Below, one piece after another: positions 1 through 64,000 of a stretch of DNA of 64,000 nucleotides. The position numbers and the translations under genes were made by a program. Below the pieces are notes generated by a model. It saw only the letters and a list, made by a program, of their open reading frames with translations. It was not told where the DNA came from and did no database searches. Every line of letters begins with the position of its first letter. Position 1 is the stretch's first letter. This stretch comes from Candidatus Sulfomarinibacteraceae bacterium (GTDB lineage Bacteria > Acidobacteriota > Thermoanaerobaculia > Thermoanaerobaculales > Sulfomarinibacteraceae): assembly GCA_963796455.1 (NCBI GenBank), contig CAWCLO010000010.1, forward strand, positions 608,001 through 672,000, written 5' to 3'.

Positions 1-1886
1 ACACCGTCCTTGATGCCGGGTTTGAACCGGTACTTTTTGGCCGCCTCGACCACCGCCCCCGGGATTCCGAAACCCTCGTGATCTGCCCGCAGGACCTTGA
101 CCTCATCCACCTTGCCGTCGGCGTTCACCGTTGCCTGCACGATGACGATGCCCAGAATCTCCTGCGAGAGTCGAACGTTCTTCGGCCATTCCACCGGGTG
201 TTTTCTGATCACCACCGGCAGGGAATCGACCTCGGTAGGATCGACAAAGGCGTTTCTCGAGACTGTAACTGACGCAGCAACGGCCCTGGTTGGAGCGGCC
301 GTCGGGGCTGCGGTCGGCTGCGGACTGGGAGCGACAGCGGTCGCTTCCGGAGTCGGGTCCAAAGATGCGGCGACCGCGGTCTCCTCCTCGATCTCCGGTG
401 TGGCGGATTGAGCCGCAGCGGCCTGTTGGCGACCCTCTTCTTCGATCCGGAGACGTTCGGCCTCCAGTTCGGCCTCGCGTGTCTTCTGAGCTTCCTCCTC
501 GAGCGCGATCTGGCGCTGGAGTTCCTGTTGTCTTCGTTCTTCCTCCTGGGTCAACCGGCCCTGTTGGGCACGCCGTTCACTTTCGGAGAGTCGCCGTTGC
601 AGCTCCTCGATTTTGGCCTGCCGGTCACCAAGCTCCTGGCGGATCTCGTCTTCTTTGGCAGCCATCATTTCCGCCACAAGACCGGCTGCGAGCTCGCGCA
701 TTTTCTCATCCTGGGCCTCGCGCTGGGCGGCAATCTCGGCGCTTGTCGGGGTTGGCGGAGGGGGAGGGAGCTTTGGTTCGCGGTCCATGAATTTCACGAC
801 TCCGACCGTCGATGCCACCACGACCACTGCCGCAGCCGCAAGTCCGAGCCACAGATTTCGGCGGTCCACATCCTTGCTTGGGATCTCGATCGCTTCGACA
901 AATGGTTGGGTCTCCACCGCTGCGGCGAGGTACGGGGTGACATCGGTCTTTTGTTCGGCCGCTCGTTCGGCGTCCTCCGCTTCGATTTCCGCACGAAAGA
1001 GGCGGTCCATGAAGAGCGCGAGGTTGAAGGTCGTCGGGCTGTAGGCGCCGCCGTAAAGCAGGCGGTCGAGTTCCTTTTTGAATTCCGGCGCCGAGCTGAA
1101 TCGATCCTCCGGGCGGTCCGCGAGGGCACGCTGGAGGACCACTCGAATGTCCTCGGGCAGGGCCCGCTCTTCATCTCCAAGGTGACCGTCGATGATTGCC
1201 TGTGCGCGATCCTCGATCGAAGCAGGCAGGGCTGATCCCGTGAGCAGCTGAAATAGAATCGCCCCCAGAGAGTAGACGTCGCCCCGAGAACTCGGGGATC
1301 GGGTCTGCAACACCTCGGGTGCAAAATATGGATGGATCTGATCGGTCGATTCAGGATCGTCGATCAATGCCAAGAGCTGCTCACCGAAACCGAATCCCGA
1401 GACGACGCCTTCGCCATCATTGGTCACGAAGATCAAACCCGGATGAAGAAAACCATGCACGATTCGTTCACCGTCGATCTCTGTTGCACCGGCCGCCATC
1501 AAGGCGATGGAGATCTTTTCCAGAATCAGGAGAGCATTGTCGACCGGGACCGGGAATTGTTCGATCCTGGCGCGCTCGAAAACCAGACTCAGAAGCTGCG
1601 AGGGCTCGAATTTGGTTGTGATTGCGGGGGTGCCGTCGTCTACAACACACTCGAGGCGAGAAGCCACATTGGCCGACTGAATCTTCTCGGAGATGGCGAG
1701 GGCCCGATCAAATGCGGCCATGACCTCATCGGCCGGCACCGAGGGACCGTCCAGGACCCGCAGCCACACCGTCCGGCCGATGCCGCCGACGTCAAACTCA
1801 CCCGCGCGATAGAGATGGCCCAGTGAATCTGCGAAACACTCCTTGAACCGCAGAAATGAACCGAATGGTCGGTAGTCTTCGGACAT
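1..1886 (-). CDS. Degenerate Ser/Thr kinase-like domain + TM helix + coiled coil + Pro/Thr linker + TonB C-terminal domain (3' partial, runs off window)
   Basis: Hand-translated, absent from ORF track. GGAGG RBS then ATG at 1886 (MSEDYRPFGSFLRF). Kinase-like YFAPE and DVYSLGAILFQLLTG; TM LWLGLAAAAVVVVASTVGVV; TonB-C GIVIVQATVNANGKVDEVKVL..AVVEAAKKYRFKPG. Confidence 0.85.
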   Translation of the reverse strand, partial: MSEDYRPFGSFLRFKECFADSLGHLYRAGEFDVGGIGRTVWLRVLDGPSVPADEVMAAFDRALAISEKIQSANVASRLECVVDDGTPAITTKFEPSQLLSLVFERARIEQFPVPVDNALLILEKISIALMAAGATEIDGERIVHGFLHPGLIFVTNDGEGVVSGFGFGEQLLALIDDPESTDQIHPYFAPEVLQTRSPSSRGDVYSLGAILFQLLTGSALPASIEDRAQAIIDGHLGDEERALPEDIRVVLQRALADRPEDRFSSAPEFKKELDRLLYGGAYSPTTFNLALFMDRLFRAEIEAEDAERAAEQKTDVTPYLAAAVETQPFVEAIEIPSKDVDRRNLWLGLAAAAVVVVASTVGVVKFMDREPKLPPPPPTPTSAEIAAQREAQDEKMRELAAGLVAEMMAAKEDEIRQELGDRQAKIEELQRRLSESERRAQQGRLTQEEERRQQELQRQIALEEEAQKTREAELEAERLRIEEEGRQQAAAAQSATPEIEEETAVAASLDPTPEATAVAPSPQPTAAPTAAPTRAVAASVTVSRNAFVDPTEVDSLPVVIRKHPVEWPKNVRLSQEILGIVIVQATVNADGKVDEVKVLRADHEGFGIPGAVVEAAKKYRFKPGIKDG

Positions 1887-1972
1887 GGAACTCCTCCCGG
1901 CCCACCGAACTCACCGCGCGCCGACTGCCGGGGCAAAGCGCAAGCCCGCAGTGCTTGCCGTTCCGCCGGCGG

Positions 1973-1989
1973 TGCTCGATTCGCGCCAA
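1973..1989 (-). promoter_or_regulatory. Possible sigma54 -24/-12 element upstream of the pseudokinase-TonB gene
   Basis: TTGGCGCGAATCGAGCA has GG-N10-GC spacing, but the -12 half is GAGC rather than TTGC. Confidence 0.25.
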
Positions 1990-2079
1990 ACCGGCGGGTC
2001 CTTGTTCCTTACCACCCTCGAAACACAAACCGGTGAGAGAAGTGGGCTAGCCGAACGTACCACCATGGCGCGCAGGCGG

Positions 2080-3087
2080 TCAACGACGAGAGCTGAAGAG
2101 TCGTGCCACCGCCCGGTTGTGTTCTCCAAGAGTCTTGGAGAAAGCGTGACCGCCACCGGGTTTGGCAACAAAATAAAGATAGGACGTCGTATCGGGGTTC
2201 AGTGCTGCGGCGAGTGACGCGCGCCCCGGGGAATTGATTGGCCCCGGGGGGAGACCCGCGTAGCGGTAGGTGTTGTAGGGATCGTCGAACTCCCAATGGA
2301 CCCGGAGGAGTCGTCCCGACCACTGATCGTGGCGTTTCAACGCAAAGACCACGGTCGGGTCGCATTGCAGGAGCATGCCGCGGCGGAGACGATTTGCAAA
2401 GACCCCGGCAATCCGCCCGCGCTCCTCTTCGAGGGAGGTCTCGGCCTCGACCAGTGACGCCAGTGTCGTGATCTCCAATGCCGAGGCCCATAGATCGGTC
2501 CGGCCTCCGCTTTCCTCTCGCCACACTTCGGAGAACTGGTCCACCAGATGGCGGGCAACGGTCTCTGCCGGCACACCCACTGCAAAGCGATAGGTGTCAG
2601 GAAAGAAGAATCCTTCGAGCGACGGGGCTTCGGGAGCAATCGCAGCAACCCATTCGACGCGGTCAACCAGAGAGTCCCATTCGGCATCGCTTCCCACACC
2701 CAGATCGATGAACTGCTGTTTGATGGTTTCGGTGTCGGTGCCCTCGACGATTGTGACCGAGAACATCTCGACCTCGCCGTCGAGGATCCGTTCCAGCACA
2801 TCGACGGGCCGCACCGGTGCGCTAAAAACAAATCTCCCATAATGAATCGCTCGACCTCGCGCCCACCCACGAAGGTAGATGCGGCCGGCCATGGCCGAGG
2901 GAAGCAACTCGAGATCTTCGAGTTCGGACAATACTTGACGCGCCGATTGTCCTGGAGAAATCTCGATCTCGGCAGCCGTGGTCGAATGCGAACCCCAGAG
3001 AGCCTGATACCACCAACCGCCGACCGCTGCTGCGCCAAGCAGCGTCAGAACGGTGCCGACGATCACAACCCGAAACAGCGTCTTCAC
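2080..3087 (-). CDS. mltG: Endolytic transglycosylase MltG (YceG)
   Basis: N-terminal TM; EGFFFPDTY, LASLVEAE, LQCDPT and YNTYRYAGLPPGPINSPG motifs; GTG start with GGAG upstream. Confidence 0.93.
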   Translation of the reverse strand: MKTLFRVVIVGTVLTLLGAAAVGGWWYQALWGSHSTTAAEIEISPGQSARQVLSELEDLELLPSAMAGRIYLRGWARGRAIHYGRFVFSAPVRPVDVLERILDGEVEMFSVTIVEGTDTETIKQQFIDLGVGSDAEWDSLVDRVEWVAAIAPEAPSLEGFFFPDTYRFAVGVPAETVARHLVDQFSEVWREESGGRTDLWASALEITTLASLVEAETSLEEERGRIAGVFANRLRRGMLLQCDPTVVFALKRHDQWSGRLLRVHWEFDDPYNTYRYAGLPPGPINSPGRASLAAALNPDTTSYLYFVAKPGGGHAFSKTLGEHNRAVARLFSSRR

Positions 3088-3091
3088 GGTT

Positions 3092-3511
3092 TCAACACTC
3101 CGCCTTCGATCGGCGATCGAGGCCAGCGAAATACTCCTCGAGGAGGACCTGCGCTGCGATGTCGTCCACGGGCTTGTCGCTTGCTCTTCCGCAATCGCGG
3201 GCCCGTCGACGGGCCTCGTTCGTGGAGAGGAACTCGTTCTGGAGAACCGTCTCGACTCCGAGACCACAAAGGGTTTCGCATAGACGGAGGCTGCGACGCC
3301 CAGCATCACCCACCGAACCATCGGCACGGGCCGGCAACCCGAGCACGACGCAGCCGGCGTCATAGTCAGTCGCCGCGTCGGCGATTCGCCGGGCGGCCGC
3401 TTCCACACCCTCGTAGGGCACAACTTTCAAGGGAGAGACAACTCCGGTTTTCGGGTCGCCCACGGCCAGCCCCATCCTCCGACCTCCAGGATCCACCCCC
3501 AGGTATCGCAT
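3092..3511 (-). CDS. ruvX: RuvX/YqgF family nuclease
   Basis: MRYLGVDPGGRRMGLAVGD, VVLGLP, NEFLST, DDIAAQVLLE; ruvX-mltG synteny. The longer track ORF is an upstream extension through a repeat. Confidence 0.9.
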   Translation of the reverse strand: MRYLGVDPGGRRMGLAVGDPKTGVVSPLKVVPYEGVEAAARRIADAATDYDAGCVVLGLPARADGSVGDAGRRSLRLCETLCGLGVETVLQNEFLSTNEARRRARDCGRASDKPVDDIAAQVLLEEYFAGLDRRSKAEC

Positions 3512-3533
3512 CGGCCCATTGTACGGGGGCGGA

Positions 3534-3600
3534 GGGGAAAGGGGGAAAGGGGGAAAGGGGGAAAGGGGGAAAGGGGGAAAGGGAGAGAGGGAGAGAGGGA
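3534..3600. repeat. Polypurine octamer tandem repeat (GGGGGAAA x5, then GGGAGAGA x2)
   Basis: Read directly; lies between divergent ruvX and lptD. Confidence 0.95.
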
Positions 3601-3694
3601 GATGGGGCGGAAAAGGGGCGCGGTCGAGATCCGGGCGCGGCTTCTCGGCATAACGGATACAATGCGAACGGTCGGAGAGCTCGGCAGGAGGATC

Positions 3695-5827
3695 ATGAAC
3701 CACCGTCAGAACCCCATCACGAATGCCCGTTGCTGGGCTTTGCTCGTGGTAATGGTGCTGATGCTGCTGGCTGGTCGGGTCGCCGCCCAGGAGACCGAGG
3801 AGCGGGTCTTTCTTCGCGCCGACAATCAAAGCGCCACCGGCGAGACCTGGACCGGTGAAGGCAACGTGCACATTGTCTACCAGGATATCGAGATCCACTG
3901 CGATAAAGCGGAATACGACCGCTCCACCGGAGAGGTCGTCGTTCGCGGCAACGTCATCGTCGATCGCGGCCCGAGCCGCTTCACGGCCAATCTGGCTCAT
4001 TTCAATCTGGAGAGCAAGACCGGCGTTTTTTATGACGCATCGGCCTTTGTCGATCCGATGTACACCTTCAGCGGGCAAGAGATCGAAAAGATCGACGAAA
4101 CCCGATTCCGGCTCGAACGGGCCAGTTTCACCACCTGCGACATCGTCGACAAAAACCCTCCATGGAGCTTTCATTTCCGGAAGGCTCTGGTCAAAAAGGA
4201 GGGATTGGGACGATTCACCAGTACCGCGATGAAGATCCAGGGTGTGCCGGTTTTCTACATGCCGTACATGGTATGGCCGGTGAAACAGGAACGGGCGCTC
4301 GGTTTGCTCATGCCCCGCCTCGGCTACTCCAACCGGCGGGGCTTCAATATCGGTCTCCCTCTCTTTGTGCCTCTCGGTAGGAGTTATGACACGACGATCT
4401 TTGCCGACTACTACACCAAGGATTTCTTTGGTCTCGGAAACTCCTGGCGGTGGGCCCCGGTTGAAGGTGCCCGCGGCGAAATCGACCTCTACGGAGTTTG
4501 GGACCGTCCCAACGACGAGTTTCAGTGGCGGGTCCTGGGTTTTCACAAACAGGAGGACTTTCTCGGGTTTCAACTTCTGGCCCAGGTCGAGAATCTTTCG
4601 GACATCGATTTCTGGCAGGATTTCGACCGCACCTTCGACGCCACGACCCGCCGTGATCTTTATTCATTCCTTTACCTCACACGATCCTTCGGGCCCTATG
4701 CACTCAACCTCAGGGTCGACCACCGAAAGACCTTTCTGACCACCACCGATGTGGTGCTCAGCCAGATTCCCGAAGTCGAATTGCGGTCGGGCTCGACGGC
4801 GATCGCGGGCTCGCAGGTTTATCTCAATCTGATCGGTTCGCTCAACTATCTCTCCTCCGATCGTGGTGGTGACCTCAAAGGCCGCTATGGGAGAGCGGAC
4901 CTCTTTCCGACCGTGTCGTACACCTTGCCCGGGCCGACGTGGTTTTCAATCACACCCCGCCTTGGCGGCCGATTCACCTACTACACGGAACAGCTGACCG
5001 AAGACCGCAGATCCTTCGAAGATGATCCCCTCGGGCGCATCTATGCCACCGGGGCGGTGGACATCGTCGGCCCGTCGTTTTCAAGGGTTTTCGAAGGTGG
5101 CCTTGGAAGGTACGAAAAGGTCAAACACCTCATCGAGCCTCGGTTCGAGTATCGCTACCTCACGACCACCACCGATGTCAGCCGGATCCCGATCTTCGAC
5201 GAGGTCGATTCGACCCCGCGGGATGCCAATTTCATCCGGATGATTCTCGCCAACCGTCTCCTCGGCCGCTCCTCGGGCGGAGCCGGGACCCGAGAACTCG
5301 GATCGCTCGAGTTCAGCCAGGACTACTCCTTCGACCAGCCTCTCAATTTTGGCGAAGGCGGACAGACCAGCCGGCTTGGTCCCTTCGGGGCGTCCCTGCG
5401 GTTGACGCCGACCATGGGCACCGGCTTCGATGCCCGGGTCTTCTACGACCTCCTTACCAATAACTTCAGGTCGTTTTCTTTGGCCGCATCGGTACAGGAA
5501 CGCCTCGGCATGCTCAACCTGACCTGGTACGAGAGCTACAACCCGCGCAACGGGCAGCGCACTTCGTCCCAGGTGCGCAGTCTTATCGGTTTTCGCAAGG
5601 CCGGTTTCCCGCTCGACGTCACGGTGCAGCTCGCCTACGATATTGTCCGCTCCGAACTCGGAGACCAGCGCTACCGGATGGGGTGGCAGGGCAAGTGTTG
5701 GAACATCTCGGCTGAATACCGCGACACACGAATCGGCGCCTTTCCGACCCGCGAGTTTCTGATCGTGATCGGTCTCAAGGGCGTCGGTTCGTTGCCCGAG
5801 ATCAAGGGGAGCCTCGGCGGGTATTAG
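3695..5827 (+). CDS. lptD: LPS assembly outer-membrane protein LptD
   Basis: AGGAGG RBS; signal peptide; OstA-like N-domain; FTTCD..PPW; GVPVFYMPY; KHLIEPR; C-terminal barrel with KCW. Confidence 0.85.
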   Translation: MNHRQNPITNARCWALLVVMVLMLLAGRVAAQETEERVFLRADNQSATGETWTGEGNVHIVYQDIEIHCDKAEYDRSTGEVVVRGNVIVDRGPSRFTANLAHFNLESKTGVFYDASAFVDPMYTFSGQEIEKIDETRFRLERASFTTCDIVDKNPPWSFHFRKALVKKEGLGRFTSTAMKIQGVPVFYMPYMVWPVKQERALGLLMPRLGYSNRRGFNIGLPLFVPLGRSYDTTIFADYYTKDFFGLGNSWRWAPVEGARGEIDLYGVWDRPNDEFQWRVLGFHKQEDFLGFQLLAQVENLSDIDFWQDFDRTFDATTRRDLYSFLYLTRSFGPYALNLRVDHRKTFLTTTDVVLSQIPEVELRSGSTAIAGSQVYLNLIGSLNYLSSDRGGDLKGRYGRADLFPTVSYTLPGPTWFSITPRLGGRFTYYTEQLTEDRRSFEDDPLGRIYATGAVDIVGPSFSRVFEGGLGRYEKVKHLIEPRFEYRYLTTTTDVSRIPIFDEVDSTPRDANFIRMILANRLLGRSSGGAGTRELGSLEFSQDYSFDQPLNFGEGGQTSRLGPFGASLRLTPTMGTGFDARVFYDLLTNNFRSFSLAASVQERLGMLNLTWYESYNPRNGQRTSSQVRSLIGFRKAGFPLDVTVQLAYDIVRSELGDQRYRMGWQGKCWNISAEYRDTRIGAFPTREFLIVIGLKGVGSLPEIKGSLGGY

Positions 5828-5841
5828 GGCCCTTTGAGAAA

Positions 5842-5955
5842 GGGAGAAAGGGAGAAAGGGAGAAAGGGAGAAAGGGAGAAAGGGAGAAACCCGTGGCTCC
5901 TCGAATCTCGATGGCTCGTTCTCCCTTTCCCCCATGCGCCCCTTCACCCTTTCCT
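5842..5955. repeat. (GGGAGAAA)x6 array followed by a complementary pyrimidine tract
   Basis: Array at 5842-5889; TTCTCCCTTTCCCCC..CCCTTTCCT at 5919-5955. Confidence 0.85.
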
Positions 5956-6001
5956 GAGCAGGAAGATCGCGGAATTTTTTCGGTAGAAAGAAAAGGTGGG
6001 T

Positions 6002-6089
6002 TGGCGGAGGGAGTGGGATTCGAACCCACGGAGGCGTGAACCTCACCGGTTTTCAAGACCGGCGCCTTCGACCACTCGGCCATCCCTCC
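6002..6089 (-). tRNA. tRNA-Ser (anticodon TGA)
   Basis: GGAGGGATGGCCGAGTGG..CCGGT-CTTGAAA-ACCGG, long variable arm, GGTTCGAATCC, CCA end. Confidence 0.97.
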
Positions 6090-6203
6090 CCCGGTTCCCT
6101 ACTTTATACCGAATCAACCCGCGCCCGTGCCCGATTTTGCCGAGAGTTTTCGAGAAAGAAGCAGAATGGAGCGTGGAGTTTCTCCGCAGAGCGGTCTCAA
6201 CTG

Positions 6204-6232
6204 TTTACAGCTACCCGCCCTCCACGTACAAT
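6204..6232 (+). promoter_or_regulatory. sigma70-type promoter of tRNA-Ser(GCT)
   Basis: TTTACA-17 nt-TACAAT. Confidence 0.7.
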
Positions 6233-6246
6233 ACCTCTCCCGGTGC

Positions 6247-6338
<92 letters not shown>

Positions 6339-6401
6339 GGAGTTTTTTGCCGCCCTCGCCACCGATGGCGGTTTTTTTAACATCATCGTTTTGGGAGAAC
6401 C

Positions 6402-7856
6402 ATGACTGATCTGGTGAGAACCCGCATCGCCCCGAGCCCGACCGGGGACCCGCACGTCGGCACCGCCTATGTCGCCCTTTTCAATTACGCGCTGGCGCGT
6501 CAATCCGGCGGGGCCTTTGTCTTGCGGATCGAGGACACGGACCGCCAACGCAGCACGCCCGAAAGCGAGGCGATGATCCTCGAGGCCCTGTCGTGGCTCG
6601 GTCTCGAGTGGAACGAGGGGCCGGATATCGGCGGGCCGCACGGGCCCTATCGTCAGAGCGAACGCACAGAGATCTATCGTGAACACGTCGAACAGCTGGT
6701 GTCTTCGGGCGCCGCCTATCCTTGTTTCTGCACCCGCGAGCGCCTCGATGCCCTGCGGGCGGAGCAAAAGGCGGCCAAGACGCAGTTTGGATACGACGGC
6801 CTCTGCCGCTCGCTCGACGCCTCTGAAGCAAAGAATCGTTGCGAGAATGGTGAAGACCATGTCATTCGTCTGAAGATGCCGACCGAGGGCGAGACCATCG
6901 GGGTCGATCTTCTGCGCGGTGAGATCGCCATCGCCAACGCCCAGGTCGATGACCAGATCCTGCTGAAATCCGATGGCAACCCGACCTATCACCTCGCCAA
7001 CGTCGTCGATGACCATCTGATGGAGATCACCCACGTCATTCGAGCTGAAGAGTGGATTTCATCACTTCCCAAACATGTTCAGCTCTATCGGGCCTTTGGC
7101 TGGGAGCTTCCGGTCTTCTGTCATCTGCCGCTTCTGCGGAACGCCGACAAATCCAAGATTTCGAAGCGAAAAAACCCGGTCAGTCTTTCCCACTATAGGC
7201 AAGCCGGTTTTTTGGCCGAGGCGCTGCTCAACTATCTCGCCCTGATGGGTTGGACGATGCCCGACGAGCGCGACCAGTTCACCCTCGCGGAATTTGTCGA
7301 GAATTTCAAGCTCGAAGACATCAGCCTCGGCGGGCCGGTCTTCGATCAGGAGAAGCTGCGCTGGCTCAACGGCCGGTATATCCGCGACCTCGATGTCGGC
7401 GGTCTTTTTGACCGTCTGCAGCAGGTGCCCTTTTCGGATGAATATTTCCTGAGCATCCTTCCCCTGGTCCAGGAACGAATCGATACCTTGGCGGACTTCG
7501 CATCCTATGCCGGGTTCTTCTTTGTCAGCGACGTCGAGTACGAGGCGGCGGTGCTGCCAAAGATGGTGGCCAAGAACCACACCCCACCCCAGACTGCCAA
7601 GGCATTCCGGTTGCTGCTCGAGGAGGAGCTCGATTTGATCCTCGATTGGAACGCGGAGAGTGTCGAGGCGGCGCTGCGCGCCTTTTGTGAGGGCCACGAC
7701 TGGTCCCCCAAGGAGCTCTTCATGCCGGTGCGGATCGCCCTCACCGGGCGGACGGCCACGCCGCCATTGTTCGAAACGATGGCGGTCCTCGGCAAAGAGC
7801 GTTGCCGCTGGCGCTTGCGGCAGGCAATCGAGATGCTGCGAACGATGAAGGTGTAA
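6402..7856 (+). CDS. gltX: Glutamyl-tRNA synthetase
   Basis: [14 protein letters not shown] (HIGH-like), LRIEDTD, KISKR. Confidence 0.97.
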
Positions 7857-7858
7857 AC

Positions 7859-9544
7859 ATGAATGAAACCAACGACACCGATAGGCAGGACTTCATCCGC
7901 GAGATCATCCGCGAGGATCTTTCGAGCGGCAAGCACGAGACGATCACCACCCGCTTCCCGCCGGAACCCAACGGATACCTCCACATCGGCCACGCCAAGG
8001 CGATCTGCCTCAATTTCGGGATCGCAAAGGAGTTCTCGGGTCGTTGCCACCTCCGATTCGACGACACCAACCCGATCAAGGAGGAGCACGAGTACATCGA
8101 GGCCATCAAGAAGGATCTGAGCTGGCTCGGATTCGATTGGGGCGAGTACCTGTTTCACGCATCGGACTACTTCGAGACCTTGTACGAATGGGCCGAGCAC
8201 CTGATCACAAACGGTGCTGCCTATGTCGACGATCTCTCGGCGGAAGAGATCCGATCCAATCGCGGCACCCTCACCGAGCCGGGCACCGACAGCCCCTTTC
8301 GCAACCGTACCGTCGATGAGAATCTGGAGTTCTTTCGCGCCATGCGACGGGGCGAATACCCCGATGGTGCAAGGGTCCTTCGCGCCAAGATCGACATGGC
8401 CTCGGGCAATATCAATCTCCGCGACCCCGTGCTTTATCGGATTCTGCACGCCGAGCATCCGCGGACCGGCGACTCCTGGTGCATCTACCCGACCTATGAC
8501 TACGCCCACGGGCAGTCGGATGCCATCGAGCGCATCACCCACAGCCTGTGCACCCTCGAGTTCGAGGCCCACCGGCCGCTCTATGACTGGCTGCTCGACC
8601 ACCTCCCCGTGCCCTCTCACCCGCGTCAGATCGAGTTTGCGCGCTTCAATCTCTCCTATACCGTTTTATCGAAGCGCAAACTCCTGCTCCTGGTCAACGG
8701 CGGCCACGTCACCGGCTGGAATGACCCGCGGATGCCCACCCTGTCGGGGCTCCGGCGGCGTGGTTTTCCACCGGCTTCGATCCGCGAGTGTGTCGACCGT
8801 GTCGGTGTGGCCAAGCGGGACAGCGTGGTCGATCTCGCCTTCTTGGAACACTGCGTCCGGGCCGAACTCAACCAGACGGCTGAACGGAGAATGGGTGTTC
8901 TCCGACCGCTCAAGATCGTGATCGAAAACTACCCCGAAGGCCAGTCCGAGGAGCTTCCGGCGGTCAACAATCCCGAGGACGAAACAGCTGGGACCCGGCT
9001 GGTGCCATTTTCGCGTGAGCTCTTTATCGAGCGGGATGATTTCATGGAAGACCCACCAAAGAAGTTTTTCCGCCTCGCCCCCGGGCGCGAGGTCCGATTG
9101 CGCTACGCCTACTTCATCACCTGTCGTGAGGTCGTGAAGAATGCCGACGGCGAGATCGTCGAGCTCCGATGCACCTATGACCCGGAGACCCGTGGTGGTG
9201 ATTCCCCGGATGGGCGGAAGGTCAAAGCCACGCTGCACTGGGTCTCGGCAAAACACGCGGTGGCGGCAGAGGTCCGGCTTTACGACCACCTCTTCAACCG
9301 TCCGGACCCGGGCCGCGATGGTGATTTCCTCGACGACATCAATCCCGACTCCCTCGAAGTCATTGCTGATGCCCGGCTCGAACCCGCCCTGGCCGATGTG
9401 CCTGTTGGCGGGACGATCCAGTTCGAGCGGCTCGGTTACTTCTGCAAGGATCCCGATTCGACTGAAGGTCAGCCGGTTTTCAACCGCACCATCACCCTCC
9501 GTGATACCTGGGCGAAGATGCAGGCGAAGGGCAAGGGAAAGTAG
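7859..9544 (+). CDS. glnS: Glutaminyl-tRNA synthetase
   Basis: [40 protein letters not shown]. Confidence 0.97.
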
Positions 9545-9556
9545 GGCATCTTTGGA

Positions 9557-9591
9557 GAATTAGGAATTAGGAATTAGGAATTAGGAATTAG
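9557..9591. repeat. Heptamer tandem repeat (GAATTAG)x5
   Basis: Read directly, just after the glnS stop. Confidence 0.95.
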
Positions 9592-9634
9592 GACCAGCCC
9601 CGCCCATTTTGATTTGGGCAGAGGCTGGAAATCC

Positions 9635-9662
9635 AAAAGCCCCCGATGTCTCGGGGGCTTTT
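9635..9662. terminator. Bidirectional intrinsic terminator
   Basis: AAAAGCCCCCGA-TGTC-TCGGGGGCTTTT between convergent glnS and tRNA-Leu. Confidence 0.85.
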
Positions 9663-9668
9663 GAAAAA

Positions 9669-9753
9669 TGGTGCCGAAGGCCGGAATCGAACCGGCACGG
9701 ATCACTCCACACGGCCCTCAACCGTGCGCGTCTACCAATTCCGCCACTTCGGC
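9669..9753 (-). tRNA. tRNA-Leu (anticodon GAG)
   Basis: GCCGAAGTGGCGGAATTGGTAGACGC..CACGG-TTGAGGG-CCGTG..GGTTCGATTCC..CCA; follows secG as is common. Confidence 0.97.
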
Positions 9754-9796
9754 ACGAAGCGATTCTCGTCTCATACCCACCACCTGAGGGAACACC

Positions 9797-10210
9797 TCAG
9801 CCGTTCTCATCGGCTGGGGGTGGTACGTCTTCGATCTCGCCGGCAGCTTCTTCGCCGGCGGTTGCTTCATCGAGCGCTGGTGTCGTTTCTTCGGTCGCGA
9901 TCGGTTCTGCCACGTCTGCGGGCTGAGTCGTCGCCTCCGCAGGAACTGCGGGCGCGACACTCTCCATCACGGAGCTTCGCTGCTTGCCCGAAAGAATCGT
10001 CAGGGCAAGACAGAGCAGCACGAAGAGTATGAAGGCCCCCGTGGTCATGCGATGCATGATGTTGGTGTTGGTGCGGGGCCCAAAGGAGGTTTGCGATCCA
10101 CCACCGCCAAAAGCGCCGGCAAGATCCGCGCCCTTGCCCTGCTGGAGCAAGACCACCATGATCAGGAACAAACACACCAGAATGTACACGATAACGAGTA
10201 GAACAGTCAC
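9797..10210 (-). CDS. secG: Preprotein translocase subunit SecG
   Basis: VLLQQGKGADLAGAFGGGGSQTSFG, two TM helices; tpiA-secG-tRNA-Leu synteny. Confidence 0.95.
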   Translation of the reverse strand: MTVLLVIVYILVCLFLIMVVLLQQGKGADLAGAFGGGGSQTSFGPRTNTNIMHRMTTGAFILFVLLCLALTILSGKQRSSVMESVAPAVPAEATTQPADVAEPIATEETTPALDEATAGEEAAGEIEDVPPPADENG

Positions 10211-10971
10211 AAGTCGTCTCCATCGGCGCAGTCCGCCGCAGCGCGGATGATAGCGGAAAATGATCTCACGTCAAGGCTCGCCCCGCCAATCAGCCCACCA
10301 TCCACGTCTGCGAGAGCCAATAATTCGTGTGCATTCGCGGGTTTGAGGCTGCCCCCGTAGAGGATTCGCAGGCCCTCGGCGGCATCGCCGCCAAACAATG
10401 CGGCCATTCGCAGGCGGAGGAACGCGTGCGCCTCCTGAGCCTGCGCCGCGCTGGCGGTGCGGCCGGTTCCGATCGCCCACACCGGCTCATAAGCTAAGAC
10501 GAGATGATTCGGATCGAGTGCGCCGAGGTCCGCCGTTTGCCGTTCCAATACCGCAAAGGTCGCACCCTCATCCCGTTCCTCGAGACTTTCGCCGATGCAG
10601 TAGATGACCTCGAGACCGGCCGTCTGCGCTGCGCGGGCGCGATCGAGGGCGCTTTGATCCGTTTCGCCGAAGAAGGTGCGCCGCTCCGAGTGGCCGACGA
10701 TGACCCAATCAACCCCGATTTCTCTCAGCATCGAGGGCGCCACCTCCGCGGTGAATGCGCCGGACGCTTCCCAGTGGGTGTTCTGGGCACCGAGTCCGAT
10801 GGCCGATCCGGTCAGAAGCATTGCCGCTGACGGCAGGGCGAGATAGGGAGGGCAGCAGACGGCGTCAACGCTCGCGGGGAGGTCTTCCGCCAGCAGGCCT
10901 TCGAGATAGGCCGAGGTCTCGGCCACAGTCTTGTGCATCTTCCAATTGCCGGCAATGAGCAGTCTTCGCAT
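10207..10971 (-). CDS. tpiA: Triosephosphate isomerase
   Basis: AGNWKM, GHSERR, AYEPVWAIGTG, GGLIGGASL. Confidence 0.97.
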   Translation of the reverse strand: MRRLLIAGNWKMHKTVAETSAYLEGLLAEDLPASVDAVCCPPYLALPSAAMLLTGSAIGLGAQNTHWEASGAFTAEVAPSMLREIGVDWVIVGHSERRTFFGETDQSALDRARAAQTAGLEVIYCIGESLEERDEGATFAVLERQTADLGALDPNHLVLAYEPVWAIGTGRTASAAQAQEAHAFLRLRMAALFGGDAAEGLRILYGGSLKPANAHELLALADVDGGLIGGASLDVRSFSAIIRAAADCADGDDL

Positions 10972-10973
10972 TC

Positions 10974-12158
10974 TCAACCCCCGTTTTCCAAGGCAGCAAG
11001 CGCCGGCATCGTCTCGCCGGTGATGAATTTCAAGGATGCGCCGCCACCGGTCGAAACGTGATCGATATCGGCGATCACCCCTGCGCGCCGGATGGCCATC
11101 ACCGATTCACCGCCGCCGACCACCGAAAAGGCATCACTGGCCGCGAGGGCTTCAGCCACCGCCAGCGTACCGGCGGAGAAGGCATCGATTTCGAAGACAC
11201 CCATCGGGCCGTTCCAGAAAACCGTCTTTGCCGAAGCCAGGGTCGCGGTGTATCGACTGCACGTCTTCGGCCCGATATCGACCACCATCAGATCGTCCGG
11301 CACCTCATCCGGTCTGACCACTTCGATGCGCTGTGGATCGTCGATGGAATCGGTCACCACGACATCCTCGGGGAGCTCGATCGTGACGCTGCGCTCCTCT
11401 GCCGATCGAAGCACCAATTGGGCCGTCTCGACCATCTCGTCCTCGACCAGCGAACGACCCGTTGCGAAGCCTTTGGCCCGGAAAAAGGTGTTGGCCATTC
11501 CGCCGCCGATGAGCAACGTCTGCACGCGACGGATCAGCGCCTCGAGAGGCTCGGTCTTGGTCGATACCTTGGCTCCACCAACCACCGCAACAAAGGGTTG
11601 TTCGGGTCGATCCACGACCCGGCCGAGCGCCGCGACCTCGCGCTCCATCAAATACCCCGCCGCCTTATGACCTCGAGCAAACAGGGCCGGCACGGCAACC
11701 ACCGAGGCGTGCGCCCGGTGTGCGGTGCCGAATGCATCGTTGACGTAGTGGGTGAAGCCATGCGCCAGGCGGGCCGCAAAATCGGAGTCGTTGGCTTTCT
11801 CGCCGGCGTAAAAGCGGAGGTTTTCGAGCAGCAGCAGCGACCCTTTCGGAGCATCGACGTTGCTCGAATCGAGACAATTCTTCACGAACTTTACTTCGTG
11901 ATCGAGAGCTGCCGCCAGTACCGGGGCGACTGGTTCAAGCGAGTATTTCGGGTCCGGCTCGCCCTTGGCCTTGCCGAGGTGGGAGCACGCCGCGACGACT
12001 CCACCGCGATCGAGCAACCACCGCAGGGTCGGAAGGGCAGCCACGATTCGGGTGTCATCCGCCACCCGGCCGTCCTTGATCGGCACATTGAGGTCGAGGC
12101 GGGCGAGAAACCTGGCACCGGCCACTGCCTCGAGATCGTCGAGAACGGGCAGGCTCAC
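10974..12158 (-). CDS. pgk: Phosphoglycerate kinase
   Basis: RLDLNVP, LLENLRF, NDAFGTAHRAHAS, HVSTGGGASL. Confidence 0.97.
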   Translation of the reverse strand: MSLPVLDDLEAVAGARFLARLDLNVPIKDGRVADDTRIVAALPTLRWLLDRGGVVAACSHLGKAKGEPDPKYSLEPVAPVLAAALDHEVKFVKNCLDSSNVDAPKGSLLLLENLRFYAGEKANDSDFAARLAHGFTHYVNDAFGTAHRAHASVVAVPALFARGHKAAGYLMEREVAALGRVVDRPEQPFVAVVGGAKVSTKTEPLEALIRRVQTLLIGGGMANTFFRAKGFATGRSLVEDEMVETAQLVLRSAEERSVTIELPEDVVVTDSIDDPQRIEVVRPDEVPDDLMVVDIGPKTCSRYTATLASAKTVFWNGPMGVFEIDAFSAGTLAVAEALAASDAFSVVGGGESVMAIRRAGVIADIDHVSTGGGASLKFITGETMPALAALENGG

Positions 12159-13159
12159 GCCTGGGCCACCATGTACTCGACCAGGTCGACGCACCGGAGC
12201 GAATAGGCGTTTTCGTTGTCGTACCAGGCGACGACCCGGAAGAAGTTGTCCGCCACCTGGGCGATCAGGGGTAGATCGACCACGGATGAACAGCTCTCGC
12301 CGATGATGTCGGTGGAGACGATGGGAACATCGGTTGCCCGGAGGATACCCTTGAGGGGGCCTTCGCCTGCGGCCACAAATGCCTTCTGGAGCTCTTCCAC
12401 GGTCGACGGCCTGCTGGAAACAAAGGTCAGATCACAGACCGAACCGTCGGGTACCGGCACCCGCATGGCGGCGCCGTGCAGCTTGCCTGCGAGGGCGGGG
12501 TAGACCAGGGCGATGGCCTTGGCGGCTCCCGTCGATGCCGGGATGATGTTGATGGCCGCAGCACGTCCGCGGCGCAGATCTGTGTGCTGGACATCGAGGA
12601 CCCGCTGGTTGTTGGTATAGGCATGGGTGGTGGTGAGCCAGCCGTGTTCGATTCCCACCGTCTCGTGGAGGACCTTGGCCACCGGGGCCAGACAGTTGGT
12701 GGTGCACGACGCATTGGAAACGATCTGATGATTGGCGGGGTCATACAGATCGTTGTTGACGCCCATGACAAAGGTCGCGTCAATGTCCTGACCCGGGGCG
12801 GTGATGACCACTTTGCTGGCACCGGCTTCGAGGTGGGCCGATGCCTTCTCCCGGCTGCGGAAGAGGCCGGTGGCCTCATAGACGTAGTCGACACCGAGTT
12901 CTTTCCACGGCAGTTGTGCGGGGTCGCGTTCGGCAAAGACCCGCATGCGATCGCCGTCAATAACGAGATCCGAACCGTCGACTTCCACAGTGCCCTTGTA
13001 GCGACCGTGAACCGAATCATGACCGAAGAGATACCCGAGGGTATCGGGGGAGGTCAGGTCGTTGATAGCCACCAGATCGAAGCCATCGCGGGCCTTGAGG
13101 TGACGGGCAAGGAGCCGTCCGATTCTGCCGAAACCATTGATCGCGACCTTGATGCTCAT
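12155..13159 (-). CDS. gap: Glyceraldehyde-3-phosphate dehydrogenase type I
   Basis: AINGFGRIGR, SNASCTTNCLAP, WYDNE. Confidence 0.97.
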   Translation of the reverse strand: MSIKVAINGFGRIGRLLARHLKARDGFDLVAINDLTSPDTLGYLFGHDSVHGRYKGTVEVDGSDLVIDGDRMRVFAERDPAQLPWKELGVDYVYEATGLFRSREKASAHLEAGASKVVITAPGQDIDATFVMGVNNDLYDPANHQIVSNASCTTNCLAPVAKVLHETVGIEHGWLTTTHAYTNNQRVLDVQHTDLRRGRAAAINIIPASTGAAKAIALVYPALAGKLHGAAMRVPVPDGSVCDLTFVSSRPSTVEELQKAFVAAGEGPLKGILRATDVPIVSTDIIGESCSSVVDLPLIAQVADNFFRVVAWYDNENAYSLRCVDLVEYMVAQA

Positions 13160-13278
13160 GGGGACCTCCACGGGTATTGGATTGGCGCGGAAGTATAGCA
13201 GGTTTGCTGTCGCCCGATCGAAATCTTGAAGGAGCGAAAGGGGTGTGTGTGGGTAGGCTCGAACCCCCCGGCGATATC

Positions 13279-13307
13279 TTGCGCCACAGAAGCTCTTGTG
13301 GTAAATT
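13279..13307 (+). promoter_or_regulatory. sigma70-type promoter of tRNA-Glu
   Basis: TTGCGC-17 nt-TAAATT with extended TG. Confidence 0.55.
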
Positions 13308-13319
13308 TTGCGTTCGCGT

Positions 13320-13395
13320 GGCCCGTTCGTCTAGGGGTTCAGGACGCCGGCCTCTCACGCCGGTAACACGGGTTCGAATCCCGTACGGGCTACCA
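13320..13395 (+). tRNA. tRNA-Glu (anticodon CTC)
   Basis: GGCCCGTTCGTCTAGGGG..CCGGC-CTCTCAC-GCCGG..GGTTCGAATCC..CCA. Confidence 0.97.
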
Positions 13396-13477
13396 CGTCT
13401 TGCTCCGCAAGACCGTTGGTCCGGTCTCCGCCACGGAACAACCCCCCCACCTTCAGAGTTGTTTCCTGCATCTTGGA

Positions 13478-13918
13478 CCTCTCGTGTCTGAAGTGCGAGT
13501 TTCGGACAGCGATCAGGGACAGCGTCAGCGGCGGCGTTCAGTCATCAGCGACAGACATCAGCGATCAGCGGCAGGGGCAGTGACAGCGAACAGCACTCAC
13601 TTCTTCGGGTTCAGCAGCCGCCAGGTCATGGCACGGACCTGATCGAAGGCGTTCATCGGCTACCCCTTCTGTTGAACGACCCGGAAGTGGCCTCGCCGTC
13701 ACTGCACCTGATCGCTGGCCCTGAACACTGATTGCTGCCCCCTGCCCCTGTTCGCTGTTGCCTGTCGCTGACGCTGGACACTGTCCCTGCCGCTGCAATT
13801 CGGGATCGGGAACGGGTACGTGCCAACCGCGAACCGGATATGCCAAAAACCAACCCGTAAACCTCGGGTTGTCAGGTGAGCGACGCCACGTGACGAGCTG
13901 TTTTGGACGGCAGCGATC
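13478..13918 (-). mobile_element. Internally deleted copy of the four-helix-bundle cassette at 34118-34977
   Basis: Reverse complement aligns to both flanks of the 34 kb cassette, including a 38-bp identical block; only the last 19 codons of the gene remain. Mobility is inferred. Confidence 0.75.
13597..13656 (-). pseudogene. C-terminal remnant of a four-helix-bundle gene (MNAFDQVRAMTWRLLNPKK*)
   Basis: Matches the C-terminus MNAFDQVRAMTWRLLNPKI* of the 34503-34856 product. Confidence 0.85.
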
Positions 13919-14084
13919 CTCATCTTCGTCGCCAAAACCTCGACGGCATCTCGAGCGGCTGCTTTTTACGCGAAACAAGGGTCGGATTTTCGAGGCTTGG
14001 TTTTCTCTTCGCCGGTGTCGGGTAGAATGTGTTCACAGAACGCGAATGAACCCATAACCCCGAATCGATGAAGGGAGAACGAAT

Positions 14085-14516
14085 ATGGAAGAGACACCGC
14101 AAGGCCCGAACGACGGCGCACCGCCACCACCACCACCTGCAGAGGCGCCACCACCGGTTCAGGAGAGTGCTCCGGCTGAAGTCGTTTCCGACAACCGCGG
14201 GATCATGATCGTGCTCTCATATCTCGGTCTGCTCGCGTTGATTCCCCTGCTCGTCGAAAAAGATGACAAAGAGGTTCAGTGGCACGCAAAGCACGGTTTG
14301 GTGCTCATGGTCTTCGAGTTTCTCGTCGTGATCGGACTGATGATCATCGGTGCGGTTCTCGGAGCCATCAGTGGAGGATTGGGTTGTGTGTTCGGCCTGC
14401 TGTGGCCTGTCTTCATGTTGGCCGCTTTGATCGTTCACGTCTTGTGCATCGTCAAGGGGCTGAACGGCGAAAGATTCTTGATCCCCGGGATCAGCGAATT
14501 TGCCGATCGATTCTGA
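14085..14516 (+). CDS. Small membrane protein, DUF4870-like
   Basis: Pro-rich N-terminus; LSYLGLLALIPLL..EVQWHAKHGL; three TM segments. Confidence 0.75.
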   Translation: MEETPQGPNDGAPPPPPPAEAPPPVQESAPAEVVSDNRGIMIVLSYLGLLALIPLLVEKDDKEVQWHAKHGLVLMVFEFLVVIGLMIIGAVLGAISGGLGCVFGLLWPVFMLAALIVHVLCIVKGLNGERFLIPGISEFADRF

Positions 14517-14629
14517 AGCCGTAGCTTCTTTCTGACTGGTTCGAGAACCATCGCATCCTCGTGATTGCTCGGAGTCGAGCTGATGTTTTTTCGGTTGGTG
14601 TGTGCGATGGTCGAAAGGAGAGAGAGGCT

Positions 14630-15088
14630 GTGCGTCTCTCCCAGAAACTCGATGATGAAATGGTCCTGATCGCGCCGGCTGTCGAGACCCGCGACGAACT
14701 TTTCGGAGTCTTTGGCCGCCTGGTTCATGATGCCGGTTGGGTCGATTCGCCGGTCGTTGTCGTCGACGGGCTCCTCGAACGTGAAGCGATCCTCTCAACC
14801 GGAATCGGTGGCGGCGTTGCGGTTCCCCACGCCCAGATACCCGGGCTCGGCCGCTTGCTGATGGCCGTTTCGACCCACCCCGAGGGTCTTGACTATCCCG
14901 CCCTCGACGAGCAGCCGGTCCGAATCGTGTTCTGTTTGATCGGAGATGCCGACACCACCGCTGATCACCTTGCGGGTCTGGCGCGGCTGGCCCGGCTGGC
15001 GCGTCGGCCGAAGGATCTCGAAGCCTTGATTCAGGCCGCCGACGGCGCTGACTTTCGGCGCATCCTCGGACTGTTGGAGGGAGGCTGA
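14630..15088 (+). CDS. PTS EIIA-domain protein (Fru/Ntr type)
   Basis: LEREAILSTGIGGGVAVPHA with phospho-acceptor His; HLAGLARLAR. Confidence 0.88.
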   Translation: MRLSQKLDDEMVLIAPAVETRDELFGVFGRLVHDAGWVDSPVVVVDGLLEREAILSTGIGGGVAVPHAQIPGLGRLLMAVSTHPEGLDYPALDEQPVRIVFCLIGDADTTADHLAGLARLARLARRPKDLEALIQAADGADFRRILGLLEGG

Positions 15089-15424
15089 GTGCAACTCCTC
15101 CTGGTCATCGTCCACCGCGAGGATGTGCTCGATGACGTGCTGTCGGCCTTGGTCGAGGTCGAGGCGCCCGACGCGATCGTGATCGAGAGTCGAAGCGGCC
15201 TCGAGCTCTTGGAGCGCGATCTGCCGATTTTTGCCGGTCTCAGATCCCTGGTTCCGAGCGGGATTGATTTCTCGGCCCTCGTTTTATGCGCGATCGAAGA
15301 TGACGATCACGCCCACGAGGCCCTGGCTGCGATCGGCAATCTCGATTTCGGCGAGTTTCGGGCGGCAGCCGGGCTGCGCAACACCGCGCTGCTCGTGCCG
15401 GTGTCGAATCTCCGGTTCTTCTGA
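15089..15424 (+). CDS. Small PII/GlnB-like protein
   Basis: 111 aa; MQLLLVIVHREDVLDDVLSAL..AIVIESRS pattern resembles the PII superfamily. Confidence 0.55.
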   Translation: MQLLLVIVHREDVLDDVLSALVEVEAPDAIVIESRSGLELLERDLPIFAGLRSLVPSGIDFSALVLCAIEDDDHAHEALAAIGNLDFGEFRAAAGLRNTALLVPVSNLRFF

Positions 15425-15490
15425 CAAAGGCCTCGCGAAAAATCCGGAACGCGTCGAAGCCGTAGATTCCAAAGGAAGGGTCACAGCATC

Positions 15491-16672
15491 GTGCTTCGTG
15501 GGACATTTGCTTTTCTGGCGCTTGTCGCCTTTGCCGTGGTGGCCGCGGAAATCCGTGCGGCCCTGGCGCGGCGGGGGTGGCGGGCACCCGCGATGGAAGG
15601 CGTGTCCTTCCTCGCGGTCGGAGTCGCTCTCGGTGGACACGGATTGGGTCTCTTTCCCGAGGATCTGCTGGCCAATCTTCGGGTAGTCGTTCTTTTCGGT
15701 CTGGCGTGGATCGGGTTGGTTTTTGGGGTCCAGGCGGACTTCCGGGTGATTCGGCGCCTCGGCCCACGTCCGCGATGGATCGGGATGTTGACTCCGCTGT
15801 TGATCGGCCTGCCGGTGGCGCTCGGGGCGGCTTTGTGGGGTCTTTCGGCCGAGATCTCGCTGGCTCTTGCGGCAATGGCCATGGCGAGTTCTCCCAAGCA
15901 ACTCGAATCTTTGGTTCGAGGCCGTGCCGTCGAGGACCGCGGCGGTATTCGTTTGCTCAAGCTGGAGATGGCCTTTGCGGGAATCCCTGCGGTGGCGCTC
16001 TTTGCCGTTGCGGCGGCCCTGGCGAGCCCATTGACGAACGCGAGCGCTCACAGGGTGGCGGCCACGGATTTGATCCTCGTTTTTCTCGGGGTCGGCATCC
16101 TTGTGGGCTACGCGTTGGTCGTGCTGGTGCGCGGTGTTCACGAGAGCGTGCAGCTTCTGACCCTCGCTCTTGGCGGGATGTGTGTGGTCGCCGGTGCGAC
16201 CGCGGTTCTCGGAGTCAGCGCACTTCCAGCTGCGGCCTGTGCCGGGGCGGTGGTCGTCAATCGAACGGTCTTTCCCCATCGCTTCCTGCGGGTCGCTCAT
16301 TCCCTGGAACGACCGGTGCTGGTCGCTCTTCTGGTGTTGGTCGGGGCGTCGTGGTTCGGCGGTAGCATTTCGATCAGCGTCTTTGTGCTTCTGACCGTCG
16401 TACGAATGGCGGCAGCCTGGGGCGCCGGCTGGTTTCTGGCGCTGGCGTCTCCATCGTCCGCCGCTGGAACCGGACCCTCCAATTACGGCATCGGTTTGAT
16501 CTCTCAGGGCGAGTTGGCCCTGGGTTTGCTGGTGGCGGTCGTCAGCTTTTTTCCGGTGGTTGACGGCATTCTCGAGGCGGTGGTGGCTGCCTTGATCGTC
16601 AACAACGTGGTGTGCGGGTTATGGCTTCGTCGCCGCCTGCTGAGCGCGACCGATCGGACGAAAGTCTCATGA
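15491..16672 (+). CDS. Cation:proton antiporter-like membrane protein (degenerate)
   Basis: About 12 hydrophobic segments; GIGLISQGELALGL C-terminal CPA-like motif. Confidence 0.7.
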   Translation: MLRGTFAFLALVAFAVVAAEIRAALARRGWRAPAMEGVSFLAVGVALGGHGLGLFPEDLLANLRVVVLFGLAWIGLVFGVQADFRVIRRLGPRPRWIGMLTPLLIGLPVALGAALWGLSAEISLALAAMAMASSPKQLESLVRGRAVEDRGGIRLLKLEMAFAGIPAVALFAVAAALASPLTNASAHRVAATDLILVFLGVGILVGYALVVLVRGVHESVQLLTLALGGMCVVAGATAVLGVSALPAAACAGAVVVNRTVFPHRFLRVAHSLERPVLVALLVLVGASWFGGSISISVFVLLTVVRMAAAWGAGWFLALASPSSAAGTGPSNYGIGLISQGELALGLLVAVVSFFPVVDGILEAVVAALIVNNVVCGLWLRRRLLSATDRTKVS

Positions 16673-17952
16673 GGTGGTTCCTGTTCCTGTCTCTGGCCGC
16701 ATTCAGTTGGGCCGCCCGCCGACTGGGGATGGAGACCATCGACGACGCGGCCGGTTCGGCCCTCGTTGTCCTCGGGTGCCTGGTCATTGGCGGGGTGCTG
16801 GCGGGTGAGCTCGCACACCGTTTTCGTTTTCCCAGGATCACTGGATATCTCGTCCTCGGCATGATTGCCGGACCACATGCGGTGGGGCTCGAAACCGTGA
16901 GAGATGCCGAGATGTTGCGGCTTTTCGAGGAATTGGCGCTCGGCCTCATTGCGTTGACGGCTGGCGGTGAATTTCGAATCGCCGTGATGCGTCGACGGTT
17001 CAAGCCGTTGGTGGTCATCACCCTCGCGCACACGATCGGGATCGCGATCTTAGTGTCCGGCGCCTTGTGGGCGCTCTCTCTGGTGTTGCCGTTTCTGGGT
17101 CCGGTCGGCTCGGCCGAAACCATCGCCGCGGTGGTCTTGTGTGGAGTGATCGCGGTCGCCGTTTCGCCGTCAACCACCATCGCGGTGATTGCCGATCTTC
17201 GGGCCCGTGGAGAGATGGTCGAAACCGTCCTCGGTGTGACGATCCTCAAAGATCTGGTGATCTTGTTGCTCTTTACGACCGTCAGTGCAGTCGCGATTGC
17301 CGGAGTGAAGGGTGACGGCCTCGACCTCGCGGCTCTGTCGCACGTCGCGGTCGAGATCCTTGGTTCGCTTTTGGTCGGCACCATTTTGGGCACGGTGCTC
17401 GGTGTGTACATTTCGAAGGTCGGTCGTCTCGTGCCTCTCACGGTGCTCCTCCTCGCGCTGGCTTCGGCTGAACTCGGGCGAGGGTCCTGGATGGAACACC
17501 TCCTGGTTTGCATGGCGGCGGGTTTCGCCGCACGAAACCTCTTTCCCGCTGCCGCGGGTCGGTTTCTCGACGCCCTCGAACAGTCCTCGACCCCGATCTT
17601 CGTCATTTTCTTTGCCCTGGTCGGGGCCGGCCTCGACCTCCGTGTCTTCGCCGGCGTCTGGATCCCGGCCTCGATCTATGTCCTGGTGCGATTGGCCGCG
17701 GTGTGGCTCACGACCCGGTGGCCTGCAATCGTTGCGGGATCCGGGAGCGCCGTCATCGAATACGGTTGGACTGGATTTGTGGCCCAGGCGGGTCTGTCGC
17801 TCGGTTTGGCGGCGCGCCTGCAACGAGAGTTGCCCGGGGCCGGTGAAGCGATCGCCGCGGTCGTGGTCGCGGCGGTCGTGGTCAACCAACTGGCGGGTCC
17901 GATCCTGTGGGAGCGTGCGATCCTCGCGACCGGCGAATATGAAGCAAATTAA
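16669..17952 (+). CDS. Cation:proton antiporter (Na+/H+ exchanger family)
   Basis: PRITGYLVLGMIAGP, AVSPSTTIAV, TILKD, FFALVGAGLD, QAGLSLGLA; overlaps the upstream stop. Confidence 0.85.
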   Translation: MRWFLFLSLAAFSWAARRLGMETIDDAAGSALVVLGCLVIGGVLAGELAHRFRFPRITGYLVLGMIAGPHAVGLETVRDAEMLRLFEELALGLIALTAGGEFRIAVMRRRFKPLVVITLAHTIGIAILVSGALWALSLVLPFLGPVGSAETIAAVVLCGVIAVAVSPSTTIAVIADLRARGEMVETVLGVTILKDLVILLLFTTVSAVAIAGVKGDGLDLAALSHVAVEILGSLLVGTILGTVLGVYISKVGRLVPLTVLLLALASAELGRGSWMEHLLVCMAAGFAARNLFPAAAGRFLDALEQSSTPIFVIFFALVGAGLDLRVFAGVWIPASIYVLVRLAAVWLTTRWPAIVAGSGSAVIEYGWTGFVAQAGLSLGLAARLQRELPGAGEAIAAVVVAAVVVNQLAGPILWERAILATGEYEAN

Positions 17953-17980
17953 AAAACGGGCCGCCCATCGGGCGGCCCGC
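17951..17980 (-). terminator. Intrinsic terminator for the 18001-19149 gene
   Basis: AAAAAA-CGGGCCGCCC-ATC-GGGCGGCCCG. Confidence 0.75.
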
Positions 17981-18000
17981 AGAGATCGATTCAGAATACG

Positions 18001-19149
18001 TCAGTTGCTCTTGCCGCCGTCCAAGGTCTGGGTCGGGAAGGCACCGTTGCAGCCAGCGTCTTGACCGGAAAAATTCGAACCGACTGCATCGAGTGTGCCA
18101 GAAAACCCGGTGTTGTCTTCGATGGTGAAGGTGACGGTCCAGGTCATATCGCCTCCATCAGGATACGAATCGGTGAACTCGACCCCGGTTTCGAAGTCCT
18201 CGACCGATGTTGGGCTGAGGGCGATGCCCCATTGGAAGATCAGAGTGCACTCCGAGTTGCCCTGGTTGTCGACCTTGTCAAAATTCGAATAGGTGCCGTT
18301 GATGGCCTCGACCACGCCGCCGTCGACAACGAGATTGCCACCGGATGCAAAGGCGAGGCTGTCGTATGCCGAGAACTGGTAAACGCCATCTGCTGAGACC
18401 GCGCCGCCGCCGAATGCAGGCTCGAGGGTGGTCGGGTCTTCGCTCAGGCGGTCGATCTTCGAGCCCAGGACGACCATGGATCCCGAGGCGACGCGAAGTT
18501 GCAGGGTGCCACTCACACCATCCGCCTGATCCCAGAGATCGGTTGCCGTCTGCCACCACGGCTCATAGGCACCGAGGGTCACACTCGCGGTGTCGAGGAG
18601 CGTCCCATTGAGGGCCAGCAGGTCGAGATCGGCCACCGCGCCGCCGGAACCGGCGAGGGCAAAGAAATTGGTGTAGAAGTCGTCGCTATCCACCACGCCC
18701 ATGACATTGGCGGTCTCACCGGCAGCAGTTGCGGAGGGTGCCGGAATCCCCTCGAAGCCCGAGGCAAAGGTGCCTCCCGCGCTGCCGGTGCCCGCGGTCG
18801 CAGTCAAGGTTGCGGTGACAACACCACCCGTGACGGTAATGCGAAAAGCGCCCAGGCCATGGGTCATGTCGAATTCATTGAGGATCACGTCTTCGAGGAC
18901 CAGCGTGCTGTCCGGAGGGACGCTGTAACTCTCTGAAACGGGGTTGGGATTTGCCTGATCACGGACCAACCACGAGACCTGAACCAGAACCGTAGTTGCC
19001 CCGGGATTGTTGATATACAAATCCGAGACCCAGGTGCTCGTTCGGGCCGCTCCGGCGATCCAGAGATCGTCGCCGGGCGTGATGGCAAAAGTCGAAGAAC
19101 TGACTACCACCAGGCCGATACACATCAGTACGAGGTTTCGACGACTCAT
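18001..19149 (-). CDS. Secreted beta-rich hypothetical protein
   Basis: AGGAGG RBS; signal peptide; WVSDLYINNP N-terminal domain; acidic composition. Confidence 0.8.
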   Translation of the reverse strand: MSRRNLVLMCIGLVVVSSSTFAITPGDDLWIAGAARTSTWVSDLYINNPGATTVLVQVSWLVRDQANPNPVSESYSVPPDSTLVLEDVILNEFDMTHGLGAFRITVTGGVVTATLTATAGTGSAGGTFASGFEGIPAPSATAAGETANVMGVVDSDDFYTNFFALAGSGGAVADLDLLALNGTLLDTASVTLGAYEPWWQTATDLWDQADGVSGTLQLRVASGSMVVLGSKIDRLSEDPTTLEPAFGGGAVSADGVYQFSAYDSLAFASGGNLVVDGGVVEAINGTYSNFDKVDNQGNSECTLIFQWGIALSPTSVEDFETGVEFTDSYPDGGDMTWTVTFTIEDNTGFSGTLDAVGSNFSGQDAGCNGAFPTQTLDGGKSN

Positions 19150-19334
19150 CACGATCCTCCTAGATCTTTTGCGAATCACTGCAACTTAGCACAACCGATC
19201 GAGCAGCGTTGCCCTGGCTCGGCGTCGGACTTCTCTCAAGAGGAGATACGGTTGACAAGGGCTTTCGGTTACTTCCCCGGCAGATGTTGGCCCGGGTGAA
19301 GATATGGACGATCTGAATGGGATAAGATACGCCG

Positions 19335-20750
19335 ATGACCTATCAGGTGCTCGCTCGGAGCTGGAGACCGCAACGATTCGCCGACCTTCTCGGTCAGGAG
19401 GGTGTTGTTCAAACCCTTTCGAATGCTCTGTCCGGGGAGACCTTCGGCCAGGCATATTTGTTTTCCGGTTTGCGCGGGGTCGGTAAAACGACGGTCGCCC
19501 GGTTGCTCGCCAAAGCGGTCAATTGCGAACACGGGCCGACGGCGGACCCATGCGGTGAGTGCATCTCGTGCATCGAAGTGACCGAAGGCGCCAGCATTGA
19601 TGTCATCGAAATCGACGGCGCGTCGAATCGCGGAATCGACAACGTTCGCGAACTGCGCGATCTGCTGCAGTTTCACCCGACCCGCGACCGTTTTCGTGTC
19701 ATCATCATCGACGAAGTCCACATGCTGACGGACCCGGCCTTCAATGCTCTCCTCAAGAGCCTCGAAGAGCCGCCACCCTATATTCTGTGGATCTTCGCCA
19801 CAACCGAACGCACCAAGGTCCCGGACACGATCCTCTCCCGTTGTCAGCAGCTCGAGTTTCGACCGGTAGGATCGGAACTCATCCGCGGCCGATTGCAGGA
19901 AATCGCGATGACGGACGGCTTTGAATTGGCGCCCTCCGCCGCCGCCGCAATTGCCGGTGTTTCCGAGGGAAGCGTTCGCGACGCCCTGTCGCTTCTGGAT
20001 CAGCTGCGGGCCTTTGCCGCCGACAATATCGACGACGATGCGGTGGCGGCGGTGATCGGCGTACCACCGGTCGAAATCACAGCGGGCCTGTTGCGCGCGA
20101 TGGCGGCCGGCCGGGTCGGCGAAATCCTGGAGCTGCTGCGCGATCAGCTTGCCGGCGGCCAGGATGCTTCGGTTCTCTACAACGAGATTGGCCGGGCGAT
20201 CCGAACAGCGCTCCACCTGGCGGTGGATCCCAAGCTCGAACCGAATCTGTCGGAGTCCCACCGGACATTTTTGCAGCCCCTTGCCGACGAGGTCGGAACG
20301 GACGGGCTCGCCCGGATGCTGGGTCTGTGGCTCGACCACGGCCTCGTGATGCGGGACTCCGGCAATCGTGAGCTCGCTCTCGAGGTGATCGCCATGCGTC
20401 TTGCCCGGTGGCCTTCCGTGCGAGCGGTGGAAGATTGGCTTCGGGGAGCGGAACGGTCGCTGCCGGCAGGTCCCGCACCGAGTACCTCGACCCCGCCGAC
20501 GGCAAGCACCGGCGGACAAGCGGGTGGTTCGCCGCCAGCTTCCGGAGGAAACGCCGCATCGGCCGCAGCGATCTCAGCAACTGAAGTGGGAGCCGACGAC
20601 GACGATGGCCCTCCAAAGGAGATGGCGGTCATCGACCCGCGGGTGGCGGCACTTGAAGAGGAGGCTCGTACGGACCCCGGCGTGATGATGGTGCAGAAGG
20701 TTCTCGGGGGCGACGTGGTTGCGGTGCGTCCGGACAACGACACGAGGTGA
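19335..20750 (+). CDS. dnaX: DNA polymerase III subunit gamma/tau
   Basis: YQVLARSWRPQRF, GVGKTT, EIDGASNRG, IIDEVHML, SRCQ. Confidence 0.96.
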   Translation: MTYQVLARSWRPQRFADLLGQEGVVQTLSNALSGETFGQAYLFSGLRGVGKTTVARLLAKAVNCEHGPTADPCGECISCIEVTEGASIDVIEIDGASNRGIDNVRELRDLLQFHPTRDRFRVIIIDEVHMLTDPAFNALLKSLEEPPPYILWIFATTERTKVPDTILSRCQQLEFRPVGSELIRGRLQEIAMTDGFELAPSAAAAIAGVSEGSVRDALSLLDQLRAFAADNIDDDAVAAVIGVPPVEITAGLLRAMAAGRVGEILELLRDQLAGGQDASVLYNEIGRAIRTALHLAVDPKLEPNLSESHRTFLQPLADEVGTDGLARMLGLWLDHGLVMRDSGNRELALEVIAMRLARWPSVRAVEDWLRGAERSLPAGPAPSTSTPPTASTGGQAGGSPPASGGNAASAAAISATEVGADDDDGPPKEMAVIDPRVAALEEEARTDPGVMMVQKVLGGDVVAVRPDNDTR

Positions 20751-20763
20751 GGCGGGCCCACTG

Positions 20764-21363
20764 ATGGATCTGCGTCCACCGATTGTCCGTGAGCTTCTCG
20801 AGCATCTCGAGCGCCTCCCCGGGGTCGGTCCGCGCACCGCGCAACGCCTGGCGGAACACCTCCTGACCATTGATCGCGGCGAGCTCGAGGCATTTGCCAA
20901 GGTACTTTCCGGGCTCAACGAAAATGTCCGACTGTGCTCCGAGTGTTCTCTGTTGACCGCTTCCGATCCTTGCGAGGTGTGCACCGATCCGGCTCGCGAC
21001 CGCTCGAGGATCCTGGTGGTCGAAGAGCCGACCACCGCCTGGGCGGTGGAAGCGACCGGTGAATACCAGGGCCTTTACCACGCACTACTCGGCCACCTGT
21101 CTCCCCTGCATGGAGTCGGCCCGGAAGAGCTGACGATTGCCGGTCTCGAAGAACGGTGCCGATCGGGGGACGTGATAGAGGTCATTCTTGCGACGGATCC
21201 CACCGTTGAGGGCGAAACCACAGCGCTGTATATCGCGCGCCGGCTGCAGCCGCTCGAGGTCGCGGTGAGCCGCCCCGCCTCCGGCATTCCGGTGGGAGGA
21301 GAGGTCGCCTCGGTGGACAGGGTGACCCTCGCCCAGGCGTTGCAGCTTCGGCGCCTGGTCTGA
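20764..21363 (+). CDS. recR: Recombination mediator RecR
   Basis: LPGVGPRTAQRLA, C4 zinc finger, Toprim EVILAT..EGETTA. Confidence 0.96.
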   Translation: MDLRPPIVRELLEHLERLPGVGPRTAQRLAEHLLTIDRGELEAFAKVLSGLNENVRLCSECSLLTASDPCEVCTDPARDRSRILVVEEPTTAWAVEATGEYQGLYHALLGHLSPLHGVGPEELTIAGLEERCRSGDVIEVILATDPTVEGETTALYIARRLQPLEVAVSRPASGIPVGGEVASVDRVTLAQALQLRRLV

Positions 21364-21484
21364 CCCATCCCGGTGCTGCTGAGATCGCCCGATCGTCATG
21401 TTGCGCGCCTGTCAGACGGGGCCCGCAGGTGGCCGGATTTGAGGCAGATATGCTATAAATTGATAGGTTTGGAAGTATAACGCG

Positions 21485-21973
21485 GTGAATACATCATTGG
21501 TCATGTACGAAGAGGAGTTCGTGCTTATCAAAGCACTCCTTGACGGCTTGCGCATGGACGCGAGCGCGAAGATTGTATTTCTTGTCGACAAGAATGGGCA
21601 ACAGATCGCCGATGCGGGCGAGGTCGATCTGGTTGACACGACTTCCCTGGCATCGCTCACCGCGGGCAACGTCGCCGCCACCGACGGTCTGGCCAAGTTG
21701 ATCGGTGAAAAGGAGTTCTCGATCCTCTTCCACGAGGGTCGTAAGGACAACATTCACATCTCGATCGTCGCCCAAAGGTTGATTCTGGTGGTGATCTTTG
21801 ATGAGCGTTCTTCGTTGGGGCTGGTTCGGCTCCGGGTCCGCAAGGCCTCCGTCGACATCGAACGGGTCCTCCTCGAAATGGAAGCCAAGTCGCAAAACGT
21901 CGGCACCGTGGAAAACGTCTCTCCCTTTGCCGAGATTACTGATGACGATATCGATGCATTGTTTTCTGAATGA
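21485..21973 (+). CDS. mglB: Roadblock/LC7 protein MglB
   Basis: [37 protein letters not shown]. Confidence 0.92.
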
Positions 21974-22554
21974 GTTTCATTAATTACGCCGCTCGTGAGA
22001 TCAACGTCAAGATCGTATTCTACGGTCCCGGTCTGTGCGGAAAGACGACGAATCTGCAGTACATCTTCGAAAAGTCGTCGCCGCAGCAGAAGGGCAAACT
22101 CATTTCCCTCGCCACCGAGACGGATCGTACGCTTTTCTTTGATTTTCTGCCCCTCGACCTCGGCGCCGTGCGCGGCTTCAAAACCCGATTCCATCTCTAT
22201 ACGGTTCCCGGACAGGTTTTTTACGATGCCAGCCGCAAGCTCATCCTGAAGGGTGTCGACGGAGTGGTCTTCGTCGCCGACTCTCAGGAGGCGAGGATGG
22301 ATGCCAACGAGGAGTCCTTGCGAAATCTCGAGGACAATCTTCGTGAGAATGGCTTTGAGCTCAAGAACGTCCCCTATGTGCTCCAGTTCAACAAACGGGA
22401 TCTGCCGAGCGCCATGTTGGTTGACGATATGTACCGGATCCTGAACTACAAGGGCGAGCCCACCTTCGAGGCCGTTGCGGTCAAAGGCATCGGTGTTTTT
22501 GAAACGCTCAAGGCGGTCGCTAAACAGGTTCTCTACGAGCTCCGCAGTCGCTGA
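21970..22554 (+). CDS. mglA: Small GTPase MglA
   Basis: [38 protein letters not shown]. Confidence 0.96.
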
Positions 22555-22674
22555 GAGCCCGACCAGCTCCGCGCGCCCCCTGTTACTCCACCCATAGAGT
22601 CGTTCACGCTTCGATATCGGGAGCGTCGTGATAGGCTGCGACCGCGCCCGCTCGTGTTGAAATCAGGAGGCACC

Positions 22675-24693
22675 GTGAGCACGGAATTCAACCGCACTGA
22701 TCAGCAAGCAGTCACCACGATCCGCACCCTTTCAATCGACGCGATTCAGCGAGCGAACTCGGGCCATCCCGGTGCGCCGATGGGTTTGGCGCCGGTGGCG
22801 TGGGTGCTCTTCAGCCGCTATTTGAAGCACGATCCGGCGGACCCCCAGTGGCCAGACCGGGATCGTTTCGTGCTCTCCTGCGGCCACGCTTCGATGTTGC
22901 TGTATTCGGTCCTGCATCTAACCGGTTACGAGCTCCTGCTTGACGAGATCAAGGAATTTCGGCAGTGGGGCTCGAGAACACCGGGGCACCCGGAGGTTGG
23001 AGTGGTGCCGGGCGTCGAGATGACCACCGGTCCGCTTGGCCAGGGCTGCGCGACATCGGTGGGCATGGCCTTGACCGAGGCCCACCTGGCCGCCACCTTC
23101 AACACCGCCGGCCATGATGTGATCGATCACCGGACGTGGGTGTTGTGCTCGGACGGCGATTTGATGGAGGGAGTGAGCGCGGAGGCCGCATCGCTGGCCG
23201 GCCACCTCGAGCTCACGAAACTGATCTGGGTCTGGGACGACAACGGCATCACCATCGAGGGCGGCACCGACCTCGCGTTTTCGGAAGACGTGTGCGCGAG
23301 ATTTCGCGCCTATGGTTGGCGGGTGGTGGAGATCGATGACGCCAACGATCTCGATGCGATCTCCACCGGGCTCGAAACGGCAACCGCGAGCGCTGGGCGA
23401 CCGACCCTGGTGCGTGTCCGCTCGCACATCGGTTGGGGTTCACCCAACAAACAGGACTCCTCTTCGGCCCACGGATCGCCCCTGGGTGAGGACGAGGTGC
23501 GGGCCACCAAAGAGGCCTATGGGTGGTCTCCTGAGAGCTCGTTCGAGGTCCCGTCCGATGTTGCAGACGAAGGGCTGCGGGTCGCGGCCCGCGGAGCCGA
23601 AAAACACCAGGTGTGGAGGGAAAAATTCGCAGCCTGGGCGAAAGCTCACCCGGCTCTTGAGGAGGCGTGGCAGCGCCGGTTGGAAGGCCGTTTGCCCGAG
23701 GGTTGGGCTTCGAGCCTGCCGTCGTTCGACGCCGCCGACAAAATTGCCACGAGGGCTGCATCGGGCAAAGTTCTCAACGCCATCGCACCATTCCTGCCGG
23801 AATTGATCGGTGGATCCGCGGATCTTGCTCCATCGACCAAGACCCTGATCGATGGCGGAGGCGATGTGGCCGCCGGTGATTTCGGTCATCGCAATCTCCG
23901 CTTTGGCATTCGCGAACACGCAATGGGGGCCATCCTCAACGGGATGGCTCTCCACGGCGGAGTGAAGCCCTTTGGCGCAACCTTCCTGGTCTTTGCGGAC
24001 TACATGCGACCAGCCATTCGTCTCGCGGCGCTCATGGAGCAGCCGGTGATCTATGTCTTCACCCACGACTCGATCTGGGTCGGTGAAGACGGCCCGACCC
24101 ACCAGCCGATCGAACACGCCCTGGCGCTTCGTGCGATTCCTGATCTGGTGGTGCTGCGGCCGGCGGATGCCAACGAAACGGCAGCTGCGTGGCGGGTGGC
24201 GGTGGAGCGCGGCAACGGACCCACCGCACTGCTCCTCAGCCGGCAGGGTCTGCCGGTGCTCGCGGCCGCGGCCGAAAGGGGAGCGGAGGGAGTTTCCCGC
24301 GGCGCCTATGTGCTCGAAGATGGTGGCGATTCGGATCCCGATGTGGTGTTGATCGCAACCGGTGGTGAGGTTTCGCTGGCGGTGGCCGGCCGGGCCGAAC
24401 TTGCAGGTCGGGGGATTTCTGCCCGCGTCGTTTCGATGCCGTCTTGGGAGCTCTTCCGCGGACAGTCACCAGACTATCGCCATTCGGTCCTGCCGCCGTC
24501 GGTGCCGCGTCTCGCGATCGAGGCCGGCGTCACCCTCGGATGGCGCGAGTTTGTCGGCGATTCGGGTGCGGTGATCGGTATCGATCGTTATGGCGCATCG
24601 GCACCCGGAAAGGTCGTCGCCGAGAATCTCGGTTTGCGGGTCGATGTGATCGTCGAAAAGGCGATGGAACTGGTTGCGAAGGTAAATAAATAG
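22675..24693 (+). CDS. tkt: Transketolase
   Basis: [34 protein letters not shown]. Confidence 0.97.
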
Positions 24694-24812
24694 ACGGAGA
24701 AGAGTTCAGGGTGAAGGACATTCCGCACCGGAACACCGTTGAACCGGTCATTGACTTCACTCCTGACCCTTGAGCGGAAGCTGAGAATTGACTCGATGAA
24801 ACTGGAGGCCCG

Positions 24813-25916
24813 ATGAATCCTTTGCAACAACTCTGGGATGAACAACGCCAGGCGGTGTGGCTCGACTTCATCGAGCGCGATCTCTTGACCGAGGGCGGTC
24901 TCGCGGCGCTGGTGGCCGACGACGGGGTGCGGGGCGTGACCTCGAACCCATCGATTTTTCAGAAGGCGATCGAGGGTGGCGGAGCCTACGATCAGGCGGT
25001 GGCAGACCTCTTGAGCTCGCGTCCCGAGACCACGACCCAGGAGCTCTATGAATCGCTCGTGATCGAAGACATACGGCACGCCGCGGATATCCTGCACACG
25101 GTGTGGGCATCCAGTGATGGTGAGGACGGATATGTCAGTCTCGAGGTCTCTCCCCACCTCGCGCACGACACGGAAGGCACCGTGGCCGAGGCCCGTCGTC
25201 TCTGGGCCGCGGTGGACCGGGTCAATTTGATGATCAAAGTGCCCGCCACCAACGAGGGAATCCCGGCGATCGAGAGCCTGATTGCGGATGGCATCAACGT
25301 CAATGCGACCCTCATGTTTTCGCTCGCAGATTACGAAGCTGTGGCCACCGCCTATCTGCGGGGTCTCGCGGACTGTGCTGATCCGTCGCGGGTGGCGTCA
25401 GTGGCTTCGTTCTTTGTCAGCCGGGTCGACACCAAAATCGACGCCGCGCTTGAAGCGATCGGCAATCAGGAAGCGCGGGCGCTTTTGGGGCGGGCGGCGA
25501 TCGCCAACGCCAAGCTGGCCTATCGGCGTTTCGAGGAGCTTTTCCGCGGCGAGGCCTTTGCCGAACACGCAGCGAGGAGGGCGCGGGTGCAGCGGCCCTT
25601 GTGGGCAAGCACCAGCACCAAAAACCCCGAATACCGCGATGTGATCTATGTCGAAGAATTGATCGGTTCGGACACCGTCAACACTCTTCCAGTGGCGACT
25701 CTGGAAGCATTTCGCGATCATGGGGAACCGCGAACTTCCCTGAGTGAAGATCTCGCGGGCGCCGAAGCGGTCTTTGCCGGGCTCGCCGAGCTCGGAATCG
25801 ACATCGACGCGGTGACTGCGGAGCTTCAACGGGAGGGGGTCGCGGCATTTGCGGCCTCATTCGACCAGCTCCTTGCAGCGCTCGACGCGGCCCGCCTGGA
25901 AAAGACCGCCGGTTAG
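24813..25916 (+). CDS. tal: Transaldolase
   Basis: GVTSNPSIF, VSLEVSP, MIKVP, ASFFVSRVD, LWASTSTK. Confidence 0.95.
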   Translation: MNPLQQLWDEQRQAVWLDFIERDLLTEGGLAALVADDGVRGVTSNPSIFQKAIEGGGAYDQAVADLLSSRPETTTQELYESLVIEDIRHAADILHTVWASSDGEDGYVSLEVSPHLAHDTEGTVAEARRLWAAVDRVNLMIKVPATNEGIPAIESLIADGINVNATLMFSLADYEAVATAYLRGLADCADPSRVASVASFFVSRVDTKIDAALEAIGNQEARALLGRAAIANAKLAYRRFEELFRGEAFAEHAARRARVQRPLWASTSTKNPEYRDVIYVEELIGSDTVNTLPVATLEAFRDHGEPRTSLSEDLAGAEAVFAGLAELGIDIDAVTAELQREGVAAFAASFDQLLAALDAARLEKTAG

Positions 25917-26022
25917 CCCGAAGAAGCCCGATTGACTACTCTCCGGATCCGTCTCCGAGGCGGTCTCTGATGAGTTTCAATACAATGGGTGGAGTTGTTT
26001 TTGATCGAGCGGGAGGTAGTTG

Positions 26023-27849
26023 ATGTGCGGCATCATCGGATACGTGGGTGCGGACGAGGTGGTGCCGGTGATTCTCGATGGTCTCAGGCGACTCGAATAT
26101 CGAGGTTATGACTCGGCCGGTATGGCGGTGATGGGTGCCGACGGCATCGGAGTCCTGCGCGCGGCCGGCAAGCTCCGCAACCTCGAACAACGTGCCTATC
26201 ACGAGCCGCTCCACGGCACCGTTGGCATCGGTCACACGCGTTGGGCGACCCACGGCGCACCGACCGAGGCCAACGCCCACCCCCAGACGGACACCGATGG
26301 GCATGTGGCGGTGGTCCACAACGGCATCCTCGAGAACTACGCCAGTCTTCGGGACGAGCTGCAGGATGCCGGCGTCGAGCTCCAGTCGGACACCGACACC
26401 GAGTTGATCGCCCAACTGCTCGGGCGGCAAGAAGGAAGCTTGCACGAGCGGGTTTTTAAAATCCTGCCGCGACTGATCGGCCAATACGCGGTGGTCGCGG
26501 TCTCACGATCCGAACCCGGAACGGTGGTGGCCTTTCGAAACGGTCCTCCGCTGGTGCTCGGTCTCGGCGATTCGGAGAACATCGTGGCCTCGGATGTCAC
26601 GGCCCTTCTTCACCGGACCCGCCGCGTGGTGTTTTTGGAAAACGGCGATGTGGCGGAAGTGCGGCTCGATGGAGTGCGGGTGCTCGACGGGACCGGCGCC
26701 ACCGTTGAACGAAAGGTCGAAACTCTCGACTGGGACGCGGCCCGGGTCGAAAAAGGCGGTTTCCGGCATTTCATGCTCAAGGAGATCTACGAGCAACCGG
26801 ATGCCATCCGGAACACGGTTCTGGCCTATCTCGACAAGGATCGACGGGGCGTCAACCTCCATGATCTGGGATTCACGGCGGATCAGTTGGCACGACTGGA
26901 GCGGGTTCACCTGGTGGCCTGCGGCACATCCTGGCACGCCGCCCTGGTTGGCAAGTTCGTGATCGAAAAACTGACCGGGTTGCCGACCGAGGTCGACTAT
27001 GCCTCCGAATACCGTTATCGATCGCCGCTGATCGACGACGGGGTGCTGGTGGTGGGAATTTCTCAGAGCGGAGAAACGGCGGACACCCTGGCCGCGATGG
27101 AGCTCGCCGAGGCATCGGGAGCACTGCTGGCAACGGTGTGCAACAGCCGCGGCTCGTCGTCGTGGCGGTTGGCCACATCGCGCATGTTGACCCAGGCGGG
27201 GCCCGAGATCGGGGTCGCCTCGACCAAGGCTTTTACCACGCAGCTCGTCGCGCTGGTCTTGATGGCCCTGGCGCTTCGCTCGGCCCGAGGCCTTGCCGAC
27301 GCGAGCGATGCTGCGATCGTGGCTGAGCTCCAGCACCTGCCCCTGGCGGTCGAGCGGGCCCTTTCCATCGATGACGACCTCTACCGGCGGGCAACGGAGA
27401 TGTTGGCCGACGCGACGGACTCGCTGTATCTGGGACGCGGCATCCTGTACCCGATCGCGCTCGAGGGTGCGCTCAAACTCAAGGAGATTTCTTATCTCCA
27501 CGCCGAGGGCTATCCGGCGGGAGAGATGAAACACGGGCCGATCGCCCTTCTCCAGGAAGACTTCCCGGTGGTTGCCGTCATCCCCGAAGGAACATCGCGA
27601 GAGAAGTTGGTCGGAAATCTGATGGAGGTCCGGGCTCGCGGTGCCTCCGTCATCGCGATTGCCGGGGAAGAGGCCGAGGGGCTCGATCATGTTGTCGATC
27701 TCGTCCTGCCGGTGCCGCGGGTTCATCCGTTGCTGCAGCCGGTTGTGGCGGTCGTGCCGTTGCAACTCCTGGCCTATCACGTGGCGGTGGAGCTCGGCAA
27801 CGATGTGGACCAACCAAGGAATCTCGCCAAGAGCGTCACCGTCGAATGA
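26023..27849 (+). CDS. glmS: Glutamine--fructose-6-phosphate aminotransferase
   Basis: MCGIIG, LEYRGYDSAG, GHTRWATHG, PRNLAKSVTVE. Confidence 0.98.
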   Translation: MCGIIGYVGADEVVPVILDGLRRLEYRGYDSAGMAVMGADGIGVLRAAGKLRNLEQRAYHEPLHGTVGIGHTRWATHGAPTEANAHPQTDTDGHVAVVHNGILENYASLRDELQDAGVELQSDTDTELIAQLLGRQEGSLHERVFKILPRLIGQYAVVAVSRSEPGTVVAFRNGPPLVLGLGDSENIVASDVTALLHRTRRVVFLENGDVAEVRLDGVRVLDGTGATVERKVETLDWDAARVEKGGFRHFMLKEIYEQPDAIRNTVLAYLDKDRRGVNLHDLGFTADQLARLERVHLVACGTSWHAALVGKFVIEKLTGLPTEVDYASEYRYRSPLIDDGVLVVGISQSGETADTLAAMELAEASGALLATVCNSRGSSSWRLATSRMLTQAGPEIGVASTKAFTTQLVALVLMALALRSARGLADASDAAIVAELQHLPLAVERALSIDDDLYRRATEMLADATDSLYLGRGILYPIALEGALKLKEISYLHAEGYPAGEMKHGPIALLQEDFPVVAVIPEGTSREKLVGNLMEVRARGASVIAIAGEEAEGLDHVVDLVLPVPRVHPLLQPVVAVVPLQLLAYHVAVELGNDVDQPRNLAKSVTVE

Positions 27850-27868
27850 CCCGTGCGCGCCACGTGAC

Positions 27869-27982
27869 GAGTTCTGAGTTCTGGGCTCGGAATTCTGAAT
27901 TCCGCACACCATCCCGGAACTCGGGGTTGCCCTCTGGGAGCGGATAGAAATTCCGAACTCCGATCTCCGAACTCGAAATTCA
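27869..27982. repeat. Inverted heptamer arrays around a ~45-nt spacer
   Basis: Left GAGTTCT GAGTTCT GGGCTCG GAATTCT GAATTCC; right AAATTCC GAACTCC GATCTCC GAACTCG AAATTCA (roughly complementary). Confidence 0.8.
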
Positions 27983-28042
27983 AAAGTTGAGTCTCGCGCA
28001 ACGCACTGCTACCTTCTTCCTTCGCCCGGAGGAGATCTCTCT

Positions 28043-30247
28043 TTGAATGAACTCTTGAAGGACCTCAATCCTCAGCAACGCGAAGCGGTAACCCACGGGA
28101 GCGGACCGCTGCTGGTGCTTGCCGGCGCCGGCTCGGGCAAAACCCGGGTTCTCACATATCGCATCGCCCACCTGTTGGCGACCGGTGAGGCCGACCCTTC
28201 CGGCATCACAGCGGTCACCTTCACCAACAAGGCTGCCCGCGAGATGCGGGACCGCGTGCAGCAACTCTGCGGTCGACCCGTGGCGGGAGGCTTTGTCGGC
28301 ACCTTCCACCGGTGGGCGCTCGAGGTGCTCCGAAGGTATCCGGCGGCGGCTGGTCTACCTCCTCGGTTCGCCATCATTGACAGTGACGACCAGCGGGTAA
28401 TGGTCAACCGGGTGCTCAAAGAACTCGGTCTGGATCCCAAGGAGCTGCCGCCGCGAGCGGTGCTGTCGCGGATCTCCTCGCTGGTCAATCGCGGCACCGA
28501 TCTGAAAAGCTTCAGCGCCCGAGCGGCGGGGTCTTCCGACGACACGCTGGTGGGTGTCTGGGAGCGCTATGAACAAGCCAAGAAGGCCGCCCGCGTGGTC
28601 GATTTCGACGACATGCTGGTTCGGGCTCTGCGCGCGTTGCGGGCCGAAGCCTCGATCCGGCGGGCGGTTTCCGCTCGGGCCCGATACCTGTTGGTGGATG
28701 AGTTTCAAGATACCAACATCCTGCAGATGGATCTCCTCACCGAAGTCTTGGACGACGAGGGCAACATCACCGCGGTCGGCGACGAAGATCAGTCGATCTA
28801 TGGTTGGCGCGGCGCTGAGCTCGACAATATTCTTCGTTTCGAGGACTCCTTTCCGGGCGCCAGTGTGGTCAAGCTCGAGGAAAACTACCGCTCGACGGCA
28901 CCGATTCTCGGTGTGGCGGGGGGGTTGATCGCGGCCAACGCGGGCCGGCGCGGCAAAAAGCTCTTCACCAGTCGTACGGGCGGAGAACCGGTGCGTCTTT
29001 ATATCTCGGAGGACGAACGCAGCGAGGCGAGATGGGTCGCCGACCACATCGAGTCAATGTCCGGTGCGAGGGCGTTGAACGAGATGGCGGTCTTGATGCG
29101 GACGAACGCCCAGACCCGCCCCTTCGAGGAGGAGTTCACCCGCCGTAGGATCACCTATCGGGTGGTCGGGGGACTGCGTTTCTGGCAGCGGGCTGAGATC
29201 AAAGACGCGCTTGCCTATCTTCGGCTCGCCCAGCATTCGGACAATCTGCTTTCCTTCGAGAGAGTGATCAACGTGCCCACCCGCGGGATCGGTGCTGCGA
29301 CGCTCGACATTCTGCGGCGCTCGGCCGCGGATCTCGCGCTGACCCTGCCGGAGGCTGCGCGGCGTCTGCCGGAGGGCCTCAGCCCGCGCGCACGGATTTC
29401 CATCGAAAAGTTTTTCAAGCTCCTCGACGAAGCGGGTGCCCAGCGCGAGGACCTCAGCCCCGGCGACTACGCCGGTTGGTTGCTCGAAGCATCCGGACTC
29501 TTTGCGATGTACGAGGGCGACGCCGAGGACCGGGTTGCGCGGCGGGAAAATCTGCAACAGTTGGCGGCGGCGGTTGCGGAGGCCGCTCTACGGGGACAGA
29601 GCCTCGAAGATTTCCTCGATGCGGTGGCGTTGCTCGAAGAAGCGGAGGACGATGGAGCGACCGACGGAGTTGCCCTCATGACCCTGCACTCGGCCAAGGG
29701 TCTCGAGTTCGATGTGGTGTTCCTGGTTGGTCTCGAAGATGGTCTCCTGCCCCACGCCAATGTCCGCGACGAAATCGAGGGTCTGGAAGAGGAGCGGCGC
29801 CTTGCCTATGTGGGCATGACCCGGGCGAGGAAATGGCTTGCGCTGACGGCGGCCCGTTCCCGCTTTCTTTTTGGTCAACGGCAGCCGACCCGGCGCTCGC
29901 GCTTTCTCGATGACTTGCCGCACGAGGGTCTCGACGACGTTTCGCAACCTGAACCTTCCTGGAGCACTGGTGGTTTGCAGGCGCCGGCTCGGCGCGGGCG
30001 GACCGGGGGTGCTCCGGCGCGCGGCGGCGCCCCTCAGCGAAGGTCGGGCTCCAGGATCGCGACCACCGTCACCGACGGTGCCGGTACAGGATGGCGGCCG
30101 GGTGATCGGGTCCGCCATCGAAAATTCGGATCCGGTGTGGTTCTCGCTTGTCAGGGAACCGGGGCACAGCTCAAGCTGGTGGTGTTCTTCGATCGTGCCG
30201 GCCGCAAAACGCTGGTGCCGACCATCGCCAAGCTCGAGAAAGTTTGA
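28043..30247 (+). CDS. pcrA: UvrD/PcrA-family DNA helicase
   Basis: [52 protein letters not shown] start with GGAG upstream. Confidence 0.93.
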
Positions 30248-30333
30248 GCGGGAATCCGAGGGGAGTATTCTTCGTAATACCCTTGGGCGCGGAAACGGAG
30301 ATGGGCACCCTGTGCCAACTTTGTGGAGGCAGT

Positions 30334-30876
30334 ATGAAAAATGAGTGGCATCACACGACGGTGTTGGCGGTACGAAGAAACGGTGTGGTCGTGGTCGGGT
30401 CCGACGGCCAGGTGACCCTCGGGACAAATATCATCAAACAGGGCGCGGCCAAGGTGCGCCGACTCGGAAATGGCAAGGTTATTGCCGGATTTGCCGGATC
30501 GGTAGCGGATGCCCTGGCCCTCTTTACCCGCTTCGAAGCAAAGCTCGAGGAGTACGGCCACAATCTCGAGCGGGCCGCGGTGGAGCTTGCCCGCGACTGG
30601 CGCACGGACAAGGCGCTGCGGCACCTCGAAGCGCTGCTGATCACCGCGGACGCCAAGACCACCCTCCTCGTATCGGGGACCGGCGAGGTCTTGTCGCCCG
30701 ATGACGACGTGGTCGCGGTTGGATCGGGTGGCAGCTATGCCCTGGCGGCGGCGCGCGCGCTGATCCTTCACACCGAATTGCAGGCCCGCGAAATCGTGAC
30801 CGAGGCACTCAAGATCGCCGGGTCCATCGATATCTACACCAACGACCAGATCACCATCGAGGAGCTCACAAAGTGA
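30334..30876 (+). CDS. hslV: ATP-dependent protease subunit HslV
   Basis: [28 protein letters not shown]. Confidence 0.96.
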
Positions 30877-32201
30877 AGCTGGACAGCCTGACACCCAAAG
30901 AGACCGTCGCCGAACTCGACCGGTTCATCATCGGACAAGATGCTGCCAAACGGGCGGTGGCGGTGGCGCTGCGCAACCGTTGGCGCCGGCAACAACTCGA
31001 GCCCGAACTGCGTGAAGAGGTGGCACCGAAGAACATCATCATGATCGGGCCTACCGGCGTCGGCAAAACGGAGATCGCCCGCCGCCTGGCCCGTCTCACC
31101 GGTTCGCCCTTTCTGAAGATCGAGGCTTCGAAGTTCACCGAGGTCGGCTATGTCGGTCGTGATGTGGAGTCGATGATTCGCGATCTGGTGGATGCCGCGA
31201 TCCAGTTGGTGCGCAACGAGAGGGTGGCCGAGGTCACGGTTCGGGCCGAGCGCGCGGCAGAGGACCGGCTTCTCGATCTTCTCATCATGAGCACGGCCTC
31301 ACCAACCGAGATCTCTCTCGAAGAACGGCGGCGGGGCCTCAAACGCCCCCTTCGAGAAGGGATGTTGGAGGAAAACGAGGTCGAGTTGGAGGTTGACGAG
31401 GGGAAGATGCCGACTGTGGAGATGTTCACCCCACAGGGCATGGAATCCATGGGCATCAACTTCAAGGATCTCTTTGGCGGGATGATGGGCAAGAAGGCGC
31501 GAAAGAAGATGACCATCACCGAGGCCCGCCGGGTGCTCATCGCCGAAGAGGAAGAAAAACTCATCGATCGTTCTCAGGTCGAGACGGAAGCCATCGCGCG
31601 GGTCGAAAATTCCGGAATTGTCTTCCTCGACGAGATCGACAAGATTTGTTCGCGAGACGACGCCGCGTCACACGGTCCCGATGTTTCTCGAGAAGGGGTG
31701 CAGCGCGATCTGCTGCCGATCGTCGAGGGCACCCATGTCAACACCCGATATGGAGTCGTCCAGACCGACCACATTCTGTTCATCGCGGCCGGAGCCTTCC
31801 ACGTTTCGCGGCCGGCCGATCTGATTCCCGAGATGCAGGGACGGTTTCCGATCCGGGTCGAGCTGCAATCTCTCGGAGCGGATGAGTTCGAGAGGATTCT
31901 GATCGAGCCCGAAAACTCCCTGATCCGCCAGTACACCGCATTGCTCGCGACGGAGAACCTCGAGTTGAGATTCTCCAAGGATGCGGTGAGGACCGTCGCG
32001 GAGATGGCTGCAGAGATCAACCAATCGGCGGAGAACATCGGTGCGCGGAGGCTGCACACGGTGTTGGAGCGGCTCCTGGAAGAACTCAGTTTTGATGCTC
32101 CAGAGCGCGCCGGAGAGATGGTCGAAGTGGGTGCGGAGATGGTTCGCGACCGCCTTGGAGATCTGATCACCGACGGCGACCTCGCCCGCTACATCCTGTA
32201 A
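30873..32201 (+). CDS. hslU: ATP-dependent protease ATPase HslU
   Basis: [39 protein letters not shown]. Confidence 0.97.
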
Positions 32202-32210
32202 GCTACCAAC

Positions 32211-33308
32211 GTGCCCGCGCCCGTGCCCGTTTCCGTGCCCGAAAAGTGGCGAGTCGGCCTCGTCATCGCGCTGCTGACGCTGAGCGCCTGCGGTCGCCAA
32301 GCGCCGCCACTGCCGCCCATCATCCGGGTCGCCGAGCGGACCTCCGATCTCTCCGCCTTTCAGAAGGGAGAGGAGGCGGTGTTGCGTTGGAGCTATCCGT
32401 CGATGACGACCGCGGGAGAGTCTTTGACGGAAATCGAGGCCATCGAGGTCTGGCGGGCAGCCCTTCCCCTCGCCCAGGAACCGCCGCCGCCGGTATCGGT
32501 TGAAGATCGGAGAATGCGGCGTCAGCTCCTCGAAGCGCAGGGTGAGGTGGTGGTGGTTCTGGTTCCCGATCAGTTGTCATCGGCGACCCGCGGACCGGAT
32601 CTCTATTTCAGAGACGACCTCCGCCTGTTCAAGGAATCCATCGGGGAAACGACCTCCGGGATGGTGCTCTGGTATGGCGTGCGCACTATTTGCTGCAGGG
32701 GCCGGGAGTCTGACCTCTCGAATGTGGTTCGTCTCGAACCGCAGGAACCGCCGCGTCCGCCGACGGATCTCCTGCTGACCGCCCTTTCGACGGGAATCGA
32801 AATCTCGTGGCATCAGGACGCGGGGTTGAAGACCCTGGTTGAGCGCTCTTCGGAGGGCGCCACGTGGTCGCTTGTCAGCGGCGAGGCGATGGAGGGGCTT
32901 GATTGGCGCGATACAACCGCGAGCCAGGGCCGGAGCTGGAGCTACCGGCTGCGCTCGGTTCGCGAGCTGCCGGGTGGCGGCAGGGTTGTGGGCCAGCCGT
33001 CGGAACCCTCCCGGGTCAGCCATCCCGACACCTACCCACCAAGGTCACCGGCCGAGATCGTATGTCTGCCGGAAGGCGCCACGGTTCGGGTTCGTTGGCG
33101 GGCTGCGCCGGGTTCGATCACCTATCGGGTCATCCGTCGCGGAGCTGATGACGTGGAGCTGCTGCTCTCAGACCAGGTTGAAGCCGTCGAATTCACCGAT
33201 CCCAGCCCGCCACTCGGGCCGATCACCTATCTGGTGGTGGCGGTCGACGACTCCGGTAATGCGAGTGGCTCGTCCAGTTGTTCGGTGGTGATGGGGGCGG
33301 TCCCGTGA
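32211..33308 (+). CDS. Lipoprotein with fibronectin type III-like domains
   Basis: Lipobox LSAC-G, PPLPP, FN3-like segments (YLVVAVDDSGNAS). Confidence 0.75.
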   Translation: MPAPVPVSVPEKWRVGLVIALLTLSACGRQAPPLPPIIRVAERTSDLSAFQKGEEAVLRWSYPSMTTAGESLTEIEAIEVWRAALPLAQEPPPPVSVEDRRMRRQLLEAQGEVVVVLVPDQLSSATRGPDLYFRDDLRLFKESIGETTSGMVLWYGVRTICCRGRESDLSNVVRLEPQEPPRPPTDLLLTALSTGIEISWHQDAGLKTLVERSSEGATWSLVSGEAMEGLDWRDTTASQGRSWSYRLRSVRELPGGGRVVGQPSEPSRVSHPDTYPPRSPAEIVCLPEGATVRVRWRAAPGSITYRVIRRGADDVELLLSDQVEAVEFTDPSPPLGPITYLVVAVDDSGNASGSSSCSVVMGAVP

Positions 33309-34117
33309 TGTCGGTTCTCTACAAGGTCGAGGGCGCGGGCAATGATTTTCTGCTCGGCATCGGCGACTGGTCGGATCGCCTGGCGGAAGAACCCGATCTG
33401 GTGCGGAGGCTGTGTCACCGCCGACTGGGGATCGGCGCCGACGGTGTGGTCGCGCTCGAACCGGAAGGGCGAGAGTCGGTGCGAATCGTCTATCGCAACG
33501 CGGACGGCGGAGTCGGTGCTTTTTGCGCGAACGCAACTCGATGCGCGGCAAGGGTCGCTGTCGAGATACTCGGTGGCGCGTCCCGTTTGACGGTTGTGAC
33601 CGGGTGGGCGGAAATTGCGGCTGAAGTCAACGGGTCCGAGGTCGCTCTCGAGCTGCCGGAGCCCGGTTCCCTCCCCATCCAGCCGGCCATCGCACCCGTC
33701 CCCGGCATCGGATCACCCAGCCTTTTGCGGCTTGGGGTGCCCCACCTCGTTGCCCCGGTGACCGGGCTCGATGATCTCGATATTCGAACGATCGGGCCGC
33801 ACTGGCGGTTTCATGAATCGCTGGGTCCCGATGGCGCCAACGTCAATTTCTATGAAGCCGAGGACGATGGTGCGATCGCTCTTCGCACCTGGGAGCGCGG
33901 TGTCGAGAACGAAACCTTGAGTTGTGGCTCGGGGATGGTCTCCGTTGCGTTGATCGTGATGGCCGAGCAGGGTCTCGACGAGTTGGTCCTCAAACCGGCT
34001 TCGGGTGATCGCCTGCGGGTGGATGCTCTCGGGGACCCGCCGAATTGTCGGACCCGGCTCACCGGGCCGACGAGGATTGTCGCGAAGGTCGATCCGGTGG
34101 CGGACCTGTTCGGATAA
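33308..34117 (+). CDS. dapF: Diaminopimelate epimerase
   Basis: KVEGAGNDF, GIGADG, NADG..FCANATRC, RTWERGVENETLSCGSG. Confidence 0.94.
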   Translation: MSVLYKVEGAGNDFLLGIGDWSDRLAEEPDLVRRLCHRRLGIGADGVVALEPEGRESVRIVYRNADGGVGAFCANATRCAARVAVEILGGASRLTVVTGWAEIAAEVNGSEVALELPEPGSLPIQPAIAPVPGIGSPSLLRLGVPHLVAPVTGLDDLDIRTIGPHWRFHESLGPDGANVNFYEAEDDGAIALRTWERGVENETLSCGSGMVSVALIVMAEQGLDELVLKPASGDRLRVDALGDPPNCRTRLTGPTRIVAKVDPVADLFG

Positions 34118-34977
34118 AGATCACTGCTGTCCAAAACAGAACGTCACCTGAAACTTCCCACCTGACAACAAGTGTTTTACGGGTTGGTTTTTGGCATATC
34201 CGGTTCGCGGTTGCCCCGTGTCCGCGTCCGTGTCCGTGCCCGAATTGCAGCGGCAGCGACAGTGTCCAGGGTGCAGGGACAGCGACAGGAGGCAGCGTCA
34301 GCGGCAGGGATCAGCGAACAGGGAGCAGCGACAGGGAACAGCGGTCAGGAGTCCAGTCGGCGAAATGGCCACCTCCGGGTCGTTCAAAAGAAGGGGTAGC
34401 CGGTGGGCGGCCGATGTCAAGGACAGGCCGGGTGCAGGGCATCCTTGACATCGGCCGCCACACCGGCTTGCGGGTAAGGGCATGAACGACCCGGAGGTGA
34501 CCATGTCCAACACCGCCACGAACACCAACCTCGTTGCCCACTCGAAAGCCCTCGAAGCAGCAGGAATCGCGATCAAACTCGTGATGAGAGTTCCAGCTCC
34601 GCTGAAGTCGATAGCCGATCAGGTGATCCGGTCGGCAAGTTCGGTCCCTGCGAAGCTGGCAGAAGGGCACGGCCGAGTTGGTAGAGACCGGTCGAATCAC
34701 TGGAGAATCGCCTACGCCTCGGCGAAAGAGGTCGACAGCCACTTGCAGCTCCTCGCCCACGCCGGGGCGATCAGCCCGAACGGAGCCAGTGAAGCGATGA
34801 ACGCCTTCGATCAGGTCCGTGCCATGACATGGCGGCTGTTGAATCCGAAAATTTGAGCGCTGTTACCCGTCGCTGCTGTTGAGAGCTGATCGCTGACCCT
34901 GACAATCGTTCGCTGACGCTGTCCGCCGTTCCCCGGCCCCGGTCGCTGTCAGAGACTCTGTCTTGGACAAGAGTGGA
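34118..34977 (+). mobile_element. Four-helix-bundle cassette bounded by nested inverted repeats (putative mobile or intervening element, no transposase)
   Basis: Imperfect terminal IRs 34128-34140/34957-34969; CAG-rich and CTG-rich arms; inner hairpins; homologous deleted copy at 13478-13918. Confidence 0.65.
34503..34856 (+). CDS. Four-helix bundle protein (23S rRNA IVP-like family)
   Basis: 117 aa; GGAGG RBS; DQVIRSASSVPAKLAEG..RIAYASAKEVDSHL resembles the family motif QxxRxxxSxxxNIAEG..A.GS..E. Confidence 0.85.
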   Translation: MSNTATNTNLVAHSKALEAAGIAIKLVMRVPAPLKSIADQVIRSASSVPAKLAEGHGRVGRDRSNHWRIAYASAKEVDSHLQLLAHAGAISPNGASEAMNAFDQVRAMTWRLLNPKI

Positions 34978-35055
34978 TAAAGAAACAGAGTGAAAAGTTC
35001 AGGGTTCAGACAGGAATTGAGGCTCTACCCTAGAGCCTGAGTCCTCCACCGGCGA

Positions 35056-35562
35056 CTACGCCAGGAGTCGCCATCCAATGGCCAGGACCGCAGCGGCGAA
35101 GTAACCGGCGGCGAGGTCGTCGGCGACGATCCCGATGCCGCCGGGAAACTTCTCGAAGAGCCGGATCGGCCAGGGTTTGACCACATCGAAGAAGCGGAAA
35201 AGAAAAAACCCGGCGGTGGCAAAAACCGCCAGTTCGAGGTGGGTTGTCAGCGCGACAAAGGGCAGGGCCACCAGATAGGTCAACCACTGGCCCGCGGCTT
35301 CGTCGACAACGATCGGCCGCGGATCCTCGACCCCACGGCGCTGGGCCTCGATTTCCGCCGCCCATGTGCCGACGGCAGCGGTCAAAAAAAGCCCGATCGC
35401 TGTGATCACGATCCTGATCGAGGTGAGGGGCAGCGCCGCGCAGATCGCCCACCACAAAAGGGCCGGAGGCAGCGAGCCGACGGTTGTTCCGGGGGCCGGC
35501 AGCCGGTCTCCGAGACCGGCGAATGTCGCGATGGCGTGTGCGAGCTTCGAGTTGTTGGTCAT
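35056..35562 (-). CDS. pgpA: Phosphatidylglycerophosphatase A
   Basis: APGTTVGS, DPRPIVVDE, FRFFDVVKPWPI, GIVADDLAAG. Confidence 0.93.
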   Translation of the reverse strand: MTNNSKLAHAIATFAGLGDRLPAPGTTVGSLPPALLWWAICAALPLTSIRIVITAIGLFLTAAVGTWAAEIEAQRRGVEDPRPIVVDEAAGQWLTYLVALPFVALTTHLELAVFATAGFFLFRFFDVVKPWPIRLFEKFPGGIGIVADDLAAGYFAAAVLAIGWRLLA

Positions 35563-36971
35563 GATTCGCCTCCGGTCAGGAGTTCGAGGAGTTTCTTGTG
35601 GAATTCTCCAAAATTGCCCGACGAGCAGCCTATCACCACATCGTTGGCCTCGAGCAATGGGTACAGAATATCTGCGGCAGCGTCGTCGGCGCCGGGCGCC
35701 AGGCACTGGACGCCTGCCGCGGCCAGGGACGTGACGATCTCCTTTCGATCGAGCGCCTCGCCCTCACCGAGCCGGGCCTGGTGGAAGGCCGGTGCGATCA
35801 GAGCCACATCGGCGTGCGAAAGGACTTCGGTATAGCTTGTTTGAGAGGATTTTCGGGCTGCGGTCAGCGAGCGCGGCTCGAAGGCGATGATCAAGCGCCG
35901 GTCGGGCCATCGTTGCCGCGCGGCATCGATCGTCACCATCAGGGCGGTCGGGTGGTGAGCAAAATCATCGACCACGATCACCCCGGCCCCTTCGCCGACA
36001 ACCTCCATGCGTCGTGCGACTCCCGGAAAGAGCCGCATGGCGGCAGCCGCGTCCACCGGGTTGACCCCCGACAGGATGGCTGCGGTGATGGCCATCGCGG
36101 CGTTTTGCAGATTGTGGAGCCCGGGCAACTCGAGTTCGAGTTCGAGTGTCTGATTACGCCACTGGAGCTCCGCGATGCTCTTGTCCGTCAGGCCCTGCCA
36201 CGATCGCAGGTGAAGATCACAGTCTCCAGTCGGGCCGACCATGATCACCGGAGCCATGGCGTCCCGGCTGGCGGCGACGGCACCTTCACTCCACGCGTTG
36301 ACCACGACAGCGCCGACCCCCGGAACCAGCGAGGCGCCGGCACGAAAGGCGGTCAGCACGGCGTCGAGGTTGGGGTAGAGATCGGCGTGGTCGAATTCCA
36401 CCGGTCCGATGAGAAAGAGGTGCGGGCGATAGTGGAGAAATTTGGCGCCCCGATCGAAGAAGGCGGAGTTGTACTCGTCTCCTTCGATCACCAGATGTGG
36501 GCCGCGGCCGAGGCGAAAGCCCCGCGGATTCCAGCGCGGCAAACCACCGACAAGATAGCTGGGGTCGGCGCCGGTGTGTTCGAGAATCCAAGCCAGCATC
36601 GCCGAGGTCGTGGTCTTGCCATGGGTACCGGCGACCACCAGGCCGTCGCGACCGTGTGCCAGGACATAGTGCGCCACGGCTTCGGCCTGTGAGAGATGGG
36701 GCATGCCCCGGGAGATCACCGCCTCGACCTCGGGATTTGACCGCGGGACGGCGTTGCCGATGATGACCCGGTCGATCTCCGCCGGCATCCGGGCTGGGTC
36801 GAAACCGAGACGGACCTGGATGCCGGCTTCTTGCAAAATAGTGCTCATCGGCGGGTAGAGATGAGCGTCAACCCCCTCGACCCGGTGGCCCATTTCGGAC
36901 AGGAGGCCGGCGAGAGGGGCCATTGCGGTGCCGCCGATAGGAAGAAAATAAAGGGACTCTTTTCTCGTCAT
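35559..36971 (-). CDS. mpl: Murein peptide ligase Mpl (MurC-like Mur ligase)
   Basis: IGGTAMAPLA, YPPMS, AGTHGKTTTS, EGDEY, DDFAHHPTA, FEPRS. Confidence 0.88.
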   Translation of the reverse strand: MTRKESLYFLPIGGTAMAPLAGLLSEMGHRVEGVDAHLYPPMSTILQEAGIQVRLGFDPARMPAEIDRVIIGNAVPRSNPEVEAVISRGMPHLSQAEAVAHYVLAHGRDGLVVAGTHGKTTTSAMLAWILEHTGADPSYLVGGLPRWNPRGFRLGRGPHLVIEGDEYNSAFFDRGAKFLHYRPHLFLIGPVEFDHADLYPNLDAVLTAFRAGASLVPGVGAVVVNAWSEGAVAASRDAMAPVIMVGPTGDCDLHLRSWQGLTDKSIAELQWRNQTLELELELPGLHNLQNAAMAITAAILSGVNPVDAAAAMRLFPGVARRMEVVGEGAGVIVVDDFAHHPTALMVTIDAARQRWPDRRLIIAFEPRSLTAARKSSQTSYTEVLSHADVALIAPAFHQARLGEGEALDRKEIVTSLAAAGVQCLAPGADDAAADILYPLLEANDVVIGCSSGNFGEFHKKLLELLTGGES

Positions 36972-37105
36972 GGCTGATCGAAACCGCACTCAGGGTGTCC
37001 TGGTTGGTATAAGTCCTGCAAAAATGCGCCCCCTGTTGTTGCGGGTCGTGCAACCCGCTCTTAAGATTGTCCCTGTTTGCTAGGAAGATGACAAGGAGGC
37101 TCTCA

Positions 37106-38134
37106 ATGAAGAAAACGCGATCCCTTTTTCTGATTGCCACGGCGATCGTGCTGGTGATTGGATTCAGCGCCGCCGTATCTGAAGCGGCTGATGGACCTAA
37201 ACTGACCGTTCCCGAGTTGCTCAAGGACATGGGTAAGGTGCCCCAGGGAGAGACCCTGGACGTCAATTTCGAAATGGTCAATGAGGGCGACGAGACCCTC
37301 GAAGTCAAGGCCGTTCGCCCGACCTGCGGGTGTACCGTTGCCGACTTCGATCGCGAGATCGCACCCGGCAAGACCGGTTTGATCAAGGCCAAGCTGGACA
37401 CCCGCGATTTCTCCGGGCCGATTTCCAAATCAATTCTGGTGATGACCAACGATCCGGTGAATCCGACCGTGACATTGGTGATCAAGACCGTCGTCCATCC
37501 CTATGTCGAGGTGCTGCCGAGAGCGATGGTCCGTTTCAATGCCGTGCAGCACGAGCCGATGGAGCAGAAACTGACGGTGGTCCCCGGCGATGACGTCGAG
37601 GATTTCAAGGTCACCGATGTCACGAGTAGCGTGCCCTTCCTGGTCGCGAGTATTCGGCCCCTGCCCAAGGACGAATTGCTCGCTGGCAAGCCATCGCCAC
37701 AGTATGAGATTTCACTTTCGATGACGGATGATGCACCGGTGGGCCCGGTCAACGCCGTTCTCGAAGTCCAGAGCAATCACCCCAAAGCGAAGAGGGTTCC
37801 GGTCAAGGTCTTTGGTGTTGTGCGTTCGCTGCTGCACGTCACGCCCTCGCAGGTTCAGTTTGGTTCGGTGGCGGCGAAGAAGCAGCCGGGCCGCAACCTG
37901 ATTCTCGTGAACAACCGCACCGGCGGGGTACCGATCAAGCTCACCGGAGCAAGCGTCAACGACCCGGCATTTCAAGCCGAGATCGTGACGATCGAAGACG
38001 GACGGCGTTATCAGATCACCGTGACCATCAATGCAGATGCCAATCCGGGACCGCGAGACGCTGTTTTGACGCTGAAGACGAGCGATTCCGAGTACCCGCA
38101 GCTCGAGGTGCCGGTGCGGGCGAATATCAGCTGA
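37106..38134 (+). CDS. Secreted DUF1573-like Ig-domain protein
   Basis: Signal peptide; VRPTCGCT..IAPGKTG motif. Confidence 0.8.
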   Translation: MKKTRSLFLIATAIVLVIGFSAAVSEAADGPKLTVPELLKDMGKVPQGETLDVNFEMVNEGDETLEVKAVRPTCGCTVADFDREIAPGKTGLIKAKLDTRDFSGPISKSILVMTNDPVNPTVTLVIKTVVHPYVEVLPRAMVRFNAVQHEPMEQKLTVVPGDDVEDFKVTDVTSSVPFLVASIRPLPKDELLAGKPSPQYEISLSMTDDAPVGPVNAVLEVQSNHPKAKRVPVKVFGVVRSLLHVTPSQVQFGSVAAKKQPGRNLILVNNRTGGVPIKLTGASVNDPAFQAEIVTIEDGRRYQITVTINADANPGPRDAVLTLKTSDSEYPQLEVPVRANIS

Positions 38135-38323
38135 AAGTTCTGAATCGAGGACACGAGACCCGGGGGGCGTTGCATTCGGCAGCGCCCTCCGTTTACTGGT
38201 TGAGAGTCCAGGGTCAATCGACAAGCCGCCACCCGGTCTCAACCCTGACTCTTGAACCCTGACCAGAAAGTGCTGACTCGAAGGTCTGATGTTCGGGCCC
38301 GAGAGAACGATAGGAAATACCCC

Positions 38324-39385
38324 GTGCTGCGAACCCTCGGCATCGAAACATCGTGTGATGAATCCGCCGTTGCCGTCCTCGACGGCGATGGCCGGGTCCT
38401 GGTGCACCTTCTTTCGAGCCAGATCGAGGCCCATGCGCCTTTCGGTGGCGTGGTGCCGGAGTTGGCCTCCCGAGAGCATCTCAAGGCCCTCCCCCTACTG
38501 GTGGAAGAGGCCCTCGATGCAGCGGGAGCCTCACCCGAAATGGTGGCCGTGACCGCTGGGCCGGGTTTGATCGGAGCCTTGTTGGTCGGTGTTCGGTTTG
38601 CCGCAGCATTCGCTTGGGGTCGCGGTCTCCCTCTGGTGGCTGTCGATCACCTCGACGGTCACCTGGTGTCGCCGCTTTTGAGTCTGGATGGTGAGCCGGC
38701 GCGAACCGAGCCGAAACGAATGCTTGCTCTGGTCGCCTCCGGCGGCCATTCGAGCTGGTATCTCATCAACGACGGCGAGCGCCGGCTTCTCGGCCGCACC
38801 CGCGATGACGCTGCGGGTGAGAGTTTCGACAAGGTGGCGCAGGTGCTCGGGCTCGGCTATCCGGGCGGCCCGATCATGGACCGGCTGGCGCGATCCGGGG
38901 ATCCGGCTGCGGTGGCTCTGCCGAGCCCGAGCATCAAGGATGCTCCCTATGATTTTTCCTTCTCCGGGCTCAAATCAGCAGCGATCCGTTGGATACGCAG
39001 CAATGATCTCCCGGGAGCCGGAGAAACGTGTCCGGAGGTCATCGATCTGGCGGCATCCTTTGAGACTGCCGTGGTCGATCAGCTGTTGCGCCCCCTGCCC
39101 GAGTTGGCCGAACAACACCGGCCACTGGCGGTGGCGGCATCCGGTGGGGTTGCCGCCAACAGCCTGCTGAGGCGACGCCTGGTCGCGTGGGGTGAGGCAA
39201 ATGGGGTCGAGGTCATGCTCCCGGCACGGCCGTTGACCACCGACAATGGTGTCATGATCGCCCATGCCGGACAGCTGGCACGGCGACGGGGTCGTGAAGA
39301 CGATCCGCGACGATTGGATGCACGAGCTCGAGAGGTCTGGCAACCACCGGGAATGCGAAAAAAGATGTTGCCGATCGATGCTTGA
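38324..39385 (+). CDS. tsaD: tRNA threonylcarbamoyltransferase TsaD
   Basis: LGIETSCDE, GGVVPELASREH, HLDGH, DDAAGESFDK, FSFSGLKS, TDNG. Confidence 0.95.
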   Translation: MLRTLGIETSCDESAVAVLDGDGRVLVHLLSSQIEAHAPFGGVVPELASREHLKALPLLVEEALDAAGASPEMVAVTAGPGLIGALLVGVRFAAAFAWGRGLPLVAVDHLDGHLVSPLLSLDGEPARTEPKRMLALVASGGHSSWYLINDGERRLLGRTRDDAAGESFDKVAQVLGLGYPGGPIMDRLARSGDPAAVALPSPSIKDAPYDFSFSGLKSAAIRWIRSNDLPGAGETCPEVIDLAASFETAVVDQLLRPLPELAEQHRPLAVAASGGVAANSLLRRRLVAWGEANGVEVMLPARPLTTDNGVMIAHAGQLARRRGREDDPRRLDARAREVWQPPGMRKKMLPIDA

Positions 39386-39440
39386 TGAACGGACCGGGTA
39401 GAATTCGCAGGGCCCGGTTTTTGAAAACGGAGGATGTTGA

Positions 39441-40133
39441 ATGAAGAAATCCGTAGCGCGTGAATATTACGAGGCCATTCTGGTGGCCTTTATCCTCGCG
39501 CTCTTCGTGCGGACCTTTGTGTTCGAGAATTTCAAGATCCCATCGGGTTCGATGGAGGACAATCTGCTGATCGGCGATCACCTGGTTGTCAACAAGTATG
39601 TTTTTGCCGACAATGCGGACTCGCTGTTGCACCGACTCTTTCCCTATCGCAGCCCGGAACGCGGAGATGTGGTGGTCTTCAAGTATCCCGAAGACACCCG
39701 GAGGGATTTCATCAAGCGTTGCGTGGCGGTGGCCGGCGACACGGTCGAAATCAAACGCAAACAACTTTTTATCAACGGCGAACCTCAGACCGAACCGCTG
39801 GTGGTTCACAAGGACCCACGAATCTTCGATGACAATCCCTCTGCGGGCGTTTCGTCAAGAGTGCGCGACAATTTCGGGCCGTTTACCGTCCCGGATCAAA
39901 CGATATTCTGTATGGGCGACAATCGGGACAATTCACTTGATTCCCGTTTCTGGGGGCCGGTGCCGCTGAACTATGTCAAAGGCCGGGCGGTTTTGATCTA
40001 CTGGTCCTATGAGGCCGGCCGCAACGACTGGCAATGGCGTGGCTTCGGTCATCGACTCAAGCAATTGGCCGGTGTTTTCTTCAATTTCTTCACCAAGACC
40101 CGCTGGGAGCGTGGCCTTCGGTTGATTCATTGA
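39441..40133 (+). CDS. lepB: Signal peptidase I
   Basis: IPSGSM, FIKR, MGDNRDNSLDSRFWG. Confidence 0.96.
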   Translation: MKKSVAREYYEAILVAFILALFVRTFVFENFKIPSGSMEDNLLIGDHLVVNKYVFADNADSLLHRLFPYRSPERGDVVVFKYPEDTRRDFIKRCVAVAGDTVEIKRKQLFINGEPQTEPLVVHKDPRIFDDNPSAGVSSRVRDNFGPFTVPDQTIFCMGDNRDNSLDSRFWGPVPLNYVKGRAVLIYWSYEAGRNDWQWRGFGHRLKQLAGVFFNFFTKTRWERGLRLIH

Positions 40134-40199
40134 GCCGCTGAGTCTGAGTGGGATTCTGATACGATCGCAGTACAGGTCGGAGATCATGGAGGTTGCTGC

Positions 40200-40574
40200 A
40201 TGAAATCGTGGCGATATCAGCGCGGTGATGTTCCCGTCGGTTGTTTGGTCGGCGGAATTGTTGGGTTGATCGTGGTGATGATCGCGATCAAGGCGGCACC
40301 GGTGATGCTCAATGTCGGAGAGCTCGACAAAGAAATTTCGAACCTTGCGGATCGAGCCAATCGACGCGAGTATAACGACAAGCGGATAACCAACGACATC
40401 ATCAAAAAGGCCGAAGCGCTCGATCTTCCGGTGACCAAAAATGACATCAAGATCAAACGAACGTCGAATCGAATCAAGATCACCGTGACCTATACGAAAC
40501 CGATCAAATTTCCCGGCCACACCTATATGTGGAACAAGGTCCACGAAAAAGAGCGACCATTGTTTGACGCCTGA
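40200..40574 (+). CDS. Small single-TM protein (DUF4845-like), downstream of lepB
   Basis: GGAGG RBS; QRG followed by a hydrophobic helix; position after lepB. Confidence 0.6.
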   Translation: MKSWRYQRGDVPVGCLVGGIVGLIVVMIAIKAAPVMLNVGELDKEISNLADRANRREYNDKRITNDIIKKAEALDLPVTKNDIKIKRTSNRIKITVTYTKPIKFPGHTYMWNKVHEKERPLFDA

Positions 40575-40593
40575 TCGGGGCGCCGGCCGTCGA

Positions 40594-41304
40594 TCAGGCC
40601 GGGGACCCCATCTCCTCGAGGATCGACTCAACCGCCTCGATCGGATGCGGTGAACGTGTGATCGGGCGCCCGATGACCAGGATGTTCGACCCGGCTTGAA
40701 TCGCCTCCGCCGGGGTGACCACCCGCCGCTGATCGTCGGCATCACTTTGGGCGGGTCGGATTCCCGGGGTCACGATCACGAATCGATCGCCGCAGAGGCG
40801 TCGGATCACCGCCGCTTCGTGGGCAGAAGAAACCACTCCGTCGACACCGCCATCGCGGGCCAACAGGGCCAGCCGTCCGGCCAGTTGTTCCGGTCGTTGT
40901 TTCCATCCGATTTCGTTGAGCGTTGTCTGGTCCAGGCTGGTGAGGACGGTCACCGCAACGACCTGAGTCGAAACCCCGGCTGACCCGGCTCGAACACCCT
41001 CCGTCGCAGCTTCAATCATGGCGGGCCCGCCGGATGCATGAATCGTGATCATCGCGGCGCCGGCAGCAGCACAATTCGTGGACGCGCGTCGCACCGTGGC
41101 CGGGATATCGTGAAGCTTGAGGTCGAGAAAGACCCGGGCGCCGGTCTCCGCCACCTCACCGACCAGATTGGGGCCGTGGGCCACAAAGGCCTCGAGCCCG
41201 ATCTTGAGCCAACCGACGTGACCCGCGAGGTCGCGGGCCGTCGAGAGAATCCAGTCGCGGTCGCTTCCATCCAGCGCGACACAGAGTGATTGCCGGTCTG
41301 CCAT
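40594..41304 (-). CDS. pyrF: Orotidine-5'-phosphate decarboxylase
   Basis: CVALD, FLDLKLHDIPATV, VTVLTS, VTPGIRP, VIGRPIT. Confidence 0.96.
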   Translation of the reverse strand: MADRQSLCVALDGSDRDWILSTARDLAGHVGWLKIGLEAFVAHGPNLVGEVAETGARVFLDLKLHDIPATVRRASTNCAAAGAAMITIHASGGPAMIEAATEGVRAGSAGVSTQVVAVTVLTSLDQTTLNEIGWKQRPEQLAGRLALLARDGGVDGVVSSAHEAAVIRRLCGDRFVIVTPGIRPAQSDADDQRRVVTPAEAIQAGSNILVIGRPITRSPHPIEAVESILEEMGSPA

Positions 41305-41480
41305 TCTTATCGCCCCCCAAAACAGTCGTTGTCCGCTCGGCATCATACCGGGACCGGCGACATCGTGAGGAGATCAAAGCACCAAGAACCCTCTTTATGG
41401 TCGCTCAGAAGGAGCCGCGGTGGTTTCGCCGTCACTGGGCGCAGCGCACCAAGAGCCTATAACGCGGTACCATTCTGTTC

Positions 41481-43070
41481 ATGACAAAGGAACGGATGTG
41501 GCTCGATGCCTTCGGCGCCGGTGCGGCGGCGGGTCTGGTTGCCGAGGCTCTGGTCCTGCGGATGAATCCGGAGGTCGCGCAGACTCTGCGTGGGGTTCTC
41601 ATCGGTATGCCGCTGTGGGCCTCATGGGGAATGCTCATGATTGGCGTGCCGCTGCTGCTGATCCTGGCCCTCATCGACCGCGTGCGACCCCGGGCCGATC
41701 GCTGGACCGCGCCCGAGCTCTTCACGATCGTGTTCTTGCTGGCCGCATCCTTGAGTGCGGCCAATGCAAAGCTCCACGCCTACCTCATGCCCGGTTCGGC
41801 CCATCGGGTTCTGGTACAGGACGCCGTTGCCTGGTCGGTTGCGGCGCTGCTCGCCCTGGGTACGGGAATGGTGGTCCGCCGTCTCGGGAGCCGGCGGGGT
41901 CTGCAGATCCTCTTTACCGTTCTGATGCTGGTTTTGCCTGTTGTCCGTCTGGTGTGGGCACCCACCCCCGAAAGACAGTTTCTCGAGGTGGCGGTTCGCC
42001 CCCTGGGCCCCGCCTCACGCCCTCTGTTGGTGATCGGGCTCGAGGGCCTCGATCCAAAGGTCCTGTTGGCCGACACCGTGGGGTCGAATCTTCCAAATTT
42101 CGCCCGGCTGCGGGAGGAGGGTGCGCGTACGGTTCTGCATCCCCACCGGCCCCATCTCCGGCTCGCCCTTTGGACCTCGGCGGCCACCGGTACCTACCCG
42201 GGCCGGCATGGAGTCAAGGCTCACCGCGCCTGGGACATCCCGCTGATCTTCGATCAAACTCTGCGCTTGTTGCCGTGGACTCCGGAAGGCTCACGGATGA
42301 TCCTCCCCTGGGCGCTGGCCGAGCAGGTGCCGCCTCCCCCGGCCACGGTGGCGCCGTTGTGGGCCCGGCTCGGTGCGTCGGGAGCCGAAACGGCGGTCTT
42401 CGGGTGGCCCGGATCATGGGGAGACGACAGCTCGCTGCGTTTTCAATCGGATCTCGATGCATCGACCGTGCTCGAGGCATCGATGAGCGCCTCGCTTGCG
42501 GCAGCCCTGGAGCCGCTGCCTGAGAGGCGATCCGAAATCTGGCAGTCCGTCGTCCATGACCAGGCCCGGGTTGACGCAGCACGAGCCGCGCTGGAAGCGG
42601 GTGCCGACAATGTCTGGGTCCACTTGCAGACCATGTCCCTGGCCCGCAGACACCACGAACCGACGCGATCTCGCCATACCCGCCAGCGGAGGCTGCTCGA
42701 GCTCGTGATGGAGTTGGTGGACGATCAGCTCGGGACCCTTCTCGATGCGGCGGACCCGGCGGCACTGGTGGCGGTAGTGTCGCCCTACGGGCTCGCCCCT
42801 CCGGGGCCGGTCGAACGGGTCAGAAGGCTGCTCGGTGGTGGCGGGACCTGGAACACGTCGGCCAGATCGAGCCCGGACGGCCTCTTCATTCTGCTTGGCG
42901 ACAGTGTCGATGACGGCCGCCGGGTGGCGGCCTCTGATGTGCCGGATGTCGCTCCGACCCTGTGTTATCTCCTGGGTCTGCCGGTCGCTCAATATATGGA
43001 GGGTGTGGTGGCGGTGGGAGTAGTGGAACCGGGATTTCTCGAAGATCACCCCCTCCGAGTTGTTGATTGA
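41481..43070 (+). CDS. Membrane-anchored alkaline phosphatase-superfamily protein with degenerate active site
   Basis: About five N-terminal TMs; LLVIGLEGLD, WTSAATG..PGRHGV, DVAPTLCYLLGLP. Confidence 0.75.
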   Translation: MTKERMWLDAFGAGAAAGLVAEALVLRMNPEVAQTLRGVLIGMPLWASWGMLMIGVPLLLILALIDRVRPRADRWTAPELFTIVFLLAASLSAANAKLHAYLMPGSAHRVLVQDAVAWSVAALLALGTGMVVRRLGSRRGLQILFTVLMLVLPVVRLVWAPTPERQFLEVAVRPLGPASRPLLVIGLEGLDPKVLLADTVGSNLPNFARLREEGARTVLHPHRPHLRLALWTSAATGTYPGRHGVKAHRAWDIPLIFDQTLRLLPWTPEGSRMILPWALAEQVPPPPATVAPLWARLGASGAETAVFGWPGSWGDDSSLRFQSDLDASTVLEASMSASLAAALEPLPERRSEIWQSVVHDQARVDAARAALEAGADNVWVHLQTMSLARRHHEPTRSRHTRQRRLLELVMELVDDQLGTLLDAADPAALVAVVSPYGLAPPGPVERVRRLLGGGGTWNTSARSSPDGLFILLGDSVDDGRRVAASDVPDVAPTLCYLLGLPVAQYMEGVVAVGVVEPGFLEDHPLRVVD

Positions 43071-43111
43071 CCAATTGTCCGTGCCCGGAGATTCACGCTA
43101 AGCTGATCATG

Positions 43112-43840
43112 ATGAAGAAACTTTCGGTAGTCATTCCGGTTTTTAACGAGGAGGCGACGGTCACCGTCCTCCTGGCGAAGGTCGTCGAGGCACCGCTCAT
43201 CGCGGCGATTCGTGAGCTCGAGTTGGTCATCGTCGATGATTGTTCGTCCGACGGGACCTGGGCGGTTGTCGAGCAATGGCAAGCGACGCCGCGCGAAGAC
43301 GGACGCACGGTCGAGGTCAGCCGCCACCGACACGAAGAGAACCGCGGCAAAGGGGCAGCGCTCCGGACCGGTTTCGGTGCTGCAACCGGCGATGTTTTCC
43401 TGATCCAGGATGCGGATCTCGAATACGACCCGGGCGACTATCCGACGCTGTTGCAACCGATCGGCGACGGCCAGGCGGAGGTCGTCTACGGTTCTCGTTT
43501 TCTCGGTGGGCCGCACCGGGTGCTCTTTTTCTGGCATGCTGTCGGCAACAATTTTCTGACCCTGCTCTCGAACATGTTTTCCGACCTCAACCTGACGGAC
43601 ATGGAAACCTGTTACAAGGTTTTCACCCGCGATGTTTTCGATCAGATCACGCTCGAGTCTGACCGTTTTGGTTTCGAGCCCGAATTTACGGCCAAGGTGG
43701 CGCGGCTCGGAGTCAGGATCTACGAGGTGCCGATTTCTTATCACGGGCGAACCTATGCCGAAGGCAAGAAGATCGGCTGGAAAGATGGGGTGGCGGCGAT
43801 CTGGTCGATCTTCCGTTTCAACCTCTGGTCTCGAAGCTGA
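43112..43840 (+). CDS. Glycosyltransferase family 2 (DPM1-like)
   Basis: SVVIPVFNE, VDDCSSDGT, IQDADLEYDP, DMETCYK. Confidence 0.92.
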   Translation: MKKLSVVIPVFNEEATVTVLLAKVVEAPLIAAIRELELVIVDDCSSDGTWAVVEQWQATPREDGRTVEVSRHRHEENRGKGAALRTGFGAATGDVFLIQDADLEYDPGDYPTLLQPIGDGQAEVVYGSRFLGGPHRVLFFWHAVGNNFLTLLSNMFSDLNLTDMETCYKVFTRDVFDQITLESDRFGFEPEFTAKVARLGVRIYEVPISYHGRTYAEGKKIGWKDGVAAIWSIFRFNLWSRS

Positions 43841-43966
43841 GAAACGACCTTCGAAAAAACCACGATTCGGCCTTTCGTTTCCGGCGACTTTTGACTATTG
43901 TGTGCGGTGTTTCGAGTCTGTTGTCGGAGACACGGGCCCGAGAACTTGAAATCGAGGAGAAGATCA

Positions 43967-45151
43967 ATGGCAAAACGGTCGGTAGTGGTGATGCCTGGAG
44001 ACGGAATCGGAAAAACGGTGCTGCCGGAAGCGCTGCGGGTTCTCGAAGCCGCGGGATTCGAGGCTGATTGGATCGAGGCGGGTATCGGTTGGGAGCACTG
44101 GGTAGAAGAGGGAAACCCCCTGCCCGAAAAGACCATCGATCTGATCGCCGAACACAAAGTGGCCCTCTTCGGGGCCATCACATCCAAACCCAAGGACAAA
44201 GCAGCAGCCGAAATCAAACCGGAACTGCGTGACAAGGGATTCGTCTATTACTCGCCGATTGTCGGTCTGAGACAGCGTTTCGATCTGGATGTGTCCATCA
44301 GGCCCTGCATCACCTTTCCGGGTAACCCCCTCAACTTTATCCGCCGGGCAGCTGACGGCGGTGCCGATGAACCCAAGGTCAATGCGGTGATCTTCCGACA
44401 GAACACCGAAGGTCTTTATGGCGGCGTCGAGTGGACCAACCCGCCGGAGCAGGTCTGGAACGCCCTCAACACCCATCCGAGGTTCGCCGCCTTCCGCGAT
44501 GTGCCGCGTGAGGATCTGGCCGTTTCCACCCGCATCTTCACCCGTGCCAAGTGCCGCCGGATCTGCGAGCAGGCCTTTGCCTACGCCGCAAACCACGGAT
44601 ACTCCAGCGTCACCGTCTGTGAAAAACCGAATGTCATCCGCGAGACCTCGGGGATGATGCTCGACGAGGCACGGCGAGTGCATCAGAACTATCCCCAGAT
44701 TCAGCTCTGGGACACCAATATCGACGCTCAGATGATGTGGTTGACGAAGAATCCTGAAGATTATGGAGTGATCGTCGCGGGCAACATGTTCGGCGACATC
44801 ATTTCGGATGGATTTGCCGGTCTGGTCGGGGGGCTCGGGTTTGCGGCTTCGGCCAACATCGGTCGTGAAGTCGGTGTCTTCGAACCGACCCACGGTTCGG
44901 CGCCGAAATACGCCGAGCTCGACCCATCCATCGTCAATCCGATCGCCATGATCCTGTCTGCGGTGATGATGCTCGACTGGCTCGGCGAAACCGAGATCGC
45001 GGCCAAGGTTCGCGCTGCGGTGGCCGATGTGGTGGTTGCGGGCAATGTGCGTTCCTATGACATGCTCAAGTTGCGCGGAAGCGCGCAGGCGATCAACGAC
45101 GGCGCCGCGACAACCGCTCAGATGACCGACGCGATCATTGCCGCGTTATAA
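43967..45151 (+). CDS. Isocitrate/isopropylmalate dehydrogenase family protein
   Basis: PGDGIG, RQNTEGLY, NMFGDIISD, FEPTHGSAP. Confidence 0.9.
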   Translation: MAKRSVVVMPGDGIGKTVLPEALRVLEAAGFEADWIEAGIGWEHWVEEGNPLPEKTIDLIAEHKVALFGAITSKPKDKAAAEIKPELRDKGFVYYSPIVGLRQRFDLDVSIRPCITFPGNPLNFIRRAADGGADEPKVNAVIFRQNTEGLYGGVEWTNPPEQVWNALNTHPRFAAFRDVPREDLAVSTRIFTRAKCRRICEQAFAYAANHGYSSVTVCEKPNVIRETSGMMLDEARRVHQNYPQIQLWDTNIDAQMMWLTKNPEDYGVIVAGNMFGDIISDGFAGLVGGLGFAASANIGREVGVFEPTHGSAPKYAELDPSIVNPIAMILSAVMMLDWLGETEIAAKVRAAVADVVVAGNVRSYDMLKLRGSAQAINDGAATTAQMTDAIIAAL

Positions 45152-45193
45152 GATTGGGTTTTCGCTCACAGCGCGGAAAACGAGGAGGTGACG

Positions 45194-46399
45194 ATGCCAG
45201 AGCGTGAGATCACGGCGGCATCTGCCGGTCCCACCGGCGATGGCGTTCGGTCCGACCTCAGCGTGGCCTTCGAAACGGGGGCCGACGGGCTCACCCTCGA
45301 GTTGAGCTCGAAGGTGGACTATCTCTATGGCGACGCCATCGAGGCGGCTGTGCGACGGGTGCTCGAAGCCTTTGGAGTCTCATCTGGAAAACTGACGGTC
45401 ATTGATGCGGGCGCTCTCGAGTGGGTGGTTCTCGCCCGGACCGAGACCTGTCTGCGCCGGGCTGGTTTCGACGGTCCCCCGGTGCTTCCCGAATCAGCTC
45501 CGGGTGCCGACACCCCGTGTCGGCGACAACGTCCCCGCCGGAGCCGCCTCTACATCCCCGGCAACCAGCCAAAGTTGATGATCTCCGGCGGGCTCTACGG
45601 TGCTGACGGCATCATTCTCGATCTCGAGGACTCGGTGCCGCCGGCTGAAAAAGACGCCGCCAGGATCCTCGTTCGAAACGCCCTGGTGGCACTCGACTGG
45701 GGTGTGTCGGAGCGGATGGTGCGGGTCAACCAGGGAGTTCCCGGTGAGGAGGATCTGACGGCGATCGCCGTTCACAACCCCCACGTCGTGCTGCAGCCAA
45801 AGGTGGAGGATCCTGCTGCCGTCAGTGGTGCCGCGGAAATTCTCGGCAATCTCGCGGGGCGGGAAGCAGCCATGTTGATGCCGATCCTCGAATCTCCGGC
45901 CGGGATCCACCGGGCCTGGGAAATTGCTCGCGCGGACGCGTCGGTTGTCGCACTCACACTCGGTCTCGAGGATCTCTCGGCGGAGCTCGGTGCTCCCCGA
46001 ACGGATGCGGGGTGGGAGAGCTTTCTGGCCCGACAGACGGTCGTCCTGGCGGCTCGCGGTGCCGGGATCCAGCCGATCGCGTCGGTCTATTCCGATATCG
46101 AAGACGAAGAGGGTCTCGCAGCCTACGTTCGCAGGGAACGAGGACTCGGCTTCGATGGCATCGGTTGTATTCACCCCCGTCAGATCCCGGTGGTGCATCG
46201 TGAAATGACGCCATCCGAGGCGGAGGTGGAGCGCGCGGTGCGGGTTGTACGGGCTGCCCGTGAGGCCGAGGAACGGGGCCTTGGTGCGGTGGCCCTCGGG
46301 TCGAAGATGGTCGATCCGCCGGTGGTTCTGCAGGCCCACAAGACAGTGCAGTTGGCCATCGCCGGAGGGGTGCTGGGTGAGGATTGGGACGCTTCTTGA
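45194..46399 (+). CDS. citE: Citrate lyase acyl-carrier (CitD-like) domain fused to citryl-ACP lyase (CitE)
   Basis: N-terminal ~95 aa SAG..RSD..SKVDYLYGDAI..DAGALEWV; then RRSRLYIPGN, ILDLEDSV, IHPRQI, KMVDPPV. Confidence 0.85.
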   Translation: MPEREITAASAGPTGDGVRSDLSVAFETGADGLTLELSSKVDYLYGDAIEAAVRRVLEAFGVSSGKLTVIDAGALEWVVLARTETCLRRAGFDGPPVLPESAPGADTPCRRQRPRRSRLYIPGNQPKLMISGGLYGADGIILDLEDSVPPAEKDAARILVRNALVALDWGVSERMVRVNQGVPGEEDLTAIAVHNPHVVLQPKVEDPAAVSGAAEILGNLAGREAAMLMPILESPAGIHRAWEIARADASVVALTLGLEDLSAELGAPRTDAGWESFLARQTVVLAARGAGIQPIASVYSDIEDEEGLAAYVRRERGLGFDGIGCIHPRQIPVVHREMTPSEAEVERAVRVVRAAREAEERGLGAVALGSKMVDPPVVLQAHKTVQLAIAGGVLGEDWDAS

Positions 46400-46427
46400 G
46401 AATTAGGAATTAAGAATTTGGAATTCC
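46400..46427. repeat. Degenerate heptamer array GAATT(AG/AA/TG/CC)x4
   Basis: Begins directly after the citE stop. Confidence 0.8.
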
Positions 46428-46476
46428 CACCCTCCCGCCCAATGACCGGCGGGAAGTTGGTCAGTGGAGCTGAAAA

Positions 46477-48030
46477 ATGGACGAAAGCTTCGAAAAGAAT
46501 GCAGCGGGGCGCATGGTTCCGACCAACGTCAATGGCCGAGAGAGCGTGCCGTTCCAGGGTGTCGGGAAACATCGGCCGGACGGCCGCAAGCAGGCGCCGA
46601 GGATTGCCAGTTGCGTTGATTTTCCAGCTGACGGCGACAAACGGGTCGCCTCTCTGCGCGAGGCCTTCGAAACGGTCGGCCTCAAAGACGGAATGGTGGT
46701 CTCGACGCACCACCACCTGCGCAACGGAGATGCGGTGGGCAACCTCATCTTCGACACGGCAGCCGCCATGGGCATCAAGGATCTCATGTGGTTTCCCTCG
46801 GCTTCCTTTCCGGTCCACGCGAATCAGATTCCACACCTCGAAAACGGCGTCATCCACCACATCGAAGGCTCGATGAATGGCGCCCTCGGCGCCTATTGTT
46901 CCGAGGGCAAGATGCGCGGTCTCGGTGTCCTCCGTTCGCATGGGGGGCGTTGGCAGGCAATTCAGGATGGCGAAGTCCACATTGACGTGGCGGTGATCGC
47001 CGCCCCGACGGCCGACATGTTCGGCAACGCCAATGGAGTCGATGGTCCGGCAGCCTGCGGTTTGCTTGGTTTTGCGCTCGCTGACTCCGCCTACGCCGAG
47101 AAGGTCATCGTGGTCACCGACAATCTTGTCCCTTTCCCGTGCCTCCCGTGGCAGATTCAGGGCAACAACGTCGATGTGGTGGTGGAGGTGGATTCCATCG
47201 GTGATCCTTCCAAGATCGTCTCCGGCACCACCCGGGTGACCCAAAGCCCGGATCGGCGCCGCATCGCCGAACTCGCGGCCCGGTTTTGCGCCGAGGCCGG
47301 CATCATGCGCGACGGCTTTTCCTTCCAGGCCGGAGCGGGAGGCATCACGCTCGCCTTTGCGCTCTACCTGGCCGAACTCATGCGCGAAGCAGGCGTGACG
47401 GCTCGTTTTGCCCGGGGTGGTTCCAATCAGTACATGGTCGAGATGCTCGATGAGGGCCTCATCGGTTGTATCCTCGATGGCCAGACCTTCGATCTTGATG
47501 GCGTGCGGTCGATGCGGACAAATCCGCTCCACCAGAACACCTCGCCATTTACCTCCTACAACTTCCACGGCAAGGGCAACTTCGCATCCATGGTGGACGT
47601 GGCGGTTCTGGGTGCGACCGAGGTCGATCTCGCATTCAACGGAAATGTGGCGACCCACTCAGACGGTCGTCTCCTGCACGGCCTCGGCGGCTGGCAGAAT
47701 TGCCTCGCCGCCCGATGTGCCATGCTGCTGGTGCCCTCGTTCAGGGATCGCATCCCGGTCATCGTGGACGAGGTGACAACCGTCTGTGGCCCCGGAGAGT
47801 TGATCGACGTGGTGGTCACCGAACGGGGAATCGCGGTGAATCCGCAGCGCAGAGACCTGCTCGATGCGGTGGCGGGCTCCGATCTGCCGATCCGTCCGAT
47901 CGAGGACCTCAAGGCCGAACTCGACCGGATCTGCGGGGTGCCCCAAAAACCCGAACGATCGGACGAAGCGGTGGCGGTGATCAAGTGGGTTGACGGCACC
48001 GTGATCGACACCGTCTGGCGAGTCGGCTGA
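46477..48030 (+). CDS. citF: Citrate lyase alpha subunit (citrate:ACP transferase)
   Basis: STHHHLRNGD, LRSHGGR, FSFQAGAGG, VVVTERGIAVNP, DGTVIDTV. Confidence 0.92.
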   Translation: MDESFEKNAAGRMVPTNVNGRESVPFQGVGKHRPDGRKQAPRIASCVDFPADGDKRVASLREAFETVGLKDGMVVSTHHHLRNGDAVGNLIFDTAAAMGIKDLMWFPSASFPVHANQIPHLENGVIHHIEGSMNGALGAYCSEGKMRGLGVLRSHGGRWQAIQDGEVHIDVAVIAAPTADMFGNANGVDGPAACGLLGFALADSAYAEKVIVVTDNLVPFPCLPWQIQGNNVDVVVEVDSIGDPSKIVSGTTRVTQSPDRRRIAELAARFCAEAGIMRDGFSFQAGAGGITLAFALYLAELMREAGVTARFARGGSNQYMVEMLDEGLIGCILDGQTFDLDGVRSMRTNPLHQNTSPFTSYNFHGKGNFASMVDVAVLGATEVDLAFNGNVATHSDGRLLHGLGGWQNCLAARCAMLLVPSFRDRIPVIVDEVTTVCGPGELIDVVVTERGIAVNPQRRDLLDAVAGSDLPIRPIEDLKAELDRICGVPQKPERSDEAVAVIKWVDGTVIDTVWRVG

Positions 48031-48036
48031 TCAAAA

Positions 48037-48147
48037 AATTTGGGATTTGGGATTTGGGATTTCGAATGTTCGTCCACCGGGCAGGAACCGGAAGCCATCA
48101 AAAGTGAACAAATTCGAAATTCGAAATTCGAATTCCGAAATCTGAAA
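48037..48147. repeat. Inverted heptamer arrays (GATTTGG)n / (AAATTCG)n around a ~45-nt spacer
   Basis: Read directly between citF and the rpmE promoter. Confidence 0.85.
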
Positions 48148-48150
48148 CCC

Positions 48151-48179
48151 TTGTCAATCAGGCAACTTGGGTGTAACAT
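48151..48179 (+). promoter_or_regulatory. sigma70-type promoter of rpmE
   Basis: TTGTCA-17 nt-TAACAT. Confidence 0.6.
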
Positions 48180-48219
48180 CTTGCGTCCTTGGTCCAAAAG
48201 GATCAACTGGAGGTGTGAA

Positions 48220-48432
48220 ATGAAAAACGAAGTGCATCCCGAGTACCACGAGATCGAGGTTCGTTGCGCCTGCGGCAACACCTTCAAGACCCGGTCCACA
48301 AAGACGGAAATGCGGCTCGAGATCTGCAATGCATGTCATCCGTTTTATACCGGCAAACAGAAGCTGGTCGATACGGCCGGAATGGTCGAAAAATTCGAAC
48401 GTCGCTACGGCAAGTCTGCCACCGCCAAGTAG
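48220..48432 (+). CDS. rpmE: 50S ribosomal protein L31 (zinc-binding type)
   Basis: [27 protein letters not shown]. Confidence 0.97.
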
Positions 48433-48465
48433 CGATCGCCGGCCGCCTCCAGGCGGTCATGTATG

Positions 48466-48503
48466 CCCGCGTGAGCTGATGAGGTCACGCGGGTTTTCTT
48501 TTT
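48466..48503 (+). terminator. Intrinsic terminator after rpmE
   Basis: CCCGCGTGA..TCACGCGGG stem followed by TTTTCTTTTT. Confidence 0.7.
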
Positions 48504-48554
48504 CCTGAATCGGCCGGTTGGCGGTAGGATCTCAAGAGGACGGAGATACAACCG

Positions 48555-49625
48555 ATGCTTGAACGTCTGGAAGAAATCGCCAAACGGCACGCGGATTTGC
48601 TCGAAGAGCAGGCAGATCCCGAGGTTGCCGTGGATCGGCACCGCTCCCGGGTGGTGGCGCAGAAGGCGGCCGAGCTCGAACCGATCGTGATGGCCTACCG
48701 TGAATACAGCGCCGCCGCCGCCGAGCTCGAAGGAGCCCAGGAGATCCTGCAGGAGTCCGGGGACGCCGAGATGAAGGAGATGGCGGAGGCGGAGGCTGCC
48801 GAGCTGTCGTCGCGACTGGCAGGTATTGAAGATCGTCTCAAGGTGCTGTTGTTGCCGGCCGATCCGAACGACCGCCGCAATGTGATTCTGGAGATCCGGG
48901 CTGGGACCGGCGGTGAGGAGGCCGCGCTCTTTGCGGGCGAGCTTCTTCGGATGTACGGTCGCTATGCCGAGTCCCGGCGCTGGAAGCTCTCGCTCACCGA
49001 TTCTTCCGACACCGGCCTTGGCGGCATCAAGGAGGCGGTTGCGGTGATCGAGGGCGACGGCGCCTATTCCCGCCTCAAATTCGAAAGCGGTGTCCACCGA
49101 GTCCAGCGGGTGCCCGCGACCGAGGCCTCGGGCCGTATCCATACCTCGGCCGCGACAGTGGCGGTCATGGCGGAGGCCGACGAGGTCGAGGTGAGTCTTG
49201 AAGAAAAGGACCTCCGCATCGATCGATTCTGTTCCTCGGGCCCCGGCGGCCAGAGCGTCAACACCACTTACTCGGCCGTCCGCATCACCCATCTCCCGAC
49301 CGGGCTCGTCGTCTCGTGTCAGGATGAAAAGTCGCAGATTCAGAACAAGGCCAAAGCACTGAGGGTGCTCAAAGCGCGCCTCAAGGAGATCGAGGAGCGC
49401 GAACGTGACGCCGAGCGCGCCGCGGATCGTCGTTCCAAGATCGGCTCCGGAGATCGTTCGGAAAAGATCCGCACCTACAATTTCCCGCAGGGCCGCGTGA
49501 CCGATCACCGGATCGGACTCACCGTGCACCGCCTGAACGAAATTCTGGAGGGAGACGTGGACCTGCTCCTCGAACCGCTGATCGATGAGTTTCAGGCGCA
49601 GCGGTTGAAGGAAGAGTTGGGGTGA
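48555..49625 (+). CDS. prfA: Peptide chain release factor 1
   Basis: GTGGEEA, PAT motif, [15 protein letters not shown]. Confidence 0.97.
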
Positions 49626-49632
49626 TCGCACA

Positions 49633-49743
<111 letters not shown>

Positions 49744-49758
49744 ACCGGGAGATCCATC

Positions 49759-50592
49759 GTGACTACGGACGAGGCTCTGCATCTCGCAACGGCAGAGCTA
49801 CCGCGCCGGCCTGGGCTTCCTGATCCGCGGCGGGAGGGCTTGTGGCTCCTGGCGGCCGCGTGGGGGGTGGATGAAGTCACTCTCCGTTTGCATCCCGAAC
49901 GCGAGGTGCCCGAAACTGTCGAAGAGCGTTACCAGGATTGGCTCATTCGGAGGGCGGCCGGTGAGCCCGCCCATCATCTGACCGGTGTGTGTTCCTTCTG
50001 GGGACGGGACTTCGAGGTCTGCGCCGACGTTCTGGTGCCGCGGCCCGAGACCGAGCTCGTCATCGAGGTGTTGCTCGGCCTCCCGCTGACCGCTGAGGCG
50101 CGGGTGCTCGATGTCGGCACCGGATCGGGTTGCATCGCGGCGACTCTTGCCGCCGAGCGTCCGCGGTGGCGCGTCGCGGCGGTTGATCGTTCCCCGGCGG
50201 CAGTTGCTGTCGCGCGCCGCAACATCCGCCGCCACGATGTTGATGTGCATCTGTGGCTCGGCGATCTCAGTTCGGCGGTGGCCCCCGGAATCGACGCAGT
50301 GGTCGCCAATCTCCCCTACATTCCCAGCGAGGGAATCGATCGGCTGAGCCCGGAAGTCCGGCACGATCCACGATCCGCCCTCGATGGCGGGCCGGACGGG
50401 CTCGATCTCGTTCGCCGTCTCCTGGCCGAGTTGCCGCGTCTGTTACGGCCATGTGGGGGCGCGGTGTTCGAGATCGGAGAGGATCAGGCCGGCTCGGTTG
50501 CCGAGCTCGCCGGAGAGCGTGGCCTCGCGGTCGCCCGCAGGGTGCGCGATATCGGCGGCTGCGAACGGGTCATCGTGTTGCAGACCCGTTGA
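49759..50592 (+). CDS. prmC: Release factor glutamine methyltransferase
   Basis: VLVPRPETE, DVGTGSG, NLPY, ALDGGPDGL. Confidence 0.95.
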   Translation: MTTDEALHLATAELPRRPGLPDPRREGLWLLAAAWGVDEVTLRLHPEREVPETVEERYQDWLIRRAAGEPAHHLTGVCSFWGRDFEVCADVLVPRPETELVIEVLLGLPLTAEARVLDVGTGSGCIAATLAAERPRWRVAAVDRSPAAVAVARRNIRRHDVDVHLWLGDLSSAVAPGIDAVVANLPYIPSEGIDRLSPEVRHDPRSALDGGPDGLDLVRRLLAELPRLLRPCGGAVFEIGEDQAGSVAELAGERGLAVARRVRDIGGCERVIVLQTR

Positions 50593-50660
50593 CCTGAGAC
50601 AGCGGATCGATTGATGTCGGCCGGTCCTCGACGGCGGCTGTTGGCGGCGGGTGGTCCGTG

Positions 50661-50689
50661 TTGACAGTCGACGGCTCGCGCCGCACAAT
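50661..50689 (+). promoter_or_regulatory. sigma70-type promoter of arcC
   Basis: TTGACA-17 nt-CACAAT. Confidence 0.65.
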
Positions 50690-50725
50690 GCCCCTCTCCC
50701 TGCTGAGTGCGGGTTGGAGGCAAGC

Positions 50726-51733
50726 ATGGTGGAGAAGAACCGGATCGAACTCGACGGCGAACACCGGCGAATCGCAGTAATCGCCTTTGGTGGAAACGCC
50801 CTCTTGCGCCCCCAGGACCATGGGACCCAGGAAGAACAGTTCACGCTGAGCTGGAAGGCGACCCGTTGGCTGGTGGAGATCATCCACCGCGGTTATGAAC
50901 TCGCCATCGTTCACGGCAACGGTCCCCAGGTCGGCAACATCATGATCCAGGTCGAGGAGGCGATCACCAAGATCCCGCCGCAATCACTCGATGTCGCGGT
51001 GGCTCAGACCCAGGGTTCGATGGGTTATATGTTGGCCAACCAGCTCCGCAACCGCTTCAACGAAGAGCAGCTCGACAAAGAGATCGCTGCGGTTCTCACC
51101 GAGGTCGTCGTCGACCGTGAGGATCCGGCCTTCGACAACCCGACCAAACCGGTGGGGCCTTTTTTCACCGCCTACCGAGCCAATCTTTTGATGCAGGAGC
51201 ACGGGTGGCAGATGGTTGAGGACACGGGTCGCGGCTGGCGCAAGGTGGTGCCGTCCCCCATGCCACAGACGATCGTTGGTTGCCACCTGCTCAAGCGTCT
51301 GCTCGAGGGGGGCGCCGTGGTGGTTGCGGGCGGTGGTGGCGGTGTCCCCGTCTACCGTGATGTGGGCGGCTATTACCGCGGCGTCGAGGCGGTGATCGAC
51401 AAGGACTACGTCGCGTCGATCTTTGCCCGTGAGGTGGAGGCCGATCTCTTCATCGTGTTGACCCAGGTGCCGATGGTGGCTGAAAATTTCGGCCGGCCCA
51501 ACCAGCGCTGGATCCGCAAGCTGCCGGTGGCCCGGGCGCGGCAGATGATGACGGCGAACCAGTTTCCACCGGGATCGATGGGGCCAAAGATCCAATCGGC
51601 GATCGACTTTGTTGAAGCTACCGGGAAGCAGGTTCTGATCACCGACGAAGACAGTCTCAAGCGGGCTCTCGAGGGTGACGCGGGGACCTTTCTCGTTGCC
51701 GACGGGGAGATCGAGTACGCGACGATCGAGTGA
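50726..51733 (+). CDS. arcC: Carbamate kinase
   Basis: AFGGNAL, HGNGPQVG, NPTKPVGPF, GVEAVIDKD, GSMGPK. Confidence 0.95.
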   Translation: MVEKNRIELDGEHRRIAVIAFGGNALLRPQDHGTQEEQFTLSWKATRWLVEIIHRGYELAIVHGNGPQVGNIMIQVEEAITKIPPQSLDVAVAQTQGSMGYMLANQLRNRFNEEQLDKEIAAVLTEVVVDREDPAFDNPTKPVGPFFTAYRANLLMQEHGWQMVEDTGRGWRKVVPSPMPQTIVGCHLLKRLLEGGAVVVAGGGGGVPVYRDVGGYYRGVEAVIDKDYVASIFAREVEADLFIVLTQVPMVAENFGRPNQRWIRKLPVARARQMMTANQFPPGSMGPKIQSAIDFVEATGKQVLITDEDSLKRALEGDAGTFLVADGEIEYATIE

Positions 51734-51773
51734 TCGAACGCCTCACCGATTGCGGCGGGTTACACTTGGCCTC

Positions 51774-53051
51774 ATGGCGAGCTTGAGTCTGTGGGTTTAT
51801 CGGATTCTGGTGGCGGTTGCGTTGCCGTTGGCGGTGCCGGTGCTCAAGATCGGGCAGTGGTTTCAGGGCAAGAGGCGGCCGCGTTTTCGCGATCGGATGG
51901 GCCGTTCGTTGCCGGATCTCCCAGGTGGTGGCATCTGGATTCAGGCGGTATCGGTGGGCGAGGTGGAAATCGCCCGTCGACTGGTGGCAGAGTTTGCTGT
52001 ACGGGCCCCGGATATTCCACTCTTTCTGACCGCCACCACCGCCACCGGTCTCGATCTCGCGCGGCGCACCCTCGGCGACCGGATACCGGTCTTTCCGTGC
52101 CCGGTCGATCTTCCGGCACCCGTCGCGCGGGTTCTGGATGCCGCAAAACCGCGGTTGCTCATCCTGGTCGAGACCGAACTGTGGCCGGAAATGCTCCACC
52201 AGGCGGGTCGGCGGAAGGTGCCGGTCGCGGTGGTCAACGCGCGATTGTCGGACAGTTCTTTTACCCGCTATCGGCGACTGGCCGGACCATTCAAATCCCT
52301 GCTGGCGCCGATGGCTCTGGTGCTCGGACGGACCGAGATCGACGCCCGCCGCTTTGTGGGTCTTGGTGTCGCGCCGGACCGGGTCCGGGACGTCGGGAAC
52401 GTGAAATACGATCTCGAGGCGGATCAACGGCCGCTCGAGTGGGCCGACAGGATCCGCGCAGCCGCATCCGATCGGCCGATCGTGGTGGCGGGCTCGACCA
52501 TGGATGGCGAGGAGGAACAGGTGCTCGACGCCGTTGACCGGGTCGGCCGGCAGGGTTTTTCGGCCTTCCTCATCCTTGCCCCACGCCATCCGGAGCGTTT
52601 CGATGCGGTAGCTCGGATGCTCTCCGAGAGGGGGGTGGTTTTCGCTCGACGAAGTTCGGGTGGCGAGCTCCCTGAGGGGTCCGGTGCTTTCCTCATCGAT
52701 ACCATCGGTGAGCTTGCCCGCGCGTATGGTTTGGCTTCAGTGGCGTTCATCGGGGGATCCCTGGTGGAGACCGGGGGCCACAACCCTCTGGAACCGGCGG
52801 TGTGGGGCGTGCCGGTGCTCAGCGGCGCCCATGTCCATAATTTTCGCGAGGTCTACGACGAGATGACTACCGCCGGCGGAGCCCGAATCGTAGCGGATGG
52901 GGCCGAGCTGGCCGAGTCCCTCGCAGAATGGCTCGGTGATCCTGAACAGGCTGCGGCTGCCGGCGACGCGGGACGAGCGGTGGTCGAGGCAAACCGTGGC
53001 GCCACCGAAAAAACGGTGAGCGCTCTGCTCCAGCTCCTGGGGCAAGGCTGA
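51774..53051 (+). CDS. waaA: 3-deoxy-D-manno-octulosonate transferase
   Basis: WIQAVSVGE, ETELWP, APRHPERF, GGHNPLEPA. Confidence 0.95.
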   Translation: MASLSLWVYRILVAVALPLAVPVLKIGQWFQGKRRPRFRDRMGRSLPDLPGGGIWIQAVSVGEVEIARRLVAEFAVRAPDIPLFLTATTATGLDLARRTLGDRIPVFPCPVDLPAPVARVLDAAKPRLLILVETELWPEMLHQAGRRKVPVAVVNARLSDSSFTRYRRLAGPFKSLLAPMALVLGRTEIDARRFVGLGVAPDRVRDVGNVKYDLEADQRPLEWADRIRAAASDRPIVVAGSTMDGEEEQVLDAVDRVGRQGFSAFLILAPRHPERFDAVARMLSERGVVFARRSSGGELPEGSGAFLIDTIGELARAYGLASVAFIGGSLVETGGHNPLEPAVWGVPVLSGAHVHNFREVYDEMTTAGGARIVADGAELAESLAEWLGDPEQAAAAGDAGRAVVEANRGATEKTVSALLQLLGQG

Positions 53052-53059
53052 GGACACGC

Positions 53060-54079
53060 ATGAACTGGCGTCTGCTGTTGTTGCCACTGAACCCGCTCTA
53101 TCGCGGCGCTGTTGCAGTGCGCAACTCCGCCTACCGCCGCAGGTGGTTGCACACCGAGCGGCTCGATGTGCCGGTGGTCTCGGTCGGCAATTTGACTTTT
53201 GGCGGCACCGGTAAGACACCGACGGTCATCGCCCTCGTTCGCGATCTGATCCGCCGCGGCCGACAACCGGCGGTTCTGACCCGCGGCTACAAACGTCGGG
53301 ATGATCACCAGATCGTCGTGGTCGGGCCCGAACCTCGCCATCGAGTTGCCGAGATCGGCGACGAAGCGCTGGAGATGGCGCGCCGCCTCCCCGGAGTCCC
53401 GGTGATCGTCGATGCCGATCGCGTTCGGGGCGGTCGCGAAGCGCTCAGACGGGGCGCCGATGTGGTCGTGCTCGATGATGGATTTCAGCACCGAAGGCTC
53501 GAGCGGGATCTGGATCTTGTGGTGGTCGACTGTGGTGATCCCTGGGGTGGGGATCGGCTGCCGCCCATAGGCCGTTTGCGCGAGCCGGTGGGCGCCCTCG
53601 AGCGCGCCGACGCCGTGCTGATCAGCAAGGTTCCCGTCGCGTTTCGTGAACCGGTTGCGGCGATCGAAAAACGAATCGAGGACATTCGTCCCGATCTGCC
53701 GGTCTTTGTGGCTCGGATGGAACCGAGCCGTGTCCGCGTGCCCGATGAAGGTTGGTGCGGGGTCGAGCGGTTGTCGGGAACCAGGGTCTTTGCGGTTGCC
53801 GGGGTCGGTCGGCCGCAGGGCTTTGCCGAGACTCTGGTGAGCTGCGAAGCCGAGATCGTCGGCCACCGCTGGTTTCCCGATCACCACGATTATTCGCTCG
53901 AAGATCTGCGCCAGGTGAGCCTTGCAGCCAAAGAGCAGGACGCGGTGTTGGTGACCACCGGCAAGGACGCGGTCAAGCTTCCGCCGGACGCGGATGTGTG
54001 GGTGGTGGAGGCCGGATTGCGGCCGCTCGAGGGCAGCTGGAAGAATCTGTGGCAGCTGCTGCCGGAGGTCGTCTCATGA
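53060..54079 (+). CDS. lpxK: Tetraacyldisaccharide 4'-kinase
   Basis: SVGNLTFGGTGKTP, LDDGFQH, FPDHHDY, TTGKDAVKL. Confidence 0.95.
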   Translation: MNWRLLLLPLNPLYRGAVAVRNSAYRRRWLHTERLDVPVVSVGNLTFGGTGKTPTVIALVRDLIRRGRQPAVLTRGYKRRDDHQIVVVGPEPRHRVAEIGDEALEMARRLPGVPVIVDADRVRGGREALRRGADVVVLDDGFQHRRLERDLDLVVVDCGDPWGGDRLPPIGRLREPVGALERADAVLISKVPVAFREPVAAIEKRIEDIRPDLPVFVARMEPSRVRVPDEGWCGVERLSGTRVFAVAGVGRPQGFAETLVSCEAEIVGHRWFPDHHDYSLEDLRQVSLAAKEQDAVLVTTGKDAVKLPPDADVWVVEAGLRPLEGSWKNLWQLLPEVVS

Positions 54080-54993
54080 GTAAAAACCGATCTGCTTTGC
54101 GAAATCACCTCGAGTACGGTGTTTTCCGTTTTGCGCGCGGTCTGGCCGGTGTCCTCTCCCCATCGGCCCTGGCGCGGGTCGGTGATGTGCTCGGCTCGTT
54201 TTATTCAATGCTCGGCGGCCGGCGGCGACAGATCATCGATTTCAACCTCGAAATGGCCTTCCCCGACAAGAGTTACTCCCAAAGGCGGGCAATTGCAAAA
54301 GGCGTGGCGCAACACTTCGCCCGTTCCTTCCTGGATGCGATCAGGATCCAGAGCCTACAGCCGGACGAGTTGCTGGCTTCGGTCGAGGTGCGCGGCTGGG
54401 ACAACGTGGAGGCGGCAAGTGGGCTCGGGCGCGGGGTCTTTTTTCTCACCGCCCACATCGGTTCCTGGGAAGTGGCGGCGCTGGTCACCGGGTTGCGTCT
54501 CGAGGCCGGTCTGTCGGTGGTCAACCGCCCCCTCGACAATCCGCTTCTGGAACAAGAGCTCGATGGTCTGCGCAAACTCTATGGCAACCACGTCTTCGGC
54601 AAACACAGCATCCTGCGAGAAATGCTGGGCCAGCTCAAGAAGGGCGGAGGGGTCGGGATCCTCATCGACCAGAGGGTGCGTGAGGATCAGGGCGTCGAGG
54701 TGCCGTTCTTCGGCCATCCCGCCTGGACCCACCCGATTCTCGCCCGGATTGCTCGCAAGACCGGGGCACCGGTCATCCCGACCTTTGCCTTGCGCGATGC
54801 GCCCGGGACCTACATCCTGAGCTATGACACCCCGGTCGTGATTGATGATCTCCCCGGTGACGAGCGGGCGGATGTGCCGCTGACAACCCGCTATATGCGG
54901 ATCCTCGAAGACGCGATCCGGGAGCACCCGGACCAGTGGTTGTGGTTTCACGATCGTTGGAAGCAGGTGCGTCTGGCGCAGGGGCCGAAGTAA
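54076..54993 (+). CDS. lpxL: Lipid A biosynthesis acyltransferase (LpxL/HtrB family)
   Basis: TAHIGSWE, ILIDQ, VPFFG, PDQWLWFHDRWK. Confidence 0.85.
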   Translation: MSKNRSALRNHLEYGVFRFARGLAGVLSPSALARVGDVLGSFYSMLGGRRRQIIDFNLEMAFPDKSYSQRRAIAKGVAQHFARSFLDAIRIQSLQPDELLASVEVRGWDNVEAASGLGRGVFFLTAHIGSWEVAALVTGLRLEAGLSVVNRPLDNPLLEQELDGLRKLYGNHVFGKHSILREMLGQLKKGGGVGILIDQRVREDQGVEVPFFGHPAWTHPILARIARKTGAPVIPTFALRDAPGTYILSYDTPVVIDDLPGDERADVPLTTRYMRILEDAIREHPDQWLWFHDRWKQVRLAQGPK

Positions 54994-55014
54994 AGCGCGA
55001 CCGCACCCAGAAAA

Positions 55015-56292
55015 TCACTTCTCTGTTGGATCGTCCCTTTGCAGCGGATGGGTGAGACAGTGGGGGCCGCCGCGTGCGCGGGAGATTTCGTGGCTCTCGA
55101 TCAGCAGACAGATCCGTTGTTCGCCATCGAGTGACACTTCCTCTGAGCCGAGGAGCACATCCTTGGCGGCGACGATGCGAAATCCTTTGCGTGCAAGCTC
55201 TTCCGCGGTGGCCACATTGCGGTCGTAGAGCACGATCACCCCCGGGGCCAGGGCAAAAGCGTTGGCTCCATCGGTCCACTGCTCCCGCTGTTGAGCGATC
55301 GGATCACTGCCACCGCAGGAGATCGGCTCCAGATCGACACCACGTTTCGACAGAGCGTCGAGCAGATTGCCGCGGTGGCGGGGGCTTCGATTTGTCGCCT
55401 CGAGGTCCACCTCATAAGTTTCGGCCAACTGAGGGCCCGAGCCGCAAACAACCGGCTGAAACACCAGCGCGGCGTTGTGGTCGAGCGGGGTGAAGACGGT
55501 GTCCAGATGCATATAGGCCCTTCGTGGCGGAACGTGGACCACCTCGAGCCAGCGCGGGCCGTTTTCGAGCTGTGCAAGCGCCGAGGACAGCATCTCCGCT
55601 GCGGCTGCGTTGGTGCGTTCCGAAACTCCTATCGCCACGACCTCATCCGATAGGACCAAAACGTCTCCACCCTCGAGGCACGGCCGGTGCGGGCCCAGGA
55701 GGTGGTTGGTGTCCTGGGCTTCGCGCAGCGGATCGAGAATGACCCTGGTGCCGGCCAGATCGGGGTGAAAGTGGAAGGCGCACCGGGTCAGGACGGCTTC
55801 GCGCCAGCGGGCCGCGGTCGCCATGGCGGAGAAGACCACCCCGTCGCCGATGACGATCTGCGGATCTCGTTGAAAGCACCAGTTGGGCAGTGGCGCGAGC
55901 CGGAACAGATCTCCGACCCCGATCCCCTGCGGCGCCTCGGTGGTGATGATCCCGCCGACGGCGATGGCCGCCAATTCGTCGGCGCTGGACGGCACCTCCG
56001 CTGAACGCAGGTCGTGCGGCAATTCTGGTCCGAGCATGGCCCACAACCAGGCCCGCGCCTCCTCGTTCTGGAGGGCCTCGGCCAGCAGGGTGTTGGCCTC
56101 CACGACTTCGATCCCGAGCAATTGCAGCAAACGGCGGAATCGCCGGTGTTCGTCGCGTGCCCGGTCGCCGAAGAGGATGTCGTCAAAGAGCAACTCCTCC
56201 ATCATCGGCGGCACCATCCGGTCCACCTCGGGCCCCGGTTCGTGGACCAGCACCTTGCGCAGTCGGCCGATCTCGGATGTCACTCGCACCAT
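55015..56292 (-). CDS. arcA: Arginine deiminase
   Basis: SEIGRLRKVLVH, LLFDDI, FQRD, LEGGD, MHLDTV, SRARGGPHC. Confidence 0.93.
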   Translation of the reverse strand: MVRVTSEIGRLRKVLVHEPGPEVDRMVPPMMEELLFDDILFGDRARDEHRRFRRLLQLLGIEVVEANTLLAEALQNEEARAWLWAMLGPELPHDLRSAEVPSSADELAAIAVGGIITTEAPQGIGVGDLFRLAPLPNWCFQRDPQIVIGDGVVFSAMATAARWREAVLTRCAFHFHPDLAGTRVILDPLREAQDTNHLLGPHRPCLEGGDVLVLSDEVVAIGVSERTNAAAAEMLSSALAQLENGPRWLEVVHVPPRRAYMHLDTVFTPLDHNAALVFQPVVCGSGPQLAETYEVDLEATNRSPRHRGNLLDALSKRGVDLEPISCGGSDPIAQQREQWTDGANAFALAPGVIVLYDRNVATAEELARKGFRIVAAKDVLLGSEEVSLDGEQRICLLIESHEISRARGGPHCLTHPLQRDDPTEK

Positions 56293-56366
56293 CTCGCCAC
56301 CTCCAGGCGGAAGACATCATAGCGAGAACTTCCGAAGTTGTCGGTTTCGTTTCCCTTGGCTACTCT

Positions 56367-58402
56367 ATGGGCGTGCGGCAATCAGATAAGGACGCGAAGA
56401 CCGAGGGCTCTCCGCAGGGCGAGGAAATCGCGTTGGGTTCGGATCGCCTCCCATTGCCCGGAGAAGTTCTCGGGGATCGCTTCCTCATCAAAGACTTCCT
56501 CGGCCGCGGTGGCACGGGAAGGGTCTACTCGGCCCTCGACACCGGGGTGGGGCAGAAGGTCGCGGTCAAGATCCTCCACCCCGAGCTCGCCGGCGAGCTC
56601 AACCACGAACGTCTGCGGCGCGAGGTCAGGGCGGCGCGGCCCGGGCATGACAACGTGGTCAACGTATTTGATCTGCATACCCATGACGGATTTTGTTTTC
56701 TCAGCATGGAGCTGGTCCCGGGAAAGAGCCTGCGGCAGGTCCTGGCTGAGCGCCAAACCCTTCCGGTAGGAGAAACGGTTGATCTCGGCATTCAGGCGGC
56801 GCGAGCCCTGGTCCACCTCCACGGCAACGGACTGGTACACCGCGACGTTAAACCGGGAAACCTGCTCATGACCCCGGACGGCAAGATCAAACTCTGCGAC
56901 CTCGGGCTCGCAAGACCCATCGCCAGTGGGACCACCGTTACAGAAAGCGCCATGGTGGTGGGCACGCCCACCTATATGGCCCCCGAACAGGCCACAGCCG
57001 CGGAGCTCACCGCGGCGTCGGATATCTACGCCCTTGGTCTGACCCTCTACAAGTGTCTCACCGGAACCGTCCCGCTGGAGGGCGATACCGCGGTCGAGAC
57101 TCTGATGCGCCGGCAGCGCTCGTTGCCGTCCCGGATCACCGCGCAGGTTCCGGGTTGCCCGCGCTGGCTCGACCGGCTTCTGCGGTGGATGCTCGAGCCG
57201 GATCCAGCTGAGCGGCCGACCGCGGAGCGGGTCGGCAGGGCGTTGACCGATGGCCGCGTGCGCCGGGTGGTGAATCGGCGGTTTGTGAAACGGGCGGCGA
57301 TCGCGCTCCTGGTGATCGGTGCGGCGGCCGCGTCGGCGCTGGTTATCAGGGACCGAATGACGGGATCAGCCCTCGATCCTACCGCGGGTCTGGTCTTTCG
57401 GTCGCAGACTTTGAGGACGGTACCGAGGTGGAGATCCTCGATGACCGGGGGAACATTCTCCGTCGATTTCTGTTCGATGTGTCCTGGGATCCGAAAAGGT
57501 GGAAGAGGGGCGGGCATCGGGTTATCGCATTCGGGGACGTGGACGGGGACGGCCTGCAAGACGCGGTTCTGGCTCGCCCGGGGACCTCGGATGGGAGACC
57601 GCTCGAGATCCACATTCGGCAAAATGACGGTTCGTTGGTCCTGGAGGCAAGCCACGCCACGACCGATCGCTTCGAGTACGAAGGCACCTCGTACCAGAGC
57701 TTCCATTTTGTCGACGTGCACTGTGCGGATTTCGACGGTGACGGCAAGGCCGAAATCGTGGTTGCTGAGAACAGTGCCGCCTTCTTCCCGTCGACCGTTC
57801 GGATCGTGAGTTTTGAAAACGAACTCCTGTTTCAGTTGTGGCATCCCGGCGCGCTGGACAACGCGCGGACCGGCGATCGTGACGGTGATGGTGTGCCGGA
57901 ACTCTATGTCGGCGCCACCTGTAACTTCCTGACGCCGCCGGAGAGCAACACCTCCGATCCCGTCTTCATGATGATCGAAGCCGACTGGCGGCTGCCGGAT
58001 CTCCGACTCGACCTCTTCGGTCCTCGGCGCCGGCTTGAAGCGGCCCTGCCGGCCGGCATGCGGCTGCTCTACACGACATGGTCGAGCGTTCGTTTGGGGA
58101 GCTTGCTGAGTCCGTGGCAGTTCGCGTCGGTCTTCATCTCCGAAAGCCGCGATCCCGCAACGTATCTCGACGTGTCCGTCAGTACTGTCCGTGAGGTTCT
58201 CCTGGGCGTGGAATCAGACAGAAAGATCTCCCTCCGCACCGCGTATTTCAATCCAGATCTCGAGCTGATCCAGACGCAGTGGAACCCGTTTGTCACCGAA
58301 ACCCTCGGCATCGACCCCACCACCCCGGAATCCAAGGCCCTGCTCGAGCCGAGGTACTGGACCGGCTCGGGCTGGCAGCCCGAGCCGTGTTTCGTTCAAT
58401 GA
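56367..58402 (+). CDS. Membrane Ser/Thr protein kinase with extracytoplasmic FG-GAP/VCBS-like repeats; one frameshift at ~57397
   Basis: GRGGTG, VAVK, HRDVKPGN, DLG, YMAPE, TM helix. Second frame has DVDGDG/DFDGDGK/DRDGDG repeats. Adding one T to the TTT run joins GLVF to SVADFEDG. Confidence 0.8.
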
Positions 58403-58414
58403 TCTGGTGGCGGC

Positions 58415-59384
58415 TCAGGGAATGTCGGCCTGTGCCGCGCAGCTCTGGATCTTGCCCTTCTCCTTGCCGGTGATGATGCCTTCCTTCTTGTAGGCGTTGG
58501 TGAGAGCCGCCACCGCGCTGACAAAGCCTCCGTGATTTGTTGCCGCCGCGGCGATTTGGTCGATGAGATCCACCATGGTGCAACCGTCCTCACCGAGGTG
58601 ATTGGGCACACCGCTGTCGCAACCATCAATCACCACGCTGCCTACTGGTGAAGAATCGGGGCAGGAATCCACCTCATCCGGGATGCCGTCCCCGTCGCGG
58701 TCCGGGATCTCGACGCAGGCAGTGAAGGCCGGGTTGTCGAGCCAGAGGCCGCGGTTGGTGGTTGAGTAGACCGCAAACTCGACCTTCTCGATATCATCGA
58801 GAAATAGGCCGACCATGGGCTCGGCGTGATCGAATGCCAGGCTGCCGTCGGAGATCCGATGACCCACAAAATGGGCCCATTCATCCTCGAGCACCAGGTT
58901 GTAGGTGAACTCACCGTTCTCCAGGGGGTAGTAATACTGTAAAGACCCCTCCCAGCCGACGTCAGTGGGCTCCTTGAACCGAACGATGTTGTGGGAGCCG
59001 TAGACGGTCCAACTGACGTTGTACATCGTGTACCTGTCGCCGTTCTTCGAGGATGATGGTGATTCCGGTAAACAAACCCCAATACGATGTCGCCAAACTC
59101 CCATCCCAACCGAACTCGAGCTCCGTGAGGTGGTTGTCGAACTCGAGGGTCTTGCTGAGCCAACATCCTCCGTCCACGGGTTGCCCCCAGAGCTTTCCGG
59201 CGCTGAAATTTCCACCGCGTCGAATCTCAAGCACCCAACCTTCAGGTACGAGGCCATCATTCAGGTCATAGGCCTCTGTGTGGCATTCGATGATTCCTTG
59301 TGCACTGGCTGGGGTCGAAACGGCCAGCACCGACAGGGTCAGCACCAACGACACGAACACACCATTCTTCAACTTTTGACTCAT
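58415..59384 (-). CDS. Secreted protein with the shared C-terminal domain; one frameshift at ~59048
   Basis: GGAGG RBS; signal peptide MSQKLKNGVFVSLVLTLSVLAVSTPASA; track ORFs 58962-59408 and 58415-59260 join at ITIILE/NGDRY. Confidence 0.75.
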
Positions 59385-59496
59385 CTCGCTCCTCCTTCCA
59401 ATCTGCATTGATCGATATCTCTTTCTTTCGATGGATCGTGGTCGGTCCCCATCGAAGTGAGTTGACGGAACATGCCGGTTTTGCTGTCAATGGCGG

Positions 59497-62400
59497 CTAC
59501 GGAATATCCGCGCGAGCCGCGCAGCTCTGGATCTTGCCCTTCTCTCTGCCGGTGATCAGACCTTCCTTTTTGTAGAAGTTGGCCAGTGCGGCAACGCCAC
59601 TGACGAAATCTCCATGATTCGTGGCGGAGGCCGCGATCTCGAATACCTGGTCGACGATGGTGCACCCGTCCTCTCCGAGGTGGTTTGGAGCCCCGCTGTC
59701 GCAGCCATCGATCACCACAGTGGAGAAGGGCTCTGAATCGGGGCATGAATCGACCGCATCCGGGATGCCGTCCCCGTCGCCGTCGGGAGGTGGCTCCGTG
59801 GTGCCGCCGACTTCAGCGCTCCACCGGCTCTCCACGGTGTTCTCGTTACGGTGATGGATGTTCTCGGGATCCGTCACCGGATCGGTGACGGTGCGGATCT
59901 TGAACCAATAGGTGGTCTCGGGCTCGAGTCCGTCGATGATGATGGATGAGGCCGTCTTGTCCACCGTGGCCCCGGCGAACTCGAACGAGGTGCCGGTGGA
60001 AGCGAAGACCTCATAGCGTCCCGCATAAGCCTGGTAGGGGATCGGCGTCCATGCAAGCTCGACCGTATCGAAGGTGGCGGAGACGACAGTGAAATCGCTG
60101 GGCGCGACGGTCTGAGTCCCTTCGAAGGGCACCGGATCGGGGTTCAGCACATTGAGAAACGCGTTCGTCTCCGAGTCGTCAATGGGAAGAGCGTTGGATC
60201 CAAACCACAGCCGATGCGAGACATCGATCTCGAGAAGGTCTTGTGGGAGCCCCGTCAGCTTGTTGCCCGCAAGAGTAAGGGCTTTCAACCGTGTGTTGTC
60301 GGAGAAACCTTCAGGAATGTTGCCCTCGAGATGATTCCGGTCAAGCTGAAAGGCCACCAGGTTCTGAAGATCGGCAAGGCACGGAGGGATCTCGCCACGG
60401 AAATGCCGGTATCGGACGATCTGAAAGTAGCCGAATGTCGGGGAGATTGCAAGAGGTCGTCGGGGATCGAGCCGGTGAGATTGTTCATGCCGATATTCAT
60501 CGGCATAGAGATTGGCCAGGTCGCCGATTTCCGGTGGGATCGCACCCATCGCGGTTCGTGTCGTAGAGGTAGAGGGATTAGGTTGGTGAGCTCGCCCACC
60601 CAGTACGGGATGGGGCCGGATCGAGTGGGTTAGTCGGAGGATCCGAGATAGGAGAGGGAGTTTGATGTTCCTCAGCTCATCTGGTATTGGCCCGGTGAGC
60701 TGGTTATTGGCGAGGCTGGCAGAAACTCGAGCACCGGTGGCGTTCCCGAGATCGGGCGGGAATGTTCCCGGAGAGTTGGTTCGTCGAGAAAGAGGTCGAT
60801 CAATTCGAGTTTTGGAAGTGACCCAAGCCCGGTGGGGACGGGTCCGGAGAGCTGATTTCGTCCAAGCAGAAGCAAATAGAGTTCCTTCGAGATTGGAGAA
60901 ATCTCCGAGGGAATCGGCCCGTCGAACATGGTTGTTCGAGAGATCGATTGACCCTCAGCGCTGTTCGATCGGTGAGACCAGCCGGGATCGGCCCGGTGAG
61001 TTGGTTGTTTGCCACGAAAAGAACCCCAGATTTGGAATCTCGCCATAGCATCGGAGGGATCGTGCCTGTCAGGTAATTCAGATCGCAGAAGCAGAAAATC
61101 AAAATCCGGTAGATCGCAGAGGCCTGTTGGGAGCTCGCCGGTGAGGCCTGCCGAGTAGAGTTTGAGATATCGGAGGTTGGTCAGCTCGTCGATCCACTGA
61201 GGGAGACGGACCCTGAGGTTCCGGAAAGTAGGGAAGACCAAGGCTGAAATATTCGAGCTTCGTCTAGATTGCGGTATTCGTCAGGTATGGCTCCGGTGAT
61301 GGGATTGAAGTAGAGATCTAGAGCGACCAACTCCGAGAGATTGCCGATCGACGGAGGTAGAGGCCCGGAAAGTTCGTTGAGAGTGAGCAAGAGGTAGTTG
61401 AGATCGACGAGATTGCCGAGTTCCTCAGGGAGGCTGCCTTGCAAGTTCGAGTACTGCGGCGGAGAAGATCCGCAGCTTCGAGAGATTGGCAATTGCCGGG
61501 GAGATCTCGACCGCCAAAGTTGTGGTTGTAGCCGACCCGCAGATCGACCAATTGCGTCGAGGTACCAGATGTCGTCGGGGAACCCCCCGACGAGATCGTT
61601 TTCCTGGCAGCCAGAGGTTCGTCAGAATTCTGTCAGATCTCCGATCTCGTTGGGAAGCGTGCCAGTGAGGTTGTTTGCCTCGAGATACAACTCTTGACGT
61701 GGCCACCCTCAACCCTGACACCAAACCACGTGTTTTCCGTTCCTTCCGGTCCGAGCCAGCCCGAGTTGTCATGCCAGTTGTCACCGTTGGTGCTGTTATA
61801 TAGCTCGACGAGAGCCTCCCGCTCGTTTTGGGGGAGGATGCCGCCTTCGCAGATATGGCCTATCTGCTGCGGGTTGAAAATGAACTCACCGAGACCTCTT
61901 CCGGCCAGGTTCCCGATATCTGCGCAGTCGGATTCATCGAGCAGATTGCCGTCGATGTATAGGGAGTCGCCGGTGTCAATGTCGGAGTTGCCGACCAGGG
62001 GAGAGATGTCGTCAATGAGACAACCACCCGCAACCAGAGAATCCAGGTTGGTCATCCATTCGACGACCGAAATGTCGTTGATCGGGTTTCCACCGAACTC
62101 CAACTCGTTCAACTGGGGCAGATCGGTGAGGCATGAGATGTCGCTCACGAGATTGCCGTTGAACTCGAGCGCTTCCAGTTGCCCGAGTCCGTTCGTGGGA
62201 CAGATGTCGGAGATTTCGTGGCCGTCGAGAGTCGGCCCGCGCAGGTTGGCCAGGTTTGCCAGCGGCGTGATGTCGGTCACCAGGCCGTCGGTCGGAATGT
62301 AGCGGCCGATGTTGAAGTACTCCACTTTGACGAGGTTCCCGAGAGAGGACACTTCGCCCACCGGGACGTTCACGAGATCGAGGTTGAAGAGCTCGGTCAG

Positions 62401-62706
62401 ACCCGCGATGGGGGTGAGGTCCGTGACACCCCAGCCGGTGAGATCGGCGTCCCAGGCGTTGATGATGGAGATGTTGCTGAGATTGACGAAATCCTGCAAT
62501 CCCCCCAGATCGATGACAGACCCTCCGTCGACCCAGATCGAATCGACTGTGAGGGCTTCGGATGAACTGATCCATCCGTTGCCGTCTGCATCGTAGTTTT
62601 CGAGGACATAACTTCTGATGTCGGGATCCGCGATGAATGTGCCCTGTGCGTGAGCACAGACAGCTCCGGCAATCAATAAAAGCGCAATGACCGTTGCTCT
62701 CCTCAT
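59497..62706 (-). CDS. Large secreted leucine-rich-repeat protein (internalin-type LRRs, GxIP-type LRRs, FN3, shared C-terminal domain) broken by many frameshifts at ~60.4-61.7 kb
   Basis: GGAGGAG RBS; signal peptide MRRATVIALLLIAGAVCAHA; EREALVELYNSTNGDNW cap; LRR fragments NxLxGxIP spread over several frames. May be an intact gene with sequencing errors or a pseudogene. Confidence 0.75.
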
Positions 62707-62804
62707 GTCTCCTCCTCCTGGATGACCCACAAAAAATCCACCCATCGTTTTCGACTTCGATGGCTGCGGTTGACGTGCTGCTCTCCTGTGTCGCCCAGAA
62801 ATTG

Positions 62805-62820
62805 AGCAAAACCCGTGCCA
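62805..62820 (-). promoter_or_regulatory. sigma54 (-24/-12) promoter of the LRR gene
   Basis: TGGCACGGGTTTTGCT matches the consensus TGGCACG-N4-TTGCW, ~100 nt upstream of the ATG at 62706. Confidence 0.85.
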
Positions 62821-63048
62821 CAGGGTTCTCGAGATGAGATCAGGAGATCAAAGCGCCGCAAATCGAGGCCGGCGAAGGTTTTGAAAGAAATGAGGGCTGA
62901 GGCAGGGTCGTCAGGGAGGCGCCAAGTAACTTGGCAGAATTTCTGGCAGTTGTTCACCTCCTTGGCAGCGGGAGGGAAAACGCTTTGCTTCGTTGCACGG
63001 GCGGCCGACCCGAAAACAACCGACCGCTATACTGCTTGCGGAGGCCCC

Positions 63049-64000
63049 ATGTCTTCTCTCGACCATTTTGATCATCCTCTGACCGGGCGCTACGCGTCTC
63101 CTGAAATGCAACGGCTCTTTTCCACCGGCCACCGCTATACGACCTGGCGGCGGATGTGGCTGGCTCTTGCAGAGGCCGAGCGCGAGCTCGGACTCGATAT
63201 TCCCGGTGAGGCCATCGAGCAGATGCGTGCCAATCTGGAATTGACCGAAGACGATCTGGTGCGGGTCAAGGAATACGAGAAACGCACCCGGCACGATGTG
63301 ATGGCCCACCTCGAGGCCTTTGCCGACCGTGCCCCGGCTGCGAAACCGATCCTCCACCTCGGGGCGACCTCGGCCTTTGTCGGTGACAATGCCGAGCTTT
63401 TGATCACCCGCGACGCCCTCGATCTCGTCATGACGCGGGTGCTGTCGGTCATCGATGCCCTGGCGCGTTTTGCTGAAAAATGGGCCGACGAACCAACCCT
63501 CGGGATGACCCATTTCCAGCCGGCTCAGCCCACCACCGTGGGCAAACGGGCCACCTTGTGGTTGCACGAGTATCTGCTCGATCTCGAACGTTTGGGTTTC
63601 GAGCGCGACCGGCTCAAATTGCGCGGCGCCAAGGGCACCACCGGCACCCAGGCCACTTTCCTCGATCTTTTCGATGGCGACCACGCCAAGGTTCGGGAGC
63701 TCGACCGCCTGGTGGCCGAAAAAGTCGGCTTTGGCAGCTGCTACCCGGTGACCGGCCAGACCTACTCGCGCAAGGTCGATGCCTTTGTTGTCGATGGCCT
63801 CTCCGGGGTCGCGCAGTCATCGGCGAAGCTGGCCACCGATATCCGCCTCCTGGCGAGGCTCAAAGAGGTCCGCGAGCCGATGGCCTCTGGACAGGTTGGG
63901 TCTTCGGCCATGCCATACAAGGCCAACCCGATGAGGTCGGAACGCGTCACGGCCCTGGCTCGGTGGTTGATGAACATGGCCGCCAACCCTGCCCAGACGG
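63049..64000 (+). CDS. purB: Adenylosuccinate lyase (3' partial)
   Basis: Hand-translated, absent from ORF track: MSSLDHFDHPLTGRYASPEM, TRHDVMAH, HLGATS, THFQPAQPTT, SSAMPYKANP. Confidence 0.95.
   Translation, partial: MSSLDHFDHPLTGRYASPEMQRLFSTGHRYTTWRRMWLALAEAERELGLDIPGEAIEQMRANLELTEDDLVRVKEYEKRTRHDVMAHLEAFADRAPAAKPILHLGATSAFVGDNAELLITRDALDLVMTRVLSVIDALARFAEKWADEPTLGMTHFQPAQPTTVGKRATLWLHEYLLDLERLGFERDRLKLRGAKGTTGTQATFLDLFDGDHAKVRELDRLVAEKVGFGSCYPVTGQTYSRKVDAFVVDGLSGVAQSSAKLATDIRLLARLKEVREPMASGQVGSSAMPYKANPMRSERVTALARWLMNMAANPAQT

What the first reader, a model, noticed from the sequence alone, without database searches (positions are those of the whole stretch)
34118..34977. Four-helix-bundle gene packaged in nested inverted repeats: candidate undescribed mobile or RNA-structured element
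Seen, from outside in: imperfect terminal IRs TGTCCAAAACAGA (34128-34140) / TCTGTCTTGGACA (34957-34969, 12/13 match); a 38-bp conserved block; a CAG-repeat arm (~34248-34350) loosely complementary to a CTG-repeat arm (~34858-34950); a 140-nt double hairpin; then the 117-aa gene. It sits between convergent dapF and pgpA. I found no transposase, integrase or reverse transcriptase in the window. Known: this protein family was found in 23S rRNA intervening sequences, which are looped out by paired flanks, and is structurally related to the DGR accessory protein Avd; its function is unknown. Inference: a self-pairing cassette that spreads as a unit, whose protein may bind its own RNA or DNA. This is my best candidate for a novel system here.
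Basis: partly seen in the sequence, partly recalled or inferred. Interest (0 to 1): 0.82.

Follow-up and report, generated by a model that had tools for sequence, protein, structure and literature searches.

The report
IS4-ended cassette carrying IVS-type gene
This is one of about sixty gene-bearing copies in this genome of a small cassette that has the ends of an IS4-type jumping gene but no transposase, and it was likely moved by a transposase supplied from elsewhere; its little gene of unknown function has stayed intact in nearly all copies even though gene-less versions multiplied just as much.

Summary
Observation confirmed and extended. The element spans 34122-34975 (854 bp), with 18-bp terminal inverted repeats and a 9-bp target duplication. 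The genome holds 62 near-complete gene-bearing copies and 67-71 copies of one gene-less derivative; the family covers about 2% of the genome. Its ends match an IS4-family insertion sequence: a full one in a same-genus genome has an end identical to ours, and 33 of 117 public loci with the end motif encode that transposase. This genome has no such transposase and no reverse transcriptase (90.5% complete). dapF-pgpA lacks the cassette in 19 of 19 informative relatives. Relatives carry the same hairpin-plus-gene core between ISL3 ends. So it is a mobile insertion cassette likely moved in trans, and the protein is not needed for a copy to move. Unexplained: the gene is under purifying selection across copies (dN/dS 0.155; 3 stops where 14-36 were expected), and 19 of 26 unrelated family genes also have inverted repeat arms. 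This scan found the same element and arm packaging before, in this genome and others; I found no paper describing it.

The parts
34113..34121 (.). Left target-site duplication GATAAAGAT (contains the dapF stop codon, 34115-34117)
34122..34139 (+). Left terminal inverted repeat; identical (18/18) to the right end of the full IS4 element in L016
34140..34215 (+). Subterminal region, with patchy likeness to the right-end subterminal DNA of the cognate IS4; includes the 38-bp block 34176-34213
34218..34241 (+). Short degenerate hexamer array, variable between copies
34248..34350 (+). Left repeat arm of 6-8-nt CAG-initiated units
34362..34386 (+). 5' arm of the outer stem; complementary to the Shine-Dalgarno and start-codon region
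34397..34468 (+). Inner hairpin; stem shows compensatory changes among relatives, TTGACA-containing core nearly invariant on both arms
34483..34507 (+). 3' arm of the outer stem, holding GGAGGTGA (34493-34500) and the ATG at 34503
34503..34856 (+). 117-aa four-helix-bundle gene, PF05635/TIGR02436 (in-frame upstream ATG at 34482 would give 124 aa); this copy alone of 62 has Lys for the conserved motif Asn
34858..34950 (+). Right repeat arm of CTG units, loosely complementary to the left arm
34958..34975 (-). Right terminal inverted repeat; same type as the left end of the cognate IS4
34976..34984 (.). Right target-site duplication GATAAAGAA (8/9)
13480..13915 (-). Second family member in the window: most of the gene and hairpin deleted, right end degenerate (lower coordinate approximate)

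Best explanation
The 854-bp segment has IS4-type ends, a 9-bp target duplication and no transposase, and it is likely a mobile insertion cassette that an IS4 transposase supplied in trans cut out and pasted at new sites. Shown: ends, duplication, copy number, matching autonomous IS4 elements, site lacking it in relatives. Its cargo is likely an older unit, a four-helix-bundle gene between inverted short-repeat arms (the layout of ORF-bearing 23S rRNA intervening sequences), captured first by ISL3 ends and once by IS4 ends in this genus (inferred; tree not rooted). The protein is not needed for a copy to move (gene-less subfamily). A stem is predicted to bury its ribosome-binding site in read-through transcripts, so it is likely made at a low level. 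My preferred reading of the selection on it (about 0.3, untested): an Avd-like basic pentamer that binds the folded-back transcript of its own locus and limits the damage the long hairpin does to neighbouring genes, so that each gene-bearing copy must keep a working gene.
For: 62 copies with at least 95 codons aligned; 255 TIR hits, 71 pairs under 1 kb. At the 18 paired sites not in heptamer arrays, 9 bp is the only length from 2 to 16 clearly above control (identity 0.67 vs 0.29). L016 (same genus) is a 1411-bp IS4 with DUF4372 + DDE_Tnp_1 and a YREK motif, with one end identical to ours. 33 of 117 public loci with the end motif encode that transposase, and several full elements have perfect 9-bp duplications. 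Ends CA------T, 8-10-bp duplication and size fit subgroup IS4Sa in Table 1 of PMC2266710 (passages). dapF-pgpA lacks this cassette in 19 of 19 relatives where both genes lie in the locus (24 examined). Same core between GGCTCATCCGG ends, which flank an ISL3 transposase in L227; 16 IS4-ended cores form one group, 100/99. Gene-less subfamily has 67-71 copies with shared junctions, 9 of 26 paired ones with perfect duplications. dN/dS 0.155 over 59 ORFs; model matches Xcc0516 (TM 0.81-0.84) and Avd (TM 0.79); K+R 14, D+E 8.
Against: No cognate transposase in this genome (90.5% complete), so the mover is inferred from other genomes. L016 itself has no matching duplication. 14 of 33 gene-bearing copies with both ends have 3 or more duplication mismatches. 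Targeting is stronger than expected: heptamer arrays are 0.09% of the genome yet 53 of 71 paired sites have array-like flanks (a loose 5-mer test), while the cognate IS4 elsewhere shows only a weak A...T preference (14 sites). A plain passenger model does not predict selection on about 60 redundant genes. No G-U excess on the sense strand of the hairpin, so an RNA role is not shown. No convincing -10 box follows either TTGACA.
Confidence: 0.72

Rival explanations
1. The arm-gene-arm core is a mobile element in its own right with an unknown mechanism that uses the four-helix-bundle protein; IS4 and ISL3 ends are later wrappers that amplified one such element.
For: 4 of 4 unrelated TIGR02436 genes in this genome and 19 of 26 across the phylum (control 95th percentile) have inverted short-repeat arms, each with its own unit. 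The Coxiella IVS has heptamer repeats and terminal complementarity (PMC4990558, section 16 and passages). One core occurs in two unrelated end systems. This rival is partly compatible with the best explanation.
Against: In this genome most gene-bearing copies keep an IS4 end (55 of 62 with at least one), and the other 7 look eroded rather than cleanly inserted. Gene-less copies multiplied equally. No catalytic role is known for the fold (own knowledge). I did not look systematically for transposon ends around the 26 phylum genes.
Confidence: 0.2
2. The protein benefits the host or the whole element family in trans (dosage), or only a few copies are selected and gene conversion among copies keeps the rest in repair.
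For: Linkage between variant sites falls with distance (r2 0.23 under 15 nt to 0.02 beyond 60 nt); star-like tree, 20% internal length; unusual symmetric and inverted derivatives show recombination within elements.
Against: Third codon positions are not homogenised (pairwise 0.205, like the non-coding subterminal block at 0.18). Redundancy of about 60 copies should weaken per-copy selection. A star tree alone gives low long-range r2.
Confidence: 0.3
3. Addiction or type-I-toxin-like module: a translationally blocked harmful protein held off by the stem or an antisense RNA.
For: Strong Shine-Dalgarno predicted to be buried (unpaired probability 0.15 with the 5' arm, 0.47-0.53 without); TTGACA on both inner arms could start opposed transcripts.
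Against: Coxiella S23p did not slow E. coli growth (PMC4990558 section 16); many copies lost the gene while keeping the 5' arm; soluble helical bundle, not a membrane peptide.
Confidence: 0.07
4. Retrotransposition: an Avd-like protein with a reverse transcriptase copies the element through RNA.
For: Structural likeness to Avd; left ends are lost more often than right ends (97 vs 156 TIR hits; 38 vs 50 of 62).
Against: No RVT_1 match in the genome. Fixed 9-bp duplication and DDE-type ends. Left-eroded copies carry no duplication at the break (best 2-4 mismatches of 9 in 16 of 17 testable; the one exception has a near-complete end).
Confidence: 0.03

Closest known systems
Mobile insertion cassettes (MIC231 of Bacillus cereus, moved in trans by IS231A; definition read in passages of PMC3913671)
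   Same: IS4-family ends, target duplication, a passenger gene in place of the transposase.
   Different: Ends fit IS4Sa rather than IS231; about 60 gene-bearing copies per genome; passenger of unknown function with a predicted buried ribosome-binding site; same cargo also in ISL3 ends; movement not shown experimentally.
IS4 family, subgroup IS4Sa (PMC2266710, passages)
   Same: CA------T ends, 9-bp duplication; cognate autonomous elements of 1.29-1.63 kb with a DDE/YREK transposase.
   Different: This element encodes no transposase; subgroup assigned by ends and size only.
ORF-bearing 23S rRNA intervening sequences (Coxiella S23p; PMC4990558, passages and section 16)
   Same: Same protein family; ORF looped out by complementary flanks; short tandem repeats beside the ORF; poor predicted translation.
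   Different: Not in rRNA; RNase III excision untested; strong but buried Shine-Dalgarno rather than a weak one; ORF under purifying selection rather than decaying; dispersed multi-copy.
Avd of diversity-generating retroelements (PDB 4DWL, 8UB7)
   Same: Same fold (TM about 0.8), net basic.
   Different: 8-9% identity; no reverse transcriptase found in the genome; template and variable repeats not searched.
Bacterial MITEs
   Same: The gene-less 430-460-bp subfamily is a MITE by ends, duplication and copy number.
   Different: The parent form carries a conserved ORF.

Membership tests
PF05635 / TIGR02436 four-helix-bundle protein | HMM score above curated cut-off | tested here: met
   52.7 vs 33.8 bits; 54 vs 24 bits
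[quoted passage not shown]
   pLDDT 90.8 for the best of five models (others 50-65); 2GSC TM 0.81-0.84
PF05635 / TIGR02436 four-helix-bundle protein | Homopentamer | not tested
   Known for Xcc0516 (stated in PMC4990558 passage); no complex was predicted
Mobile insertion cassette (IS4-derived) | Terminal inverted repeats shared with an autonomous IS | tested here: met
   18/18 with L016; 33 of 117 loci with the motif encode the transposase
Mobile insertion cassette (IS4-derived) | Target duplication of the family's length | tested here: met
   9 bp
Mobile insertion cassette (IS4-derived) | Passenger gene, no transposase inside | tested here: met
Mobile insertion cassette (IS4-derived) | Cognate transposase in the same genome | tested here: inconclusive
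   Not found in G000, 90.5% complete; present in same-genus G017
Mobile insertion cassette (IS4-derived) | Mobilisation in trans shown | not testable with these tools
   needs a transposition assay
IS4Sa subgroup | End signature CA------T and 8-10-bp duplication | tested here: met
   Table 1 of PMC2266710
IS4Sa subgroup | Transposase clusters with IS4Sa references | not tested
   no reference set on hand
23S rRNA intervening sequence | Located inside an rRNA gene | tested here: not met
   Lies between dapF and pgpA; no rRNA family match; spacing of two 23S motifs in this genome leaves no room for a 400-nt insert (expected spacing recalled from E. coli)
23S rRNA intervening sequence | Excised by RNase III | not testable with these tools
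   needs RNA data or an in vitro assay
Diversity-generating retroelement | Reverse transcriptase partner | tested here: not met
   No PF00078 match in G000, 90.5% complete

The most novel reading that the evidence does not exclude
Four-helix-bundle (IVS/Avd-type) genes define a widespread class of selfish cassettes, each wrapped in its own inverted short-repeat arms. The protein acts in cis on its own folded transcript or DNA, so every copy must keep a working gene. Here two unrelated transposon families picked one such cassette up and amplified it to dozens of copies, giving a natural mutational scan of the protein and a route by which rRNA intervening sequences and bacterial heptamer repeats spread.
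Probability: 0.25. Interest if true: 0.85.

Novelty: new variant of a known kind. Interest (0 to 1): 0.6.

Why it matters
The origin of ORF-bearing rRNA intervening sequences has been put down, without proof, to transposition or to an ORF needed for mobility (discussion of PMC4990558). Here the same gene family rides on identifiable transposon ends with clear target duplications, which makes the transposition idea testable, while the gene-less subfamily argues against the ORF being needed to move. About 60 dispersed copies under purifying selection give an unusual handle on a protein family of unknown function. The mobility mechanism itself is ordinary, and this scan has reported the element before, which limits the surprise.

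Tried and rejected
Rfam: only a chance mir-138 hit, E 0.97. The genome's one DDE_Tnp_1 transposase has different ends. Six Y1_Tnp matches; three of the four fetched loci were checked and show no element ends; a HUH role for the REP-like insert was not pursued. No ISL3 transposase in G000. LINE-like truncation rejected. Arm co-evolution within copies rejected (61 of 62 copies, p=0.77). Strand of folding unresolved: the commonest non-canonical pairs are C-A on the sense strand and are inherited, not independent (73 of 76 rows). The contrast between private (omega 0.51) and shared (0.11) variants first looked like decay after insertion, but simulations give this contrast under uniform selection through saturation, so I do not use it; branch-wise dN/dS was not obtained. 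Close homologues (E<=1e-15) were not found with this query in 150 other genomes of the phylum. Sequencing runs: no RNA holder listed; no reads laid. No complex prediction was run. Literature: nine searches listed no paper on a transposon-borne TIGR02436 cassette or on repeat arms around this family; subscription journals are mostly not covered and no supplements were read. Ralph and McClelland 1993 was not held.

Full report
Observation. The region folds back on itself far better than shuffles (z -9.3 and -10.2). The ORF is PF05635/TIGR02436, and its predicted structure matches Xcc0516 (TM 0.81-0.84), BT_0352 and, more distantly, Avd. The flanking genes are dapF and pgpA.

It is a high-copy element. 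The genome (5.02 Mb, 90.5% complete) gave 73 TIGR02436 matches, four of them unrelated to this element. 62 copies align over at least 95 codons. A scan for the 18-bp ends gave 255 hits and 74 pairs, 71 under 1 kb. The family touches 223 loci and 102 kb, 2.0% of the genome. Among 30 full paired copies the nearest neighbour is 98% identical for one pair and 85-90% for most, so most insertions are old. 22 of 24 same-genus genomes have DNA matches. Record titles of loci with 86-88% identical proteins name Ca. Sulfomarinibacteraceae.

Ends and target. The true ends are 34122 and 34975. A 9-bp duplication flanks them: 38 of 71 pairs have at most one mismatch. At the 18 sites outside heptamer arrays, where 2 and 9 bp cannot be confused, 9 bp stands out (0.67 against 0.29). 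Here the duplicated 9 bp include the dapF stop codon, so dapF stays whole. In 19 of 24 relatives the fetched locus holds both dapF and pgpA, with gaps of -8 to 609 bp, and none has this cassette; three hold gene-less relics with similar repeat arms. Elements lie in convergent gaps more often than background (26 of 71 against 738 of 3661, crude gene calls).

The mover. The one DDE_Tnp_1 gene of this genome has other ends, and there is no RVT_1 match. A same-genus genome holds a 1411-bp IS4 element whose right end is identical to our left end over 18 bp; its transposase has DUF4372, DDE_Tnp_1 and a YREK motif. Ends, duplication and size fit IS4Sa (PMC2266710, passages). This transposase has no match in our genome. 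An IS-ended passenger gene moved in trans is the definition of a mobile insertion cassette (PMC3913671, passages).

The cargo is separable from the ends. Five of nine relative loci carry the same hairpin and gene beside GGCTCATCCGG-type ends, with an 8-bp duplication in the one locus where it was detected. The same ends flank an ISL3 transposase in L227. In a 24-row tree the 16 IS4-ended genes (10 of the 62 from this genome) form one group, 100/99, unrooted. All four unrelated family genes in this genome sit between inverted arrays of 6-8-nt units, each different. Across the phylum 19 of 26 family genes exceed the 95th percentile of 150 shifted controls for flank complementarity (4 of 30 loci left out: two at contig ends, one below cut-off, one from an unpublished genome). 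The Coxiella IVS also has heptamer repeats before its ORF (PMC4990558, section 16). I infer that the CAG/CTG arms are this cassette's native arms and the IS4 ends a later wrapper.

The protein is not needed in cis to move. 41 of the 71 paired elements are short. One subfamily replaces the inner hairpin and gene with a small palindrome; its two junctions occur 71 and 67 times, and 9 of 26 paired members have perfect duplications. A half-gene junction occurs 9 times. Left-eroded copies have no duplication at the break, which argues against LINE-like insertion.

Yet the gene is conserved. 59 of 62 ORFs run 112-121 codons (one stops four codons early); mean pairwise dS is 0.32, dN 0.050. Pairwise differences at codon positions 1, 2 and 3 are 0.054, 0.041 and 0.205, against 0.18 for a non-coding subterminal block in 40 copies. 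90 alignments (8485 codons) hold 3 internal stops, against about 36 at 5% neutral decay, or 14 at 2% (scaled from the same formula). Ends differ from the commonest form by about 8%, and only 8 of 33 duplications are perfect, so several percent of decay since insertion is likely. These yardsticks are rough, because arrays slip and functional ends vary. Against my first reading, the private-versus-shared contrast is a saturation artefact. Short-range linkage between variants suggests copies recombine, which leaves repair by conversion open. The window's copy is the only one of 62 with Lys at the motif Asn (motif from PMC3936711, passage) and may be impaired.

The hairpin. The outer stem pairs with GGAGGTGA and the ATG at 34503; predicted unpaired probability is 0.15 with the 5' arm and 0.47-0.53 without. 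The inner stem shows changes on both sides among relatives around a nearly fixed TTGACA core. Pairs are almost all Watson-Crick with no G-U excess on the sense strand, so a DNA palindrome explains them as well as RNA does. Arms do not co-evolve within copies. Seven of 71 elements have inverted rather than direct array flanks, and a few have duplicated or flipped interiors.

Verdict. Mobility is best explained by an IS4 transposase in trans (0.72 for the whole account, higher for mobility alone). The protein's role is open; I favour a cis-acting nucleic-acid-binding pentamer (about 0.3). It is not a 23S IVS (location) nor part of a DGR (no reverse transcriptase found). Papers: passages of PMC2266710, PMC3936711, PMC10053308, PMC8700078, PMC6542083 and PMC3913671; passages and section 16 of PMC4990558; others as search listings only; no supplements. 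Nine searches listed no description of this cassette. Earlier AI notes of this scan describe the same element and packaging; they are not independent evidence. Novelty: new variant of a known kind; interest 0.6.

Noticed in passing
window ~13480-13915 (-): Second family member with most of the gene and hairpin deleted and a small palindromic insert at its degenerate right end.
   Followed up: partly
G000:C1:2036-2810, C1:620189-621148, C1:819462-820397, C4:791232-792266 and similar: A second multi-copy family (about 30 copies, 600-1000 bp) with no obvious gene, built of nested 8-9-nt repeats and palindromes around a conserved core.
   Followed up: no
G000:C1:453898-454365: A 121-aa ORF with a GxxExxY-like motif (label recalled, not scanned) between inverted 8-nt arrays, the same packaging as the four-helix-bundle genes.
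   Followed up: no
genome-wide; window 3525-3596, 5826-5954, 9564, 27900-28000, 34990-35040, 46400, 49632: Many short tandem arrays of 6-8-nt units, often as inverted pairs; 69 of 149 GCATCCA-type arrays have an element end within 45 nt.
   Followed up: partly
L016:1343-2777; L227:936-2262: The autonomous IS4 and ISL3 elements of G017 also sit in or beside short tandem arrays, so array association is not special to the cassette.
   Followed up: partly
L001:1200-2740: Single-copy 353-aa DDE transposase with 21-bp inverted ends, between two direct repeats of about 30 bp in a region of cassette-like genes.
   Followed up: no
G000:C4:24629-25160, C5:1326-2036, C4:114700-115252: Elements with the same IS4 ends but a different interior holding a long palindrome and no four-helix-bundle gene.
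   Followed up: no
G000:C1:1289269-1290162: A heptamer run lies in frame inside a serine/threonine kinase-like ORF.
   Followed up: no
G000:C6:37094-38933, C7:279899-281563: Repeated ORF pieces resembling IS91-type transposases (by eye, not scanned); six Y1_Tnp matches elsewhere.
   Followed up: no
L152, L155, L160, L161 (dapF-pgpA gap): Several relatives share a different palindromic insert in the same gap, which appears to be a hot spot.
   Followed up: no
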